Assembly (NCBI GenBank): GCA_965208325.1
Contig: OZ242326.1
Location: 672,001 to 736,000, forward strand
Origin: Candidatus Poribacteria bacterium
GTDB lineage: Bacteria > Poribacteria > WGA-4E > PCPOR2b
Direction: 5' to 3'
Length of the DNA: 64,000 nucleotides
The stretch's first letter is position 1; each line of letters starts with the position of its first letter. Made by a program: the position numbers and the translations under genes. Below the pieces are notes generated by a model. It saw only the letters and a program-made list of their open reading frames with translations. It did no database searches and was not told the origin of the DNA. Shown one piece after another: positions 1 to 64,000 of the stretch.

Positions 1-166
1 AAAAAAGAGCTATCAATAACTCATCAATTACCTCTTCCTGGCCGACAATCCGTTTTTTGAATTCACTCAATATGGATTCCCGCGCCTTTCTCAAGAACGC
101 CGCCGCTTCTAAATTTGCATCTGGTACGTCTTGAGTGTTAGATGTATTCAAATAATTGTGCTCCAT
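1..166 (-). CDS. MoxR-family AAA+ ATPase, N-terminal part (runs off the window start)
   Basis: Manual minus-strand translation from ATG at 166 (alternative TTG at 151): MEHNYLNTSNTQDVPDANLEAAAFLRKARESILSEFKKRIVGQEEVIDELLIALF; RIVGQEEVIDELLIALF is the typical MoxR N-terminus. Not in the ORF track. Confidence 0.75.
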   Translation of the reverse strand, partial: MEHNYLNTSNTQDVPDANLEAAAFLRKARESILSEFKKRIVGQEEVIDELLIALF

Positions 167-557
167 TGAATGACCGGCTTGTGATGTCTTGCTGTGTTCA
201 TCGCAGAATAGTCAAGGCAAATCTCTACGCAAGACGCGTAGATAAGGAGATTTCTCTCCGGCTTCTTTATGTTGTTTTGCTATTCGGTAAATCACAACTT
301 AATAAAAATCGAAATTACTCTTACCTGATACCTACTGGAAGGTTTCTCTAACGAAACAAATTTTGGAGCGCCTTGAAAATGCTAGGATTAGATATATCGA
401 AAGGCTTCATTTGAAATGGAATAATAATGGAAGGGAATGTAAGAAACTAATGAGGTGGGCAACAATCACCAAATCCAACTACGTTCATTAGGCTGCTGCG
501 AATAATTTGAAACTTCGGGGTGACTGTTGCCAACCTAAGGGGGCAATGCTAGCTAAA

Positions 558-842
558 TTAGGAACAAGCGTCCTTCAGTCCTTTGCCGGCCTTGAAACGC
601 GGCACTGTTTTTTCCGGAATGTCAATTATCTCGTCTCGATTTCGAGGATTGCGGCCTTGGCGGGGGGCTCTGGTTGCAACATCGAAGGTGCCGAAGCCAA
701 TCAGCCCAACGGAATCCCCATTTGATAGGGCATTTTGAATTGCTTCCAAAGCAGCATCAACGGCTGTAGTCGCATCCCTTTTGCTTAATCCGGTACTTTC
801 TGCAACGCTGCTCGCAACATCTTGCTTTGATAATCTAGCCAT
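558..842 (-). CDS. hup: HU family DNA-binding protein
   Basis: MARLSKQDVAS...VGLIGFGTF...RQGRNPRN...PRFKAGKGLKDA; AGGAG RBS before ATG at 842. Confidence 0.93.
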   Translation of the reverse strand: MARLSKQDVASSVAESTGLSKRDATTAVDAALEAIQNALSNGDSVGLIGFGTFDVATRAPRQGRNPRNRDEIIDIPEKTVPRFKAGKGLKDACS

Positions 843-1103
843 ATGAGCATCTCCTGTGAAATTTGAGTTAAAAATAATCAAAAATCTTCAGTAATGACTG
901 AATTTCGCCCATTATACTGTGAATCAAATTTCCTGTCAAGAAAAAACACAATGATGATTCGGCTTAACAACCGTTTAAGAAAAAAAACGTAGAAACCGTG
1001 GAATTTTTGTTGACTGGATACCAGAAAACGGGTAAAATGACGCCCTGATGCATCTAGGTTAAAGACGGCAATACTGTTCACTGAAGAGGCAATAGAGACC
1101 ACT

Positions 1104-1946
1104 ATGATGATTGGTGCTCACGTTTCCACCGCAGGCGGCATACACAATGCGATTTCCAATGGAACAGACTTAGGGTGCGACTCTATCCAAATCTTCCTTA
1201 AAAACCCGAACCAGTGGGCTGGCAAGTCACCTTCCGAAAGCGACATAGACCAGTTTATCGAGCGCTGGCGGGAATCTCCCATCCAAGAGATATTGATTCA
1301 CGACATCCATCTCACCAACCTCGCCTCCCCAAAGAAGGATGTGCTTGAAAATTCGCGCGAACAGTTCAATGTACAAATGCAACTCGCGGCTCGCCTCAAT
1401 ATCCGATACATCGTGACACATCTTGGCGCGCACCTTGACTCGGGCGAAACCGAAGGATTGCAGGTGTTAAGCGATAGCCTCAATTTAGCGCTGGAACAAA
1501 TCACCGGCGGAGACGTAGAAATCTTGTTGGAAACCACGGCCGGGCAAGGGACTAATCTAGGCTACTGTTTTGAACATTTGCGTCAGATTATCGATATGTC
1601 TGAAAATCCAGAAAGGATGGGGGTCTGCTTCGATACGTGCCACGTCTTTGCAGCCGGCTACAACCTGTGTACGGACGCCGACTATGATGAGACATTCGAA
1701 CGCTTTGACCAGATTATCGGCTTGGATCGGTTGGTTGCATTCCACCTCAACGACGCCAAATCGGCGTTTAACAGCCGTGTGGATCGCCACGATCACATCG
1801 GCGAAGGAAATCTCGGAATTCCTCCCTTTCAACGCCTCGTAAACGACCCTCGATTTGAGCACACCCCCGCAATTATCGAAACGCCCAAGATGAAAGAGAT
1901 GCACGCAACCAATCTTGCAGTGTTGAGGGATTTAGTAGCGGGTTGA
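1104..1946 (+). CDS. nfo: Endonuclease IV (AP endonuclease)
   Basis: IGAHVSTAGG, LLETTAGQG, GVCFDTCHVFAAGY, FHLNDAK, RVDRHDHIGEG, IIETPK motifs. Confidence 0.96.
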   Translation: MMIGAHVSTAGGIHNAISNGTDLGCDSIQIFLKNPNQWAGKSPSESDIDQFIERWRESPIQEILIHDIHLTNLASPKKDVLENSREQFNVQMQLAARLNIRYIVTHLGAHLDSGETEGLQVLSDSLNLALEQITGGDVEILLETTAGQGTNLGYCFEHLRQIIDMSENPERMGVCFDTCHVFAAGYNLCTDADYDETFERFDQIIGLDRLVAFHLNDAKSAFNSRVDRHDHIGEGNLGIPPFQRLVNDPRFEHTPAIIETPKMKEMHATNLAVLRDLVAG

Positions 1947-1957
1947 AAGGGTTGAGC

Positions 1958-2143
1958 ATGTCCATCGGGTTCTGGGAAGTCGCAATCTTACTTACGGTTT
2001 TTCTAGGCATCGTATTAATTTCTCGCTATCAAACCAAGCGCATTTGCCGACAGTGCGGCTTTGCCATCCGCTCTTATACCTCCCATTGTCCGGAATGCGG
2101 GATGGTGTTTCCCAGGAAGAAAAGGCTGCAGGAGCGTGGATGA
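1958..2143 (+). CDS. Small membrane-anchored zinc-ribbon protein
   Basis: N-terminal hydrophobic helix, then CRQC...CPECG; its stop overlaps the next start (ATGA). Confidence 0.6.
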   Translation: MSIGFWEVAILLTVFLGIVLISRYQTKRICRQCGFAIRSYTSHCPECGMVFPRKKRLQERG

Positions 2144-2901
2144 GAATTACGTTTCTAGGAACGGGCACATCGCACGGTGTGCCAGTGATTGCATGCCGTT
2201 GCAGCGTATGCACATCAACTGACACGAAAAATCAACGCACTCGACCTTCCATCGTCATCACGCTCAACGGTAAAAACATCCTGGTTGACACCTCACCTGA
2301 ACTTCGAATCCAAGCACTCCGCTGCGGGGTAGAACGTGTCGACGCTATCTTATTCACGCACACCCACGCGGATCATCTGCACGGGCTTGATGACGTCCGT
2401 GCATTTACGGCGTTGCAAGACTCAGCCATCCCTTGTTACGGCAGCCCCCAAACGCTCGAGCGCATTCGTACTGTCTTTCATTACGCGTTCAAATTTCAGC
2501 ATCTCGGCGTCCTTATCCCGCAAATAGAATTGGTGCAAATTGAAGGAAAGTTCCAGCTATTTGGCGTTGAGGTGATTCCACTCGTTCTGCTGCATGGGAA
2601 GGCGGAGGTACTAGGGTTTCGTATTGGCAATTTTGCGTATGCAACAGATTGCAACCATATTCCGCCCGAGTCCATGGAACTGATGCGTGGTCTCGACCTT
2701 CTAGTGCTCGACGCACTGCGCTGGTCACCGCCTAACCCCACGCATTTCACCATTCCGGAGTCATTAGATATCGTAGAGCAGCTCAGACCGAAACGAACCT
2801 ACTTCGTTCACATGAGCCACGATGTCGAACATCACGATACTAATTCGAAACTTCCTGAAGGTGTTGAACTCGCTTACGACGGGTTGATTGTGGAAGTCTA
2901 A
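2140..2901 (+). CDS. MBL-fold metallo-hydrolase, PhnP/YcfH-like
   Basis: MRITFLGTGTSHGVPVIACRCSVC, THTHADHLHGLDD, AYATDC, HMSH, LAYDGL. Confidence 0.92.
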   Translation: MRITFLGTGTSHGVPVIACRCSVCTSTDTKNQRTRPSIVITLNGKNILVDTSPELRIQALRCGVERVDAILFTHTHADHLHGLDDVRAFTALQDSAIPCYGSPQTLERIRTVFHYAFKFQHLGVLIPQIELVQIEGKFQLFGVEVIPLVLLHGKAEVLGFRIGNFAYATDCNHIPPESMELMRGLDLLVLDALRWSPPNPTHFTIPESLDIVEQLRPKRTYFVHMSHDVEHHDTNSKLPEGVELAYDGLIVEV

Positions 2902-2936
2902 TAGCCTTTAGTTATTGAAACCATCAATTTTGCATG

Positions 2937-5377
<2,441 letters not shown>

Positions 5378-5520
5378 TTATATTGTTTTCCAACCTATTC
5401 TTCGAGTTACACTCACCAATATAACGGAGTAATCTTCAAAACCTCTCGCCGATTGCACTCAATGGTACAACGGTAAAGAAAATTTCCGGCATCACTATAT
5501 AAACCGAACTTCTGTTAGTC

Positions 5521-5545
5521 ATAAGATTCAATAATTCAAATCAAT
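5521..5545 (-). promoter_or_regulatory. Possible LysR/OxyR-type operator upstream of katG
   Basis: Minus strand ATTG-N7-TTAT (T-N11-A) in AT-rich DNA about 160 bp upstream of katG; resemblance only. Confidence 0.25.
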
Positions 5546-5999
5546 GGTTCCAAACGCCAAACCCTAACTCCTTCACAACGAAAAACGAAGGGTGTTGGGC
5601 AACACGAAAACATTGCAAGTTTCAGAAAGCAACAACCACCAAAATCCATATTCCCAAAGACCGCTGTTTCGGTGAGTTGTCCTTTTCACAGTTTCAATTA
5701 TCTCGCTTTATTTTTCAGTATTATAACATAATCAGGCAATTTTGTGCACGCGGTTCTACGGGTGAAACCGTCTCGGCGATTGACCGCAACCATCGTCTTG
5801 GTTTGACAGCTTGCTGGGCAACGACTCGCACAACTAGAATTCAAATTTAGCGTATGTTATGTTAGATTTATTGCGTGTGATACTGCACTAGTTTTATCGG
5901 AATTAGAATGATTTGTAAAACTGACCATACTGGAAGTGTTGGCATAGTCGGACACCCCAATCAACCGTCTAGTTTTTGGGGAAATTTCACCAAATCAGA

Positions 6000-6953
6000 T
6001 TAATGTCTGAGTATCTTCTTACGATGCCAAGCCATAGCATCTTGTGCGGGGTAAAGATGTGCTCTGACCGGCAGTAGAATTGGTTTATCTTTGAGTTCGG
6101 AAAGCCTCTGCCCTGTTGGACCTCGATCTGTCATCAGATCGGAAACAACGATTTTATGGGTCTCACCTAACGAAAACAACCCTTTATCGAACGCCCAGTG
6201 ATGAAGTTTGCAGAAGGAAATGCCATTCCGAACATCATCATTCTTGGATATACGAAACGGAACGATGTGGGCTGCGTCCGTGGCGCTTTCACCGTCCATA
6301 GTGAGGATACGCAACTCGCATGCCGCACAAGTATAATCATACAATCGCATAATGGCTTGCCGGAAACCCGCGCTACGAATCTTTGAGTCTATTTGACTAG
6401 GTTTTTCCAGTTTCTTGGTTGAAAACGGGAGTTCAATGTGGTCAATAAGAGATTTTCCGTACGCTCCAATATGTTGAGTCTCAGTAATAAGACGTTCAAT
6501 CGATTCTTTACACTCTGAGAAATAGGTGTGGATAATCGTCTGGCGAATAGTCTCTCTATCACGGGCATCAGTGAGTAAAAGAAATAGGTCTTGCTCTAAA
6601 CTCGCGTTGGCAACGATTTCGCGAAGCCGAGAGACACTTTTGATTTGGGTCGCGACCTTTAACGCCGTTTCGTACCCTGAGTTTGGGTGCAGGTGCCAAA
6701 ATCCTTCGCTTTTCAAGTGGAAAAATGGCATGGCAAGATCAGGCTTCCGACGGGTTACTTTTGGCCAATATCTCAGGAAAATCTCCGCCAACTCTGGGGA
6801 GACAGGGATACTATTTTCAGTAACCTGCCCACCCTCAATCAGTTCGATGACCGCCAACATTAGGATTGGCTTGTGCGGCGCGGGACCACGTGCCTTGTCT
6901 ATATTCAAGCGTCTCATCTTGCGGACATATTTGTGAAGGATTTCGGTGGACAT
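6000..6953 (-). CDS. SBD-HNH type IV restriction endonuclease (phosphorothioate-DNA-binding type)
   Basis: N-terminal APHKPILMLAV and PFFHLKSEGFWHL (sulfur-binding-domain-like); C-terminal YDYTCAACEL...AAHIVP...DVRNGISFCKLHHWAFDKG HNH. Confidence 0.85.
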   Translation of the reverse strand: MSTEILHKYVRKMRRLNIDKARGPAPHKPILMLAVIELIEGGQVTENSIPVSPELAEIFLRYWPKVTRRKPDLAMPFFHLKSEGFWHLHPNSGYETALKVATQIKSVSRLREIVANASLEQDLFLLLTDARDRETIRQTIIHTYFSECKESIERLITETQHIGAYGKSLIDHIELPFSTKKLEKPSQIDSKIRSAGFRQAIMRLYDYTCAACELRILTMDGESATDAAHIVPFRISKNDDVRNGISFCKLHHWAFDKGLFSLGETHKIVVSDLMTDRGPTGQRLSELKDKPILLPVRAHLYPAQDAMAWHRKKILRH

Positions 6954-7331
6954 ATTATATTTGTGGCAATTTAGTCATGGTTTTAGGGACATTAGCGAAG
7001 AGTCCGAATCTGCATCCGAGAAATGCTACTCTGGGGATTCCCTTTAGATAACCTACGATTGATCCTCTCGAATGACCAAACAATGTAATATTCGTCCGGT
7101 AGAAAAAACCTAACGGAAAGCAAACCGTCCATATGGCAATCGAGATTGCTTTAATACTTGCTCTAAATAGTTTACCACATTCGATAAATGGACAGTCACT
7201 TTTTTGCAAAGGTGTCATTAAATGGCTAAACACAGGGGCTGTCGAATAAATTTGGCCGTTGGATTCTAATAGCTGCGGAGGACTTGAATCGGAGGTGCCG
7301 GGATTCGCAGCACGCCGTAGAAAGACCAATG

Positions 7332-7358
7332 TCCATTATGCTATACTAGCATAATGGA
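7332..7358. promoter_or_regulatory. Perfect 12-bp inverted repeat overlapping an extended -10-like box
   Basis: TCCATTATGCTA-TAC-TAGCATAATGGA; contains TGnTATACT; lies between the divergent HNH and methyltransferase genes. Confidence 0.5.
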
Positions 7359-7486
7359 GTTGTGAAGCAGTCATATGTAGGCAAAAAAAAAATAGGAGGC
7401 TATTTTGGGTTAAATTGTGCCAAATCGTTGACCGAAAATTTTACGTTTAAATTTTCGCGTACGTTTCAGACCGGAGGCACTAATTC

Positions 7487-7924
7487 TTGACGTCATGGGA
7501 TGAGTTGTTCGCTGATGAAAAATGTTGTGAGCTGATCCCTGAGACCGCAGTCTATCGGTTTTGCAGTATGGTGGAGGGTGCATTTGAGGAACGACCGCTG
7601 AGGTTCTGGAATCTCAGCTGCGGTGTGGGCAGACACTCCGTGGCGCTAGCCCGGCTCGGTCATGATGTCTACGCAATTGATGACGCACAGTGCGCAGTTG
7701 ATTTGGCAAAACAACGGTTGGCGGACATGACAGAATGCACCCCGCAGCCTCGCTATTTTCACGGCGTGGTCAGTTGGAACGTTTTGCACCACAACAGAAT
7801 TGCAGCCATTCGCGAGGCTGTATCGCACATTTATGAATCGCTGATTCCCGGCGGGATGTTGATTGTCACTCTCAAATCGGACAAAGCTGAATATGCCGGA
7901 CAGGGGAGTAGCTCTTGTAGGTAG
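7487..7924 (+). pseudogene. Degenerate class I SAM-dependent methyltransferase
   Basis: Eroded motif I (FWNLSCGVGRHS), VVSWNVLHH, LIPGGMLIV; appears internally shortened, and the reading frame ends inside the repeat starting at 7912. Confidence 0.65.
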
Positions 7925-8027
7925 GGTAAAGCGGGTTGAATGAAAAATGTGATTTTTGCGGCATGAGTATAGTTTGTAGATTGAGTTCGAGATTAGTTTG
8001 TGTGGAGCGAAACCCAACCTACAAGAG
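7912..8027. repeat. REP/MITE-like element with CTCTTGTAGGT[AT]GGGT terminal inverted repeats
   Basis: ctcttgtaggtagggt ... acccaacctacaagag; internal sequence shared with copies at 8931 and 10898. Confidence 0.8.
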
Positions 8028-8789
8028 TTAATGCTTCGTTTTAAAAACCGAGTTGTGAAGAAAAAACTCGGTTTTAAATGAAGGTTGCGATTTGGAAATC
8101 GGTCCTACCGAGGGCAATTTGATTAGCTGCGATAAGGAGGCGATTCTGTAACCGGTGTACCCGGTATATCTGTTTCTTCGATCGATTAGAACTGCCTTAA
8201 TTCCTGCTCGCTCCGCTCCGTGAATGTCGTCTTCAATTGAGTCGCCGACCATCAATACTTCAGAGTTGGCAGCGCCAAGATCGCTTAAAACATACTCAAA
8301 TGCCTCGCGGTTGGGTTTGAAGAAACCAATCTCCTCCCCGATGTAGATGTTTTGAATATATCGGGATAATCCAACAGTCTTAAATTTGGCTCTTTGACTA
8401 TCGGATGGGCCGTTCGTTAGTATGACTGCTTCAATTTCCTTTTCTCCTAAAATCTTTAACATAGGAATTGCATCCGCGAATAGCTCTATCTTTTGCGTGA
8501 TTTCCTGGATGTAAGTATGATTCAATTCCGAGGTGAGTTCGCAAATCCTCCCGTGAGTGCCTTTTAGGACATCGGCAAACCGGTGAAATCTGTATTGCTC
8601 TCTGGTAATAGTCTTGTCGGCGAACTGACGGAATAGCGCAGGCGCTACGCGGTTGAATCGATTCCAAAATGCGTTTAAGTCTAGCGCATGCGTTTGCAAG
8701 ACCTCGTTTATGCGGGACTTTGCATTTCCTTCGGCACTCTGAAAATCGAACAGCGTATCATCTGCATCGAAAATTATGTATTTGATCAT
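8028..8789 (-). CDS. HAD-superfamily hydrolase (YjjG-like nucleotidase)
   Basis: IIFDADDTLFDF, ILTNG, KPNREAF, MVGDSIEDDIHGA; the last ~25 codons read through repeat DNA. Confidence 0.9.
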   Translation of the reverse strand: MIKYIIFDADDTLFDFQSAEGNAKSRINEVLQTHALDLNAFWNRFNRVAPALFRQFADKTITREQYRFHRFADVLKGTHGRICELTSELNHTYIQEITQKIELFADAIPMLKILGEKEIEAVILTNGPSDSQRAKFKTVGLSRYIQNIYIGEEIGFFKPNREAFEYVLSDLGAANSEVLMVGDSIEDDIHGAERAGIKAVLIDRRNRYTGYTGYRIASLSQLIKLPSVGPISKSQPSFKTEFFLHNSVFKTKH

Positions 8790-8798
8790 ATCCGCGAC

Positions 8799-9400
8799 GT
8801 CAAGAAACCAAGTTTTGAAGAAAAAAACTTGGTTACAAAAATTCTAAAGGAAGGAAAGTAGGCAAGCGCTGTGTGCTCTAAATCGTAAATTAAGCTTTGA
8901 AGCCCGATGACAGCATCGGGACTGGTTTTTGTAGGTTGGGTTAAGCGGGTTTGAGGAGAAATGTGAGCTATGCGGCATGAGTATAGTTTGTAGATTGAGT
9001 TCGAGATGTGTGTGTGATGCGATACCCAAGGATCGAACAGCAGGATATGGCGTGCGATAGTTTAAGTGACAGTGAAGACTATCGCCTTCGCTATTCGCTC
9101 AGTTGATCGTTGGGTTACGCTCCGTTTTTTTCCGAACCAAGTCCTACGGGAATCGGTACGAATCTTTTCGCATGACTGCTATTGGGATTACCCGCTTAAC
9201 CCAACCTACGAGATCTGAAAACGGCACACGGAGTGTGCCTACTACTTTAACGCGGCTGGAAGCCGCTCCCACAGGAAGTGTGTTGAGGTGAAGGTTATGG
9301 GAAGACTATCGCCCTCGCTATTCACTCGGTTGATCCCACCCTATTCAGTCGGTTGATCCCTCGCTATCCGCTCGGTTGATCGCTCTACCCAACCTACAAG
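8799..9400. repeat. Composite REP mosaic
   Basis: Contains an AAACCAAGTTTT...AAAACTTGGTT hairpin, GTAGGTTGGG and CCCAACCTAC ends, ACGGCACACGGAGTGTGCC, GCGGCTGGAAGCCGCTCCCAC, and 3x23-bp tandem at 9314-9382; the same modules recur at 9965-10011 and 10898-11325. Confidence 0.85.
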
Positions 9401-9411
9401 AACTTGTTATC

Positions 9412-9930
9412 TTAATCGAGTGAGGGTTCGAATCCCGGTGAATCGTGCATTAGGGCGTCAACGCTATCGGCGGCGCTTTGCAATTCACGCCGAACTCTGA
9501 AGTTCAATTCCCACAACGCGCATTTGTTACTATCCCAATGCAGTAATTCCATGGCACGGGTATAATCCAGCCATTTATACTCCGAATGTTCATAGGATAG
9601 TTGCAACTGTTCCTCTTTGACCTTGACCCCAAAGCAATATTCGGGAATAACCAAGACATCGCTGCCCCATCTGAAGCCGCAAACGTTTACCACGGGAACC
9701 ATCGCGAACGAATCGAGTTTTAGGAATTCATTACTTGGGTCAATGCCAGCCTCTTCGTGAGTCTCCCGTTTTGCGGATTCCAATGGAGATTCACCGTTTT
9801 CTCCACCACCGGCAATTCCCTGCCAATAACCGCCTGTCGAGGATTCGCGCCTAAAGAGCGCGTAATGAATCGTGTTGTCCGGCGCGATTCTGTAAGGAAG
9901 TACTAGGACTTGAAAAGGCGCGCGGCTCAT
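9412..9930 (-). CDS. NUDIX pyrophosphatase (NudB-like)
   Basis: MSRAPFQVLVLPY, WQGIAGGGENGESPLESAKRETHEEAGI Nudix box, LSYEHSEYKW. Confidence 0.9.
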   Translation of the reverse strand: MSRAPFQVLVLPYRIAPDNTIHYALFRRESSTGGYWQGIAGGGENGESPLESAKRETHEEAGIDPSNEFLKLDSFAMVPVVNVCGFRWGSDVLVIPEYCFGVKVKEEQLQLSYEHSEYKWLDYTRAMELLHWDSNKCALWELNFRVRRELQSAADSVDALMHDSPGFEPSLD

Positions 9931-9964
9931 ACTTTTTCTCCATGTTTTGTTAGATATTGAAGAG

Positions 9965-10011
9965 GTCAAGAAACCAAGTTTTCAAGAAAAAAACTCGGTT
10001 TTCAAAAATTC
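9965..10011. repeat. AAACC[AG]AGTTTT...AAAACT[CT]GGTT hairpin element
   Basis: Nearly identical to 8799-8844; related copies at 8043-8075, 11254-11286 and partial copies near 16276 and 16486. Confidence 0.8.
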
Positions 10012-10154
10012 GGCGAAGCTTTCAATACTCATTATTTTACATCAGACCTAGTCCGATGTAAAGTAACAACCATATTGTCATGGAATTGCGGGGTGCCGTT
10101 GAATGCGCACGGTCAGATGTGCTATACTAGCTAATCTTCAGGGGCGAAAATGAT

Positions 10155-10892
10155 ATGATTGGGAAAACGGCAACCGCATGGCTCGAAGCGAAAAAGCAAA
10201 AATACCTACGCGGGGTAGATCGGCAGACGTCGATTGTTATGCTCGGATCGGCGTTGCTTTTGATATTGTACCGCACCTACAGCCGCCGCAGTTTTTTTCA
10301 CACTCACTTTGCAGACAACTTCGGGGACCATGCGCTTTGGGAACTATACCCCTACTACTACTGGTTTTTTTCGACCACGGTTACGCTGCTGCTGATACCG
10401 GCGCTGGTCGCGATATTGGGAACAAATCAGAAAATTAGAGACTACGGCTTTCGATTGTGCAATGGCAAGTTAGGTTGGGGGCTGGCAGCGGGTGTTTGGG
10501 TGCTTATGGTTCCTTGTGTTATCCTCGCCTTACAGCTATTTCCGGCCTTCCAGAGTAAATATCCGCTATGCAAGTTAGCTGGGAGCCGCTGGCAGCTTTT
10601 TGTCCCGTACGAATTTGCTTACGGCATCTATATGTTCGCTTGGGAATTTTTCTTCCGCGGTTTTATGCTTTTCGGTTTGGAGCGGAAGTTTGGGAACAAT
10701 AGCATCCTGATTCAGACCATTCCATTTGCTGTGATGCACTACAACAAACCGTTACCGGAAGCGATCGGGTCGATATTTGCGGGGGTGTTTCTTGGTGTTT
10801 TCGCATTGGAAACCCGGTCTTTTATTTACGGTGCGGCAATTCACTGGTTTGTGGCGATGACGATGGATGTGTTGGCGGTTGTGTGGAGGTAA
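10155..10892 (+). CDS. CPBP (Abi/CAAX) family intramembrane glutamic endopeptidase
   Basis: Multi-TM protein; WEFFFRG, FAVMH, AAIHW motifs. Confidence 0.9.
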   Translation: MIGKTATAWLEAKKQKYLRGVDRQTSIVMLGSALLLILYRTYSRRSFFHTHFADNFGDHALWELYPYYYWFFSTTVTLLLIPALVAILGTNQKIRDYGFRLCNGKLGWGLAAGVWVLMVPCVILALQLFPAFQSKYPLCKLAGSRWQLFVPYEFAYGIYMFAWEFFFRGFMLFGLERKFGNNSILIQTIPFAVMHYNKPLPEAIGSIFAGVFLGVFALETRSFIYGAAIHWFVAMTMDVLAVVWR

Positions 10893-10897
10893 TTTAA

Positions 10898-11325
10898 GTA
10901 GGTTGGGTAGAGCGGGTTTTATCAAACATGTAAACAATGCGGCAAGAGTTTAGTTTGTCGATTAAGTTTAAAGCATGGAGGTGCAAAGCGAAACCCAACC
11001 TACAAAAACTTTACAGACCGGAGTGTGCTTACTACATCGCGGCTGGAAGCCGCTCCCACAGGAGGTGTGTTGGGGCGAAGACTATGGGAAGACTATCGCC
11101 CTTGCTACTCACTCGGTTGATCCCTCGCTGTTCGGTCGGTTGATCGCTCTACCCAACCTACAAAAACTTTACAGACCGGAGTGTGCCTGCTACTTTATCG
11201 CGGCTGGAAGCCGCTCCCACAGGAGGTGTGTTGAGGCGAAGTCTACTGCGTTTAAAAAACCGAGTTTTGAAGAAAAAACTCGGTTTGAATTGAACGTCGC
11301 GATGCGGAGATCGGTCCCACAGGGG
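10898..11325. repeat. Composite REP mosaic with an internal ~93-bp direct duplication
   Basis: GTAGGTTGGG...ACCCAACCTAC; the block acccaacctacaaaaactttacagaccggagtgtgc...gcggctggaagccgctcccacaggaggtgtgttg starts at both 10993 and 11151. Confidence 0.85.
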
Positions 11326-11438
11326 GAGGATTTCAATTGACAATGGCATGATTTACCTTATAATACGCAACCGTGAAAATTATCTATAAAATCTGATAGA
11401 AATATACATTCGAAACGAAATTCAACTTGGAGGAAATA

Positions 11439-13382
11439 ATGAGCAGCAAAGTCATTCCCCCGGAAAATACGAGTTATCCAATTGCGGATGCCCATATAAG
11501 CAATTTGGAGCAATATCATGAAACGTATGCGGAATCGGTGACAGATCCAGACGGGTTTTGGTCGGAAATCGCCGAACGGATAACATGGTTTAAGAAATGG
11601 GATAAAGTTAGCGAGTACGACTTTGTTAAAGCGGATATCAAGTGGTTTGACGGCGGGAAGCTGAACGCATCGTATAACTGTCTTGACCGGCACGTTGAAT
11701 CCGGGCACGGCGATGCGATTGCGCTCATCTGGGAGGGTAACAATCCGGAGGAAGACAAGACATTTACTTACAGCGAGTTATTGAGCGAGGTAAAGCGATT
11801 CGCGAATGCACTCAAAACGATGGGTGTACGCAAGGGCGATCGGGTCTGCATCTATTTACAGATGATTCCAGAACTGCCGATTGCTATGTTGGCTTGCGCC
11901 CGCATCGGCGCGGTGCATTCGGTGGTGTTTGGCGCGTTTTCGGCGGAAGCGCTGCGCGATCGAATCAACGATTCGGCGTGCAAGATGTTGATTACGCAGG
12001 ATACCGCGGTACGCGGCGGGCGCGGCGGACTTCCGATGAAAGCGAACGCCGACCGTGCGGTTGCTGAATGTCCTTCGATTGAACGCATAGTCGTTGTACG
12101 CCGAACCGGCGATCGCGTCGACTTCGATTCTTCACGTGACCTCTGGTGGCACGACGTCATGGAGAACGCAATCGAAGCGTGCAAGCCGGAGGCAATGAAT
12201 GCCGAAGACCCGCTGTTCATCCTTTACACTTCCGGGTCAACCGGCCAACCGAAAGGTGTACTTCACACCACGGCTGGTTACCTACTTTATACCTCCTACA
12301 CCCACGAGACAATTTTTGATTACCGCGAGGGTGATGTCTACTGGTGTACGGCTGACATCGGCTGGATTACCGGACACTCCTACATCGTGTACGGTCCGCT
12401 TGCGAATGGAGCGATTAGCGTGATGTTTGAAGGCGTTCCGAACTATCCAGATTTTGGGCGGTTCTGGCAAGTTGTGGAAAAGCATGGCGTCAACCTATTC
12501 TACACGGCACCGACGGCGCTGCGCGCTTTGATGAAGGAAGGGGATGCGTGGGTCGAGAAATTTAACCGATCAACACTGAGGCTGCTTGGGACGGTGGGTG
12601 AACCGATTAAGGAACCGGAGTGGCTCTGGTACTACAACGTTGTCGGGGAGGGACGATGCCCAATCGTCGATACGTGGTGGCAAACCGAGACGGGCGGCAT
12701 AATGATCACACCGTTGCCAGCGGCAACGCCGCTCAAACCGGGCTCTGCAACCTTGCCGTTCTTCGGTGTCGTGCCTGTGATTTTGGATGAGGCGGGCAAC
12801 GAGGTCGAAGGCAATTCCGCAAGCGGATACTTGTGTATCAAAACGGCATGGCCAAGCTTGATGCGGACGGTTTACGGCGATCACGAACGCTTCCGGCAAA
12901 CTTATTTCGACCGATTTCCCGGTTACTACATGACTGGGGACGGCGCACTGCGCGACGAAGACGGGTATTATTGGATCACTGGACGTGTGGACGATGTGCT
13001 GAACGTCTCCGGCCACCGATTGGGCACCGCCGAAATCGAGGGAGCAATCGGCCAGCATGCGACTGTGGCTGAAGCGGCTGTTGTTGGATTCCCGCACGAG
13101 ATAAAGGGGCAGGGAGTGTATGCGTATGTCACACTGATGACCGGCGAAACGCCAACTGACGAGATTGAAAGCGGCATTATTGGTGCGGTCCGCCAGCATA
13201 TCGGACCGCACGCTACACCGGATAAAATCCAGTTTACACCGGCGTTGCCGAAAACGCGGTCAGGCAAGATTATGCGGCGTATCCTTCGAAAGATTGCTGA
13301 AGGCGACCTCTCCAATCTCGGCGACACCTCCACGCTCGCCGATCCGGCGGTGGTCGAATCGCTCGTTGAAGGGCGGAAGTAA
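11439..13382 (+). CDS. acs: Acetyl-CoA synthetase (acetate--CoA ligase)
   Basis: [70 protein letters not shown]. Confidence 0.98.
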
Positions 13383-13431
13383 CTGTAGTCATCACAACGG
13401 TAAGCTAGCTAAACATTGTGGAGGTACCCAT

Positions 13432-13926
13432 TTGCCCTCAGCGGAAAAGATTGTGGACGAACTAAAGAAATGGGATGTGACGCATGTGATTGGCCTGCCC
13501 GACAATGGGAGTGCAGAAATTTATCGCCGGTTTGACCGAGATGCGGAGGTGGATGTCATCACCGTGAGCCGCGAGGGAGAAGCCTTCGCCATTGCATCAG
13601 GCTTGTACGTCGGCGGAAAGCGTCCCGTCGTCTTAATTCAAAATACGGGGTTTCTGGAGTCCGGGGACGCCTTCCGCGGGACAGCCTTCAACATGAAAAT
13701 TCCGTTGGTGACGCTAATCGGATATCGGGGGTATCATTCGATGGGTGCAGATGACGATTTCGTCGATACGGCGGCGACGTTCCTCGAACCGACGCTTAAA
13801 GCGTGGGGGCTTCCGTACAAAACGATTAAAACGGACGATGATGTTGGGTATATCAGCGACGCCTTTCGGGAAGCAGGTGCGGCATCTATGCCGAGCGCGG
13901 TGTTGATAGTTGGTATTTGTACGTAA
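13432..13926 (+). CDS. TPP-enzyme N-terminal (PYR) domain protein, sulfopyruvate/phosphonopyruvate decarboxylase alpha-like
   Basis: THVIGLPDN, TVSREGEAFAIASGL, VLIQNTG, IPLVTLIGYRG; GGAGG then TTG start. Confidence 0.8.
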   Translation: MPSAEKIVDELKKWDVTHVIGLPDNGSAEIYRRFDRDAEVDVITVSREGEAFAIASGLYVGGKRPVVLIQNTGFLESGDAFRGTAFNMKIPLVTLIGYRGYHSMGADDDFVDTAATFLEPTLKAWGLPYKTIKTDDDVGYISDAFREAGAASMPSAVLIVGICT

Positions 13927-13929
13927 AAT

Positions 13930-14365
13930 AAAACCCCTCTAGCTCCTCCTTGGTAAGGGGGAGGACATTTCGCGTAGGTCGAGATTCGGAGATCGCTCCT
14001 TCACGAGGGAGAATAAAGTCGTTGGGTTGCGCTTGAAGGAATTGTCTGAACTGTGATTCGTGTGATTAAATGATGGGCTATGATTAAGAGCGCGAATATC
14101 CTTTGGGTGTCGACATGATTTTGCACGTAGGTTAGCGCGGGATTGTTGCACATAAAATTGGTATGTTGATTGAGTGCAAGAAATGCGTGCCTGCATCGAA
14201 ACCCAACGCTTTTTTGTCGTCGAGAGGTTTGAAAAGCGTTGGGATTCGCTACATGTAATTTGCAATTGGCAATTTTTTTTCGGTTCTGTACTGTCAACTC
14301 ACTCGGAACGGTTTTGGCATTACCCGCTCTACCCAACCTACAAGAACTCCTTAATAAGGGGGGTT
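13930..14365. repeat. REP mosaic
   Basis: cccctctagctcc[tc]cctt[ga]g[tc]aagggggagga shared with ~16403; ttacccgctctacccaacctacaaga shared with ~9190/9385; CCTTAATAAGG palindrome. Confidence 0.7.
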
Positions 14366-14482
14366 AGGGGAGGTAACCCGCCAAAACTTTTTCATTTACC
14401 TGATATTTCAGAGTGTGATAAAATGTAAGCGATTGCAATTCCATCCTGTGAAATTAACTCATTTACTTAGGAGGAAAAATTT

Positions 14483-15286
14483 ATGTCAAGATTAACCTTG
14501 TTGTGCACGATTGTCATGGCTGTCGCGCTGGTGCATTCGGGCATCAGCGACGCGGCGATAGATCCCTCGACTGCAATGGGAATATGGCTGTTGGACGAGG
14601 GAAAGGGCGATATAGCGGTCGATTCGTCTGGCAACGACCATCACGGGACAATTAACGGCGCCCAATGGGTAGACGGAAAGTTCGGCGGCGCATTGAGTTT
14701 TGACGGTCAGGACGATTTCGTCGATTGCGGCAATTCTGAACTATTGAGAATCAGCGCCGGTTCCATGGCTGCATGGATAAGCATTAACGTCAGCGACGAC
14801 AGCGGTTTATCCGCGGTGACACTTCCTTATGATGACGGGGACGCGTGGGACGATCCTTGGCGGAGTTTGGGATTGGGTTCATGGCGAGGTTCGTTGCGCT
14901 ATTGGCTGGCAATTGACGGGAATAACGCCGAAATGCAACCGGGCGACATCAATACGAATCAATGGTATCATCTGGTTGCGACGTTTGATGGGACTAGCCG
15001 GAAAGCATATCTTGACGGCGAGCTCAAGTTTGAAGCTGAAACGCCGGGTACGATTATTTACGGCGATCCGAAGCCTTCGTTTGTCATTGGGGACCGTAAT
15101 GTAAACCGTGCCGCGTCCGGAGAGCGCATGAACGGCCTCGTCGACGATGTCGGTGTGTTTAATGTTGCGCTAAGCGACAGCGATGTTTCGGACATTATGA
15201 ACAATGGCTTGCAAGGCGTTGTTGCGGTAGAACCGTCCGGCAAACTGGCTACGACTTGGGCGACAGTAAAAAACCGGCGTGATTAA
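14483..15286 (+). CDS. Secreted LamG-like jellyroll protein
   Basis: Signal peptide; GIWLLDEGKG..DSSGN..G, WVDGKFGGALSFDG, WYHLVATFDG; C-terminal AVEPSGKLATTWATVK. Confidence 0.92.
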   Translation: MSRLTLLCTIVMAVALVHSGISDAAIDPSTAMGIWLLDEGKGDIAVDSSGNDHHGTINGAQWVDGKFGGALSFDGQDDFVDCGNSELLRISAGSMAAWISINVSDDSGLSAVTLPYDDGDAWDDPWRSLGLGSWRGSLRYWLAIDGNNAEMQPGDINTNQWYHLVATFDGTSRKAYLDGELKFEAETPGTIIYGDPKPSFVIGDRNVNRAASGERMNGLVDDVGVFNVALSDSDVSDIMNNGLQGVVAVEPSGKLATTWATVKNRRD

Positions 15287-15292
15287 GGTCTG

Positions 15293-15325
15293 AACCTTCG
15301 GAAGGCGTCTCGCCTTCCGAAGGTT
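15293..15325. repeat. Perfect 15-bp stem-loop between the LamG paralogs
   Basis: AACCTTCGGAAGGCG-TCT-CGCCTTCCGAAGGTT. Confidence 0.7.
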
Positions 15326-15356
15326 ATTCAAATTCGGGTGTGGGAGGTGACGACCT

Positions 15357-16151
15357 ATGGGGCGGTTAATTCAAACATGCGTGATGTGCGCGGTAGCCGC
15401 ACTGATGTTTAACGGTGCCGGTGACACAAAAATTGACCCGGAAACGGCTGTGGGTGTTTGGTTGCTAGATGAGGGCAGCGGAAATACCGTTTCGGACATC
15501 TCCGGCAACGGGAATGACGGGGAATTCGTCGGCGAACCCAAATGGATTGACGGGGTGTTCGGCAAGGCGCTGCATTTTGACGGTAAAGACGACATGGTTC
15601 CGGTCGGTCAAAACGAAGTTTTACGCGTGAGTGAAGGAACGATGATGAATTGGATCAATACGCAGACCGCCAACGACATCGGTTTATCTTCGATGACCAT
15701 TCCTTATGACGATGGACCGGCGTGGGATGCGCCGTGGCGGAGTTTGGGACTCGGCACATGGCAGGGTCAACTTCGATATTGGATTGCGATTAACGACCAG
15801 AATCGGGAAATACAGCCGGGCAACATTGAGGCAGATCGCTGGTATCACGAAACGATTACTTTTGACGGCGAGACACGTAAAGCGTACCTTGACGGCGAAC
15901 TTGTACAAGCGGTCGATGGGCCGGGCGAAATTACCTATGGGAAACCTACACCAACTGCTGTAATTGGCAGCGCAAGCATCGCGGTTCCCAGAGAAATGTT
16001 TAATGGTTACGTAGATGAAATCGCGATTTTTAACGTCGCACTTAGTGAAGAGGACATTAACGACATTATCGAAAACGGACTTAATGACATCTTAGCGGTC
16101 AATCCCAAACGGAAGGTAACCACGACTTGGGCAGCTATCAAAAGCGAATGA
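15357..16151 (+). CDS. Secreted LamG-like jellyroll protein (tandem paralog)
   Basis: Same architecture; shares PYDDG.AWD.PWRSLGLG.W.G.LRYW with the upstream paralog; tail AVNPKRKVTTTWAAIK. Confidence 0.92.
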   Translation: MGRLIQTCVMCAVAALMFNGAGDTKIDPETAVGVWLLDEGSGNTVSDISGNGNDGEFVGEPKWIDGVFGKALHFDGKDDMVPVGQNEVLRVSEGTMMNWINTQTANDIGLSSMTIPYDDGPAWDAPWRSLGLGTWQGQLRYWIAINDQNREIQPGNIEADRWYHETITFDGETRKAYLDGELVQAVDGPGEITYGKPTPTAVIGSASIAVPREMFNGYVDEIAIFNVALSEEDINDIIENGLNDILAVNPKRKVTTTWAAIKSE

Positions 16152-16269
16152 AGTAACGCAAACCTAGGGATTGCATCTGTGCAAATGGCAGCCCAAAATC
16201 CCCCTGAAGAATTGCATTGGCATAGCGTGGACTGTTACTGCACGACATGCACACGCGCGCTTTGTAGTT

Positions 16270-16515
16270 GAACTGAAACCGAGTTTTGGGGAAAAACTGT
16301 ATTAGTCAAAGAGAAGGTTGACACTGACGACCCTTTCTAATTTGATCTAAATTTCCAAATTCAGACTTGGATCTCGGTCTTGGCGCGAGTGCAAAGCACT
16401 TGACCCCCTCTAGCTCCCCCTTAGCAAGGGGGAGGATTTTCGGATGCTGGCGGCAACGTGCGCAAACGATCCTCTTGGCCATTACAGTTTTGGGGAAAAA
16501 CTCGGTTTCTTAGCG
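16270..16515. repeat. REP mosaic remnants
   Basis: aaaccgagttttggggaaaaact, ccccctctagctcccccttagcaagggggagga, agttttggggaaaaactcggtttct. Confidence 0.6.
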
Positions 16516-16545
16516 CGTATCCGTTGAAACCCGTGAAAAAGTTAT

Positions 16546-16590
16546 GAAAGCCAGAGAGTGAGTGAACCCTTTCTGGCTTTTTGATTTTTA
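16546..16590 (+). terminator. Putative intrinsic terminator
   Basis: AAAGCCAGAGAG...CTTTCTGGCTTT followed by a T-rich tract. Confidence 0.45.
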
Positions 16591-16962
16591 TGCCTGAATA
16601 TTCGTACCTCGTTTAACAGCTTCTGTCAAGGGAAATGAGACCTTTAATCCAGGTGGACACGAAGACTAGCGCAATTGCAGCGGGTAAACCGGGCGCAATA
16701 AACTCTCTGCGTACTGATCGTTCAACGCTAGCCAAAATCCGTTGAAATTGTTTATGGGAATCATTGGGGCACGCCGCGGAATGGAAGTTACGGGCATCGT
16801 TGCGCACGGGACGCACCGGGCGGCATTCGGATATAGTCTGGAGAAGCCGATGTGACGATTCATGTTGGAGATTGGCTAAAGGTTGACGTTAATTTCGGGC
16901 TATGTTATAATCCCAACCGGATACAGGACCAAAAAAAATGTGTTTTCGGAAGGGTAACCTTG

Positions 16963-17754
16963 ATGGCGGATCGATTAAAAAATAAGGTGGCGTTGATTAC
17001 CGGCGGCGGGACGGGTATCGGCAAGGCGATTGCCACTGTTTTTGCGCGGGAGGGCGCAAAAGTGGCTGTATCGGGTAGGACTGCCAGCACTTTATCTGAA
17101 ACCGTCTCGCAAATCAACAATGAAGGAAATGATGCGATTTACGTGCAGGGCGACGTGTCTATCGCAGCAGATGCCGACCGCATGGTTGAGGAGACCGTCA
17201 GGCAATACGGCAAACTTGACGTGTTGGTCAACAATGCGGGGGTTCGGGCAAGTATTTTGACGGTATTGGAATTGACGGAAGATGAATGGCAGCGAACCTT
17301 TGACATTGATGCAAAAGGGACGTGGCTCTGCTCGAAAGCGGCAATTCCTGAAATGCAAAAGGCGGGCGGCGGTTCCATTATCATGATTTCATCTAATTGC
17401 GCTTATATCGGACTCCGCAAACAGGGGGCGTATAATGCCGCCAAAGCAGCTCAAGAGCTCCTGATGAAGTGCATGGCTCTAGACTTCGCACCCGACAAGA
17501 TTCGCGTCAATTCGATTTGTCCGGCGTGGGTTAAAACGGAGATGAACCGCGAACAGTTAGCCGAGATGGAAGCCAATCCGGATCAGGAGTTTCCGCCCGG
17601 CTTTAAGTATACCGATGTTGTTGACCTGCATCCCATCGGGCGCATCGGTGAACCGGAGGATGTGGCTTGGGCGGCTGTCTATTTTGCGTCCGACGAATCT
17701 ACTTGGGCTACCGGCTCCTCGCTTGCACTCGACGGCGGATATACGTGCCAGTAA
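16963..17754 (+). CDS. SDR family oxidoreductase
   Basis: KVALITGGGTGIG, LVNNAG, YNAAK, IRVNSICP, ALDGG. Confidence 0.95.
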   Translation: MADRLKNKVALITGGGTGIGKAIATVFAREGAKVAVSGRTASTLSETVSQINNEGNDAIYVQGDVSIAADADRMVEETVRQYGKLDVLVNNAGVRASILTVLELTEDEWQRTFDIDAKGTWLCSKAAIPEMQKAGGGSIIMISSNCAYIGLRKQGAYNAAKAAQELLMKCMALDFAPDKIRVNSICPAWVKTEMNREQLAEMEANPDQEFPPGFKYTDVVDLHPIGRIGEPEDVAWAAVYFASDESTWATGSSLALDGGYTCQ

Positions 17755-17819
17755 CTAGTAATTTACGTCCTCGAATCGAGGCAGGTCGCTATATTTAACA
17801 GAACTGGTAAACAAGAATT

Positions 17820-20144
17820 ATGGAGCATCATTCAGTGAAATTCACAGAAGATGTGTTACAGCGCAACGATTTAGTGTATAAGGTGCTTCCGCCCCGGTGG
17901 GTATTTGGGTTGCCTATCGGCAACGGCCAGGTCGGCGGCATGATTTGGGTGGAGGACGAAACGAAAATTGTCGTCACACTTGACAGCGTTTGGGCATGGG
18001 ATTACCGGCAAACGCCGATACAGCAACCTGAGAAGAATAACTACGCGCGATTTCGAGAACTCATGGCAGCCGGCGAGGAAGAGGAAGCCCAGCAGGTTTT
18101 GAGGCCCGGAGGCATACAACCCACCAAGACCTACGTGGGCCGGCTCGTGGTTGATGTGGGGCGAAAAATTACGGGCGAAGCGCGTTTACGCTTAGCCGAT
18201 GCTGAGGTTGAACTTGAAGCACTGGCGGACAATGGGGAGACGATTCACCTAAAGTTCGCCGCCTATGCGAGTTTGGCCGCCATCGCGGTACAGCACAAAC
18301 CTCGCTCGGCGATAAAGGAGATTCGGCTTGAGCGGCTTCCGGCAGACAGCGTCGGGCTCCATAGCGTCCCGGACCTTGTAACCGGTACATCGAATTCCGT
18401 TGAATGGATACGTCAGGACATTCCGAGTAGTCCGTCGATTGTGATAGCGTTGCTTTCGGAGGAAACACAATCCTTTGCAACCGTCCAAGTCGCGCGGAAT
18501 GGCTTAGATCCCGTAGAAGAGGCGGTAAAAATACTTGAGTCGGCGGCGGTTAACGCTAGCGCGCACCGCGAAGAACACCGTTCTTGGTGGGCGAGGTTCT
18601 GGGAGAGATCGGCGGTTCAGATGCCCGACGAAAAAATTGAGTCGGTCTGGTATATGGGATTGTATATGCTAGCTTCAGCGAGCCGCGAGGGCGGTTGCGC
18701 GGCGAGCCTGCACGGTCTCTGGTCGCCTGACAGTTGCATCCCTCCGGCGCTCGGTTTTTATATTTGGGACTTTTATTCGCAGCATTGGGGGCTTTACACA
18801 GCGAATCAGTTAGAAATCGGGGAGGTTTTTTGCGATCATTTCTTGTCGATTCTTCCGCGCCTTAAAGAAGAGACGCAGCGTTTTTATGGATGGGACGGAG
18901 TTTTCGTCCCCGGATTCATGATAGTCGATGGATCATGGATTTATCTCGGCCACAGCCAATTATTGATTTGGCCCGGAACCAGTGCATGGGTGGCGCAGGC
19001 GTTCTGGTGGCAATATCTGTACAGTAACGATGTCAATTTTCTGCAACAGAAAGTCTATCCGTTTATGCGAGAATGTATGTTGTTCTATGAAGGATTGCTT
19101 GAGAAAGAGGACGACGGCAAATACCATTTGAACGTGAGCTACGCTCCCGAATTTAAGAGCTGGATCCGCGACGACACACTTAGCTTAGCCGTGATTCGAT
19201 ACCTCGTTGATGGGCTGTTGCGAGCAGTAGAGATACTTCAGAACAATGAACCTCATCTCGCCGTCTGGCAAGACATAGCTGAGAATCTCCAAACCTACCA
19301 CGTAAACGATTCGGGATTGATGTTCGGAGAAGAGTTGCCGTACACAGAATCGCACCGCCACATGTCGCATCTTGGACCGGTCTACCCGTGCGATAGCATG
19401 AACATTGACGGGTCTTCGGAAGATCGCCAACTCATCGACCGGACGATAAACCACGTCATCCTTAATGGTTACGGAACATTCGTCGGGTGGGCGTTCGTAT
19501 GGCTGTCAGCGATTGCTGCTCGAGCCGGGCGCGGGCAGATGGCGTGGTGGACGCTCAAGCAGTTTGCAGACGCTTTCGTGCCCTGTAACACGTACAATCT
19601 CAACCTTGATTGGGAGCGGAACGGCATCTCTATCCAGCCAGACACCTTGTGTGTCGATGGAAATATGGGCGCCGTAGATTCGGTCAACCAGATGCTCTTG
19701 CAGAGTTGGGGCGGCCGTATTCGTGTGTTTCCCGCGTGTCCCAGCCATTGGCGCGACGTCCGGTTCGACAACCTTCGCTGCGAGGGCGGCATACTGGTAT
19801 CGGCGGTGCGTTCAAAGGGACAGACACTAGGCGTTCGGCTGGAATCTGCGTCAGAAGCACGAGTTCGACTGAGAAACCCATTTAGTGATGCCGGCGGTTA
19901 TCTCGACGGAGCGCCGATTCAACCCGATGCGGACGGAGATTTAGTCGTCAGTCTTAGCGCCAGACAAGCGGTATGGTTGACCATCACATCCGAAATCGCA
20001 GAAATAGACTTGTGTGAGTTCACCGTCGCACGGCCAGAAGCGATGCGGAACCCGTATGGGCTGAAATACCTTGAAGATGCGTGGTTGACTGATAATCCGG
20101 ACATTCCAAACGTACACCCCCACTTTCGAGATACTTTCATCTGA
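17820..20144 (+). CDS. GH95-like glycoside hydrolase
   Basis: GLPIGNGQVGGMIW, SYAPE, HRHMSHLGPVYP, VDGNMGA..NQMLLQSW, IRVFPACP.HW. Confidence 0.8.
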   Translation: MEHHSVKFTEDVLQRNDLVYKVLPPRWVFGLPIGNGQVGGMIWVEDETKIVVTLDSVWAWDYRQTPIQQPEKNNYARFRELMAAGEEEEAQQVLRPGGIQPTKTYVGRLVVDVGRKITGEARLRLADAEVELEALADNGETIHLKFAAYASLAAIAVQHKPRSAIKEIRLERLPADSVGLHSVPDLVTGTSNSVEWIRQDIPSSPSIVIALLSEETQSFATVQVARNGLDPVEEAVKILESAAVNASAHREEHRSWWARFWERSAVQMPDEKIESVWYMGLYMLASASREGGCAASLHGLWSPDSCIPPALGFYIWDFYSQHWGLYTANQLEIGEVFCDHFLSILPRLKEETQRFYGWDGVFVPGFMIVDGSWIYLGHSQLLIWPGTSAWVAQAFWWQYLYSNDVNFLQQKVYPFMRECMLFYEGLLEKEDDGKYHLNVSYAPEFKSWIRDDTLSLAVIRYLVDGLLRAVEILQNNEPHLAVWQDIAENLQTYHVNDSGLMFGEELPYTESHRHMSHLGPVYPCDSMNIDGSSEDRQLIDRTINHVILNGYGTFVGWAFVWLSAIAARAGRGQMAWWTLKQFADAFVPCNTYNLNLDWERNGISIQPDTLCVDGNMGAVDSVNQMLLQSWGGRIRVFPACPSHWRDVRFDNLRCEGGILVSAVRSKGQTLGVRLESASEARVRLRNPFSDAGGYLDGAPIQPDADGDLVVSLSARQAVWLTITSEIAEIDLCEFTVARPEAMRNPYGLKYLEDAWLTDNPDIPNVHPHFRDTFI

Positions 20145-20208
20145 TAGGGTGTCAGCCTTGAGCGGGTAGCGTCTCGAAAATACTTATCTGAGGAGATGCC
20201 TTAGCCTA

Positions 20209-22647
20209 ATGCCCTCCACCCGGGAGATGCTTGATAGAAACGATTTGGTTTACAACGTACTGCCGCCTCGTTGGGTTTTTGGGTTGCCGATTGGTAACGG
20301 ACAGATTGGCGGGATGGTATGGGTAGAGGATGGAACGAAGGTCGTGATTACGCTCGATCATGTTTGGGCATGGGACCTGCGCGAGCATCCCCGGAATGAC
20401 CATGAAAAGCTTCGTTTCGACAATTTCGTTGAACGTAACGGGCACTTACTCCGAAAAGACCGCCTCGCGGACATTGAAGCCGGCCGCCTCCCTACCGAAG
20501 CCGGTTTCTTGACGGACATTCTTTGCTCGGTTGACTGGAGCCTGTCACTGCCTTCAAAAACGCACGTGGGGCGCTTCGTCATTGAATTCGACCAGAAAAT
20601 TACGGGATCTGCCCGCCTATGTCTTTGGGATGCGGAGGCGGTATTAGAACTCCGTACTGAAGCCGGCGAGGTAGTACGCCTTGAAATTCGCGCCGATGCG
20701 CATGTGCCCGTAATCGCGGTATCATACAACCGCCGGGATATCATAACGGACTTTCGCCTCGAAAGAGTCGCGTCCGACGATTTGATTCCGCATCGACCAG
20801 CGGGGGAAGCCACTCCGGCGTGGTATAGACTACCGGATTGTGAATGCGGGAAAAGAGGGGAAATCAGATGGATGCACCAAAAAATCCCGCAAAGCCCGTC
20901 GTTGGTACTCGCGTTCCTTCCGGGTGACGAGCAGACTGTCGTCACTGTGCAGGCTTCTCATGACGGCAACGATTCTGTGGAATCCGCCGTAAGTGCGCTT
21001 AAACAGGCGATGTCCACGCCTGAGCGGCATCTCGCGGAACACCGCACGTGGTGGCAACGGTTTTGGGGGCGTTCTAGCGTCCAACTGCCAGATGCGAAGA
21101 TTGGGTCCTTATGGTACATGGGACTGTATCTATTAGCGTCCTCCAGCCGCGAAGGCGGCGCTTCGGTGAGTTTGCACGGGCTCTGGCAACCAGATAGCCG
21201 AATGCCGCCGTCCTTGGGCCTCTACATCTGGGACTTCTATCCCCAATACTGGGGGATTTATGGCGCAAACCATCTGGAGTTGGGAACAGCCTACTACGAG
21301 CACTTTCTCTCAATCCTGCCTCGCCTGAAAGAAGAGACTGTGAAATTCTACGGTTGGGATGGCGTTTTTGTGCCTGGCCAAATGGCGATTGACGGATCTT
21401 GGCTACTCGCTCCGTGGCCGCATGTCCTTTTTTGGCCGGGAACTAGCGCTTGGATAGCGCAAGCGTTTTGGCAGCACTATCTCTATAGCGGAGATGAAGC
21501 GTTCCTCAGGGACAAGGCGTACCCCTTCATGCGTGAGTGCATGTTGTTTTACGAGGGTTTTCTGAAAAAAGGCGAGGACGGCAAGTATCACATTCATCCC
21601 ACTCAATCGCCAGAGACGGGTGGCTGGGGAAGGGACGATACCCTTTCACTTTCGTTGCTGCGCAATCTCATCAGCGGGCTGTTAGAAGCGGTCAATACAA
21701 TTGGATTGAATGAACCGCATAGAGAGATTTGGACGGAGATACTGGATAACCTGCCCGACTACCATCAGGGCGATTCCGGTTTGCATTTGAAAGAGGACGC
21801 GGCCTATACCCGGTGTCATCGCCACCTGTCCCATCTTGCGCCAATCTATCCCGTTGGCGACATCAATATTGACGGGTCAAAGCAGGAGTCGCAACTCATT
21901 GAGAGATCGCTCAATACGGTGGTTTCCAAGGGATATGGAATCTGGGTGGGTTGGTCATTCGCGTGGGCTTCACTTATCGCCGCGCGGGCTGGACGAAAGC
22001 AGATGGCGTGGTGGACGCTCAAGCAACTCGCGGATGCGTACGTCTCATGCAACACATTCAACCTGAATCTCGATTGGGAACGGAACGGCATCGCATCGGA
22101 TACAGACGCCTACTGCCAGGACGGAAACATGGCGGCTGTGGCAGCCGTCAACGAGATGCTTTTACAGAGTTGGGGAGGACGCATCCGTGTTTTTCCCGCG
22201 TGTCCCCCGCATTGGCGAGATTGCCGGTTTGACAGACTGCTTTGTGAAGGCGGTATTGAGGTGTCTGCCATTCGTTCAAACGGACAAACTTTGGCGGTTC
22301 ATTTGGCATCTGCATCGGATCAACGTGTACGGCTTTTCGATCCATTTGAGGCTGGGGGCGGTTATCACGATGGATTTCGAATTCAACCCGATTCAGACGG
22401 CGATTTGGTATTGGACTTAATGTCCGGAAAGGGGCTGTGGATAACCGCGACGGCAGAAATTCAGCCTTCCGACGTCGATGCGTTCGCCGTCGACGGATTA
22501 GCAGCGATGGTGAACCCCTACGGATTGAAATACCTCGACGATGCATGGTTCACTGAGAATCCGGATATTCCGGCGGTACACCCCTATTTCTGCGACTCTT
22601 TCGTGAAAGCATCCCCGGTACATTATATTTCGATCGGCGTGTCATGA
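20209..22647 (+). CDS. GH95-like glycoside hydrolase (tandem paralog)
   Basis: GLPIGNGQIGGMVW, TQSPE, HRHLSHLAPIYP, QDGNMAA..NEMLLQSW. Confidence 0.8.
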   Translation: MPSTREMLDRNDLVYNVLPPRWVFGLPIGNGQIGGMVWVEDGTKVVITLDHVWAWDLREHPRNDHEKLRFDNFVERNGHLLRKDRLADIEAGRLPTEAGFLTDILCSVDWSLSLPSKTHVGRFVIEFDQKITGSARLCLWDAEAVLELRTEAGEVVRLEIRADAHVPVIAVSYNRRDIITDFRLERVASDDLIPHRPAGEATPAWYRLPDCECGKRGEIRWMHQKIPQSPSLVLAFLPGDEQTVVTVQASHDGNDSVESAVSALKQAMSTPERHLAEHRTWWQRFWGRSSVQLPDAKIGSLWYMGLYLLASSSREGGASVSLHGLWQPDSRMPPSLGLYIWDFYPQYWGIYGANHLELGTAYYEHFLSILPRLKEETVKFYGWDGVFVPGQMAIDGSWLLAPWPHVLFWPGTSAWIAQAFWQHYLYSGDEAFLRDKAYPFMRECMLFYEGFLKKGEDGKYHIHPTQSPETGGWGRDDTLSLSLLRNLISGLLEAVNTIGLNEPHREIWTEILDNLPDYHQGDSGLHLKEDAAYTRCHRHLSHLAPIYPVGDINIDGSKQESQLIERSLNTVVSKGYGIWVGWSFAWASLIAARAGRKQMAWWTLKQLADAYVSCNTFNLNLDWERNGIASDTDAYCQDGNMAAVAAVNEMLLQSWGGRIRVFPACPPHWRDCRFDRLLCEGGIEVSAIRSNGQTLAVHLASASDQRVRLFDPFEAGGGYHDGFRIQPDSDGDLVLDLMSGKGLWITATAEIQPSDVDAFAVDGLAAMVNPYGLKYLDDAWFTENPDIPAVHPYFCDSFVKASPVHYISIGVS

Positions 22648-22774
22648 GGTTAAATGCATCTCGTGGACGGCGCAGTAGACTCCTGTTGTTTTATAACATA
22701 CGAACACATACCGATTCTTACCGCTCAACACCGTTCTCGGCTTGAGCGGTTCAAAACGCTACGGTAAACACACC

Positions 22775-24736
22775 ATGGATGAAAAATTTCCCAAGAGAGC
22801 GGTGCACCTCGATTTCCACACGATGCCGAGGGTAGAGGACGTTGGCATTGAATTTAACGCAGACGAATTTGCGCAAACGCTTAGCGACGCACATGTGGAT
22901 TTCATCACAGTCTTCGCGCGATGCAACCTTGGTTTTGCCTATTATCCAACAGAGGTTGGTATAGTTCATCCGGGAATCCAGACGGATGACATGCTTGGTC
23001 CTATGATTGAGGCGTGTCACGGTCAAAACATCCGGGTAGCGGCGTATATTAACGCCGGACTCGACCATGAACATGCGCTGCGGCACCGGGAATGGTGTAA
23101 ACTAAACAAAGCCGGACAGGTTTACAATGTTTCGGAGATGGGGCATTATTTCAGAAGCATGTGTTTGAATACCGGCTATGCGGAACACCTCATGCGCATG
23201 GTGGACGAACTCTTGACGAACTACCCCGTTGATGGACTTTTTCTGGACTGCTTCGATCTTTCACCCTGTTACGGCGTAGAATGCCTTTCCGATATGGACG
23301 CATCAGGTCTGGACAAACTCGACGACCATCAGGTCGGCGAATTTTGTGTGCGAATGACGGACGCGTTTCTCGAAAAGGTCAAAAACCGAGCGCGTCAACT
23401 GGCGCCGGGAATTTTTCTTTACTTCAACGGTATTCGCTACAGGAACCAGCCAACCCATATTGAGTTGGAGGTTCTTCCGCCTGCGTGGGGCTACGACTAT
23501 CTGCCATTCGCCATCAGATATGCGCGTACTTTGGGCAAACCCTACTTCACGATGACCGGCAGATTTCATAAGAGTTGGGGGGATTTTGGCGGGATTAGGA
23601 CGGCGCATTCTCTAAGGTTCGACTGTTATTATTCGATTATCAATGGAGGAACCTGCTCCATCGGTGACCACATGCATCCGCGCGGCAAGCTGGATCCGGA
23701 GGTGTATCGGCTGATTGGAAATACTTATGCAGAAATTGAAGCGTTGGAGCCGTGGACGGCGGGGGCGAGCGCTTTATCCGAAATTGTGGTTCTCGATCCG
23801 CGTCTGAGCCGGGTTCCGGGTGAATACCGAATTCGACAGGGACACAGTCTCCAAGGTGCTGCAAGAATGCTGCCGGAATTGAATTGCCAGTTTGACATGA
23901 GCGACGGGGATATAGATCTCTCCGGTTACCGAGTGGTGATTCTACCGGATGATGTCCCATTGGACGAAAAACTTGCGGCGTCGTTAACCCAGTACCTTGA
24001 GAATGGCGGTGCGATAATTAGCTCTGCCTATGCAGGATTAAAGCCGGACAAGAGTGGATTTGCGTTAGATGCTTACAAGGTGAATTACGAAGGGCCAGAG
24101 CCGTATGATTTTACCTTCTTTGAGGCACAGCCCGGCATCGATTTCGAACTGCCCGATATGCTGACAACGATATACGAACCGGGAATTGCCATGACTGCTG
24201 CGGAAGGATCGGAAGTCTTAGCCAAGCTGCACAAACCGTATTTCAACCACGAAGAATGGGATTTGTACCACGAACATCTTTACATTCCGCCCAAAGCGGA
24301 CACGGGCCGGCCGGCGCTGGTGAATTGTGGAAATTTATTCCATTTCAGCTTCCCGATTTTTAAAAACTATATCAACCACGCCGTCGTTCCGCACAGAACA
24401 CTCTTCCGAAACTGTCTGGCGCGCCTACTTCCCAATCCTATCGTAAAGGTTGAAAACCTTCCTTCCTTTGGCCAGGTTACTGTGACAGCGGCGGAAAACC
24501 GGCGGATGGTACACCTGCTCACATACGTGCCGGAACTGCGGGGCAAGGCGCAGATTATTGAAGAGCCGATTTCTGTGCGAGATATTTGCGTATCACTAAG
24601 AATTGATGAGATTTTTCCCAAATCGGTCTACCGTGCGCCTACCGGTGAAAAGCTCGACTTCACGGTGTCGGAAGGGTATGTGCACGTTTCAGCTCTTGAA
24701 ATCTGCGGCTACGAATTGCTAGTGTTTGAGGCGTAA
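22775..24736 (+). CDS. GH151/GHL6-like glycoside hydrolase with a GH42-type trimerisation domain (putative alpha-L-fucosidase)
   Basis: RAVHLDFHT, ITVFARC..G.AYYPT, VDGLFLD, MTGRFHKSWGDFGG, IGDHMHPRG. Confidence 0.8.
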   Translation: MDEKFPKRAVHLDFHTMPRVEDVGIEFNADEFAQTLSDAHVDFITVFARCNLGFAYYPTEVGIVHPGIQTDDMLGPMIEACHGQNIRVAAYINAGLDHEHALRHREWCKLNKAGQVYNVSEMGHYFRSMCLNTGYAEHLMRMVDELLTNYPVDGLFLDCFDLSPCYGVECLSDMDASGLDKLDDHQVGEFCVRMTDAFLEKVKNRARQLAPGIFLYFNGIRYRNQPTHIELEVLPPAWGYDYLPFAIRYARTLGKPYFTMTGRFHKSWGDFGGIRTAHSLRFDCYYSIINGGTCSIGDHMHPRGKLDPEVYRLIGNTYAEIEALEPWTAGASALSEIVVLDPRLSRVPGEYRIRQGHSLQGAARMLPELNCQFDMSDGDIDLSGYRVVILPDDVPLDEKLAASLTQYLENGGAIISSAYAGLKPDKSGFALDAYKVNYEGPEPYDFTFFEAQPGIDFELPDMLTTIYEPGIAMTAAEGSEVLAKLHKPYFNHEEWDLYHEHLYIPPKADTGRPALVNCGNLFHFSFPIFKNYINHAVVPHRTLFRNCLARLLPNPIVKVENLPSFGQVTVTAAENRRMVHLLTYVPELRGKAQIIEEPISVRDICVSLRIDEIFPKSVYRAPTGEKLDFTVSEGYVHVSALEICGYELLVFEA

Positions 24737-24824
24737 GCGTGACGTTGTCCTACATCTTGACAAATTTCAGTTATTGACTTAGTTTTAAAATTTCGTGCAC
24801 CAATTTAGATATGGAGGAATTACT

Positions 24825-25682
24825 ATGTTCAAGAATTTAGCGCCGGGCGGCATCGGCATCCAGGCGAACATACAGGAATCATTAGAGTTGGCGAAGTCCG
24901 CAGGATTTGGTGGGACGGATCTCAACATCGTCGAAGCAAGCACGTTAGCTGAGACGCACTCAATCCAGTATGTCAAAGACCTTTGGTCGGATGCTGGTTT
25001 GCAGATGGGCGCATGGGGACTAGAAATCGACTGGCGCGCGAGCGGCGCAGCATATTACGAAAGCCTATCGCGTTTCGCCAAATTTGCGCAACTCGCAGCT
25101 GACCTCGGCTGTTTCCGCTGCACCAGTGCTCTACCGGGGTGGTCGGATGAACTCACATTTACCGAGAACTGGGATTTCCACGTTAAACGTCTTCGTCCTG
25201 CCGCGGAGATCCTAAAAGATTACGGTCATGCGCTCGGTTTAGAGTATATTGCGCCCAGCACAAGCCGCGCATCGTCTAAGTATGGATTCGTCCATAGCAT
25301 GGACGGTATGTTGGCGCTCGGAGCGGGCATAGGCACGGGCAACGTTCGCTTATTGCTGGATGCATGGCACTGGTATGTTGCGCACGAAACTATTGCGGAT
25401 TTAAAGAAACTAAACGTGGATGATATAGTGTCCGTCCACATTTGCGATGCCCCGGCGGGCGTTGATGTGGACGATCAGGTCGATGGCGTGCGCGCAATGC
25501 CAGCCGAAACGGGGGTTGTGCCGCTGGGTGAATTCATCAGAATTGTCAGCGACCTCGGTTACGACGGGCCGGTTGCGGCTGAACCCCTGAGGAAACCGGC
25601 AGATCACATGTCGCCGATGGAAGCCGCACAAGCCACATCCGAATCATTGGATACGGTTTGGAGGCAAGCCGGTATATCGTAA
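24825..25682 (+). CDS. Sugar phosphate isomerase/epimerase (xylose-isomerase-like TIM barrel)
   Basis: LGLEYI, LLLDAWHW, VHICDA, GYDGPVAAEP; GGAGG RBS. Confidence 0.9.
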   Translation: MFKNLAPGGIGIQANIQESLELAKSAGFGGTDLNIVEASTLAETHSIQYVKDLWSDAGLQMGAWGLEIDWRASGAAYYESLSRFAKFAQLAADLGCFRCTSALPGWSDELTFTENWDFHVKRLRPAAEILKDYGHALGLEYIAPSTSRASSKYGFVHSMDGMLALGAGIGTGNVRLLLDAWHWYVAHETIADLKKLNVDDIVSVHICDAPAGVDVDDQVDGVRAMPAETGVVPLGEFIRIVSDLGYDGPVAAEPLRKPADHMSPMEAAQATSESLDTVWRQAGIS

Positions 25683-25812
25683 GTATGCGCGCGGCGGTTC
25701 TTCGGTGTTTTCAAAATTGCCTCGCACAAACGGGGCGTTGCGTGGTCTAATCACACGGTCTATACGAAACGCAGAAGACTTTTCGCTTAACTATCTGAAA
25801 GGATTTGGATCT

Positions 25813-26226
25813 ATGCCGGTTTTTCAGACTGCGGCTGAACTCTACACTTGTTTTGGCGGCTTGTTGAAGCAGATGGAATCTCAGACGGAAGCGGAGAAGG
25901 GGCTGAAGTCGCTGGATTTAACCATCAGATTTACCTTCACGGAACCGGCAGCTTCCATGTCACTGATTCTGAATCACGGCGAGCAATCCATCTTTTACGG
26001 CGAATGTGAGCAAAACCCTGATTTAAAACTTGCTATGACAGGAGATGTAGCCCATCGTTTCTGGATGGGTGAAATCAACGTGATGGAGGCGATTACAAAG
26101 CGGCAGATTGTGTTCGTTGGCTCGTTGTCAAAGATGCTAAATCTTGCGCCCCTGATTAAGGCCGCAATCAAGGTTTACCCGCGGTATTTTCAAGAATACC
26201 GCACACGGTGTTTGGCGGAGTCTTAA
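25813..26226 (+). CDS. SCP2 sterol-binding domain protein
   Basis: PDLKLAMTGDVAHRFWMGEINVMEAITKRQIVFVGSLSKMLNL matches the SCP2 pattern. Confidence 0.75.
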   Translation: MPVFQTAAELYTCFGGLLKQMESQTEAEKGLKSLDLTIRFTFTEPAASMSLILNHGEQSIFYGECEQNPDLKLAMTGDVAHRFWMGEINVMEAITKRQIVFVGSLSKMLNLAPLIKAAIKVYPRYFQEYRTRCLAES

Positions 26227-26383
26227 GTCTAAAATGCTCCACTTGGAGCGAGCACGGTGAAACCTGCGCTCAGTCTACTCGTTTCTATCGTTAGTACACT
26301 TTAACAGAGTCACGCCGGCGACATGCTCGCCACATTTCTAAATTGCTATGTGACTCTGAAACCCACTCCCAGATTGGACGAAA

Positions 26384-27127
26384 ATGAAATTTGCCGCCCA
26401 AACAGACAGGGGAATCCGCCGCGGACGCAACGAGGATTGTTACTATGTCAATCCCGAAAACAATTTGTTCGTGATTGCAGATGGGATGGGCGGCCACAGC
26501 GCAGGCGAAATTGCTAGTCAGATGGCTGTAGCAGTATTTCAGAATTGGGTGGAACAACTAGACGATGAACCAGCATTCAACCATAACACTGACCCTTCTG
26601 AAAAAATCAGTATACTGACGGAACTTACCATGGAATCGAACCGCCGTATTTACGCTCAATCGCAGCAACTCGGTATCCCGGACGGTATGGGCACAACACT
26701 GACAAACGGTTTCCTAGATTGCACGCACCTTTGCTATGTTCACGTTGGTGACAGCCGGCTCTACATATTGAGGGATGGCGCGTTAACGCAGATTACGAAA
26801 GATCATTCTCTCGTTCAAGAGATGGTAGATGCGGGCAAAATATCGCCCGAAACAGCACGTGTGCACCCACAACGAAACATTATCCGTAACGCAGTTGGCT
26901 TGGAACCGACATTAAAAATTGATTCCGGCTGTTATCCGCTCAAACAAGGCGATCTCGTTCTTGCATGTACCGATGGGCTGCACGACATGATTGTTGACGA
27001 TGCTGAAATAGCAAGACTCATCGCCCCCGCACCAAACCTTGATGCCGCCTGCCATAACCTACTTGACGCCTCGCTTGACTACGGCGGCGAGGATAACGTC
27101 ACGCTGATTCTCGCTAAGCCAGATTGA
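26384..27127 (+). CDS. PP2C-family Ser/Thr protein phosphatase (Stp1/PrpC-like)
   Basis: RGRNED, IADGMGGH, GMGTT, HVGDSR, CTDGL, GGEDNVT. Confidence 0.96.
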   Translation: MKFAAQTDRGIRRGRNEDCYYVNPENNLFVIADGMGGHSAGEIASQMAVAVFQNWVEQLDDEPAFNHNTDPSEKISILTELTMESNRRIYAQSQQLGIPDGMGTTLTNGFLDCTHLCYVHVGDSRLYILRDGALTQITKDHSLVQEMVDAGKISPETARVHPQRNIIRNAVGLEPTLKIDSGCYPLKQGDLVLACTDGLHDMIVDDAEIARLIAPAPNLDAACHNLLDASLDYGGEDNVTLILAKPD

Positions 27128-27251
27128 GTTCAGCGGTAGGAAGGCGAGGCTTTACAGCGATTCCGGCTTAGAAGCGCCCGTTTGCATCTGGCAACGGCTG
27201 CCCGCTAAACGCCGATGTCACCAGGATATTATTACACCGTTTGATACACCT

Positions 27252-27659
27252 TTAGAGTGTAACGCCGCGCCATTCATCTTCAGCACAAGTGATGTCGATT
27301 ACATTTCCGTCCGGATCCGCCACCTTGAAAGATCGCACTGGCGGCGCTTCCATGTCAATTTCATCCCGAATTTTGACATCATCTCGCAACAACCGCGCGC
27401 CTGTTTCACGAAGTGTTTTGTAAGTACACTCTAAATCAGCCACAATCAACCCAAAGTGTACAAATTCTGTACCCTCCTCTAGCGGCAGACGTTCTTCTCT
27501 GTCATACTGTATGATTGTCATGTTGAGGGTACCGTCGGTGAGGTCGATTCCCTTGCCGCTTGGACGATGGCCGATATATTTCAATCCGAGAATCTCGTAA
27601 AACCTTCTTGACGCTTCCATATCGCCCGCTCGAATTGCAATATGCCTCAATGAAGCCAT
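27252..27659 (-). CDS. VOC (glyoxalase-like) family protein
   Basis: LRHIAIRAGDMEASRRFYE, VHFGLIVAD, ADPDGNVIDI. Confidence 0.88.
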   Translation of the reverse strand: MASLRHIAIRAGDMEASRRFYEILGLKYIGHRPSGKGIDLTDGTLNMTIIQYDREERLPLEEGTEFVHFGLIVADLECTYKTLRETGARLLRDDVKIRDEIDMEAPPVRSFKVADPDGNVIDITCAEDEWRGVTL

Positions 27660-27721
27660 TAGAAAGTCCTCCCACTACCTAATTTTCGAGTCGGAAGGCA
27701 GTAGTATTTAACACCGTTAAC

Positions 27722-29431
27722 TCATACTAACGACGACTTCAATTCTTCAAAGTAGTCAGATGCAAGCCTGTTTTCTGCGGCATGGGTCATCTCGTAGCGC
27801 TGACACAACGTGATGTAACGGTGGATGAGTTGTGTGCGCTCCGGAGGCGGGATTTCATCACCAGTGGCAATAATCGCCCTATACGCACAAATGGAAGCCT
27901 TCTCCACACGTGCTCGAACTATATCATCATCCGCTATGGCGAGTGCCCGTTCAAAGTATTCAAATATTTCTCGTGCGAACTCGGCATCCAACCCAACGTC
28001 GTGCGGTAATGGAAAGCAACCCGGATGGAGTCCGCGGGCATCGGCATTATCGTGGAGCCGATTTATATAGTCCAAAATGGGTTGTGCTGCGCGTCCGTAG
28101 TGCAATCTAACAAATTCGTCGCAGAGCGCTTCGTCATCAAGCTCAGGGTCCCAAATCAGGCGGGCGATGATGTAGTTCCGCAGGTCGCATAGCTCGCCGG
28201 TCGTGCTGCTGCCGTTCGCCTGCATGAACACACCCTTTGCGTTATTGCGCAAAAAGTAACGGACATTGGGACCAATAACGCGCAGGTTCGGAAAGGGCAA
28301 ATCATAGGCATGGAAATTCGTGTTGTAGTTCCAAATCCAGATGTCATTGCAGATCTTCCCCCACTCGTCCGCATCCCGGCAGAAAGCACGGTTCTTTTCG
28401 CATTTTGAATCGTCAATTGGGTGTAATGTGCAACACTCGATGCTGCACAATTGGATCTGGACATTGTGCCTCGGGCGGATGGTTATCGGGGCTTTCCGTG
28501 TGTACCAATACGCGAGCGTCCCAATTTTCACGTCTGGATGCACATTCTCGACTTTTTCTGCAACAGCGTTCACGAATGTAAGCTGAGCGCCCATTGGCGT
28601 GTCTTCACGCCCGTTGATTTCTTCACATGAATCACAACGGCAGTATGCGTTGGTATCAGCTTGGCTAACACTGATATTTCGCGATAAGGGTTTGTCGTTC
28701 AATCTTTTTATCGCGGCTGCTGCCGCAGTTTCAACGACCTCCGGATTAGTGACACACAATTGCGGCCCTCCGCCGCGCGTGCGAGTATCGCGCTCACCGT
28801 CCACCAACGCATAAAATTCTGGATTGGATTCCCCGTATTCGTTGTATGGCACCAGTAGGTGGAAGGAGTGGTTGATAAGCGATTGACCGGTGTTGCCGCC
28901 AAGCCGGTCCTCGCCTGTGACGGTGTTGACGCGGAGTTTTGCGGCAAATTCAGGATGCTCCGCGTTCTCCCGGTAGAAGCTCCACCGAAACGAAAATGGT
29001 GGGGTGTAGGTACGAGTGCCGCACGGAATCTTTAGCGCAGTTGCATCAGGAACGTGGGTATGATCGAATGTAAGAAAACGCACGCCCAAGTAATCTTCGA
29101 GAAATTGGTACACGCCGTAAAGCGTGCCGCGCGGACGACCGCCGGCGATTGCCACCCGATCCTTTTCGATGCTAATTTGCAGTTCTTCCTCCTGCATCGC
29201 GGAGGCATCTAGGTTTGCAGCGTCTGCGCCAATAAATACATAACACGGCGTCCCTTCAGCCGCTGAACGCAGCGGCAGTTGGATTCCAGTGCTTCGAGCA
29301 AACCACCGCTGAAATTCTTCCGCCGCATATTTTTCCGAAGGAATTGCCTCATCAGCGACCACAATATCCCATGCGTGCATTCGGGAGCAATCTAGGTAAT
29401 CCCCGCAGTCTACAGCTTTCGAGGCTGGCAT
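27722..29431 (-). CDS. DUF4838 domain protein (GH67/GH20-like N-terminal domain)
   Basis: YAAEEFQ, IAGGRPRGTLYGVYQFLE, NPEFYALVDG.R, QLCVTNPEV, YCRCDSC, TLAY.YT. Confidence 0.8.
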   Translation of the reverse strand: MPASKAVDCGDYLDCSRMHAWDIVVADEAIPSEKYAAEEFQRWFARSTGIQLPLRSAAEGTPCYVFIGADAANLDASAMQEEELQISIEKDRVAIAGGRPRGTLYGVYQFLEDYLGVRFLTFDHTHVPDATALKIPCGTRTYTPPFSFRWSFYRENAEHPEFAAKLRVNTVTGEDRLGGNTGQSLINHSFHLLVPYNEYGESNPEFYALVDGERDTRTRGGGPQLCVTNPEVVETAAAAAIKRLNDKPLSRNISVSQADTNAYCRCDSCEEINGREDTPMGAQLTFVNAVAEKVENVHPDVKIGTLAYWYTRKAPITIRPRHNVQIQLCSIECCTLHPIDDSKCEKNRAFCRDADEWGKICNDIWIWNYNTNFHAYDLPFPNLRVIGPNVRYFLRNNAKGVFMQANGSSTTGELCDLRNYIIARLIWDPELDDEALCDEFVRLHYGRAAQPILDYINRLHDNADARGLHPGCFPLPHDVGLDAEFAREIFEYFERALAIADDDIVRARVEKASICAYRAIIATGDEIPPPERTQLIHRYITLCQRYEMTHAAENRLASDYFEELKSSLV

Positions 29432-29556
29432 TTACCTCACCATTCTTGCAAGTGTTGCAGATCGACCACTTGAAATTATCGGAGCACGTACTACGTACAG
29501 CGAACGTCACGTCTGGTGTTACCGAGTGTGGAGGTTATCTCCATCACGACGTCACC

Positions 29557-29961
29557 TCATTCGGTCGGGCAACTGTCGGATTCACATTTTGTGCCTCCCA
29601 AACGCGAGCGGTTTTTTGAGATAATCAAATATATCCCTTTCAGCAGCGTTTTAATCACGGGCACGAGGTAGATCCATGTGATATAGCGAAACTTGCCAAT
29701 TCGCCGGTAAATCTGATATAAAGCGTCTGCTCCGCAATGAACCGTTCCGGCGTGGTCAATTAACCGCATCCCAGACTTTGACTCGATCTGGAGGAGCTGC
29801 GGATAAAGCGCGTGGAGATCTTGCGTCTGCTTTGGGGTATAGAGAAACTGATCGGCGTTATCTCTGTCGCGAATGCGCTGAATTCCGCTATCACAAAAAT
29901 TACACTCAGCATCGTAGATAATCACAGGTCTGGCCGGTTCGGTTACGTTGTTCGTATTCAT
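29557..29961 (-). CDS. DUF393/DCC family thiol-disulfide oxidoreductase-like protein
   Basis: IIYDAECNFC, GADAL, YLIISKNR. Confidence 0.85.
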   Translation of the reverse strand: MNTNNVTEPARPVIIYDAECNFCDSGIQRIRDRDNADQFLYTPKQTQDLHALYPQLLQIESKSGMRLIDHAGTVHCGADALYQIYRRIGKFRYITWIYLVPVIKTLLKGIYLIISKNRSRLGGTKCESDSCPTE

Positions 29962-29991
29962 AGGGAAAAACCTCCTTCAATGTTTCGCTCC

Positions 29992-31755
29992 TCACATCTC
30001 CTCAAGCGCTTCAATTCCCAATAACGCCAGGGAATTTCTGATGACAATCGCCGAGGCGCTTACTAACGCCAATCGGGCTGCCGCCAACGCAGCAGGTTCG
30101 GCGGCAAGTACAGGATGCCGGTGATAAAATTGATTCACGGCCCGCGCGGCGGTGAACACATGATTGCAGATACGAGCTAGGGTAAGCTCACCTGCGGCTT
30201 CTGCTACTACGTCCGGAAACTGAATTAACCCGCGAAGGAGTTCCAACTCTTCAGCGTTCCCGAGCAGCGAGAAATCCGGCTCAATAGCAGCGATGCCTCG
30301 ACCCTCTGACTTTCGCAGAATACTGGCACAGCGCGCATAGGCGTATTGACAATAGGGGCCCGTAAATCCGTCAAAGGAGATTGATTCTTTCGGCTCAAAG
30401 TTGATATCAAGTTCAGGGCGCGTGCGTAAAAGGTAGAATTTAATTGCAGCAAGGCCAATGGCATGCGCACGCTTGTGGATTTCTTCATGAGACAGTGTGC
30501 GGTCGGTATCACGCTTCCGAATCTCATCTTCTGCGAGTTGCCGCATCTCTTCAATCAAGTCGTCGGCATCGACCACCGTTCCTTCCCGCGATTTCATCTT
30601 GCCTTCCGGCAGATTAACCATACCGTAGGAGAGATGATAGCATCCATCCGCCCATTCAAAACCGAGCATATTGAGCAGCTTGAAAAGACATTGGAAGTGG
30701 TAATTTTGCTCAGTAGCAACGACGTAGATTGAGCGGTCCGGTTGATGGTCGTCGAACTTTAGCTTCGCTGTCCCCAAGTCCTGCGTGATGTAGACGCTTG
30801 TGCCGTCGTCACGCAGCAGCGTTACGACCTTCTGGCTCCCATCCTTCTCGGCGCCAAACTCATCAATAGGAAGTGGGGCTATGACTGCACCGCTTGCAGC
30901 TTCGTTGAACACGCCATCGTCCAATCCTACCTGAACGAGGTCTTTGCCAAGCGTGTAGGTGTTGGATTCGTAGTAGAATACGTCGAACGCAAAGCCTAGT
31001 TTTCGATAGGTATCCTCGTAACCGCTATACACCCATTGGTTCATCATCTCCCATAGATTAACGGTCGCAGGGTCGCCTGATTCCCATTTTAATAGCATCG
31101 CCTGCACTTCTTCTTGCAGCTGTGGATTCTGTTTGGCTTCCTGATCGTAGCGCACGTACCAATCGCCGACGAAGTGATCACCCTTCATGTTGGCAGATTC
31201 CGGCGTGTCTCCGTTCGCCCACTTACTCCACGCCAGCATGGATTTGCAGATATGCACCCCCCTATCGTTCACAAGGTTTGCTTTAATCACCGTGTGCCCT
31301 GCGGCTTCAAGCAGGTTGGAAACGCCCATACCGAGGACACCGTTTCGAATGTGCCCTAAATGCAACGGTTTGTTGGTGTTAGGCGACAGGTACTCGACCA
31401 TTACCCGACGACCGTTTCCCAAGTTGTTGTTGCCGAAGGCTTTTTTCTTTCGGATTTCAGTACACACGTCCCCAAACAGTAGGCTGTTGTGAAGTTTAAA
31501 ATTCACATACGGCCCATCGGCAGTTACGCTTTGAATTGATTCATTCGGCAGAATTTCCGCGGCAATGGATTGGGCAATGTTTGCAGGATTCTGCCGAAAC
31601 TGCTTCGCCAAGGGGAAACACTCGACCGCAAAATCTCCGAATTCGACGTTCGGGGGATAACTTAGATTTAGATTCTGGGGGCGCTGACCAAACACGGTTT
31701 TACAAGCGGCCTCTATCGCCGATAAAATCTCGGCTTTAATGTTGGCGATCGGCAT
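29992..31755 (-). CDS. argS: Arginine--tRNA ligase
   Basis: VEYLSPNTNKPLHLGHIRN (HIGH-like), GKMKSREG, GFTGPYCQYAYAR, LGIEALEEM. Confidence 0.97.
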   Translation of the reverse strand: MPIANIKAEILSAIEAACKTVFGQRPQNLNLSYPPNVEFGDFAVECFPLAKQFRQNPANIAQSIAAEILPNESIQSVTADGPYVNFKLHNSLLFGDVCTEIRKKKAFGNNNLGNGRRVMVEYLSPNTNKPLHLGHIRNGVLGMGVSNLLEAAGHTVIKANLVNDRGVHICKSMLAWSKWANGDTPESANMKGDHFVGDWYVRYDQEAKQNPQLQEEVQAMLLKWESGDPATVNLWEMMNQWVYSGYEDTYRKLGFAFDVFYYESNTYTLGKDLVQVGLDDGVFNEAASGAVIAPLPIDEFGAEKDGSQKVVTLLRDDGTSVYITQDLGTAKLKFDDHQPDRSIYVVATEQNYHFQCLFKLLNMLGFEWADGCYHLSYGMVNLPEGKMKSREGTVVDADDLIEEMRQLAEDEIRKRDTDRTLSHEEIHKRAHAIGLAAIKFYLLRTRPELDINFEPKESISFDGFTGPYCQYAYARCASILRKSEGRGIAAIEPDFSLLGNAEELELLRGLIQFPDVVAEAAGELTLARICNHVFTAARAVNQFYHRHPVLAAEPAALAAARLALVSASAIVIRNSLALLGIEALEEM

Positions 31756-32258
31756 CAGCCCTCACTTTCGTTTGTTGTATCAGTAGAAACAGGGTTTACG
31801 TCCTCGCCAAAATCGATATCGTTGTCCGCAAACGCATCAAAATCTTCATCGTACTCATCATAATCAACTTCGACCTCTACATCGGGTACTTCAATTGTAG
31901 GAGCTTCGCGCCAGAGTCGTTCAAGATTGTAATACTCACGCTTTTCATCCAAAAAGATGTGCACAACAAAATCGACATAGTCCAACAAAATCCAATCTGA
32001 CTTACGTTCGCCTTCTCGATGCCAAGGGCGTGCATCCCAATTGTCCTTCAACTTCTCCAAAACTGCTTCAGAAATTCCTTCCATTTGAATATCCGAGATG
32101 CCGCTGCATATCACGAAAAAATCTGTAAAGCCCGCCATGGCTCGCAAATCGAGAATCGAGGTATTGTGCGCCTTTCGGCTCAACGCAGCAGCTGCGGCAG
32201 CTTTCGCCATGTCCAGTGTGTTTTCTTCCACGTTGGCTCCTTTTCGAAGTGTTACCAT
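31755..32258 (-). CDS. rsfS: Ribosome silencing factor
   Basis: FTDFFVICSG, WILLDYVDFVVHIF, REYYNLERLW; acidic C-terminal tail. Confidence 0.93.
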   Translation of the reverse strand: MVTLRKGANVEENTLDMAKAAAAAALSRKAHNTSILDLRAMAGFTDFFVICSGISDIQMEGISEAVLEKLKDNWDARPWHREGERKSDWILLDYVDFVVHIFLDEKREYYNLERLWREAPTIEVPDVEVEVDYDEYDEDFDAFADNDIDFGEDVNPVSTDTTNESEG

Positions 32259-32283
32259 GAACAGTTTTCCGGATTCCTAAGAA

Positions 32284-32901
32284 TTATCCGGCGCTGCAGG
32301 TTTTTCGCAATGCGGCGTTGTAGGCGTCAATTGTGTTCGGGTGGATGGCCTTTCCTTTAATGAGCAGCTGCTCAATTTTGTAACGGCTGACTTCTAATAC
32401 CGCCCGGTTCAAATCTTGATAGGCCAATTTAAGGACGATATCCGCCTCTCTATAAGGGCGCTGCGGTTCAGCAAAATCGGCGACGTACAATATCGCGTCG
32501 ATAAGCGTCATTGCGCCACTGCCGGTAGTGTGCAGGCGAATGGCGCTGAGAATTTCAGGATGGTCGATGCCAAAACGCTTAACGGCCAGCTCCGCACCGA
32601 TGCGCGCATGCAAAATCGATGGGTTGGCACGCTCAATGACTTCAAGATGAAGTCCGAAATGCGCTGCGGATTTGAACAATTGCTCGGCACTCATCCATTT
32701 TGCGCAATCGTGCAGCAGTGCGGCAAAATTTAACTTTTGTAAATCGGCAGAATATCTTCTCGCCAAATCAACTGCCGTGTCACGTACAGAAAGGACGTGC
32801 ACATAACGTCTTGGCTGGAGTTTCTCTTTGAGGTAACGCTGGATTTCAATGGTCTTAGGGTTTTCCAGCGAATCGCTGTCCGCGCCGACATCTTTATTCA
32901 T
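32284..32901 (-). CDS. yqeK: Ap4A hydrolase YqeK (HD domain)
   Basis: RYVHVLSV, LLHDCAK, HTTG, YVADFAEP.R; between nadD and rsfS. Confidence 0.9.
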   Translation of the reverse strand: MNKDVGADSDSLENPKTIEIQRYLKEKLQPRRYVHVLSVRDTAVDLARRYSADLQKLNFAALLHDCAKWMSAEQLFKSAAHFGLHLEVIERANPSILHARIGAELAVKRFGIDHPEILSAIRLHTTGSGAMTLIDAILYVADFAEPQRPYREADIVLKLAYQDLNRAVLEVSRYKIEQLLIKGKAIHPNTIDAYNAALRKTCSAG

Positions 32902-33145
32902 CGTTACTGTTAATGTCGTCTACTCTTCCCGCCTTTGACAGGAATTGCGAGAATGCCTCCCGCTCTTCATTCGTCATAGCTTGTAAACTGGGCAATGGTG
33001 TGCTAATTTTGTACTCCTCGTTGAACCATTTGCCTAAGTCAATAGATTTACAACGAGAACTACAGAAAGGAAAGTGGGGCGGCAACTCTTTACCGTTATC
33101 ATCAAATTCGTAGGATTCGCCACAGATACTGCATCGGAGGGTCAA
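32894..33145 (-). CDS. yacG: DNA gyrase inhibitor YacG
   Basis: CSICG...FPFCSSRCKSIDLGKWFNEEYKI. Confidence 0.88.
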   Translation of the reverse strand: MTLRCSICGESYEFDDNGKELPPHFPFCSSRCKSIDLGKWFNEEYKISTPLPSLQAMTNEEREAFSQFLSKAGRVDDINSNDE

Positions 33146-33155
33146 TCTGCATCAC

Positions 33156-33737
33156 CTATCTGTAAAGTTCATGTTGAAAAATGTAGTCTTCTACAGTATG
33201 GGGCACTAGGTATCGGATAGAACGTCTTTCCCGAACACGCTCGCGAATTTCGGACGCTGAAATATTGAGACCGGTAATCGAGTAAACCTGGACGCGGTTG
33301 TGAATGTTAGGAAGCGCTTCGTCCATACAGTAGTTAGGCCGCGTGGTTGCAATGAAATGGCAGGTCTCGAGCAACTCATCAAAATCCTTCCAGATTGTGA
33401 ATTCAATAAGCGAGTCCGCGCCAATAATCCACGCGAGTTGGCACGCGTCCCCGTAAATTGATTGCAACTCCTTTATGGTCTGAATTGCGTAGGATGCGCC
33501 GTTGCGATCCAATTCAATCCGCGAGACCTCAAAATCAGGGTTGTCTTTTATCGCCAACTGGGTCATCTGATAGCGATGTTCAGGATCGATGATGTCCCAA
33601 GGTTCTTTATGAGGTGGACGCGCAGATGGGATAAAGAGAACCTTGTCGTAACCTAATCCATCGCGCACCTGCTCTGCACTCAGCAAGTGGGCGTTATGAA
33701 TGGGGTTAAACGTGCCTCCCATAATAGCAATTTTCAT
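33156..33737 (-). CDS. nadD: Nicotinate-nucleotide adenylyltransferase
   Basis: GGTFNPIHNAHL, PPHK, WIIGADS, ISASEIR. Confidence 0.96.
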   Translation of the reverse strand: MKIAIMGGTFNPIHNAHLLSAEQVRDGLGYDKVLFIPSARPPHKEPWDIIDPEHRYQMTQLAIKDNPDFEVSRIELDRNGASYAIQTIKELQSIYGDACQLAWIIGADSLIEFTIWKDFDELLETCHFIATTRPNYCMDEALPNIHNRVQVYSITGLNISASEIRERVRERRSIRYLVPHTVEDYIFQHELYR

Positions 33738-33944
33738 GATGGCAGTTACGATTCGATCGGGTACGGTACGGTTTACGCCTATACTGAAGGTTCTTTAATA
33801 ATGTCATTTTCCCGATTGAATTATACTTACTGTGTGAACACATGTCAATAAGAAACCTAACCCTTCGCTGCCGCATAGCGAGATTGTAAGGGCAGCGGGT
33901 TGATTGATTGATGGCTTTTCTTGGGCTGTTCCCGTGTTCCAATC

Positions 33945-34901
33945 TCACACCGGACCACGCTTCTCATTTTCCCGCCTTTTTACGCTAGCTGGAAATCGAT
34001 TGACAAGATAGATACCAAGCACAACCAAAGGTGTCCCAATGCCGAGGCCGTGGGTTAATGGCTCCTTAAGGAGTACGTAGCTGAGCGCGATTCCCCAGAG
34101 CGGCGTTGTAAAAAACAGGACGGCGACCCGGCTGGGAGGGTAGTATTTCAGCACCAGAGTCCACGCAACAAGACAGAAACCCGCAACCACCGCACCCTGA
34201 TACAAAACGGCAAACAATGCGGGATTAGAAAATCCATAGCCGACTTTCCCTTCGAAAATTGCACTCAATATGAAAAAACACGGTATCCCCACCGCCATCT
34301 GGGAGGTAAGTAATCGATATGGGTGAATCGACTGAACCAGCCGATTTGTCAGAGTAATTAGTAGACCAAGCTGGAATCCGCTTAGAAGCGTTAGCAAATC
34401 GCCGGCGAGATGTCCGCTCGTGTCACCGATTAGGTTGTCACGAAAGACAATCAAAATTCCACTAAATGCGACGATTAATCCCACGGTTTTCCATCGACCC
34501 AACCTATCTCCCGGAACGATGAAATGTGAGACGATGGCGACAAAGAATGGATGCGTGTTGACGAAGACTACCGACCGCCCTGCGTGCGTGAGGTTCGTAC
34601 CCCAATTTAAGCAGGTTGTTTGCCCGGTAAATAGGAGTCCGAATAGGAGCAACCGCAAGAGTTCGTCCGTCTTAGGTTTCAGAGACACTCCTTGTGAGGT
34701 TGCCCATAACGCGATAACGAACAACCCAATCGAATACCTTAATCCTGCCAGAGCGAACGGCGCGAATTGCTGAAGTCCAACCTTAATCGAAACGGAAATG
34801 CCGCCCCAAAGCAGCGCCAAAAATAGCACGAACAACACTACTTTTACCGGAACATCGACTTCACCGGTTTTTTGATTCGATTTTGGCCGCATCCATTTCA
34901 C
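33945..34901 (-). CDS. DMT/EamA family transporter
   Basis: Two EamA repeats, about 10 TM helices (LALLWG, LAGLR, GDLLTL, LLKEPL). Confidence 0.9.
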   Translation of the reverse strand: MKWMRPKSNQKTGEVDVPVKVVLFVLFLALLWGGISVSIKVGLQQFAPFALAGLRYSIGLFVIALWATSQGVSLKPKTDELLRLLLFGLLFTGQTTCLNWGTNLTHAGRSVVFVNTHPFFVAIVSHFIVPGDRLGRWKTVGLIVAFSGILIVFRDNLIGDTSGHLAGDLLTLLSGFQLGLLITLTNRLVQSIHPYRLLTSQMAVGIPCFFILSAIFEGKVGYGFSNPALFAVLYQGAVVAGFCLVAWTLVLKYYPPSRVAVLFFTTPLWGIALSYVLLKEPLTHGLGIGTPLVVLGIYLVNRFPASVKRRENEKRGPV

Positions 34902-34985
34902 TATTTACAATGAGCTCCTTACCTTGGTTCTATTATTTGCAAGTTCAGTCAGTATCAGTGGATTGTCCACGTACCGAATAAATTC

Positions 34986-35549
34986 CTATGGAAACTCTTC
35001 TGTCTCACGCAATTTGGCTTCCGATGAACAATCGTTCTTCGATTCTTGGTCGATTTCAAAATGTATTTCTGCAAGGTTGGGAAGTAACAATATGTATGCG
35101 TCTTCGCCGTCGTCCGGATAATATTTCCGGCGAATGTCGGCAATCTCAAAACCAAACTGCCGATAAAGGTTTAACGCCGGCAGATTACTGGTACGCACCT
35201 CCAAGAAGACTGTTCTTCCGCCCTTTTCCCTAATGTGCTCTAGCGATCGCGCGAGTAGGTATTTGCCAACATTTTGGCGGCGGTAAGCTGGAGACACCGC
35301 GAAGTTTGTGATATGAACGTAATCCTCAACTATTAAAAAGTTAATAAATGCAATCGGCGCGCCTTTAGCGCGAGCGACGAGAAAATGGCAGTGTGGATTC
35401 GTCCGGTTTGCGCCCTGCGTAAAGGCAATCTCTGGCCAAGGGAAAGTAAATGATTGGCGTTCAATCTCCAACACAATCGGAAGATCGCTTTGCTGCATAT
35501 GATTAATTTGAATGTCGATTGGAGGTAGATTTACGTTGACAACTTTCAA
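34986..35549 (-). CDS. rimI: Ribosomal protein S18 alanine N-acetyltransferase
   Basis: IERQSFTFPW, NFAVSPAYRRQNVG, FLEVRTSN.PA.NLY..FGF, RRKYY...EDA. Confidence 0.9.
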   Translation of the reverse strand: MKVVNVNLPPIDIQINHMQQSDLPIVLEIERQSFTFPWPEIAFTQGANRTNPHCHFLVARAKGAPIAFINFLIVEDYVHITNFAVSPAYRRQNVGKYLLARSLEHIREKGGRTVFLEVRTSNLPALNLYRQFGFEIADIRRKYYPDDGEDAYILLLPNLAEIHFEIDQESKNDCSSEAKLRETEEFP

Positions 35550-35930
35550 CTTGGGGTTCTATCCTATTTCAGCCTTGATTCGCCTCGCCGAACGCTCAAT
35601 CTCACTGCTTCATTGTAGCCCCAAGATGTCCTCCTGTCAATCCTGTTATGCAGAGTTGTTAACACGGTAAACGATGGAAATGCTTGACAGACAGACGATA
35701 TAGAAACTAAAATTTGGTGAATGCGAATGCGTTCAGAAAGATAGGCTGACCAAAGCAAATTCTAGCGTTCGATTCGTTATCTCCACGGCATAATAACATC
35801 CAAATTACTCAGAGAGGGATAATTGCAATTTGGGTTGTAATTAATCATGATTTCTCCGGGAATTCCCCCTGTATCTGGAATTGTCAAAAAAGGAGCGTGG
35901 GTTTAATTTACTAATAAAAAGGTAACCAAT

Positions 35931-36674
35931 ATGACACCTACACCTGTCCTAGTGTCTTGGTCATCAGGTAAAGACTCCGCATGGGCGCTCTACACGCTGC
36001 GCAATCAGCCAGAACGTTATGACGTCCGCGGAATATTTACTACGATAACTAGAACATTTGATAGGGTTTCAATTCATTCTACACCATCGTGGATTTTAGA
36101 GCAGCAAGCCCAGAGATTGGACCTACCGCTGTACGAGATTCCTATCCCGTATCCCTGCTCTAACTCACAGTATGAGTCCGCAATGAGAGCGTTCCTTAAT
36201 CAAATTCAGGAACTGCCCGCGGATATCGCCGCGTCACATCTTGCATTTGGAGACCTCTTCCTAGAGGACATTCGGAAGTATCGCGAGGATAAACTGCGCG
36301 GGACGGGCTTCACACCGATTTTCCCTGTATGGGGGCAAGACACCACGCTACTTGCTCGAAGGATGATTGAGTCGAGAATGCGGGCGATTGTTACTGCGCT
36401 TAATCCAACCATGATACCAGCAGAGTTCGCCGGCAGATGGTTCGATTCCAACTTTCTAGCGGACTTACCGGAGGAAGTAGACCCGCTTGGCGAGAACGGA
36501 GAGTTTCATACGTGTGTCGTTGATGGTCCGATGTTCAGCAGCGCTATTCCAGCCAAACCCGGAAGAATTGTAGAGCGAAAAATTGCCGCCGCGTCAAATG
36601 AAGGTGATGACCTTGACAACGCCGGCAATGACTCTCCGGCGTACGTCTACGCTGACGTAATTCCATTGACCTAA
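35931..36674 (+). CDS. PP-loop ATPase, MJ0570/Dph6 (DUF71)-like
   Basis: VSWSSGKDS, AFGDLFLEDIRKYRE, VDPLGENGEFHT. Confidence 0.88.
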   Translation: MTPTPVLVSWSSGKDSAWALYTLRNQPERYDVRGIFTTITRTFDRVSIHSTPSWILEQQAQRLDLPLYEIPIPYPCSNSQYESAMRAFLNQIQELPADIAASHLAFGDLFLEDIRKYREDKLRGTGFTPIFPVWGQDTTLLARRMIESRMRAIVTALNPTMIPAEFAGRWFDSNFLADLPEEVDPLGENGEFHTCVVDGPMFSSAIPAKPGRIVERKIAAASNEGDDLDNAGNDSPAYVYADVIPLT

Positions 36675-36825
36675 TGCTTTCCTACCAAATTCCGCAACAA
36701 GCTGTTGCTCCAAGCCGCCATTGTCTGATCTGAAACTTAGGAAGGCAACACGTATCGTATGAACCTCCGTTGGTTTTGTCCACGGATTGCCGCGTATTGG
36801 TAACGAAGAACATTCCCTCGCGATA

Positions 36826-38706
36826 TTAGTTTTGTGGGGGGATTACGGTCGACAATGTCTCGATGAGTTCGTCTAGGTACACGTGCCGAAAGAACTCTGA
36901 AAGCCGCTTCTGTCTCGGTTTCATCGGGAGCAATAAAAAATCGGAACGGCTAACTTGGATGGTTTCAAATACCATGCGGTAGGCGTGACTTGTGGCGTAG
37001 CCAACAACCAGCGCATAATAGTCGGCATATTTATCGAGATAGGCGTTGAACCTATCGGCGCCCAACTGGATTTGCGCGATGTTTCTGGGAGACAACTGGA
37101 AATCGTAGCGCACGACGGGTTCTTCAGTTTCAAATTCTTCAGGTACTGGCCCGTAAAGCCCCGAAAGCGTAACCTTGTGAATCTCCTGTTGATTCTCTCC
37201 AAAAGCCGCTTGAAGCCTAGTGTTGATGATAGCGTGTGTACGAGACAGCGAATACGGCTTTTTCCCCGCACAGGGTATTGACAAAAGAACCTTCGTGTCC
37301 CTAGGGGGTACATAACTATCTGGAATGACAAAGGAATCTGGTGTGTAATTCAGCGAGAGGCTCCTCGCTTCTTGGCTCGTAGTCTGGAAGAGTTCCAGTT
37401 GATTGGGGTTCCTCTTACCGGCGCGCCGGTTTTCTGAGGTAGGGGCTGCCGCAATCGTTCTCGCCATTCGGCTGGCAAAAGATTCATCGTTCGCCATCAA
37501 CCAGTCGATAGCCGCACGTATGCCGCGGCCAGATGAGGCATGCCGGCATATTTCTTCCAGCGCATCATCGGCTTCAATCGCACGTTTCATGCGTGACAGC
37601 AACTCTGTTTCCAACTCGAGATTGTGCAAGGCGATCGCCGCATAATATTCGCTCTTATATTTTCCGGTCGAGGTCCGTTTATAGCTTGCCGCTTCCATTA
37701 AGGCGCCCTGCATCTCATCAAGCGAAACCTCGCTGCATATTCGGCACGTACAAGTTAGCTCATCCAACTCCATTAGTTTTCGCTTTGCTCGGGTCAATGG
37801 ATCCGCATAGTTGAGGCCGCGCGCCGACTGAATGTAGCTTGTGCTGTCAAAGCTATCAATTCCCATGTATGCCAGGATAGGCGCGAGTTCGCCTGAGACC
37901 CCGAATGCGTGGATGGGCGTATGCGGGCGTGCTGAATCCGGAATTGCCCTTTGAACCCCGCAGATTCGTTCGAGCACCTCCGAATCCTGCTTCCCGCGCA
38001 GCGGCACTAAGGAGCCGATCGCAAGCCCGAATGCGGGCAGCACGCCCGTAAGACGGTCAAAAACCCTTTTGACATAATCTTCAATATCCGACTGAGACTG
38101 CCCATGGCAGCATACGTATAAAAAGGGCGGTTGCGCTTTGGTTGAGAGCAAAGTTCCTACGCGGCAGGCGTTCTCCAAACTGAGGCTCATCCGTTTTTCG
38201 GCTTCCGAGCGTTCTAACCCCGGCGGTAACGGATAATCTAAGGAAGCGAAGATTTCTCCGCCAACGTCCTCTTGGAGCGCAAGAATATCATCGGCTTCGG
38301 TCTCTTTTTCAATACCAAATTCCGTCAGGTCCAACCCCGCGTTGTAAAGCAGCTTAAATCCGCCGGAGTCGAGAAACAGCGGGGCATTGTAGGCACCGTT
38401 TACCTCTTGGTACCATTCACGAATGGATTTATTTCGCCACTTCGCTAAGATTTTGCCATTGATGGGAAAGTCTAGAAAGTGGAGGACTTGTGATAACATC
38501 GGCGTGTCGCGCTTCATTAAATCACGGAGCAGATATTTCCATAGTCCGCCGCCGCGCGGAGTAGAGCCGGTCATAAATGAAACCACCGGATACAAAATCG
38601 GTGTTGACAGTGGTGATAAAACTTCGCCATTCCGTAGCAATTGAAGTTCGCCAATTCTGCCGTTTTTTCTTTGAACAATCGTATGGTAGGTTGGGGTTGC
38701 GGTCAT
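36826..38706 (-). CDS. tRNA/DNA-guanine transglycosylase (TGT/DpdA-like) fused to an ArcS-motif (DUF5591-like) domain
   Basis: FLDSGGF, LDYP, GLAIGSLVP, IHAFG, GIDSFDSTSY, CTCRIC...LHNL Zn site; C-terminal PCAGKKPYSLSRTH and LSGLYGPVP. Confidence 0.88.
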   Translation of the reverse strand: MTATPTYHTIVQRKNGRIGELQLLRNGEVLSPLSTPILYPVVSFMTGSTPRGGGLWKYLLRDLMKRDTPMLSQVLHFLDFPINGKILAKWRNKSIREWYQEVNGAYNAPLFLDSGGFKLLYNAGLDLTEFGIEKETEADDILALQEDVGGEIFASLDYPLPPGLERSEAEKRMSLSLENACRVGTLLSTKAQPPFLYVCCHGQSQSDIEDYVKRVFDRLTGVLPAFGLAIGSLVPLRGKQDSEVLERICGVQRAIPDSARPHTPIHAFGVSGELAPILAYMGIDSFDSTSYIQSARGLNYADPLTRAKRKLMELDELTCTCRICSEVSLDEMQGALMEAASYKRTSTGKYKSEYYAAIALHNLELETELLSRMKRAIEADDALEEICRHASSGRGIRAAIDWLMANDESFASRMARTIAAAPTSENRRAGKRNPNQLELFQTTSQEARSLSLNYTPDSFVIPDSYVPPRDTKVLLSIPCAGKKPYSLSRTHAIINTRLQAAFGENQQEIHKVTLSGLYGPVPEEFETEEPVVRYDFQLSPRNIAQIQLGADRFNAYLDKYADYYALVVGYATSHAYRMVFETIQVSRSDFLLLPMKPRQKRLSEFFRHVYLDELIETLSTVIPPQN

Positions 38707-38938
38707 AGTAGGACGTTTTTATAACAGTGCATTAAAGGGTAAGGACGCAACGGAATTGGACGGTAATTTTTTACACTGGCGAATCACAAGGTAAACACGC
38801 GGTTAGGTGCGTTTTTCATATGGAGAATTTAAAATCACTTGCGCAATTTAGCGTCGGCGAACTTGCGGGATGCGCACAAGTAAAGACAACGGTCATGTTG
38901 CGGGGCGATGGGCGTCGTTAAGATGGCACGCTCGCCCT

Positions 38939-39748
38939 CTATCGTCTCACTGACTGCGTTGGACTCAGGAACGGGGTTTTGAGCATGCCCCAAACTGTCT
39001 GCCATTGAAATTCATCGAATTCAGATAGCCCTAGTTCAATGCTCCTCGGCTGCTCTTTCAATCGAACCGTTCTTGCGACTCGATCCCAGACTGAAAAGAT
39101 GCTCGAATAGTTAGAGTCGGTTTCCGGCTGAAATCGGGAGTGATGCACGCGGTGCATATTGGGAGAGACGAGTAACGCTCGAAGGCAGCGATCGTATTTT
39201 TCAGGCAAGTTAACGTTGCTATGATGGAATTGTATCACCGGGAGAAGAATCAGCTCATACAGGATGACTTGCCACAAGTCTAGTCCTATCAAAGGGATGA
39301 CCCCAAGCCTCAAGATTGACGAGATTACCAGTTCGCCGGTGTGAAAACGCGTGGCGGTCGTCACATCCATGTTGGGGTCGCTGTGATGCATTCGATGGAA
39401 ACGCCAAAGGAATGGAATAGCATGATTGGCGCGGTGCCACAAATACATCCAGCTGTCAAACACTAGAATGGCAATTAACGTCTCTGCCCAGATTGGCAAA
39501 TTCAAAGCGTGCAACAATCCGATGCCGCGTTCATGGCTCCAGCCAGCAACCATGGCGGTCAAGCCGGAAAAGGCAAATCCGATAATCGCCGTGTTTATTA
39601 TGGCAATCGACAGGTTGCGTCCAGCGTGCCGAACCCGATGTCGGCGTTCCCGGAACAGCGGCAGCCAAGTTTCTACACACCAAAGAATCAGTAAAACAGC
39701 GATTCCCAATAGCGTCTTGGTCCCGCTAAGCGTTGCTGCGAAATCCAT
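38939..39748 (-). CDS. Sterol desaturase / fatty acid hydroxylase family protein
   Basis: His boxes YLWHRANH, WRFHRMHHSD, FHHSN, HRVHHS. Confidence 0.92.
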   Translation of the reverse strand: MDFAATLSGTKTLLGIAVLLILWCVETWLPLFRERRHRVRHAGRNLSIAIINTAIIGFAFSGLTAMVAGWSHERGIGLLHALNLPIWAETLIAILVFDSWMYLWHRANHAIPFLWRFHRMHHSDPNMDVTTATRFHTGELVISSILRLGVIPLIGLDLWQVILYELILLPVIQFHHSNVNLPEKYDRCLRALLVSPNMHRVHHSRFQPETDSNYSSIFSVWDRVARTVRLKEQPRSIELGLSEFDEFQWQTVWGMLKTPFLSPTQSVRR

Positions 39749-39859
39749 TTTCCTACCCTAAGGTTGAGCCCAAGCCTATCTGTGCGTGCTCGCCGTTCTA
39801 TTCGGTCATATGATTCGCACCGAAAAGTAAAGTGCAATGGGTTGTGGTATGACCTATTT

Positions 39860-41086
39860 TCACTCTCCAATCACAACGCCGTATTGGGCGACAACTGCGC
39901 CTCTGTGAATGCCTTGATAATGCAAGTGCCGCTCACCAACGATTGACTGCGTGCTCTGGACTTCGACGGTACCGATCACATCTCCCATGGCGTTTTCGTC
40001 AACATCCCAGCAGCAGAAGGGTTTAATGGTGTTGTGTAGTTGCCTGAGTATATTTGCATGCCTGTCACGAATCACGATGTTTACCATTGCATCTGCCTCA
40101 TCAACGTTCAAGAACCGAAACCAGTCGTGCGACCCGGTGTGGATTTCGGGGAAAAAGAGGTGCCGCCCAACATGGCCTCCCTCCGCAGATGCACCCGGGA
40201 GATCGACTATACTTGTCCCGCTGTGCATATGGCGTTCCGCTGCAATGGACTCGTCGCTCCGAGCTTCAAGGGAAGATTTTATTTTGATTGCATCCATATC
40301 AGGCGTCCAGCATTCAAATGAGCCAAGAGTCTGTTCGTCCGACCATACAGGGTTACCCGTGCCATCCTCTCTTGCTATGAGCGTAACTTTTGCTTCTTCC
40401 TGCCCAACATTCACAACAATTGCCCAATCGTTCCATGCGGGCCCAACTTCAGGGAAGTAAAGTGTGGTTGGACCGTCTGAAATAACCTGCCCGAATTGCC
40501 CCACGGACGTCTGTCCACCCTGATAGTGCAGATGCCGTTCGCCAACAATGAGTTGCGTACTCTGCACTTCGACAGTTCCAACCACATTTCCCATGGCCTC
40601 CTCCGCGAGATCCCAAGTACAAAGCGGTGGTATCTGCCGATGGTGCTGTCTAATAACGTCCCCATTTCTGTTCCGAATTACCATGTTCACCAACGCTTCT
40701 GCTTCCCCAACATTCAAAAATCGGAACCAGTCCCGTGCGCCGGACACCAGTTCTGGGAAAAAAAGACGTAAACCGACAGTTTCATATTCGACCGCTGCAC
40801 CCACAAAATCCATAACATTGGAGCCGCCGTGCATATGCCGCTCTGCAACAATCGGCTGGTCAGCCGTGAGTTGCATGGAGGAATTCTCTCCAATTGCTTC
40901 AACGTTCGGTGTCCAGCATTCAAATGCATCAACCTCCTTCTCCTCGGACCAGGTAGGCTGACCGTTTGCCGGATTCCTCGCGATCGCCAATACTTTAGTG
41001 GGTTCAGTTCCGACATTGACGACCTGTACCCAATCCACCCATGCGGGCCCGAGTTCAGGAAAATAGAGTGTTGTTGCTCCTGGCAT
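39860..41086 (-). CDS. Hypothetical protein of four ~100-aa repeats (A-B-A-B)
   Basis: Each unit has L[YF]FPE...DW...NV...ERH[ML]H; AGGAG RBS; no signal peptide. Confidence 0.85.
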   Translation of the reverse strand: MPGATTLYFPELGPAWVDWVQVVNVGTEPTKVLAIARNPANGQPTWSEEKEVDAFECWTPNVEAIGENSSMQLTADQPIVAERHMHGGSNVMDFVGAAVEYETVGLRLFFPELVSGARDWFRFLNVGEAEALVNMVIRNRNGDVIRQHHRQIPPLCTWDLAEEAMGNVVGTVEVQSTQLIVGERHLHYQGGQTSVGQFGQVISDGPTTLYFPEVGPAWNDWAIVVNVGQEEAKVTLIAREDGTGNPVWSDEQTLGSFECWTPDMDAIKIKSSLEARSDESIAAERHMHSGTSIVDLPGASAEGGHVGRHLFFPEIHTGSHDWFRFLNVDEADAMVNIVIRDRHANILRQLHNTIKPFCCWDVDENAMGDVIGTVEVQSTQSIVGERHLHYQGIHRGAVVAQYGVVIGE

Positions 41087-41161
41087 CGTTACATCTCCTA
41101 AAAATTAGATACACATATTACCAATGTCTCGGCGTAGAACATAGTCAGCTAAATTTATCTC

Positions 41162-42124
41162 CTATCGAATTGCGATGGGATTGCCCGGCGACCCCGTCGC
41201 GCCCTTGAGTCTCAGCGGGGAAAAAACAAAAGCGAATTCGTACACTTTGTCTCGCACCAAGTCTTCAGTAATCAGGTTTTCAAGGTTGTAGATGCCGTTT
41301 TTGGGTAAAAACAGTTGGTGCACCGGAAACGACATGGATTTATCGGGATTAGGAACCACTTCAATTGCCCAAGTATCGGCGCCCGCCATCACAATTTTCT
41401 GATCGACCAAATATTCGCCTGCTTCCATGCCTATACCGGGTTCGGTTGTACCGTAGCGTTCGTTATCCGTCATCCAATACTTCCCCCAGCCGGTATGGAA
41501 TAGAACGAAATCGCCCGGTTTGATTTCGGTGCCTTGACGCTCTAACGCGCCTTTCAAATCCGCCAGCGTGATTTCATAGCCGCCTTCCAAATGTTCGACG
41601 CCCTTGTAGCTTGCGATATCAATCAGAACACCCCGTGTGAAGAAGACGCCAACGTTTTCTACACCGAGCTTAATCAATCCCCCGGGTTTTGCGAAGTCGT
41701 GTCGATTAAACCCGTTGTAGTAGAGATCTCCGATACCGACGTGTCCCAATCCATCGAATTGCGTGCCAACCTGACCAATCTGGCCGCTGAAGATTTCGTC
41801 GTGTGACGTGAGCTGATTCTCGCCAGATGGGTCCGTAGTGTGCGGAATCATGAGACTGTAGTGGCGTGTACCAACGAGCGGCATGCCAGCTTCGTAGACC
41901 CTTCCAAGCTGATAAATTTTCCCCTCTTTGATTAAACTAACAGCCTCCAACACCTTTGCGGGGGTTATGCGGTTTGCCGCACCGCGCTGATCGTCAGGAC
42001 CCCATTCCGATGGGTACCATTTTGATTCTTGGGTAATTGTCCAGGTTGTCGTCAAAGCCATCAATAATATCACCGTACCGGTGAGAACTACACGTTTGAT
42101 TCGCTGTGTATGCCTGCTTGTCAT
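41162..42124 (-). CDS. Exported cyclase-family (kynurenine formamidase-like) protein
   Basis: N-terminal TM/signal; WGPDDQRGAAN, GTQFDGLGH, FHTGW, GADTWAIE, NLENL, GATGSP. Confidence 0.9.
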   Translation of the reverse strand: MTSRHTQRIKRVVLTGTVILLMALTTTWTITQESKWYPSEWGPDDQRGAANRITPAKVLEAVSLIKEGKIYQLGRVYEAGMPLVGTRHYSLMIPHTTDPSGENQLTSHDEIFSGQIGQVGTQFDGLGHVGIGDLYYNGFNRHDFAKPGGLIKLGVENVGVFFTRGVLIDIASYKGVEHLEGGYEITLADLKGALERQGTEIKPGDFVLFHTGWGKYWMTDNERYGTTEPGIGMEAGEYLVDQKIVMAGADTWAIEVVPNPDKSMSFPVHQLFLPKNGIYNLENLITEDLVRDKVYEFAFVFSPLRLKGATGSPGNPIAIR

Positions 42125-42433
42125 TAATTTCTCCTTGCGATTGCCAACGTTTATGCGCTATAGCCTAACCACGTTAGAATGGATAATAACAAAAGGTGAC
42201 GACTTGAAAGCGCTGCCTTTCCCTACTTGAAACAAAGTTTAGCAGAATCAATAAGCTAATTCAAGAGAATTCATTGACACAGTACCACCTCAAGGCAGTA
42301 AATTAAAGGCTTGACGACCGCTTTTTTTCTCTGTATTATCTTCCTGTGGAAAGACCGAAGTATTGCCAGGTTAGATGGTTCGGATGCTGAAAGAATTTTC
42401 ATAGCGCCTTATGGGAAGGTAAAGAATATTTGC

Positions 42434-43213
42434 ATGCTCGTTGACTCACATGCTCACATTCAACTCGATGCGTTCGCCGCGGACCGAGAGGAGGTATTGG
42501 AAAACGCACAAGAAGATGGAGTTCACTCAATCCTCACGATTGGATTCGATGTGGAGACCAGCCGCGGCGCAATCAAACTTGCCGAACAATATGAGCAAAT
42601 CTTTGCGGCTGTCGGCATGCATCCGCACGATGCGAAAGTATTCAATGACGAAACGAGCAAAATATTTCTCAGCCTCGCCGACCACCCGAAAGTAATCGCG
42701 CTTGGTGAAATGGGGCTCGACTACTACCGAGATCGCTCGCCGCGTTCGATTCAGAAAATAGCGTTCGAGCAGCAATTAGATCTTGCAGAAGATAAAAACC
42801 TACCCGTCGTCATTCACAATCGAGAAGCCTACCACGACATCATCCCAATTTTGCAAGCGAGGCGCGGGCGTATCCGCGGCGTGATGCACTGCTTTTCCGG
42901 AGTAGTCGAAACCATGCGGCAGAGTCTTGATCTCGAATTTTACATCGGACTCGGGGGACCCGTGACGTATCGAAAATCTCATGAGTTGCAGGAGGTAGCA
43001 CGCGAGGTACCAGCTGACCGCCTTCTTGTGGAAACGGACTGTCCGTGGCTTGCGCCCCAATTTCGGCGCGGCAAACGCAATGAACCAGCCTATGTCCGAG
43101 CGATAGCAGCAAGGATTGCCGAACTTCGCGGCGTAACGTTGGAAGACATTGGGGCAACAACGACACGCAACTTTGAGACTCTGTTTGGTAGAAGCGTACA
43201 GGCCGGCACATGA
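42434..43213 (+). CDS. tatD: TatD family nuclease
   Basis: LVDSHAH, GMHPH, GEMGLDYY, IHNRE, VMHCFSG, ETDCPWLAP. Confidence 0.95.
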   Translation: MLVDSHAHIQLDAFAADREEVLENAQEDGVHSILTIGFDVETSRGAIKLAEQYEQIFAAVGMHPHDAKVFNDETSKIFLSLADHPKVIALGEMGLDYYRDRSPRSIQKIAFEQQLDLAEDKNLPVVIHNREAYHDIIPILQARRGRIRGVMHCFSGVVETMRQSLDLEFYIGLGGPVTYRKSHELQEVAREVPADRLLVETDCPWLAPQFRRGKRNEPAYVRAIAARIAELRGVTLEDIGATTTRNFETLFGRSVQAGT

Positions 43214-44334
43214 TGAACAGGCTCAATTTTCGCACCTACGCAATGGTAATTGCACTCACCTGTATTTGGGCGATTTTCACCGCATTAACCGACGGTACAT
43301 TCCTCACGAACCGAAACCTTTCGAACCTTTCCCGGCAGGCGTCGGTGACTGCTATTTTAGCTGTCGGAATGGTGTTCATCATTGTTTCAGCAAATATCGA
43401 TCTCTCAGTCGGCTATGGCTCCGGACTGCTTGGGGCAATTGCCGTAATCATACATGTCTGGTGGGAACAAAACCCGATAGTTGCAATCCTTGCAACTATC
43501 GCACTAGGGATACTGATTGGCGCAGTGCAGGGATATTTCGTAGCGTATCAGCGTGTGCCCGCTTTTATTGTCACACTTGGGGGTTTTATGGTCTGCCGCG
43601 GCCTGATGTTGGCAGCCACAAGAGGCGAAACTATCCTACTCCCAAACAATTGGTTCAAAGCGATAGGAAATGCCTACCTGCCAAAATCAATCGGTTGGGG
43701 GTTAGCAATTACCGCGCTGATTTCGGGCGCATATGCCTTCTATCGCCAGCGGAAAGCCCGTGTAAGTTACGGGTTGGCGGTGCCTTCGACCACAATTTTT
43801 GTTGTGAAAATTGTCGGAACATCGACGACAATTATCGGATTTGCCGCCGTCATGAACAGCCATGAAGGAATCGCGGTGCCGGTTTGCATTTTGTTCATGT
43901 TAGTCTTCTTCTTTCACTTCATTGCAGACCACACTCGTTTTGGGCGGTATGTTTACGCTATTGGCGGCAATTCGGAAGCCGCTTATCTCTCCGGGATCAA
44001 CGTCCGAAACGTCACGCTGCGCGTCTTTGCAATCATGGGTGCACTCATGGCGGTCGCCGGGGTTGTGCTTGCTGCGCGTGTCGGCAGCGCAAGCCCCGAA
44101 GCAGGTCGGTTACTTGAGTTAGATGCTATCGCAGCTTGTGTTATCGGCGGCGCAAGTTTAATGGGCGGGCGCGGCAGCATTCCGGGCGCGGTATTAGGAG
44201 CGCTCGTAATGGAAAGCCTTAATAACGGCATGAGCATGGCAAACATGGATGCCTCATGGCAAGATATAATTAAGGGGGTCGTATTAGTAGCAGCTGTTTG
44301 GTTTGACATTATGTCACGGCGGCGCGGCAGGTGA
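43210..44334 (+). CDS. Monosaccharide ABC transporter permease (XylH-like)
   Basis: NIDLSVG, VPAFIVTLGG, TRFGRYVYAIGGN.EAA.LSGI, ELDAIAACVIGG. Confidence 0.93.
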   Translation: MMNRLNFRTYAMVIALTCIWAIFTALTDGTFLTNRNLSNLSRQASVTAILAVGMVFIIVSANIDLSVGYGSGLLGAIAVIIHVWWEQNPIVAILATIALGILIGAVQGYFVAYQRVPAFIVTLGGFMVCRGLMLAATRGETILLPNNWFKAIGNAYLPKSIGWGLAITALISGAYAFYRQRKARVSYGLAVPSTTIFVVKIVGTSTTIIGFAAVMNSHEGIAVPVCILFMLVFFFHFIADHTRFGRYVYAIGGNSEAAYLSGINVRNVTLRVFAIMGALMAVAGVVLAARVGSASPEAGRLLELDAIAACVIGGASLMGGRGSIPGAVLGALVMESLNNGMSMANMDASWQDIIKGVVLVAAVWFDIMSRRRGR

Positions 44335-44380
44335 GGACACAAAAATTAACTCTTACAGAAACTGAAAATTGGAGGAGGTT

Positions 44381-44722
44381 ATGACGGTGAATTGGATGTA
44401 CTTTAGAAATAGCTGAACATCTTGCCGTAAAGCGCAAGAGTTTCTTGACGCAAATGATTTTCAAGTAGATAGCCGAACCGATGCGCGTAAGGTGAAGCTG
44501 AATCCAACGGAAGTTTGGGAGCGTATCAAAACTGCCCAATCCATCCACGTTGCACGGGGCAAGGAGGTCAATGTTTTCAATCCGGATGTCGGCTTGCGAG
44601 ATGACATTCTCAAAGCGGTAATGGGACGAAGTGGAAATTTGCGTGCACCCACACTGCAAATCGGGGAGTCGTTTTTCGTTGGATTTAATGCGAAACTGTA
44701 CGATGCTATACTAATGTTATGA
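44381..44722 (+). CDS. ArsC-like selenoprotein (in-frame TGA read as Sec, UxxC)
   Basis: GGAGG RBS; MTVNWMYFRNS-TGA(44414-44416)-TSCRKAQEFL... in frame with the 44492-44722 ORF ending GNLRAPTLQIGESFFVGFN; hairpin directly after the TGA. Confidence 0.88.
44414..44444 (+). promoter_or_regulatory. Putative bacterial SECIS element
   Basis: TGAAC-A-TCTTGCC-GTAAA-G-C-GCAAGA-GTTT: TCTTGC/GCAAGA stem, apical loop starting with G. Confidence 0.7.
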
Positions 44723-44802
44723 ACGCTGTGTGATACAGTCACACTGGCAAAGCTACCGGCAAAACCCTATTCACTGAACGAGTGTATGAGAAGTTTAACA
44801 GA

Positions 44803-47658
44803 TTATCGCCGTTTCCAAATCTCCACATTTCCAAGCTGAATATCTTTGATATAATGTATTTGAAGATAAGCAGCGACTAATGGAAGCACGGCGGAAATCC
44901 GCTCTCTGTATATCACTATTTTTGGCTTCGACGCCTCCAAGTCCGCAATCACCTCTTTCTGCAGCGGCTCCGGTTTAGCATAGGCGATTTGAGGGAACCT
45001 TGTTGGATTAGGTCTGTTCGCAAGGAAATAATTCATGCCTTGGTTAGCAAAATCGAAGATTGGGTCAGAAGACTCGGTGTTTTCTTGGATATAATTGACC
45101 ACCTGTTCAATCTGCGCCGCCTCGTTCACTGGTGTCAAAACCCGCCCTGCCCGCTTTAAGCGTACCTCGGCATATCCCCCTGGGATTCTTCCGTAATTCG
45201 TAAAATTAACTAGCATCGTTTCAGCCTGCTTCAACGGTTTGGCTGCGAATACCCCGTACAGATCTGTCCTGATATACCAAAGCAAGCCCACCACAAACAT
45301 CATAGAACAAATTAACAGCGGTAGATTAATTCGGGACATTTGCACGCTGCGGACCGTAGGCGGCGACGCATCACGACATTCACCATGCTCTACCGTCATT
45401 TTAGCATCGTTGGTTGTATCGGCTCTTGTCAGTTCTTCACTCGTTTTTACCTGGTGTGTATTCTCCGAAGATCCACGCAACCTAAACGCCAGCCACATTC
45501 CTTCAAAGAAAAAGAAGCAGATTAACCAGATAAAAGAAGAGCTAAATAATACATGGTGCCAGTCTGAACGACCTAAAGCTGTTCTGAAATAAATGATACC
45601 CGCCAACAGAATTATAAGCAACTTCCAATCCTCCACTTTCCATTGATTTGCAACTGCGCGAAACATCAGAAAGGTTAAAGTCATCAAGTAAACGAGGATG
45701 GGGAAATACCACATAAATGTCTTGCTTAAAATAAAGTCCGATAATGTGACGAGAGAGGTAATCTTTGATAGTTCTGCCAACAGCGGGATAAAGGGCGTTC
45801 CCCAAATTTCCGTGTGATACGTGAATTGAATCCATGAGCTTTTAACCGCATCATCTATCGCACCGTGGACGCCAAAAAAGATAATGAACGGGGCAAATCC
45901 TATTATGACCCCTAACTTATACGTTAGAAGCGGCGACAAACACTTGCCCAATGCACCATCCCTCACCTGCTGTACTTTGTCTTTTGAAGAACTAGGATTC
46001 GCCGCGGCTCCACCATTATTGACCGATCTGCAGAAAATGGAGGCGAAACCGAATACAAATAGGAACACGCTAGAGGCTGCCCAAGTATACAAACCGGTGT
46101 CAAGACTATAGAACACTGCCAATGTTGTACAAACTCCTGCCGCTGCGAGAATCGATTTTCCATGTCCGGGACTTCTTTGAGTCCATTTGCATAGCAGCAT
46201 CAGAGTGAGAAACCCCAGAATATGCCGATCTGTCACCGGAAGGTACGCTCGCGGTGCTGCCAATCCAAACGTCAGCAAAATTAAAGCCAAAGAAACAAAG
46301 AGAGCCGTAGCTCTTCTTCGAAAACACTGCAACGCGAGAAGATAAAAACAGACATATCCCAGTGGATACACAATATGGTGCAGTTTTCTATCCGCCTCTA
46401 GCGTTTCTCCAAAGAGTTTCATGGCGAGCCAGGGTTTGTATGCGTTTTGAACAAGCCCGTGCTGTAGGTAGACATCTCGATAAGGAATGCCCCCTCGCAG
46501 CAGTTCGTTTACTACTGCCGCACGTTCGCCTTCGTGATAAAGGTCAATACCGCCCATGGCGTTCGCACCGGTATAAGCATGGCTCAGACTGGCATTGCTA
46601 TTATACATAAAGGCGTAAATGAGAGCGGACATCATGATAATGTTCAGAATAGACACTCTCCGTTGCAAAGCCATGTGGTAAGGCCGGCTGGCGGGGATTT
46701 GCTGCTTAACAATTCTTCGGGATGAACGGAGGTTTAGCAGGGTAGAAATTTTCAAAGCGGCAATTGCTATGACAGTGACAATTGCCAAGATTGCCGCTGC
46801 ATGCTTCACCCTGAAAAACACCGTGAGAAACAACAGCAGGATGGACGGAAAATAAGTGACAGAATCATTTCGGAGTATATCAGCGAAACTATAAGGTGTT
46901 AATGTTCTCAGCAGTATCGAATATCCAACCCAGAATCCCCAGGTTCCCAGCACAATAACAAAGAGCATTTGCCAACACGCTATTGCTGCGACCTCTTTCG
47001 GACTTCCAATAATCAGAAGAAAAACGGTCAGGCAAACCCCGCAGGCAATCGGTATTCCATGGAATGGCATTGTCTCCCTAGCCCAAAGAATTTCTCCAAT
47101 TTTTGGCTCTCCTTCCAAACGCGTCTCGCCCTCGCGCGTTTCCAGTTTTTCACGCCGACGCCTTTTCGAGACCATCAGGTGGAATGAAAAAAACAACACT
47201 TGGGCAATTATGAACAGGCTCGCCGGCGTCCCGAATTCTCCAGCAAATTTGCCAGGAAGGTGTACTCGCTCCAACACTAACAAGAAAAGTAGATACGTGA
47301 GCGCATTTTCCCGCAAGATGCGCTCATTGGCGTTGTTAGTCAATTTAGCGCAAACCGCCGAGAACGTCACCCATAATCCGCAACTCATCAGGACATAAAC
47401 CGGCACGAACGCGAGTGCGGCTAAATAATTTACAATCTCCTGACGCTCGGCTACAGTACGTTTGGCAAGTTGATCTGACCCAAATTCAGTAAAAAAATGG
47501 AGGTGTTCCTTGACATTAAAACCCAATGCCAAAGCGAAAATAAAGCTGCTTCCGGAAACTATCACCGCAAAGGCTTGGTTTCTATGTTGCCGCGCGAGGT
47601 TGAAGGTGTCGCGAATAGCGTTACGCATAGCAAGATGCTCCAATCGAAGAAAGTCCAA
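44803..47658 (-). CDS. Large polytopic membrane protein, possibly a GT-C fold glycosyltransferase
   Basis: Many TM helices; DLYHEGE...GGIPYRDVYLQHG, ALGRSDWHH, C-terminal YIQENT...IFDF...YFLANRPNPTRF domain. Confidence 0.7.
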   Translation of the reverse strand: MDFLRLEHLAMRNAIRDTFNLARQHRNQAFAVIVSGSSFIFALALGFNVKEHLHFFTEFGSDQLAKRTVAERQEIVNYLAALAFVPVYVLMSCGLWVTFSAVCAKLTNNANERILRENALTYLLFLLVLERVHLPGKFAGEFGTPASLFIIAQVLFFSFHLMVSKRRRREKLETREGETRLEGEPKIGEILWARETMPFHGIPIACGVCLTVFLLIIGSPKEVAAIACWQMLFVIVLGTWGFWVGYSILLRTLTPYSFADILRNDSVTYFPSILLLFLTVFFRVKHAAAILAIVTVIAIAALKISTLLNLRSSRRIVKQQIPASRPYHMALQRRVSILNIIMMSALIYAFMYNSNASLSHAYTGANAMGGIDLYHEGERAAVVNELLRGGIPYRDVYLQHGLVQNAYKPWLAMKLFGETLEADRKLHHIVYPLGYVCFYLLALQCFRRRATALFVSLALILLTFGLAAPRAYLPVTDRHILGFLTLMLLCKWTQRSPGHGKSILAAAGVCTTLAVFYSLDTGLYTWAASSVFLFVFGFASIFCRSVNNGGAAANPSSSKDKVQQVRDGALGKCLSPLLTYKLGVIIGFAPFIIFFGVHGAIDDAVKSSWIQFTYHTEIWGTPFIPLLAELSKITSLVTLSDFILSKTFMWYFPILVYLMTLTFLMFRAVANQWKVEDWKLLIILLAGIIYFRTALGRSDWHHVLFSSSFIWLICFFFFEGMWLAFRLRGSSENTHQVKTSEELTRADTTNDAKMTVEHGECRDASPPTVRSVQMSRINLPLLICSMMFVVGLLWYIRTDLYGVFAAKPLKQAETMLVNFTNYGRIPGGYAEVRLKRAGRVLTPVNEAAQIEQVVNYIQENTESSDPIFDFANQGMNYFLANRPNPTRFPQIAYAKPEPLQKEVIADLEASKPKIVIYRERISAVLPLVAAYLQIHYIKDIQLGNVEIWKRR

Positions 47659-47844
47659 GCTCGTCTTGATGGACGCTCACATAATATCTGAAGGTAGAGT
47701 CATGCCTCCTGACGGTTCAGAAAGGACTATCTTGGATTCAATTGTTGAGTCAAAGGGAATGGGACGCGGAGGCAGTGCTTTTTAATGTCGATGGCACCCG
47801 CACAAAGGCGGGGTGAATGCTGGGTGCCAAATTCTACTAACCGC

Positions 47845-48807
47845 TTAGGTAATCAATGAAATATTGCCGTATGCGGACGACTGCATTACGCGGTGATGGG
47901 CGTCGGCGGCTTCGGCAAGCGGAATTTCTTTGCCAACACTCGGACGGAGTGTACCGTTACTCAAGCCGGCAACCAGATAAGCGTGAATGCTGGCAAATTC
48001 ACATTCCGATGCATTTCTCAACGACATCCCTACGATACTCGCATCGCGGCTCATCGTGTCACGGGCGTTGATTTCCACAGCACCTCGGCTGCCGATTACG
48101 ACAACTCGTCCGCCCATCGCAAGAGCAGGTAAATCGTTGCCAAGGTTGACGTTTGCGAGCATTTCGAGGATTACGTCGACACCTTTCCCATCGGTAAATT
48201 CAATGGCTTGGTCGAGATGATTTGGCGCGTGGTGATCCAATACATAATTCGCACCGTGTTCGGCAACCAAAGACCGCCCGGCTTCTGAACCTACGGTGCC
48301 AATGACTGTCATTCCGCCAGCACGGGCTAACTCGACCGCCGCAAGACCGACACCGCCGCTTGCACCATGGACTAAAACAACTTCTCCCGGTATTACCCGT
48401 GCACGTTGAAACAGAGCGCGATACGCTGTTCCGTAGGGCACGCCCACGCTCGCACCTTGAGCAAACGTCACAGAATCGGGGAGCGGATGAACGTCGCCAG
48501 AATGGCATACGGTTCGTTCTGCATAACCACCGGTAACCGTGCCCGCACAGTACACGCGATCTCCCACCGACACATTTGCCACGCCATCCCCAACTGACTC
48601 AACGATACCAGCGGCGTCAATTCCGGGTGTGTAAGGGAGGTCGGCTGTATAACCGTGAAGCCCGGACCGAATGTATGTATCTACGGGATTGACGCCGGCG
48701 GCATATACCTGTATTACGACCTCTTCAGCACCGGGATGCGGGTCTGGTATGTCTTCTAAGATCATTACTTCCGGTGAGCCGTGCTCGTGTACTCTAATTG
48801 ACTTCAT
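47845..48807 (-). CDS. NADPH:quinone reductase (zeta-crystallin-like MDR)
   Basis: AAGVNPVDTYIRSG, PYTPGIDAAG, LVHGASGGVGLAA. Confidence 0.93.
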   Translation of the reverse strand: MKSIRVHEHGSPEVMILEDIPDPHPGAEEVVIQVYAAGVNPVDTYIRSGLHGYTADLPYTPGIDAAGIVESVGDGVANVSVGDRVYCAGTVTGGYAERTVCHSGDVHPLPDSVTFAQGASVGVPYGTAYRALFQRARVIPGEVVLVHGASGGVGLAAVELARAGGMTVIGTVGSEAGRSLVAEHGANYVLDHHAPNHLDQAIEFTDGKGVDVILEMLANVNLGNDLPALAMGGRVVVIGSRGAVEINARDTMSRDASIVGMSLRNASECEFASIHAYLVAGLSNGTLRPSVGKEIPLAEAADAHHRVMQSSAYGNISLIT

Positions 48808-48857
48808 AATTCCTTCCTCCTATCCTTTGGGCGGTTAAACATTCCGATAATTATAGT

Positions 48858-50189
48858 TCATTCACCGTCTTTTGCGTTCGAGGACCGGTAACTAATTCGC
48901 AAGGGTGTCCCGTTAAAGCCGAATGCCTTGCGAATACCATTAATCAAATACGCTTCGTAGTGGTCAGGGATTTTGTTGGAATGTCGAGCAAAAATTAGAA
49001 ATGTCGGCGGTCTCGTTTTTATCTGCGTAATGTATTTCAATGCGGGCCGTATTTTTCCAGCCCGCGGTGGTTGGTGTTCATTCTTTAATCTCATCAACAG
49101 GTCGTTTAACTCATGTGTTGGCACCTCTGTGCAATACTCGTAATTTATGTCTAGACTGAGATTGAGTAGATTCGTTACGCGTTGACCTGTAATTGCGGAA
49201 ACAAAAAGTAACGGCACGTAGGAGAGTTGGGATAGTTGTGAGTAAATAGACTCGACAAATTCGTTGTGGGTCGAATTGTCTTTCTCGATTAAATCCCATT
49301 TGTTGATAACCAAAATACACGCCTTTCCCTGTCGGGCGATGTAACTAGCGATTGTCTTATCTTGACGTGCAATTTTACGGCTGGCGTCCACAACCAACCA
49401 CGAGATGTCACTCTGGCGGATACTGCGAATTGCTCGTTGAACGGTCGATTGCTCCAAATCGTCGCCAATAGTAGATTTCCGCCGCATCCCGGCTGTGTCA
49501 ATCAGTTCAAAGGCGACATGGTTGTGCACAAAACTGATGTTGACCGCGTCATGTGTTGTCCCGGGACGTTCATCAACAATCATCCGCTCTTCCCCTAGAA
49601 TTCTGTTAATTAGCGAGGATTTACCCACATTAGGGCGGCCTACGATGGCAACTTTTATAGCCTTTGAAGCGACGGTTGCATCTACGTCAGTCTTCGGAAG
49701 CGCAAATATTACTCTATCAAGGAGGTGACTGAGACCGTCATTTTGCGTACATGAAACAAAAAAATGGTTGTCGAATCCCAGCTCGTAAAACTCTACCGCA
49801 TTGGCTCTGAGTCGTTCATTATCCACTTTATTCACAACAACGAAAATCGGTTTCTCCATTTGCCTGAGCGCGTTCGCAATATCCATGTCCTGCGGCATCA
49901 TCCCGGTCATTGCATCAACCACAAACAGAACGATTTCCGCTTCATTTATAGCGGCTTCTACCTGCACCTTAACTCTATCAATTAACGAATCTTCGGGAGC
50001 AAGCTCCATCCCACCGGTATCTGCGATCGTGAAACATTTATCCATCCAATCGACATCCGCATAGAGTCGATCTCTCGTCACACCCGGCCGATCATGAATA
50101 ACAGCAATGTGTTTTTTGGCAATCCGATTAAAAAGCGACGATTTCCCAACGTTCGGCCTGCCGACGATTGCAACAATGGGTTTTGGCAT
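48858..50189 (-). CDS. der: Ribosome biogenesis GTPase Der (EngA)
   Basis: Two GRPNVGKSSL G-domains, DTGG/DTAG, NKVD/NKWD, KH-like C-terminus. Confidence 0.98.
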   Translation of the reverse strand: MPKPIVAIVGRPNVGKSSLFNRIAKKHIAVIHDRPGVTRDRLYADVDWMDKCFTIADTGGMELAPEDSLIDRVKVQVEAAINEAEIVLFVVDAMTGMMPQDMDIANALRQMEKPIFVVVNKVDNERLRANAVEFYELGFDNHFFVSCTQNDGLSHLLDRVIFALPKTDVDATVASKAIKVAIVGRPNVGKSSLINRILGEERMIVDERPGTTHDAVNISFVHNHVAFELIDTAGMRRKSTIGDDLEQSTVQRAIRSIRQSDISWLVVDASRKIARQDKTIASYIARQGKACILVINKWDLIEKDNSTHNEFVESIYSQLSQLSYVPLLFVSAITGQRVTNLLNLSLDINYEYCTEVPTHELNDLLMRLKNEHQPPRAGKIRPALKYITQIKTRPPTFLIFARHSNKIPDHYEAYLINGIRKAFGFNGTPLRISYRSSNAKDGE

Positions 50190-50216
50190 GATTACCGTAC
50201 CTTTTTGGAAGCTAGC

Positions 50217-52436
50217 TCACTCTCGCGCTTCTGCTTGTGTATTCAAATTCAGCCTTCTTGAGACGGTCAGTATTGACTTGATTACGACAATTGCCGGAAA
50301 GGCGAGGAGTACGCCCCAAAAGCCGAACACAGTTGCGCCGAATATCACGGTGAACATTATCACCAGCGGATCGACATTTATGGCTCTGCTCATGACTTTC
50401 GGCGAGATTAGTGAGTTGTCAATCGCTTGTATACCAAAAATTGCGCCCAACAGAATTGCAATCCGAAATAGCAAACCAATCGAATCAAAATCGCCGGCAG
50501 CGAACCCCATCAGCAGCGAGAGAATGGCAACGCCGCCTCCGATAAATGGCCCAAAAGTAGGAATAGCATTGCACAGTCCCGCGAGCAATCCAATGACCAG
50601 CGCGAACGGCACACCGATGATTGAATACACCACTACTGAAATGATACCGATGATAAAACTGACGGCAACCTGTCCCCGCAAGAATGACTCCATAGTACGG
50701 TTAATCTCTGTCAGATATAACCTCACAATAGTGCGATGCCTATCGGGAAACAGATTTACCAAATCTTGTGTATATCGGTTGAACGATTGGCCCGCGTAAA
50801 TAAAGACAATGAGCGCCAAGAATACCGTCGCTAAGAATCCGCCGAATCCGAAAGCAATAGTTGAGAATTTCGTGACAAACTTCACGATGGATTCGCCGAC
50901 TGTGCGCGCCAATCCAGAAAATCTTTCGGTTAACTCACCTTGTAACAAATTGGCAAAATTCGTGCCCCCAACTGATTTGAGCAACTGACTGTCTTTCAGA
51001 TCGGCGAGGACCCCTCGTTTCGCACTCACACCTGTGAAGCGCCAATCAGCGGGATTGGTTCTGCGATAGATCCCGCGGCGATTACCCGCATAAATTGTAC
51101 CGTGTTGAGGCAGCGAAGCCAGTAGAGGAACTGATGACGGAGTTGGCTCGAGTGACGCCTCGATTGGTTGCCACTGTGCGTGATTCTGCAAAATTCGGAG
51201 CCTAATTTGCGACATCGTCTCGTCTAAATGAGCGTTCAAGTCGAACAGCCACTCATAAATCCCGTTCGATGTCCCCGCAAAGAGCCGTTCATGTGCTACA
51301 GCGAGCGCATGAATTTCCGCATCGCCGAGTCCTGCCGGTGTAATGGGCGTCCAAGTCTTACCTTCGTCGACACTTTTATACACGCCTAAATTAGAAGCAA
51401 CAAATACGGATTTTGTACCCTTGGCTGAACAGGCAACACTCAATATGGAAATTTCACCTTGAGACACTCCGGTATATTCATCAACACGCACCTCCTCCCA
51501 AGTTGCGCCGCGATCGGTGCTGGAATAAAGTCCAGTGTCAGTTCCCACATACAACTGCGCGAGATTCCATGAAGGTATTGCAATCGCTTGAATAGATTTT
51601 CCAGCGAAAGCGTCTGTTCCGATCTGTACCCACGTGGTGATGTCTGTTTCCATATTGTCCGTGGTTTTAGGTACATACAACCCCTGTGCCGTGCCGACGT
51701 GAATCTGATGGTCGCCTGTTCCCACAGCAACCGCTTGAATGGACTGTCCAATCAAAACTCCCCCGGTTATGTCCTCAGGCCGGTTTTTACCATCCGCAAA
51801 GCGGTAGATACCGTGTGTTGTTCCGAGGTAAACTATGTTAGAACCGTCAGGTTGGCGGTGAACGGCGACTGCGTGGTATTCATTGCCAATTGCGAACGGC
51901 AACATATGGTTGTAGAATCTCACCAATCCGCTAACCATGTCCCTCGATTGCCTGCTGACCTGTGGTATTATGTACAGCAATAACATAGCGAACACCCCAA
52001 GGGTCAAGGCAGTTAGGACTACGCGGGCTGTCCTCCGGGACAGATGCAAACGCCTGCCCCGTGTCAGCGGAATATCCTGTATGGTGTTGAGCAAAAATCG
52101 GAAGAAGTAAGCGAAGCCAAACCCCAGAATGAATGGTAACAAGATATTCGACAAGTTTATGAACAACCAGATACTTACCATGGCGAGCAGAACTTTGACC
52201 ACGCTCTTAACCTCTACTTGCCGATAGATGGAGGACAAGAGAAAGATAAGCAGAATCGGAACCATAGGATGCAATAGCAGAATCCTTTCCCCACCCGAAC
52301 CTTTTCCCTCTGGCCCGATAAAGTAGGCAAACGCAACCCAACCCGCCGCAAGCACAACGGTAATAATGGCATAGACGGAACCGTTTGCCGTCCCTTCATT
52401 TGAGTGTGATTGATCACCAGGGGAACTGTTCGTCAT
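50217..52436 (-). CDS. AI-2E (PerM/UPF0118) transporter with an inserted Asp-box beta-propeller
   Basis: LLPFILGFGFAY ... FLRGQ, NAIPTFGP, DNSLISPKVM, FGFWGVLLAFP; ~285-aa insert with YSSTDRGATW and YKSVDEGKTW. Confidence 0.88.
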   Translation of the reverse strand: MTNSSPGDQSHSNEGTANGSVYAIITVVLAAGWVAFAYFIGPEGKGSGGERILLLHPMVPILLIFLLSSIYRQVEVKSVVKVLLAMVSIWLFINLSNILLPFILGFGFAYFFRFLLNTIQDIPLTRGRRLHLSRRTARVVLTALTLGVFAMLLLYIIPQVSRQSRDMVSGLVRFYNHMLPFAIGNEYHAVAVHRQPDGSNIVYLGTTHGIYRFADGKNRPEDITGGVLIGQSIQAVAVGTGDHQIHVGTAQGLYVPKTTDNMETDITTWVQIGTDAFAGKSIQAIAIPSWNLAQLYVGTDTGLYSSTDRGATWEEVRVDEYTGVSQGEISILSVACSAKGTKSVFVASNLGVYKSVDEGKTWTPITPAGLGDAEIHALAVAHERLFAGTSNGIYEWLFDLNAHLDETMSQIRLRILQNHAQWQPIEASLEPTPSSVPLLASLPQHGTIYAGNRRGIYRRTNPADWRFTGVSAKRGVLADLKDSQLLKSVGGTNFANLLQGELTERFSGLARTVGESIVKFVTKFSTIAFGFGGFLATVFLALIVFIYAGQSFNRYTQDLVNLFPDRHRTIVRLYLTEINRTMESFLRGQVAVSFIIGIISVVVYSIIGVPFALVIGLLAGLCNAIPTFGPFIGGGVAILSLLMGFAAGDFDSIGLLFRIAILLGAIFGIQAIDNSLISPKVMSRAINVDPLVIMFTVIFGATVFGFWGVLLAFPAIVVIKSILTVSRRLNLNTQAEARE

Positions 52437-52562
52437 TCTGACGTTATGACAACCTATGTATTAGGTGTATTTCAAATGAGTGGAGTGCTACTATTGCATC
52501 CTGAGCCGAATTTAAGCGAACAACACCAATATAAAAGTCAAGCAGATTGCAGAAAACAAATG

Positions 52563-52590
52563 CACACCCCTGGTCATGACCTGGGGTGTG
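52563..52590. repeat. 28-bp near-perfect palindrome
   Basis: CACACCCC-T-GGTCATGACC-T-GGGGTGTG (single T/T mismatch). Confidence 0.6.
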
Positions 52591-52672
52591 ACTAGAAGTA
52601 GTCATTATGAAATCGAAGTTCCTAACAACGCCTTTTTTAACCGCAACAGATAGGGCGACTTTTGAAACTCAT

Positions 52673-54283
52673 TTAGGCGGTAGCAGCCTCACGTTCCGAA
52701 GTACCACCATTTTCGAGAGTCTCGACAACGCCAGCACCAACGCTGTCGCCCCAAACATTGACCGTCGTTCGGAATCGGTCTAGCAGCCAATCGATTGTCA
52801 GAATAAGCCCAATCCCTTCAATCGGCAGGTCGACGGCTCTGAGGACAATAACCATTGTGACAAGCCCAGCCTCGGGAATCCCGGCGGCGCCAATTGCCGC
52901 GAGGGTAGCTGTCAGAACAATAACTGTCTGTTCTGCTGGTCCTAGGTGAATTCCGTACACCTGTGCGATAAACATTGCGGCAACTGCTTCATAAAGGGCG
53001 GTCCCGTCCATGTTAATCGTAGCGCCGAGCGGCAGGACAAAACTTGCAGTTCGGTTTGAAACCTTATTTTCCTTTTCGACATCCCTCATGGATAACGGCA
53101 GCGTCGCGGACGAGGAAGCTGTCGAAAAAGCGTTCAATAGCGCGGTACTCATGCCCTTCGCGTACCTTAGCGGATTCCTTCGTGCAACTATTAACAGGAT
53201 AAGTGGCAATACAACAAAACCGTGCACGCCAAGTCCAAACACGACGGTAAAACTATACTTACCGACCGCCATCAGCTCGGGCAGGAAATCCTTAAATCCG
53301 CCAGCGTGACCAATACGCCCGGCGACGAGTCCAAAGATGCCGACAGGGGCGAGAACCATAATCCAGTGCACCAATCTCATCACCGCCTCATTCAAGCCCG
53401 AAATAACACTTATAGCGGGGCGACCTTGATCGCCGAGAATTGAAAGTGCAGCGCCAATTAATAACGAGAAGAAGATCAGCGGCAAGATATCCATTCGTGC
53501 CATTGCGTTGAAGACGTTGTTGGGAATCATTCCTTCTTTTCCTGTCGATTTGTCTCCAAGCAGCACCTCTTTTAGCGTTCCACCCATATCCCGTTCTTCT
53601 TTACCCTGGACTTCTTGCGCAACGGGCAATTTTATCTCTAGCCCTCTTCCATTCTGTGATAATACAGGATCGGCGGAAACTACCTCTCCGTTCACGCGGC
53701 GGAACGGTAGATGCTCGCCGCTATCGGTTGCAATATGGAACACGCCTTCTGCCCTGTTTTTCCAAGATTTCACCGTCGCGGAATTCTTAGTCATGGATTC
53801 GATTTCGCCCTCTACTAGCTGATCAGGCAACCTCAGGACGTATTTTTCACTATAACGTGACCTTTTCCAATGGCCGTCTGTCAGGTTGACGGTACGGTTA
53901 CCATCACCGCCAAGTGTATACGCCAACTCTGGATTCTTTTCGCCGTGTGAGATGCCTTTACCGGGTTGAACGATGTTGACCAGAATAATGCCAATCAACA
54001 CTGAAATTGCGGTAGTCGCCATATAGTAGAGAACTGTGCGCCCACCGATGGACCCAAGGTTACGTATATCGCCCAAGCCAGTAATCCCAACAACCATTGA
54101 GAGCATGACAAGCGGAACAACAATCATCTTCAGTGCATTTAAGAAAATCTCGCCGAGAATGGACGTTTTTGCAGCAATATTGGGCAGCCAACCACCGATA
54201 ATTATTCCGACGACAATGGCGACTATGATGCCAATGAGGATTTTGTGTCCTCCGCTATTTTCGGCATGTGCGTTATGATTCAT
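52673..54283 (-). CDS. Dicarboxylate/amino acid:cation symporter (DAACS, GltP-like)
   Basis: FLNALKMIVVPLV, FSTASSSATLP, PLGATINMDGTALY, DRFRTTVNVWGD. Confidence 0.95.
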   Translation of the reverse strand: MNHNAHAENSGGHKILIGIIVAIVVGIIIGGWLPNIAAKTSILGEIFLNALKMIVVPLVMLSMVVGITGLGDIRNLGSIGGRTVLYYMATTAISVLIGIILVNIVQPGKGISHGEKNPELAYTLGGDGNRTVNLTDGHWKRSRYSEKYVLRLPDQLVEGEIESMTKNSATVKSWKNRAEGVFHIATDSGEHLPFRRVNGEVVSADPVLSQNGRGLEIKLPVAQEVQGKEERDMGGTLKEVLLGDKSTGKEGMIPNNVFNAMARMDILPLIFFSLLIGAALSILGDQGRPAISVISGLNEAVMRLVHWIMVLAPVGIFGLVAGRIGHAGGFKDFLPELMAVGKYSFTVVFGLGVHGFVVLPLILLIVARRNPLRYAKGMSTALLNAFSTASSSATLPLSMRDVEKENKVSNRTASFVLPLGATINMDGTALYEAVAAMFIAQVYGIHLGPAEQTVIVLTATLAAIGAAGIPEAGLVTMVIVLRAVDLPIEGIGLILTIDWLLDRFRTTVNVWGDSVGAGVVETLENGGTSEREAATA

Positions 54284-54519
54284 TTACTAATCTCCGATGT
54301 TGACCCCTGAGGGTAGTGTGAGTTTTAATTATTCGCGGCGCGACCACACTTGCATCGCCCGCTATAATTATACTATTTCCATTGCCTACTGAAGTTTATG
54401 TCGGACAAAATCGTAGGTTTTGTCCAACGGAAGCGCCATTTCAACCAAAGAAACCGATTTTCGCGGATGCCTGTAGCGGCCTACAAGGTGACTGGCGCCT
54501 GTCACTCCGTTGAGCCTAT

Positions 54520-55200
54520 GACGTATCGGAATATACTTCTTATACACTCTTATACACGCCTTAGAACCTGTTTGAAGTGTCCAAATCCGTCTTCCGAACA
54601 AGCCACATCGGGGTAAATGCCTTGAAATTCCGATGATTATTGCCCTGAAATGACCGAACAACGGCTCTGCTACATACTTTTCAAACAAGTTCTAACCATG
54701 GTTTTTTACCTGGTAGCCATTTTGGATTGGTTTTCCCGTTATGTGTTGTCATGGGAACAGTCACACTCACTTGATGTATTATTTTTTCTATCGGATTTGG
54801 AACGAGTCCTTACTCAATCAATTCCTTTAATCTTTAACAACGACCAAGGTAGGCAGTGTTCTTTCGAGGCGTTTACTGCAAGACTTGAGGTATCTAACAT
54901 TGCCATTAGGTGGAACGGCAGAGGCAGCTATTATGAAAATATCTTGATTGAACGATGCTGGCATGGTGTCAAGTATGAGGAGGAATATCTTAACGGCTAT
55001 GACTCAATGAACACGGCTCAGCGTCGATTAAGAGATTATTTCAACTTTTACAACCGAGAGCGGTCTCATCAATTGATGGGTTACCGTACGCCCTACGAGG
55101 TGTATTTTCACTAACTTCAGGCGTTGAATATTGACCAGAATTAGTCGGACTTTATTGCTTAAATCTCGTTGATTTCTGTCTAATGGACAGGGGTAATTTA
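54520..55200 (+). pseudogene. IS3-family transposase remnant (integrase core), frameshifted and interrupted by a MITE
   Basis: (YTRLNHGF)/YLVAILDWFSRYVLSW...IFNNDQGRQ...GRG.YYENILIER...VKYEE.YL...YFNFYNRERSHQ.MGYRTPYEVY; probable right end near 55175-55200. Confidence 0.85.
54564..54692. mobile_element. 129-bp MITE with 13-bp terminal inverted repeats and flanking TA
   Basis: TA-GAACCTGTTTGAA...TTCAAACAAGTTC-TA (1 mismatch); removing it restores cgc ctt aac cat ggt ttt (RLNHGF). Confidence 0.8.
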
Positions 55201-55281
55201 TCTGTGACGCCGCTTGTTTTGCTTTTCTTTCTCAATACGCCATTCCAATCTATATCGCAACAGTGACACCAGGGCTAAACG

Positions 55282-56043
55282 CTAATGTTGCAACGTCTGT
55301 GAGATGAAGAGTTTTGTGCGTTCGTGCTTTGGGTTATCGAAGAAATCCGCAGGGGGGGCTTCCTCTACGATCATTCCTTCGTCGAAGAAAAGGATTCGAT
55401 CTGCGACTTCACGTGCAAATCCCATTTCGTGCGTAACAACAAGCATTGTCATACCGGAGTGCGCGAGTTCGCGCATCACATCGAGGACTTCTGTGATCAT
55501 TTCCGGGTCGAGTGCGCTTGTCGGTTCATCGAAAAGCATTATCTTTGGCTCCATCGCTAATGCTCTCGCGATTGCGACACGTTGCTGTTGTCCACCAGAT
55601 ATTTCCGCGGGATACTTGGACGCTTGATCCGCAATATCCACCCGTTCCAGAAGTGATAAGGCTATTACTTCTGCCTCACTCTTCGACATCTTTCTGACTC
55701 GGATCGGACCTAAGGTTATATTTTGTAGGTTCGTCAGGTGCGGAAATAGGTTGAACTGTTGAAACACCATACCGACTTCTTGACGGATAAGATTGATTTT
55801 ACGGAGGTCGTCGCTCAGTTCTACGCCATCAACGATTATTGTACCGCGCTGATGTTCCTCCAATCGGTTTAACGATCTGATGAATGTCGATTTCCCTGAT
55901 CCAGAGGGACCGCATATTACGGCTCGTTCGCCTTTTTGGAACGAAGTCGTAATTCCCCTGAGGACGTGGAAATCGTCAAACCATTTATGTACATCCTCAC
56001 AGGTGATGATTGGATCGTTCGATGCGTTTTCAAGATTAGCCAT
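55282..56043 (-). CDS. aapP: Amino acid ABC transporter ATP-binding protein
   Basis: [56 protein letters not shown]. Confidence 0.9.
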
Positions 56044-56061
56044 CTCTTTATATTCCTTTTT

Positions 56062-56178
56062 AATAGCCGTCAGCCGTTGGCAATCAGTTGTCAGCCAGAG
56101 AGCGTTGTGGAAATTACATGAGTTTGTAACGGGCGCGACGATCTACTGACTACTGAATGCCGAGAGTTGATGGCTATT
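56062..56178. repeat. Long imperfect inverted repeat of heptamer-like units
   Basis: 33-nt arms at 56062-56094 and 56146-56178; several mismatches are G-U compatible. Confidence 0.6.
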
Positions 56179-56179
56179 C

Positions 56180-57388
56180 CTAAGTTTTTCCAACACCGAG
56201 TGATGTCTCGATTTGCTGGCTCACATAAGACATCAAATAACAGAACACAAAATAGATTACTGCGACGAATAGGTATACTTCAGCTTGAAGTCCGAGCCAG
56301 TCAGGATTGGCAATAACGATTTTCGCTATCCCCAAAAGATCCAGCAGACCGACAATTGTAACGAGAGATGTATCCTTGAAAAGTGCTATGAATTGTCCAA
56401 CAATCGCGGGTATGACTGAACGAAGCGCTTGCGGTAAGACGATAAACAGTGTTGACTGCACGTAGTTGAGTCCTAATGCTTGTGCAGCCTCGTGTTGCCC
56501 TCTCGGAATTGCTTGAAGTCCACCTCGCACGTTCTCCGCCATGTAAGCGGCGGAGAAGAAAGTAAGTGCCAACATGGCACGTAAGACTTTGTCGAGACGA
56601 ACATCCGGCATGAAAATGGGAATCATGATTTGTGCCATGAACAGAATTGTTATTAACGGCACGCCGCGAATTATCTCAATATAGGCAATTGAGACCCATT
56701 TGACAGCCGGTAAAGAGCTCCGCCGTCCTAACGCCAGCAGGACTCCGAGAGGAAAACAGAAGCAGATACCGACAGCCGCCAAAATTAGCGTCAGAAGGAG
56801 TCCACCCCAATTCGTTGTGGGAACAGCGTTCTCGCCGAAGCCCCGTAGCATTATCAGCGTCCAAGGGAAGGAGAGTATCCATCCCACAAGTACCCAACGG
56901 CGCATTTTGAGTAAAAAGTCTCGACTGCGGATCCCAACGAAAAATAGAGCTGCGATCAAGGCTACGCTGCCCAGTATCCACCCCCGTGTTGTCCAGCTGA
57001 AGGTTGCCATGTCAACCGGTAGAAGGGCACATACGATTCCGGCCCCTCCGATACCGACGGCAAATCTGAGTGTCAGTCCACCCCAAATGCCGCCGCTTAG
57101 CCCCGCCAAGACACATACCGTATAAAGCACAATCCAGACCCGCCATATTTCGGTTTTCGGATAAGGACCGACTAAAAAAAGCCGCAGGTTGGCAGGGATA
57201 ACATCCCAATTTGCATCTGTGAATGCCCAAACCAAAATCCCCTTCAGGACAAAGTACACGATGCCCAAGGCGAAAAGGGTTAATAAGGTGTTGTACCATG
57301 TACTAAAAAGGTTTTCCTTAAGCCACGGCAACACCGCTTTTGAGCTATGAGGTGGTTTAACTTCTTGCTTATGTTCTAACTCAGACAC
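56180..57388 (-). CDS. aapM: Amino acid ABC transporter permease
   Basis: WLKENLFSTWYN, WGGLLLT, IRGVPLI, AYMAENVRGGLQAIPRGQ. Confidence 0.88.
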   Translation of the reverse strand: MSELEHKQEVKPPHSSKAVLPWLKENLFSTWYNTLLTLFALGIVYFVLKGILVWAFTDANWDVIPANLRLFLVGPYPKTEIWRVWIVLYTVCVLAGLSGGIWGGLTLRFAVGIGGAGIVCALLPVDMATFSWTTRGWILGSVALIAALFFVGIRSRDFLLKMRRWVLVGWILSFPWTLIMLRGFGENAVPTTNWGGLLLTLILAAVGICFCFPLGVLLALGRRSSLPAVKWVSIAYIEIIRGVPLITILFMAQIMIPIFMPDVRLDKVLRAMLALTFFSAAYMAENVRGGLQAIPRGQHEAAQALGLNYVQSTLFIVLPQALRSVIPAIVGQFIALFKDTSLVTIVGLLDLLGIAKIVIANPDWLGLQAEVYLFVAVIYFVFCYLMSYVSQQIETSLGVGKT

Positions 57389-57418
57389 TTTTTGGTGTTC
57401 CTTTTACCTGTTGCCCTG

Positions 57419-58573
57419 TTATCGTCCAATACGGTTAATCCAGCGGTTGTACCAATTCATGCCCGCCGATGTTGTCAAGCTCATGATTAGGTAACTCACC
57501 ATAATCATCGCGAACACAGGTATAGATTGCCCCGTTTGAAGCATCATAGTATGACCGATACTAAACATATCAGGGAACCCAATCGCAATCGCTAAACTTG
57601 AGTTTTTGGCGAGGTTCAAATACTGGCTGGTGAGCGGCGGTACGATAATCGGGACCGCTTGGGGCAGAACGACTAAGCGTAATGTTTGTCCTTCACTTAA
57701 ACCTACCGCTCTCGCTGCTTCTCGTTGTCCCTTTACAACGGCTTGTATCCCGCTTCTCACGATTTCGGCGATGAATGCGCCTGTATAAACAGACAGCCCG
57801 ATTAAAAGTGCAGAGAACTCGGGGGACAGGTTCACTCCCCCGACAAAGTTGAAACCCTTCAAAACTGGAAATTCGAGCGTAAATGGCTTTTCCGGTGTTA
57901 GAAACCATCCCAAAATGGCGACGATTAGAAAGCCGGGAATTGCCCACTTGGCCCGAAAGCCGGGGCGTTCTAACTGTTTAAGTTGCCGCCAGCGTACGAT
58001 GTAAAGTACTGCTGCCAAAATTAGACCTGCGAGAAGGAATCCGCTCCATAATTTCAAGCTAGCTGTAGGTTCAGGTGAGGGGAAATAGAGCCCCCGTTGA
58101 TTAATGAACACACCTCCGGCTAGTGATATGCTCTCTCCGACTCTCGGGAGTTTCAGGATTACAGCACTGTACCAAAACAGTATTTGAAGGAGGAGTGGAA
58201 TGTTGCGGAAACATTCAACGTAAACGGCGGCTAAGGTTCGGATTAACCAGTTGCTGGAGAGGCGGGCGATGCCGGCAATAAACCCCAAAATCGTCGCGCA
58301 TATAATTCCTATGAAACTCACCTTTAGGGTGTTTACCACGCCCACCCAGAACGCTTTGAGGTACGTTTCTGAGGGTGAATATTCAATCCCTTCAGAGATG
58401 TCAAAACCGGCTTCATTCCCCAAAAAGTCAAGGTTGAGCGTTAACCCGAGCTTGCTCAACCCTCTTAACATGTTTGTGTAAAGAAGCCCCGCCAGCAGAA
58501 CGACGCCTATAAGGAAAAGGATTTGGAGCAGCACACGCAGGACGCGGACATCTCGCCAAAAGGGAATGTTCAT
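57419..58573 (-). CDS. aapQ: Amino acid ABC transporter permease
   Basis: FLGNEAGFDISE, ARLSSNWL, FRNIPLLLQ, AEIVRSGIQAV.KGQ, LAKNSSLA. Confidence 0.88.
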   Translation of the reverse strand: MNIPFWRDVRVLRVLLQILFLIGVVLLAGLLYTNMLRGLSKLGLTLNLDFLGNEAGFDISEGIEYSPSETYLKAFWVGVVNTLKVSFIGIICATILGFIAGIARLSSNWLIRTLAAVYVECFRNIPLLLQILFWYSAVILKLPRVGESISLAGGVFINQRGLYFPSPEPTASLKLWSGFLLAGLILAAVLYIVRWRQLKQLERPGFRAKWAIPGFLIVAILGWFLTPEKPFTLEFPVLKGFNFVGGVNLSPEFSALLIGLSVYTGAFIAEIVRSGIQAVVKGQREAARAVGLSEGQTLRLVVLPQAVPIIVPPLTSQYLNLAKNSSLAIAIGFPDMFSIGHTMMLQTGQSIPVFAMIMVSYLIMSLTTSAGMNWYNRWINRIGR

Positions 58574-58601
58574 AGGCTATAATGGTGGTGCCATGGATTC
58601 T

Positions 58602-58633
58602 GATGAATACCTCAGTTGGCTAAGGTATTCATC
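58602..58633. terminator. Stem-loop after aapJ (mRNA-stabilising or partial terminator)
   Basis: GATGAATACCT-N10-AGGTATTCATC, between the binding-protein gene and the first permease gene. Confidence 0.55.
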
Positions 58634-58665
58634 CGGTTATTCTCTTCTCTATGAGCAGTGTGCCC

Positions 58666-59682
58666 TTAACGGAAAGGCATGGCGTAAAGCAGCCCACCTC
58701 GTGTCCACGGTTCGTTGACCCCGCGGGGCAAGCCAAGCGGTGTGAGATTGCGTTCAAAGATTTCGCCATAGTTGCCAACAGCATTGATCACTTGATGTGC
58801 CCAATCCCGTGATAGACCGAGTTGTTTGCCTGTATCGCCGGATTTACCTAAAAAACGTTTAATCTCAGGGTTCCCGGTTTCAAAAGTGTTTAAATTGGCT
58901 TGTGTGATCCCGTGTTCTTCGGCGAAGAAGGTCGCATAAACCACCCAACTTACCACATCGTTCCACTTGTTATCACCGTGAACGGTGACGGGCCCCAACG
59001 GTTCTTTTGAGATTGTCGCATCAAGGATAACGTGCGCCTCCGGGTCCTTGAGAACTTGGCGGCGTGCAACCAATTGTGACTTATCAGAGGTCACGACGTC
59101 ACAGCGTCCCTGTTCATAACTGTTGTAAAGGGTATCAATCTCTTCAAAGACGACTGGATTAAAGTCGATGCCTAAGGCTCGCATCGTATCCGTCAAATTT
59201 AGCTCGGTAGTGCTACCCGCTGTTACACCGATACTCGCGCCTGCCAATTCCTCTAATGAGGTAATATTGAGGGCTTTGGGAAGCATAAATCCCTGCCCGT
59301 CATAGAAGGTTGGCGGTGCAAAGTCTGCGCCGACTTGGGTGTCACGGGTGAGCGTCCAAGTGGTGTTACGGATTAAGACATCTATCTCGCCTGTTTGCAG
59401 TGCCGGGAAACGTTCGGGTGCTTTCAAGGGGACGAATTCAACTTTGTCCGGATCGCCGAGGACAGCGGCAGCGATTGCCCTACCGTAGTCTGCATCGAAA
59501 CCGCTCCATTTTCCATCTTCACTTAAGAAACTGAAGCCGGATAATCCTCCGTGGACTCCGCATATCAGTTTGTTTCTCTTTTTAACTCTGTCAAGAATAC
59601 TCTCCTCACCTTGAGCGAGTCCTGGAACTACCAGTGTAATCGCTAAAACCAGTGTAGAAACGTTAGACAAAAATTTACGCAC
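58666..59682 (-). CDS. aapJ: Amino acid ABC transporter substrate-binding protein
   Basis: Signal peptide; RFPALQTGEIDVLIRNTTWTLTRD, FYDGQGF, ISKEPLGP, VGNYGEIFERNL, GGLLYAMPFR. Confidence 0.9.
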   Translation of the reverse strand: MRKFLSNVSTLVLAITLVVPGLAQGEESILDRVKKRNKLICGVHGGLSGFSFLSEDGKWSGFDADYGRAIAAAVLGDPDKVEFVPLKAPERFPALQTGEIDVLIRNTTWTLTRDTQVGADFAPPTFYDGQGFMLPKALNITSLEELAGASIGVTAGSTTELNLTDTMRALGIDFNPVVFEEIDTLYNSYEQGRCDVVTSDKSQLVARRQVLKDPEAHVILDATISKEPLGPVTVHGDNKWNDVVSWVVYATFFAEEHGITQANLNTFETGNPEIKRFLGKSGDTGKQLGLSRDWAHQVINAVGNYGEIFERNLTPLGLPRGVNEPWTRGGLLYAMPFR

Positions 59683-60079
59683 AAAAATCCCCTCCTTTTC
59701 GGTATGCCCCTATTGTAGAGGTCGTTTAGCTGAAACACCTTGATTTAAGGTCTATTATCATTGCTAATAACTCAACGTTTCGCTTTTTGCTCCTTTGTAA
59801 GATTGTTTGTTACGCTCTAATGCAACACAACACCAAAGAATGCGCACACAAAGATAACTATGGCAACAAGGGGCTTTGCCCTTCTCAACAAGATTGTTAC
59901 AGTATTCCTTTCTCGTTTTCACCTAAATCGTTCTCGGATATGAAAACAATCTACTACTATAGCATATCGATTTTTATTGTGCCAGAAAAACTTCTCCCGT
60001 GACATTCGATTGAAAATAGTAGATTAATTCGATCAAGTTTCTACAACAGCCAATCCATTATGACAACTGAACCGGCGGC

Positions 60080-60458
60080 GACTCAAGGAATTGATGGTCA
60101 AAGTCACTGACGCCAATGTCCGTAATAATCAGTAAGGCATCGAGTTACTAACAGAAGTGTTTAACCCGTACGTAACCATTCAGTTGGTGTGTGTCGATGC
60201 TGCCTATCGTGAAGAATTTGAAGACTGGTTATATTTTGCTCATCAACGTCAACGGGAGATTGCATCTACGCCTGGACAGCAGAGGTTTGAAGTTATCCCG
60301 TCACGGTGGATAGTTGATCGCACATTCATTTCGCTTGGTTGATTTCGTCGATTGACTTTGGATAATGAAGGATACTCTAACACTGCTGAGACTATGGTAT
60401 ACATCGCTTCCATCTACTTGATGCAAAATCCAATCAAATGATTTTAAAACGGCTCTTA
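60080..60458 (+). pseudogene. IS5-family transposase C-terminal remnant with a right inverted repeat
   Basis: LMVKVTDANV..*...VCVDAAY...FEVIPSRWIVDRTF..LG*FRRL...; internal stops; ends TTTTAAAACGGCTCTTA. Confidence 0.8.
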
Positions 60459-60509
60459 AAGATTCCATTTTCGATTTGTTGATGAGAGAGGGCATCCTAC
60501 CAGTCGTTC

Positions 60510-62501
60510 CTATTCTGCATCGACCTTTATTGACAACTCCTCCAACTGTTCGTCAGAGACCCCGGATGGTGCTCCCGTGAGCAAGCATAATCCTTTTTGC
60601 GTTTTTGGAAACGCGATGACTTCGCGAATATTCTCCTCGCCGGTCATTAGCATTATTATGCGGTCCAGCCCGGGTGCAATTCCAGCGTGCGGCGGTGTGC
60701 CGTGTTGCAGGGCTTTTATGAAATAACCGAATCGCCTTTCAACTTCTTCGGGACTAACGCTCAAAAGATCCAACACCTTCTGTTGAATGTCCCAACGATG
60801 AATTCGGACACTGCCGCTGCAAATCTCGATGCCGTTGATGACGAGATCGTAGTGCTGGGACCGGGCAGCACTAGGATTGGTATCCAAAAGCGGAACACTC
60901 TCGTCAGCGGGCGCTGTGAAGAGATGGTGAAAGGGTTCGTATCGCCGTTCGTCGTCGTTCCATTCGAACAGCGGATAATCGACAATCCAGAGGAAGTTGA
61001 AACGCCCCTCATCAATGAGGCCGAGCCGCTTGCCTAGAAGAAGACGAAGGTTTGATAGCGCGTCTGCAACGACCCTTGGTTGGTCAGCGACGAACATCAT
61101 TATGTCTCCCAACTTCGCTCCCATCCGCTGCGCTACCGCCGTGAGGGTGTGTTCCCTGAAAAACTTTACGATGCTGGACTCGAATCCGTTCTCGGTTACC
61201 TTTATCCACGCCAATCCTCTCGCTTTATAGATTGCGGCGAAATCGGTTAAGTCTTCAATCTCTTTCCTAGAAAACGCGGCTCCGCCGGAAACGGCGATGC
61301 CTTTTACCTGTCCATCTCGTTCCAAGGCGCCCTTAAAAACCTTGAAGTCACAGTCGGCGACGAGGTCGGAAACGTCGGCGAGTTCCATCCCAAAGCGAGT
61401 ATCCGGTTTATCGGTGCCGAACCGCGCCATTGCGTCGTCGTAAGCGAGGCGTGGAAACGGAATTTCCACGGATATGCCCGAGGCTTCCTCAAAAATCCGC
61501 TTCATCAAGCCTTCAGTGACTTCAAGGACATCGTCAACGGTCGCAAAGGACATCTCAAAATCGAGTTGGGTGAACTCAAGCTGGCGATCAGCGCGCGTGT
61601 CTTCATCCCGGAAGCAGCGGGGAATCTGGAAGTAGCGATCTACGCCGCTCATCATGAGAATCTGCTTGAACTGTTGCGGCGATTGTGGAAGCGCATAAAA
61701 ATTGCCCGCGTTAAGACGGCTTGGCACCAGCACATCCCGTGCACCTTCAGGTGTACTATTCATCAGGATTGGGGTTTCGATTTCAAGAAATCCCTGTTCG
61801 TCCATGTACTTCCGGGCAGCAAGCATAGCCTTGTGCCGGATGGCTAAATATTTCTGCATCTTGGGGCGACGGAGATCGATGTATCGGTATGTCATACGAA
61901 TCTCTTCGTCGGTGTCGATGTCGTCCTCAACCAGAAACGGCGGCGTTTTGGCAACGTTCAAAATTTCCAATTCTTGTGTTGCGACCTCAATCTCGCCCGT
62001 TGGGAGGTTGAGGTTTATTGTGCCCAAGTAAACGCTAACTTCGGTGGCAGTCATCTTTATAACGTAGGTTCGTTTACTTGCCCTGTCAGTCATCAGCCAC
62101 TTGTCTACTTCGCCTCGGTTCAATATCTCAACATTCTGGGAAACCGGGTGGCCGTTTGCCTTGAACGCACCTCGTAATTCCTCTGAAAAATGCAGAGCCG
62201 CCAAATCGGTTTCATGTTCTAATCCGAGGTTGAATAATAGGTCGCCCTCTAACCGTTCTCGAACTGTGCCGCTCACGGCCAACACAAACTCACCGCGAAT
62301 TTGGTTTGCAACCTTATGGGCTTCAGCATCAATCTTGGGATCGAATACGACTTGTGAAATTCCCGTCCGATCCCGTAAGTCTGCGAAAATCACGCCGCCA
62401 TGGTCTCGACGGCGAGCAACCCATCCAGTTAACTGCGCCGATTTACCGGCATCGGCGAGCCGCAACTCTCCACAATAGTGCGTCCTCTTCATGTCAGGCA
62501 T
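60510..62501 (-). CDS. aspS: Aspartate--tRNA ligase (likely non-discriminating Asp/Asn) with a 73-aa insertion
   Basis: MKRTHYCGEL, RRRDHGG, TPEGARD, PQSPQ, CFRDED.RADRQ.EFTQLD, PPHAGIAPGLDR. Confidence 0.97.
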   Translation of the reverse strand: MPDMKRTHYCGELRLADAGKSAQLTGWVARRRDHGGVIFADLRDRTGISQVVFDPKIDAEAHKVANQIRGEFVLAVSGTVRERLEGDLLFNLGLEHETDLAALHFSEELRGAFKANGHPVSQNVEILNRGEVDKWLMTDRASKRTYVIKMTATEVSVYLGTINLNLPTGEIEVATQELEILNVAKTPPFLVEDDIDTDEEIRMTYRYIDLRRPKMQKYLAIRHKAMLAARKYMDEQGFLEIETPILMNSTPEGARDVLVPSRLNAGNFYALPQSPQQFKQILMMSGVDRYFQIPRCFRDEDTRADRQLEFTQLDFEMSFATVDDVLEVTEGLMKRIFEEASGISVEIPFPRLAYDDAMARFGTDKPDTRFGMELADVSDLVADCDFKVFKGALERDGQVKGIAVSGGAAFSRKEIEDLTDFAAIYKARGLAWIKVTENGFESSIVKFFREHTLTAVAQRMGAKLGDIMMFVADQPRVVADALSNLRLLLGKRLGLIDEGRFNFLWIVDYPLFEWNDDERRYEPFHHLFTAPADESVPLLDTNPSAARSQHYDLVINGIEICSGSVRIHRWDIQQKVLDLLSVSPEEVERRFGYFIKALQHGTPPHAGIAPGLDRIIMLMTGEENIREVIAFPKTQKGLCLLTGAPSGVSDEQLEELSIKVDAE

Positions 62502-62573
62502 TGTGCGTATTTCGTTTCTCCTTGTTGTGAAATTTGACCCTTGGGCAAAATATAGTTACCGCAAAAAATCGGT

Positions 62574-62954
62574 CTAACCCGCGAGCGGAATTGGCGGCTT
62601 CTCAACGAGGGTGATTGGTACCGCCTCGGTCAACGAAGGCGTATAAACGGATACTTTTAGGATTTCGTTCACGGGCGGTTTCGTAATAATTTCAATAACC
62701 GTTTCGCGCCAGTCTGGTTCAATTTCATCCAACCCCACTAAAGGAAAACTTCGCGGACCTAATTTAGTTAATTGTATTAACACTGAGAATTCCATGAGTG
62801 TCAGGCCAACTGCGCGTTTTTCGGCACGATTGAATCGTAACAGGATATTTTCATTCAACTCGACAGCCGTTGTCGCTTTCTCGCCCGGAAAAAATGAGAT
62901 GTACAGCACATCGGCAGTCTTGTCGTAAGCGTAGACCGCTTTCTTATTCATCAT
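62574..62954 (-). CDS. DUF2283-like protein
   Basis: YAYDKTADVLYISF, ELNENILLRF, AVGLTL. Confidence 0.75.
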   Translation of the reverse strand: MMNKKAVYAYDKTADVLYISFFPGEKATTAVELNENILLRFNRAEKRAVGLTLMEFSVLIQLTKLGPRSFPLVGLDEIEPDWRETVIEIITKPPVNEILKVSVYTPSLTEAVPITLVEKPPIPLAG

Positions 62955-63033
62955 TCACCTTGTATCCAGCTAGGACTTATCCCGAACTATCCAGCGTTTA
63001 TCTGAGCATTCATTTGATTGCAAGTTCATAGAT

Positions 63034-64000
63034 TTACTGATTCTTCAATTCCTGTCCCAACCTATCAAATTCAACCGCCCGCTGATTTCCACTTTCCATA
63101 TCTCGAACCGTGGCCGCTCCATTCTTAATCTCATCTTCCCCAATAATCACGACATATTTCACTCCGAACTTGTGCGCTGTTTTCATCTGTGCCTTCAAAC
63201 TGCGTCCGTTGTATTCAAGGTCAGTTCTGATTTGGCTATCGCGGAATTTTTCCGCTAATTGGAAAGCGATAGGCATTGCTTCATCGCCGAGTACGGCGAT
63301 GTAAACGTCAATTGGCGGCTGCGGCGAAATCTCGATTTTTTGTGCTTCCAAGGCAAGTATTATGCGATCTACGCCAAGCCCAAAGCCAATCCCCGGAGTC
63401 GGTTTGTTGCCCAGTTCTTCGACCAGGTAATCGTACCGTCCACCCCCTCCGATAGCGTCTTGTGCACCGAGTCCGCCTGCCGTGAATTCAAACGTCGTGC
63501 GAGAGTAGTAATCCATTCCCCTAACGAGATTCGGATTCTCGGTAAACTCAATTCCCAATAACTTGAGGTAATGTTTCACAGCGTCGAAATGCTCGCGGCA
63601 CGAATCGCATAGATATTCCAGCAGTTTAGGTCCCTCAGATAGAATTTCACGGCACCCCTTCTTGCAGTCAAAAAGACGCAATGGGTTACGTTCATAGCGG
63701 CCTTGGCATTCTTGGCAAAACTGATTAAGACGCGCTTTTGTAAAAGCCTTGAGATCCGACACAAATTTTGGACGACAAGCACGATCGCCAATGGTATTGA
63801 GGTGTAACTTCAAATCTTTGATTCCAAGCGTCGAATAAAATTTATGGGCTAACGCGATGACTTCCGCATCAACCGCAGGTTCAGCCGCGCCGAACACCTC
63901 CACTCCAACCTGCCAATGCTCACGATAACGTCCTGCCTGCGGCCGTTCGTACCGGTACATTCGCCCATTGTAATAAAGTTTCAAGACGCTCGCGCCTTCG
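63034..64000 (-). CDS. hisS: Histidine--tRNA ligase (5' part beyond the window end)
   Basis: MYRYERPQAGRYRE, LVRGMDYY, GGGRYD, GFGLGVDR, anticodon-binding domain. Confidence 0.97.
   Translation of the reverse strand, partial: EGASVLKLYYNGRMYRYERPQAGRYREHWQVGVEVFGAAEPAVDAEVIALAHKFYSTLGIKDLKLHLNTIGDRACRPKFVSDLKAFTKARLNQFCQECQGRYERNPLRLFDCKKGCREILSEGPKLLEYLCDSCREHFDAVKHYLKLLGIEFTENPNLVRGMDYYSRTTFEFTAGGLGAQDAIGGGGRYDYLVEELGNKPTPGIGFGLGVDRIILALEAQKIEISPQPPIDVYIAVLGDEAMPIAFQLAEKFRDSQIRTDLEYNGRSLKAQMKTAHKFGVKYVVIIGEDEIKNGAATVRDMESGNQRAVEFDRLGQELKNQ

Follow-up and report, generated by a model that had tools for sequence, protein, structure and literature searches.

Which chemistry does a bacterial gene perform that joins a base-exchange domain to an ArcS-like domain in a single reading frame, and on which polymer would it act? 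The gene lies in the window, the 64,000-nucleotide stretch of DNA analysed here, which belongs to a sponge-associated Candidatus Poribacteria genome (4.7-Mb single contig, 95.6% complete). The ORF begins with ATG and its frame contains no internal stops on translation; its orthologues align with the product over residues 1 to 626. The encoded chain begins with a complete TGT domain and ends with an ArcS C1/DUF5591 domain, the two being joined by a disordered linker. The sequence-only reading had described two catalytic-looking domains in one polypeptide, separated by a polar linker and lacking a PUA domain. Pfam recognises both domains, their catalytic residues are kept, neither a PUA domain nor any further family was found by Pfam at E <= 1, and the linker is real, as AlphaFold2 pLDDT falls below 50 at residues 420-444 only. 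The gene and its main parts are as follows.

36826..38706, minus strand: TGT-DUF5591 (ArcS C1) fusion gene, 626 aa (ORF list, translation, Pfam, orthologue alignment)
36826-36828, minus strand: stop codon of the fusion gene (ORF list/translation)
36829..37338, minus strand: ArcS C1 / DUF5591 domain, residues 457-626 (Pfam, NCBIfam, structure match)
37339..37449, minus strand: linker, residues 420-456, disordered and weakly conserved (pLDDT, dN/dS)
37450..38706, minus strand: TGT domain, residues 1-419, a TIM barrel with Zn subdomain and helical extension (Pfam, NCBIfam, structure match)

The base-exchange domain is matched by Pfam TGT (PF01702; residues 106-384, E 7.4e-14, 52 bits against a cut-off of 26.3) and by the superfamily profile TIGR00449 tgt_general (56.6 bits, above the cut-off of 47.6). 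The arcTGT profile TgtA (TIGR00432) gives 86.6 bits with the whole protein, below its equivalog cut-off of 350, and residues 1-440 alone score 86 bits with NCBIfam TgtA versus 22.6 bits with DpdA. As a DpdA, the whole protein scores 21.3 bits with profile NF041059 (cut-off 200) and 20.8 bits with the PADLOC model. The profile of bacterial queuine Tgt (TIGR00430) yields 19.1 bits (19-21 across runs) against 306.75, and a canonical tgt is encoded separately in the genome, in agreement with the earlier view that the domain is not a canonical queuine Tgt. None of 33 library proteins picked among the weaker matches (P0192-P0269) of the best 150 reached the equivalog cut-offs.

Structure comparison likewise places arcTGT first. 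In a wide VIA search with the AlphaFold2 model (mean pLDDT 91.4, pTM 0.90), the top match is arcTGT 1iq8 (Z 38.3, 345 residues with 24% identity, rmsd 2.4 Å, model 3-412), followed by bacterial TGT 3unt (Z 31.1), QTRT2 (Z 27.8) and DpdA 7ui4 (Z 22.1 over 296 residues), the last being no guide to the substrate. Foldseek 'pdb' matches were swamped by Z. mobilis TGT entries. The original label "TGT/DpdA" is too broad, in view of the DpdA values (21-23 bits against 200; Z 22.1 against 38.3 for arcTGT). In a TGT-domain tree, which lacks verified reference sequences of arcTGT, canonical ArcS and Salmonella DpdA, the fusion separates from the genome's own Tgt by a very long separate branch and is not grouped with PGAP-annotated cyanobacterial DpdA or with phage TGTs. 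Both this tree and the full-length tree discussed below are quick ones with SH-aLRT support only and long branches. The functional positions of the domain are listed below.

38368..38370, minus strand: D113, aligned with arcTGT D95, the general acid/base of TGT (1iq8 alignment; invariant in 42/42)
38236..38238, minus strand: D157 of LDYP, aligned with arcTGT D130, base recognition (1iq8 alignment; invariant)
38104..38106, minus strand: H201, at the position of arcTGT Gln169; the genome's own Tgt also has Gln (alignments; nearly invariant in the family)
38005..38016, minus strand: pocket segment G231-S232-L233-V234 of the arcTGT type (GGVV; preQ0-accepting) (1iq8 alignment)
37846..37848, minus strand: D287 of DSFDS, aligned with arcTGT D249, the nucleophile (1iq8 alignment; invariant)
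37624..37752, minus strand: Zn site C319, C321, C324 ... H361, aligned with arcTGT CSCPVC...H (family conservation)

All motifs named at the outset were found again and their positions checked by script: LDSGGF (D113, S114, F117), LDYP (D157), HAFG (H266, G269), DSFDS (D284, D287), CxCxxC...H in the form CTCRIC...H (C319, C321, C324, H361) and GSLVP (G231-P235). Such a set is well beyond chance. The pocket had been regarded as of the preQ0-using type and unlike that of queuine Tgt, and GSLVPL indeed aligns with GGVVPL of arcTGT, in which V197/V198 have a specificity role (PMC5699537). As a lead, H201 may match His181 of DpdA, which contacts the base according to PMC10164549; DpdA 7ui4 was not recovered, however, when residues 160-300 were compared to the PDB with phmmer.

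The C-terminal domain aligns with ArcS/DUF5591, as had been proposed. Pfam DUF5591 covers residues 463-583 (E 2.8e-13, 50.4 bits, cut-off 26), the C1 part alone scores 55.6 bits with NCBIfam ArcS over model positions 287-404, and AF0587 (2q07) is matched in structure with Z 16.3 (137 residues, rmsd 2.3 Å). The latter is aligned to model residues 457-625 of 626, and the chain end of the fusion thus falls within the C1 fold. The domain carries the ArcS signature:

37234..37275, minus strand: PCAGKKPYSLSRTH, residues 478-491, signature PCx3KPYx2Sx2H with C479, K483, P484, Y485, S488 and H491 (translation, script)

The sequence-only reading had placed this segment at exactly the same positions, and its motif definition corresponds to that given in PMC10516641 and PMC5699537. 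Its contrast with archaea, where arcTGT and ArcS are separate genes, needs one correction: in outline, TGT plus DUF5591 is already the layout of canonical ArcS, a TGT paralogue described in PMC10516641 as composed of an Nt (TGT-like), a C1, a C2 and a PUA domain. With the whole fusion protein, the ArcS profile NF040592 gives 84.6 bits (cut-off 440) and NF053620 39.3 bits (cut-off 600). Within the TGT domain, the ArcS profile covers only residues 242-413 (model positions 112-259), and the first barrel half with D113 and D157 is matched by the arcTGT profile only, not by the ArcS profile; judged from this coverage, canonical ArcS may have a reduced N domain. A word search with the C domain alone returned only members of the TGT-DUF5591 family.

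Conservation was measured over 42 diverse family members, which are 29-61% identical to the window protein. Residues D113, S114, G116, D157, H266, G269, D287, C321, C324, H361, P484 and Y485 are invariant in all 42, and at least 90% of the members keep C319, C479, K483 and S488. Compared to five orthologues, dN/dS amounts to 0.06-0.19 in the TGT and C1 domains versus 0.13-0.36 in the linker, and the fusion gene is under purifying selection. Both domains look active on the basis of the conserved catalytic residues, the low dN/dS and the confident AlphaFold2 model.

The precursor appears to be available. QueC (258 bits), QueF (111 bits), QueA (450 bits) and PTPS/QueD (109 bits) are encoded away from the window, and the canonical tgt was located at G000:C1:2344657-2345709 (537 bits to PF01702). 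A check for preQ0 genes and a separate tgt had been suggested from the start; from these genes the host is predicted to make preQ0, for queuosine. A RaSEA-type gene is absent from the genome, as the best score with TIGR01210, which we take to be the RaSEA family, is 21.9 bits against a cut-off of 212.15, a cut-off passed in 3 of 14 control genomes. A genome-wide search for DUF6884, DpdJ and DpdK found none, and therefore no self/non-self use is evident.

The surroundings of the gene are those of a housekeeping locus. Fatty-acid hydroxylase, an unknown 408-aa ORF, cyclase, TatD, GNAT, EamA, NadD-like, HD, RsfS and ArgRS genes were found in the window. Partners of the types dpdB (ParB/DndB-like ATPase), dpdC, que and radical-SAM are not among these neighbours, as first noted. 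The sequence-only reading had allowed for either DNA or tRNA as target; the window itself offers no clue as to which and no link to DNA. A convergent Diphthami_syn_2 PP-loop gene was considered as an operon partner and rejected, because it is common to the window and its closest relative L004 alone. Synteny extends no further than L004, L005 and L018, the three closest loci, and comparison with L004 reveals a loss:

38707..38938, no strand: upstream intergenic region; methylase missing compared to L004 (pairwise alignment of window and L004)

At this position L004 carries ca. 1.4 kb with a type II DNA methylase gene, of which no orthologue exists anywhere in the window genome (best 40.9 bits over 66 residues). 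The methylase has been deleted at the window locus, and the fusion gene stands alone.

Of the 21 Poribacteria loci fetched, 15 have such a methylase (PADLOC MTase_II, 246 bits) upstream of the fusion and in the same orientation; a MutH/Sau3AI-like endonuclease is inserted between methylase and fusion in six loci, with short remnants in two more. A strong full-length match to the fusion is patchily distributed over 54 of 176 species genomes; it is absent from the other 122, including whole genera (g17: 0/40). Four genomes contain second copies, that of G031 being broken; three genomes (G031, G070, G151) have broken or split copies, and G043 retains a short remnant. Patchiness, paralogues and pseudogenes fit an accessory gene. 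Identity falls with taxonomic distance, from 84-92% within the genus to 63-82% within the family, 56-72% within the order and 52% within the class; together with the strong purifying selection, this resembles the long-standing vertical descent of a housekeeping gene for RNA modification.

The TGT-DUF5591 family as a whole is present in bacteria and archaea. The context of relatives was examined at 101 loci that form 48 groups at 75% identity, 46 groups being metagenome-only; neighbours were labelled by Pfam and PADLOC on cluster representatives. A deazaguanine gene (second TGT, YhhQ, DUF6884/DpdC domain, QueC or QueD) is found at most four ORFs away in 23 of 46 groups, DpdJ/K/H-like genes in 15, and one or both kinds in 29. 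When other defence-type genes are included, the number rises to 37, and nine groups have none of them. Representatives score 222.9 bits for DpdJ, 42.7 for DpdK, 47.5 for DpdH, 170.8 for Vut_1/YhhQ and 247.3 for QueC. Full-length homologues on haloarchaeal megaplasmids have a DUF6884 gene and two further TGT genes as neighbours, and the cultured haloarchaea Haladaptatus sp. YSMS36 and Natrinema sp. SYSU A 869 have plasmid-borne homologues. In the full-length tree, the Poribacteria clade is nested among lineages with YhhQ, DpdJ, DrmB and HerA/NurA contexts (SH-aLRT 95-100); the nearest clade outside the phylum (L038/L039/L041) has housekeeping surroundings (MatE, ABC transporter, sigma-70, Lon).

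Because the relatives sit in DNA-modification defence islands, an archaeosine-like base is probably written into DNA; this case rests on the context of the relatives, from which we infer it for the window gene. In the scenario we favour, the window protein would be a two-step 7-deazaguanine enzyme in one chain, an orphan without a cognate restriction module. As read from the conserved residues and the fold, the arcTGT-like domain would first remove guanine from a polynucleotide, with D287 as nucleophile and D113 as acid/base, and insert the preQ0 made by the cell for queuosine. The second step, proposed on the strength of the ArcS motif, would fall to the tethered C1 domain, which would attack the nitrile of the inserted preQ0 via C479 and add an amine, without the radical-SAM partner RaSEA. 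The product would be an amidine, namely dG+ if ammonia or glutamine is the donor and otherwise a lysine-type adduct. Whether the protein is an orphan G-to-preQ0 exchanger of DNA which converts the nitrile to an amidine (dG+-type) we judge, from sequence and analogy, to be evenly balanced. The active-looking domains, the precursor genes, the clusters of the relatives, the methylase linkage, the accessory-type distribution in the phylum, the place of the Poribacteria clade in the full-length tree, the missing PUA domain and the precedent of phage nt-1 (see below) argue for it. Against it stand the housekeeping window, the lost methylase, the context of L038/L039/L041, arcTGT as the closest match of the TGT domain, which does not group with DpdA in the domain tree, the vertical-looking descent, the lack of DpdB beside the gene and of DUF6884, DpdJ and DpdK in the genome, and the requirement of T. 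kodakarensis ArcS for RaSEA, of which the genome has no gene. The narrower version, a domesticated and vertically inherited enzyme that marks its own chromosome with dG+ or a preQ0-amine adduct in the absence of matching restriction, i.e. an orphan epigenetic mark, is advanced tentatively and with less than even credence.

The arguments against a DNA target lead to the principal alternative, an RNA enzyme. The fusion might unite the roles of arcTGT and ArcS in one bacterial chain, inserting preQ0 into tRNA or another structured RNA and then producing an archaeosine-type base there; its gene would have been co-opted from a defence-island ancestor and passed on vertically in part of the Poribacteria. 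Such a role would suit the best profile (86 bits) and structure match (Z 38.3), identities that track taxonomy at a dN/dS of 0.06-0.19, and the housekeeping contexts of the window and of L041 in the sister clade. The PUA domain is the tRNA-binding module of arcTGT and ArcS, and the fusion has neither this nor a C2 domain; however, the PUA domain of arcTGT has been reported to be dispensable for archaeosine formation. ArcS is described to act on preQ0 in RNA and even on the preQ0 nucleoside and nucleoside 5'-phosphate (PMC11298593). Yet absence from 122 of the phylum's 176 genomes and the occurrence of paralogues and pseudogenes would be unusual for a tRNA modification enzyme, and neither the same-strand methylase linkage (15/21 loci) nor the deazaguanine or Dpd-like clusters of 29 of 46 more distant lineages would be anticipated. 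Archaeosine is, moreover, presented in PMC5485725 as not known in bacterial tRNA. We regard an RNA target as rather unlikely.

A non-nucleic-acid target appears very improbable. Here, a deazaguanine would be attached to a protein or small molecule, as by the TGT-like Cap10 of type IV CBASS, or a free base or nucleotide would be salvaged, the C1 domain tailoring the free precursor. The model does match the Cap10 chain 9ntn_B (Cap10-CdnD; the entry title has NDG modification) with Z 19.6 over 293 residues, and the activity of ArcS on the free nucleoside and its 5'-phosphate (PMC11298593) would be compatible. However, Cap10 ranks below arcTGT, bacterial TGT, QTRT2 and DpdA, the full Asp triad and the Zn site of polynucleotide TGTs are invariant in the family, and no CD-NTase/CBASS gene was seen among the neighbour clusters. 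That the gene is a decaying, non-functional remnant of a lost defence cassette, with the methylase and any endonuclease gone, is hardly credible: the deletion upstream and the broken copies in other genomes would fit, but the 626-codon frame is intact with every catalytic residue kept, and dN/dS compared to the methylase-bearing closest relative L004 amounts to 0.13 for the whole gene (TGT domain 0.09, C1 0.19).

7-Deazaguanines in DNA have been found in phages (dPreQ0, dG+, dADG and others) and in bacterial Dpd islands (dPreQ0, dADG); in the literature searched, dG+ was reported for phage DNA only and no description of a cellular TGT-DUF5591 fusion was found. Iyer et al. are said to have predicted TGT-type DNA modification systems in 2013, which may bear on priority. 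If the proposed function is true, base exchange and amidine formation would be combined in one cellular protein of bacteria and archaea without DpdB and RaSEA. As an orphan mark, it would represent the first cellular dG+ and the first one-protein coupling of G-to-deazaguanine exchange and nitrile tailoring; an RNA target would imply the first archaeosine-type RNA modification in bacteria. The fusion offers a compact test case for three questions: by what means a TGT changes its target from tRNA to DNA, whether the ArcS core can function alone, and whether deazaguanine marks can outlast the loss of their restriction partner as orphan epigenetic marks. The cultured haloarchaea with plasmid homologues make the prediction directly testable.

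Among known systems, arcTGT (TgtA; P. horikoshii 1IQ8) is the best sequence and structure match to residues 3-412. Both proteins have the two catalytic Asp residues, the substrate Asp, the Zn site and a preQ0 pocket of the GxVVPL type. The fusion differs in its score (86.6 bits against 350), in His201 for Gln169, in the missing tRNA-binding C2 and PUA domains and in its bacterial host, which already has a queuine Tgt. Canonical ArcS plus RaSEA of Euryarchaeota (NF040592) has the C1 motif and the order from TGT-like N-terminus to C1 in common with it; in the fusion, C1 follows a complete TGT domain with all catalytic residues, C2/PUA are missing, the genome has no RaSEA and the score is 84.6 bits against 440. 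ArcS of T. kodakarensis is reported as inactive without RaSEA (PMC11298593). In the Dpd system of Salmonella Montevideo, as outlined in PMC10164549, G is exchanged for preQ0 in DNA and the nitrile is tailored, DpdC leading to dADG, and DpdA requires the ATPase DpdB. Relatives of the fusion adjoin DpdJ-, DpdK-, DpdH- and DpdC-like genes, YhhQ, QueC and QueD; in contrast, the window protein scores poorly as DpdA (21.3 bits against 200; Z 22.1), has no DpdB-like neighbour and would use an ArcS C1 domain for tailoring in place of DUF6884. DUF6884-TGT fusions (DpdC-DpdA; ~590-710 aa), annotated as dpdA on cyanobacterial plasmids and also present in other Poribacteria, likewise combine a transglycosylase with a nitrile-tailoring domain, but in reverse order and with another tailoring domain. 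Their ORFs occur in 13 genomes, none of which is among the 54 with the TGT-DUF5591 fusion; mutual exclusion of the two types was considered and is not significant, as ~1.5 are expected by chance within g17 and g18. With the C domain as tblastn query, phage records gave no match at E <= 1e-3, a weak test at such divergence, and a scan of viral contigs gave just three weak matches, to TGT only. DpdA2 and ArcS2 of Vibrio phage nt-1 (Hutinet et al. 2023) likewise pair a preQ0-inserting transglycosylase with a C1-only, PUA-free and RaSEA-free ArcS, whose domain and motif agree with those of the fusion, and DpdA2 with the standalone ArcS2 is described to form dG+ in E. coli plasmid DNA without RaSEA (PMC10516641). 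Compared to this phage pair, the window version is a single polypeptide, is encoded on a cellular chromosome and contains a TGT domain that is arcTGT-like rather than phage-DpdA-like.

The gene under study is genuine (ORF list and translation) and encodes 626 residues from an ATG start:

36826-38706 (-): gene of the TGT-DUF5591 fusion protein

All motifs reported by the sequence-only reading were recovered at their positions, including PCAGKKPYSLSRTH at 37234-37275. Pfam recognizes a TGT domain (residues 106-384, E 7.4e-14) followed by DUF5591, the C1 domain of ArcS (residues 463-583, E 2.8e-13), and no third family at E <= 1, in agreement with the earlier statement that a PUA domain is absent. 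The AlphaFold2 model, based on an alignment of 42 family members, confidently displays two domains (mean pLDDT 91.4, pTM 0.90) separated by a single disordered stretch, residues 420-444. The catalytic and zinc-binding residues of the TGT domain and the motif residues of C1 are invariant or at least 90% conserved in these 42 members, which are 29-61% identical to the query.

Scored alone (residues 1-440), the N domain matches the arcTGT profile TgtA best (86 bits), followed by tgt_general (58.3), ArcS (32.9), DpdA (22.6) and bacterial Tgt (20.7), all equivalog cut-offs lying far above these scores. The proposed designation TGT/DpdA is too broad, arcTGT rather than DpdA being the closest type; a grouping with canonical queuine Tgt is likewise not indicated by the profiles. 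Structural comparison leads to P. horikoshii arcTGT (1iq8; Z 38.3, 345 residues, 2.4 Å, 24% identity), which Foldseek also places first, ahead of bacterial TGT (Z 31.1), QTRT2 (27.8), DpdA (7ui4; 22.1) and Cap10, the TGT-like protein of type IV CBASS (19.6). In the alignment to 1iq8, D113, D157 and D287 pair with D95, D130 and D249 of arcTGT, CTCRIC...H with its zinc site and the pocket segment GSLVPL with GGVVPL, as expected for the suggested preQ0-type pocket; the VV pair of arcTGT has been named the determinant of specificity for preQ0 over preQ1 (PMC5699537). Position 201 is His in the fusion family and in the second TGTs of the islands described below, and Gln in arcTGT and in the genome's own Tgt. 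As the putative equivalent of DpdA His181, which contacts the base according to PMC10164549, His201 may offer a small lead towards DpdA. The C domain alone reaches 55.6 bits with the ArcS profile (model positions 287-404) and superposes with residues 457-625 on AF0587 (2q07, Z 16.3), and its proposed relationship to ArcS/DUF5591 is thereby confirmed.

A word-based search gave 427 matches at E <= 0.001, with both Pfam domains in all of the best 120, and an exhaustive search 649 representatives at E <= 0.001, 102 of them at E <= 1e-30, full-length matches extending down to ca. 30% identity. Atlas clusters with both domains are partly bacterial and partly archaeal; viruses seem to lack the fusion (a viral-contig scan gave just three weak matches, all confined to TGT, and tblastn with the C domain retrieved no phage sequence at E <= 1e-3). 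Current NCBI/JGI names are only "DUF5591 domain-containing protein" or "7-cyano-7-deazaguanine tRNA-ribosyltransferase", and no description of a cellular TGT-DUF5591 fusion was found in the literature searched.

Neighbourhoods were compared in 80 metagenome and 21 genome loci by clustering the four nearest ORFs to either side of the fusion gene and naming each cluster by Pfam and PADLOC on one representative. Counts are approximate, as the ORFs stem from our own greedy caller and labels were spread by BLAST cluster membership. Among the 46 metagenome-only lineages (75% identity groups; 41 with at least two neighbour ORFs), a deazaguanine gene (second TGT, YhhQ/Vut_1, DUF6884, QueC or QueD) lies near the fusion in 23, a DpdJ/K/H-like gene in 15 and either of them in 29; the number rises to 37 upon inclusion of other defence-type genes (HATPase_c_3, HerA, NurA, DrmB, DruE-like helicase, UvrD, zeta toxin, integrase). 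Nine lineages have none of these neighbours by cluster labels, two of which, when inspected, adjoin GmrSD+HEPN (locus L047) and AIPR (locus L100). The L047 homologue (2708-4446, 43% identical) precedes genes for GmrSD_N and HEPN (MAE_28990-type), the former from a family of type IV restriction enzymes that cut modified DNA. The following layouts recur:

fusion-DUF6884-TGT2-HATPase, with or without QueC/QueD; same parts on a haloarchaeal megaplasmid
DpdJ-(unknown)-DpdK-fusion-YhhQ(-QueC)
(QueC)-fusion-unknown-DpdH-long TGT
UvrD-NurA-HerA-fusion-zeta

DUF6884 is the DpdC domain (PMC11888242). On the Haladaptatus sp. YSMS36 megaplasmid (L123, NZ_CP119784.1 35180-61138), three genes of the TGT family (673, 654 and 352 aa) share one region with a DUF6884 gene, an ATP-binding gene of HATPase type and the gene of a 1493-aa AAA protein; the 654-aa product clusters with the fusion family in a domain tree. 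On plasmids of Picosynechococcus (L124) and Nostoc (L125), a long gene annotated as dpdA (691-714 aa) has an N-terminal extension, and a second, small TGT gene (307-315 aa) is flanked on both sides by DEAD/DEAH helicase genes. In protein P0257 (418 aa) a TnpB-like N-terminal segment (NF040570, 51 bits) is joined to one resembling ArcS C1 (55.8 bits), through an unusual fusion or else through an error in gene calling.

All 21 related loci from species genomes belong to Candidatus Poribacteria MAGs. Within the phylum, 75 of 176 species genomes, the window's included, give any match and 54 a strong match over the full length (best E <= 1.8e-161). The gene occurs in families f1 (25/29), f2 (9/11), f4 (19/112) and f7 (1/1) and in 0/7 genomes of f3; within f4, genus g17 has it in 0/40 and g18 in 12/65. 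Four genomes hold second copies, intact in G054-G056 and broken in G031; G031, G070 and G151 contain copies that are broken or split, and G043 a short remnant. Protein identity drops with taxonomic distance across the phylum, and the pattern is that of old vertical inheritance accompanied by many losses and by either duplication or within-phylum exchange. In a quick full-length tree, with long branches in other parts, the Poribacteria form one clade (support 100), whose sister (loci L038, L039 and L041) resides amid housekeeping genes, and the next clade out (support 95) has YhhQ, DpdJ, DrmB and HerA/NurA contexts.

Of the 21 fetched loci, 15 have a type II methylase gene directly upstream of the fusion gene and in the same orientation, with or without an endonuclease gene (L019 and L021 represent both ends of a single gene from one MAG):

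L006:6246-7887, also L004, L005, L007, L008, L010, L012-L015, L018-L020, L022, L023: methylase (N6_N4_Mtase), with or without the endonuclease

An intact MutH/Sau3AI-like endonuclease gene lies between methylase and fusion genes in six loci, and remnants of 24-29 residues persist in two further ones (L009, L013). Since the methylase is about as similar among loci (72-88% identity) as the fusion protein itself, the trio looks ancestral in this clade, the endonuclease having been lost repeatedly. It would seem that a restriction-modification pair is decaying step by step, with methylase and fusion kept across divergent Poribacteria.

In the window, ca. 1.4 kb including the methylase are missing between the hydroxylase and fusion genes relative to the 92%-identical locus L004, and a genome search detected no orthologue of the L004 methylase elsewhere. 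DUF6884, DpdJ (22 bits at most) and DpdK are also absent according to genome-wide searches. The fusion gene is intact, with dN/dS values of 0.07-0.09 (TGT) and 0.06-0.19 (C1); both domains are under purifying selection despite the loss of the methylase. Its surroundings include:

35931-36674 (+): Diphthami_syn_2 (PP-loop ATPase) gene, convergent with the fusion gene, whose stop is 151 nt away
39860-41086 (-): 408-aa ORF, no Pfam match at E <= 0.001
44803-47658 (-): 951-aa ORF, no Pfam match at E <= 0.001

The Diphthami_syn_2 gene, considered as a partner, is probably unrelated because it is shared solely with the closest relative, L004. The 408-aa ORF is kept in L004, L005 and L018 at 87-92% identity.

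DUF6884 is matched in 93/176 genomes of the phylum, the window's not among them. DUF6884+TGT fusions of 589-641 aa, that is, putative DpdC and DpdA domains in one chain, were found in three genomes:

G170, L126:1383-3308, adjoining a PD-(D/E)XK nuclease and a UvrD-like fragment
G138, L127:1594-3363 (-)
G165, L128:1219-3045

DUF6884 occurs in ORFs of 574-642 aa in 13 genomes of g17 and g18, 0/13 of which have the TGT-DUF5591 fusion. Many genomes of Poribacteria have a ca. 400-aa ORF of the TGT family (weak query match) at a distance of 1-5 kb from a short DUF6884 ORF (e.g. G033:C1:2919767-2924636, G021:C4:1305739-1310577, G070:C1:1786461-1791304), which suggests separate DpdA/DpdC-like modules, also in genomes carrying the TGT-DUF5591 fusion. 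Weak C-domain-only matches in 297-347-aa ORFs of distant phylum members (G007:C76:9080-9520, G011:C114:195635-196120, G003:C272:6294-6527) may represent standalone bacterial DUF5591 (ArcS2-like) proteins.

The window's genome, a single contig of 4.7 Mb, encodes just one DUF5591 gene and a separate canonical tgt (537 bits), a gene the sequence-only reading had proposed to look for together with queD and queC. With QueC, QueF, QueA and QueD-type genes all encoded, preQ0 should be available to the fusion protein. The sole QueF match (G000:C1:4168393-4168626, 111 bits) includes one TAA within the matched stretch, possibly a mere gene end.

Starting from the directly observed domain composition, conserved catalytic residues, precursor genes and contexts of relatives, we infer the following scenario: the TGT domain would exchange G for preQ0 in DNA, whereupon a thioimide would form at C479 and be converted to an amidine by C1-catalysed amine addition. 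According to PMC10516641 (Table 3), DpdA2 and ArcS2 of Vibrio phage nt-1, the latter consisting of C1 alone, produce dG+ in E. coli plasmids; a C1-only protein can hence perform the second step on DNA without RaSEA, the radical-SAM partner of archaeal ArcS. According to PMC11298593, T. kodakarensis ArcS requires RaSEA and transfers lysine. By analogy with these two cases, the fusion could yield dG+, an adduct of lysine type or some other product.

DNA is favoured as substrate, as an evenly balanced call, because of the family-wide contexts, the linkage to the methylase, the absence of a PUA domain and a patchy occurrence that includes pseudogenes. These same features speak against RNA, which we regard as an unlikely substrate even though the arcTGT-like TGT domain, the vertical inheritance pattern and the housekeeping contexts of the window and of the sister clade would fit it. 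Readings other than a DNA or RNA substrate, taken together, are improbable.

Canonical ArcS, as described in PMC10516641, is itself paralogous to TGT and consists of the domains Nt (TGT-like), C1, C2 and PUA. The proposed fusion therefore stands as far as both domains reside in one chain, but its outline of a TGT-like domain plus C1 is not new. The fusion family differs from canonical ArcS by its complete TGT domain, of which the ArcS profile covers only residues 242-413, the first barrel half with D113 and D157 being matched by the arcTGT profile only, and by the lack of C2 and PUA. Moreover, the RaSEA partner was not found in the window's genome by a genome-wide profile search (best match 21.9 bits versus a cut-off of 212 for TIGR01210, which we take to be the RaSEA family). 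The subject area, 7-deazaguanine modification of nucleic acids, is already known, and the fusion is a variant within it.
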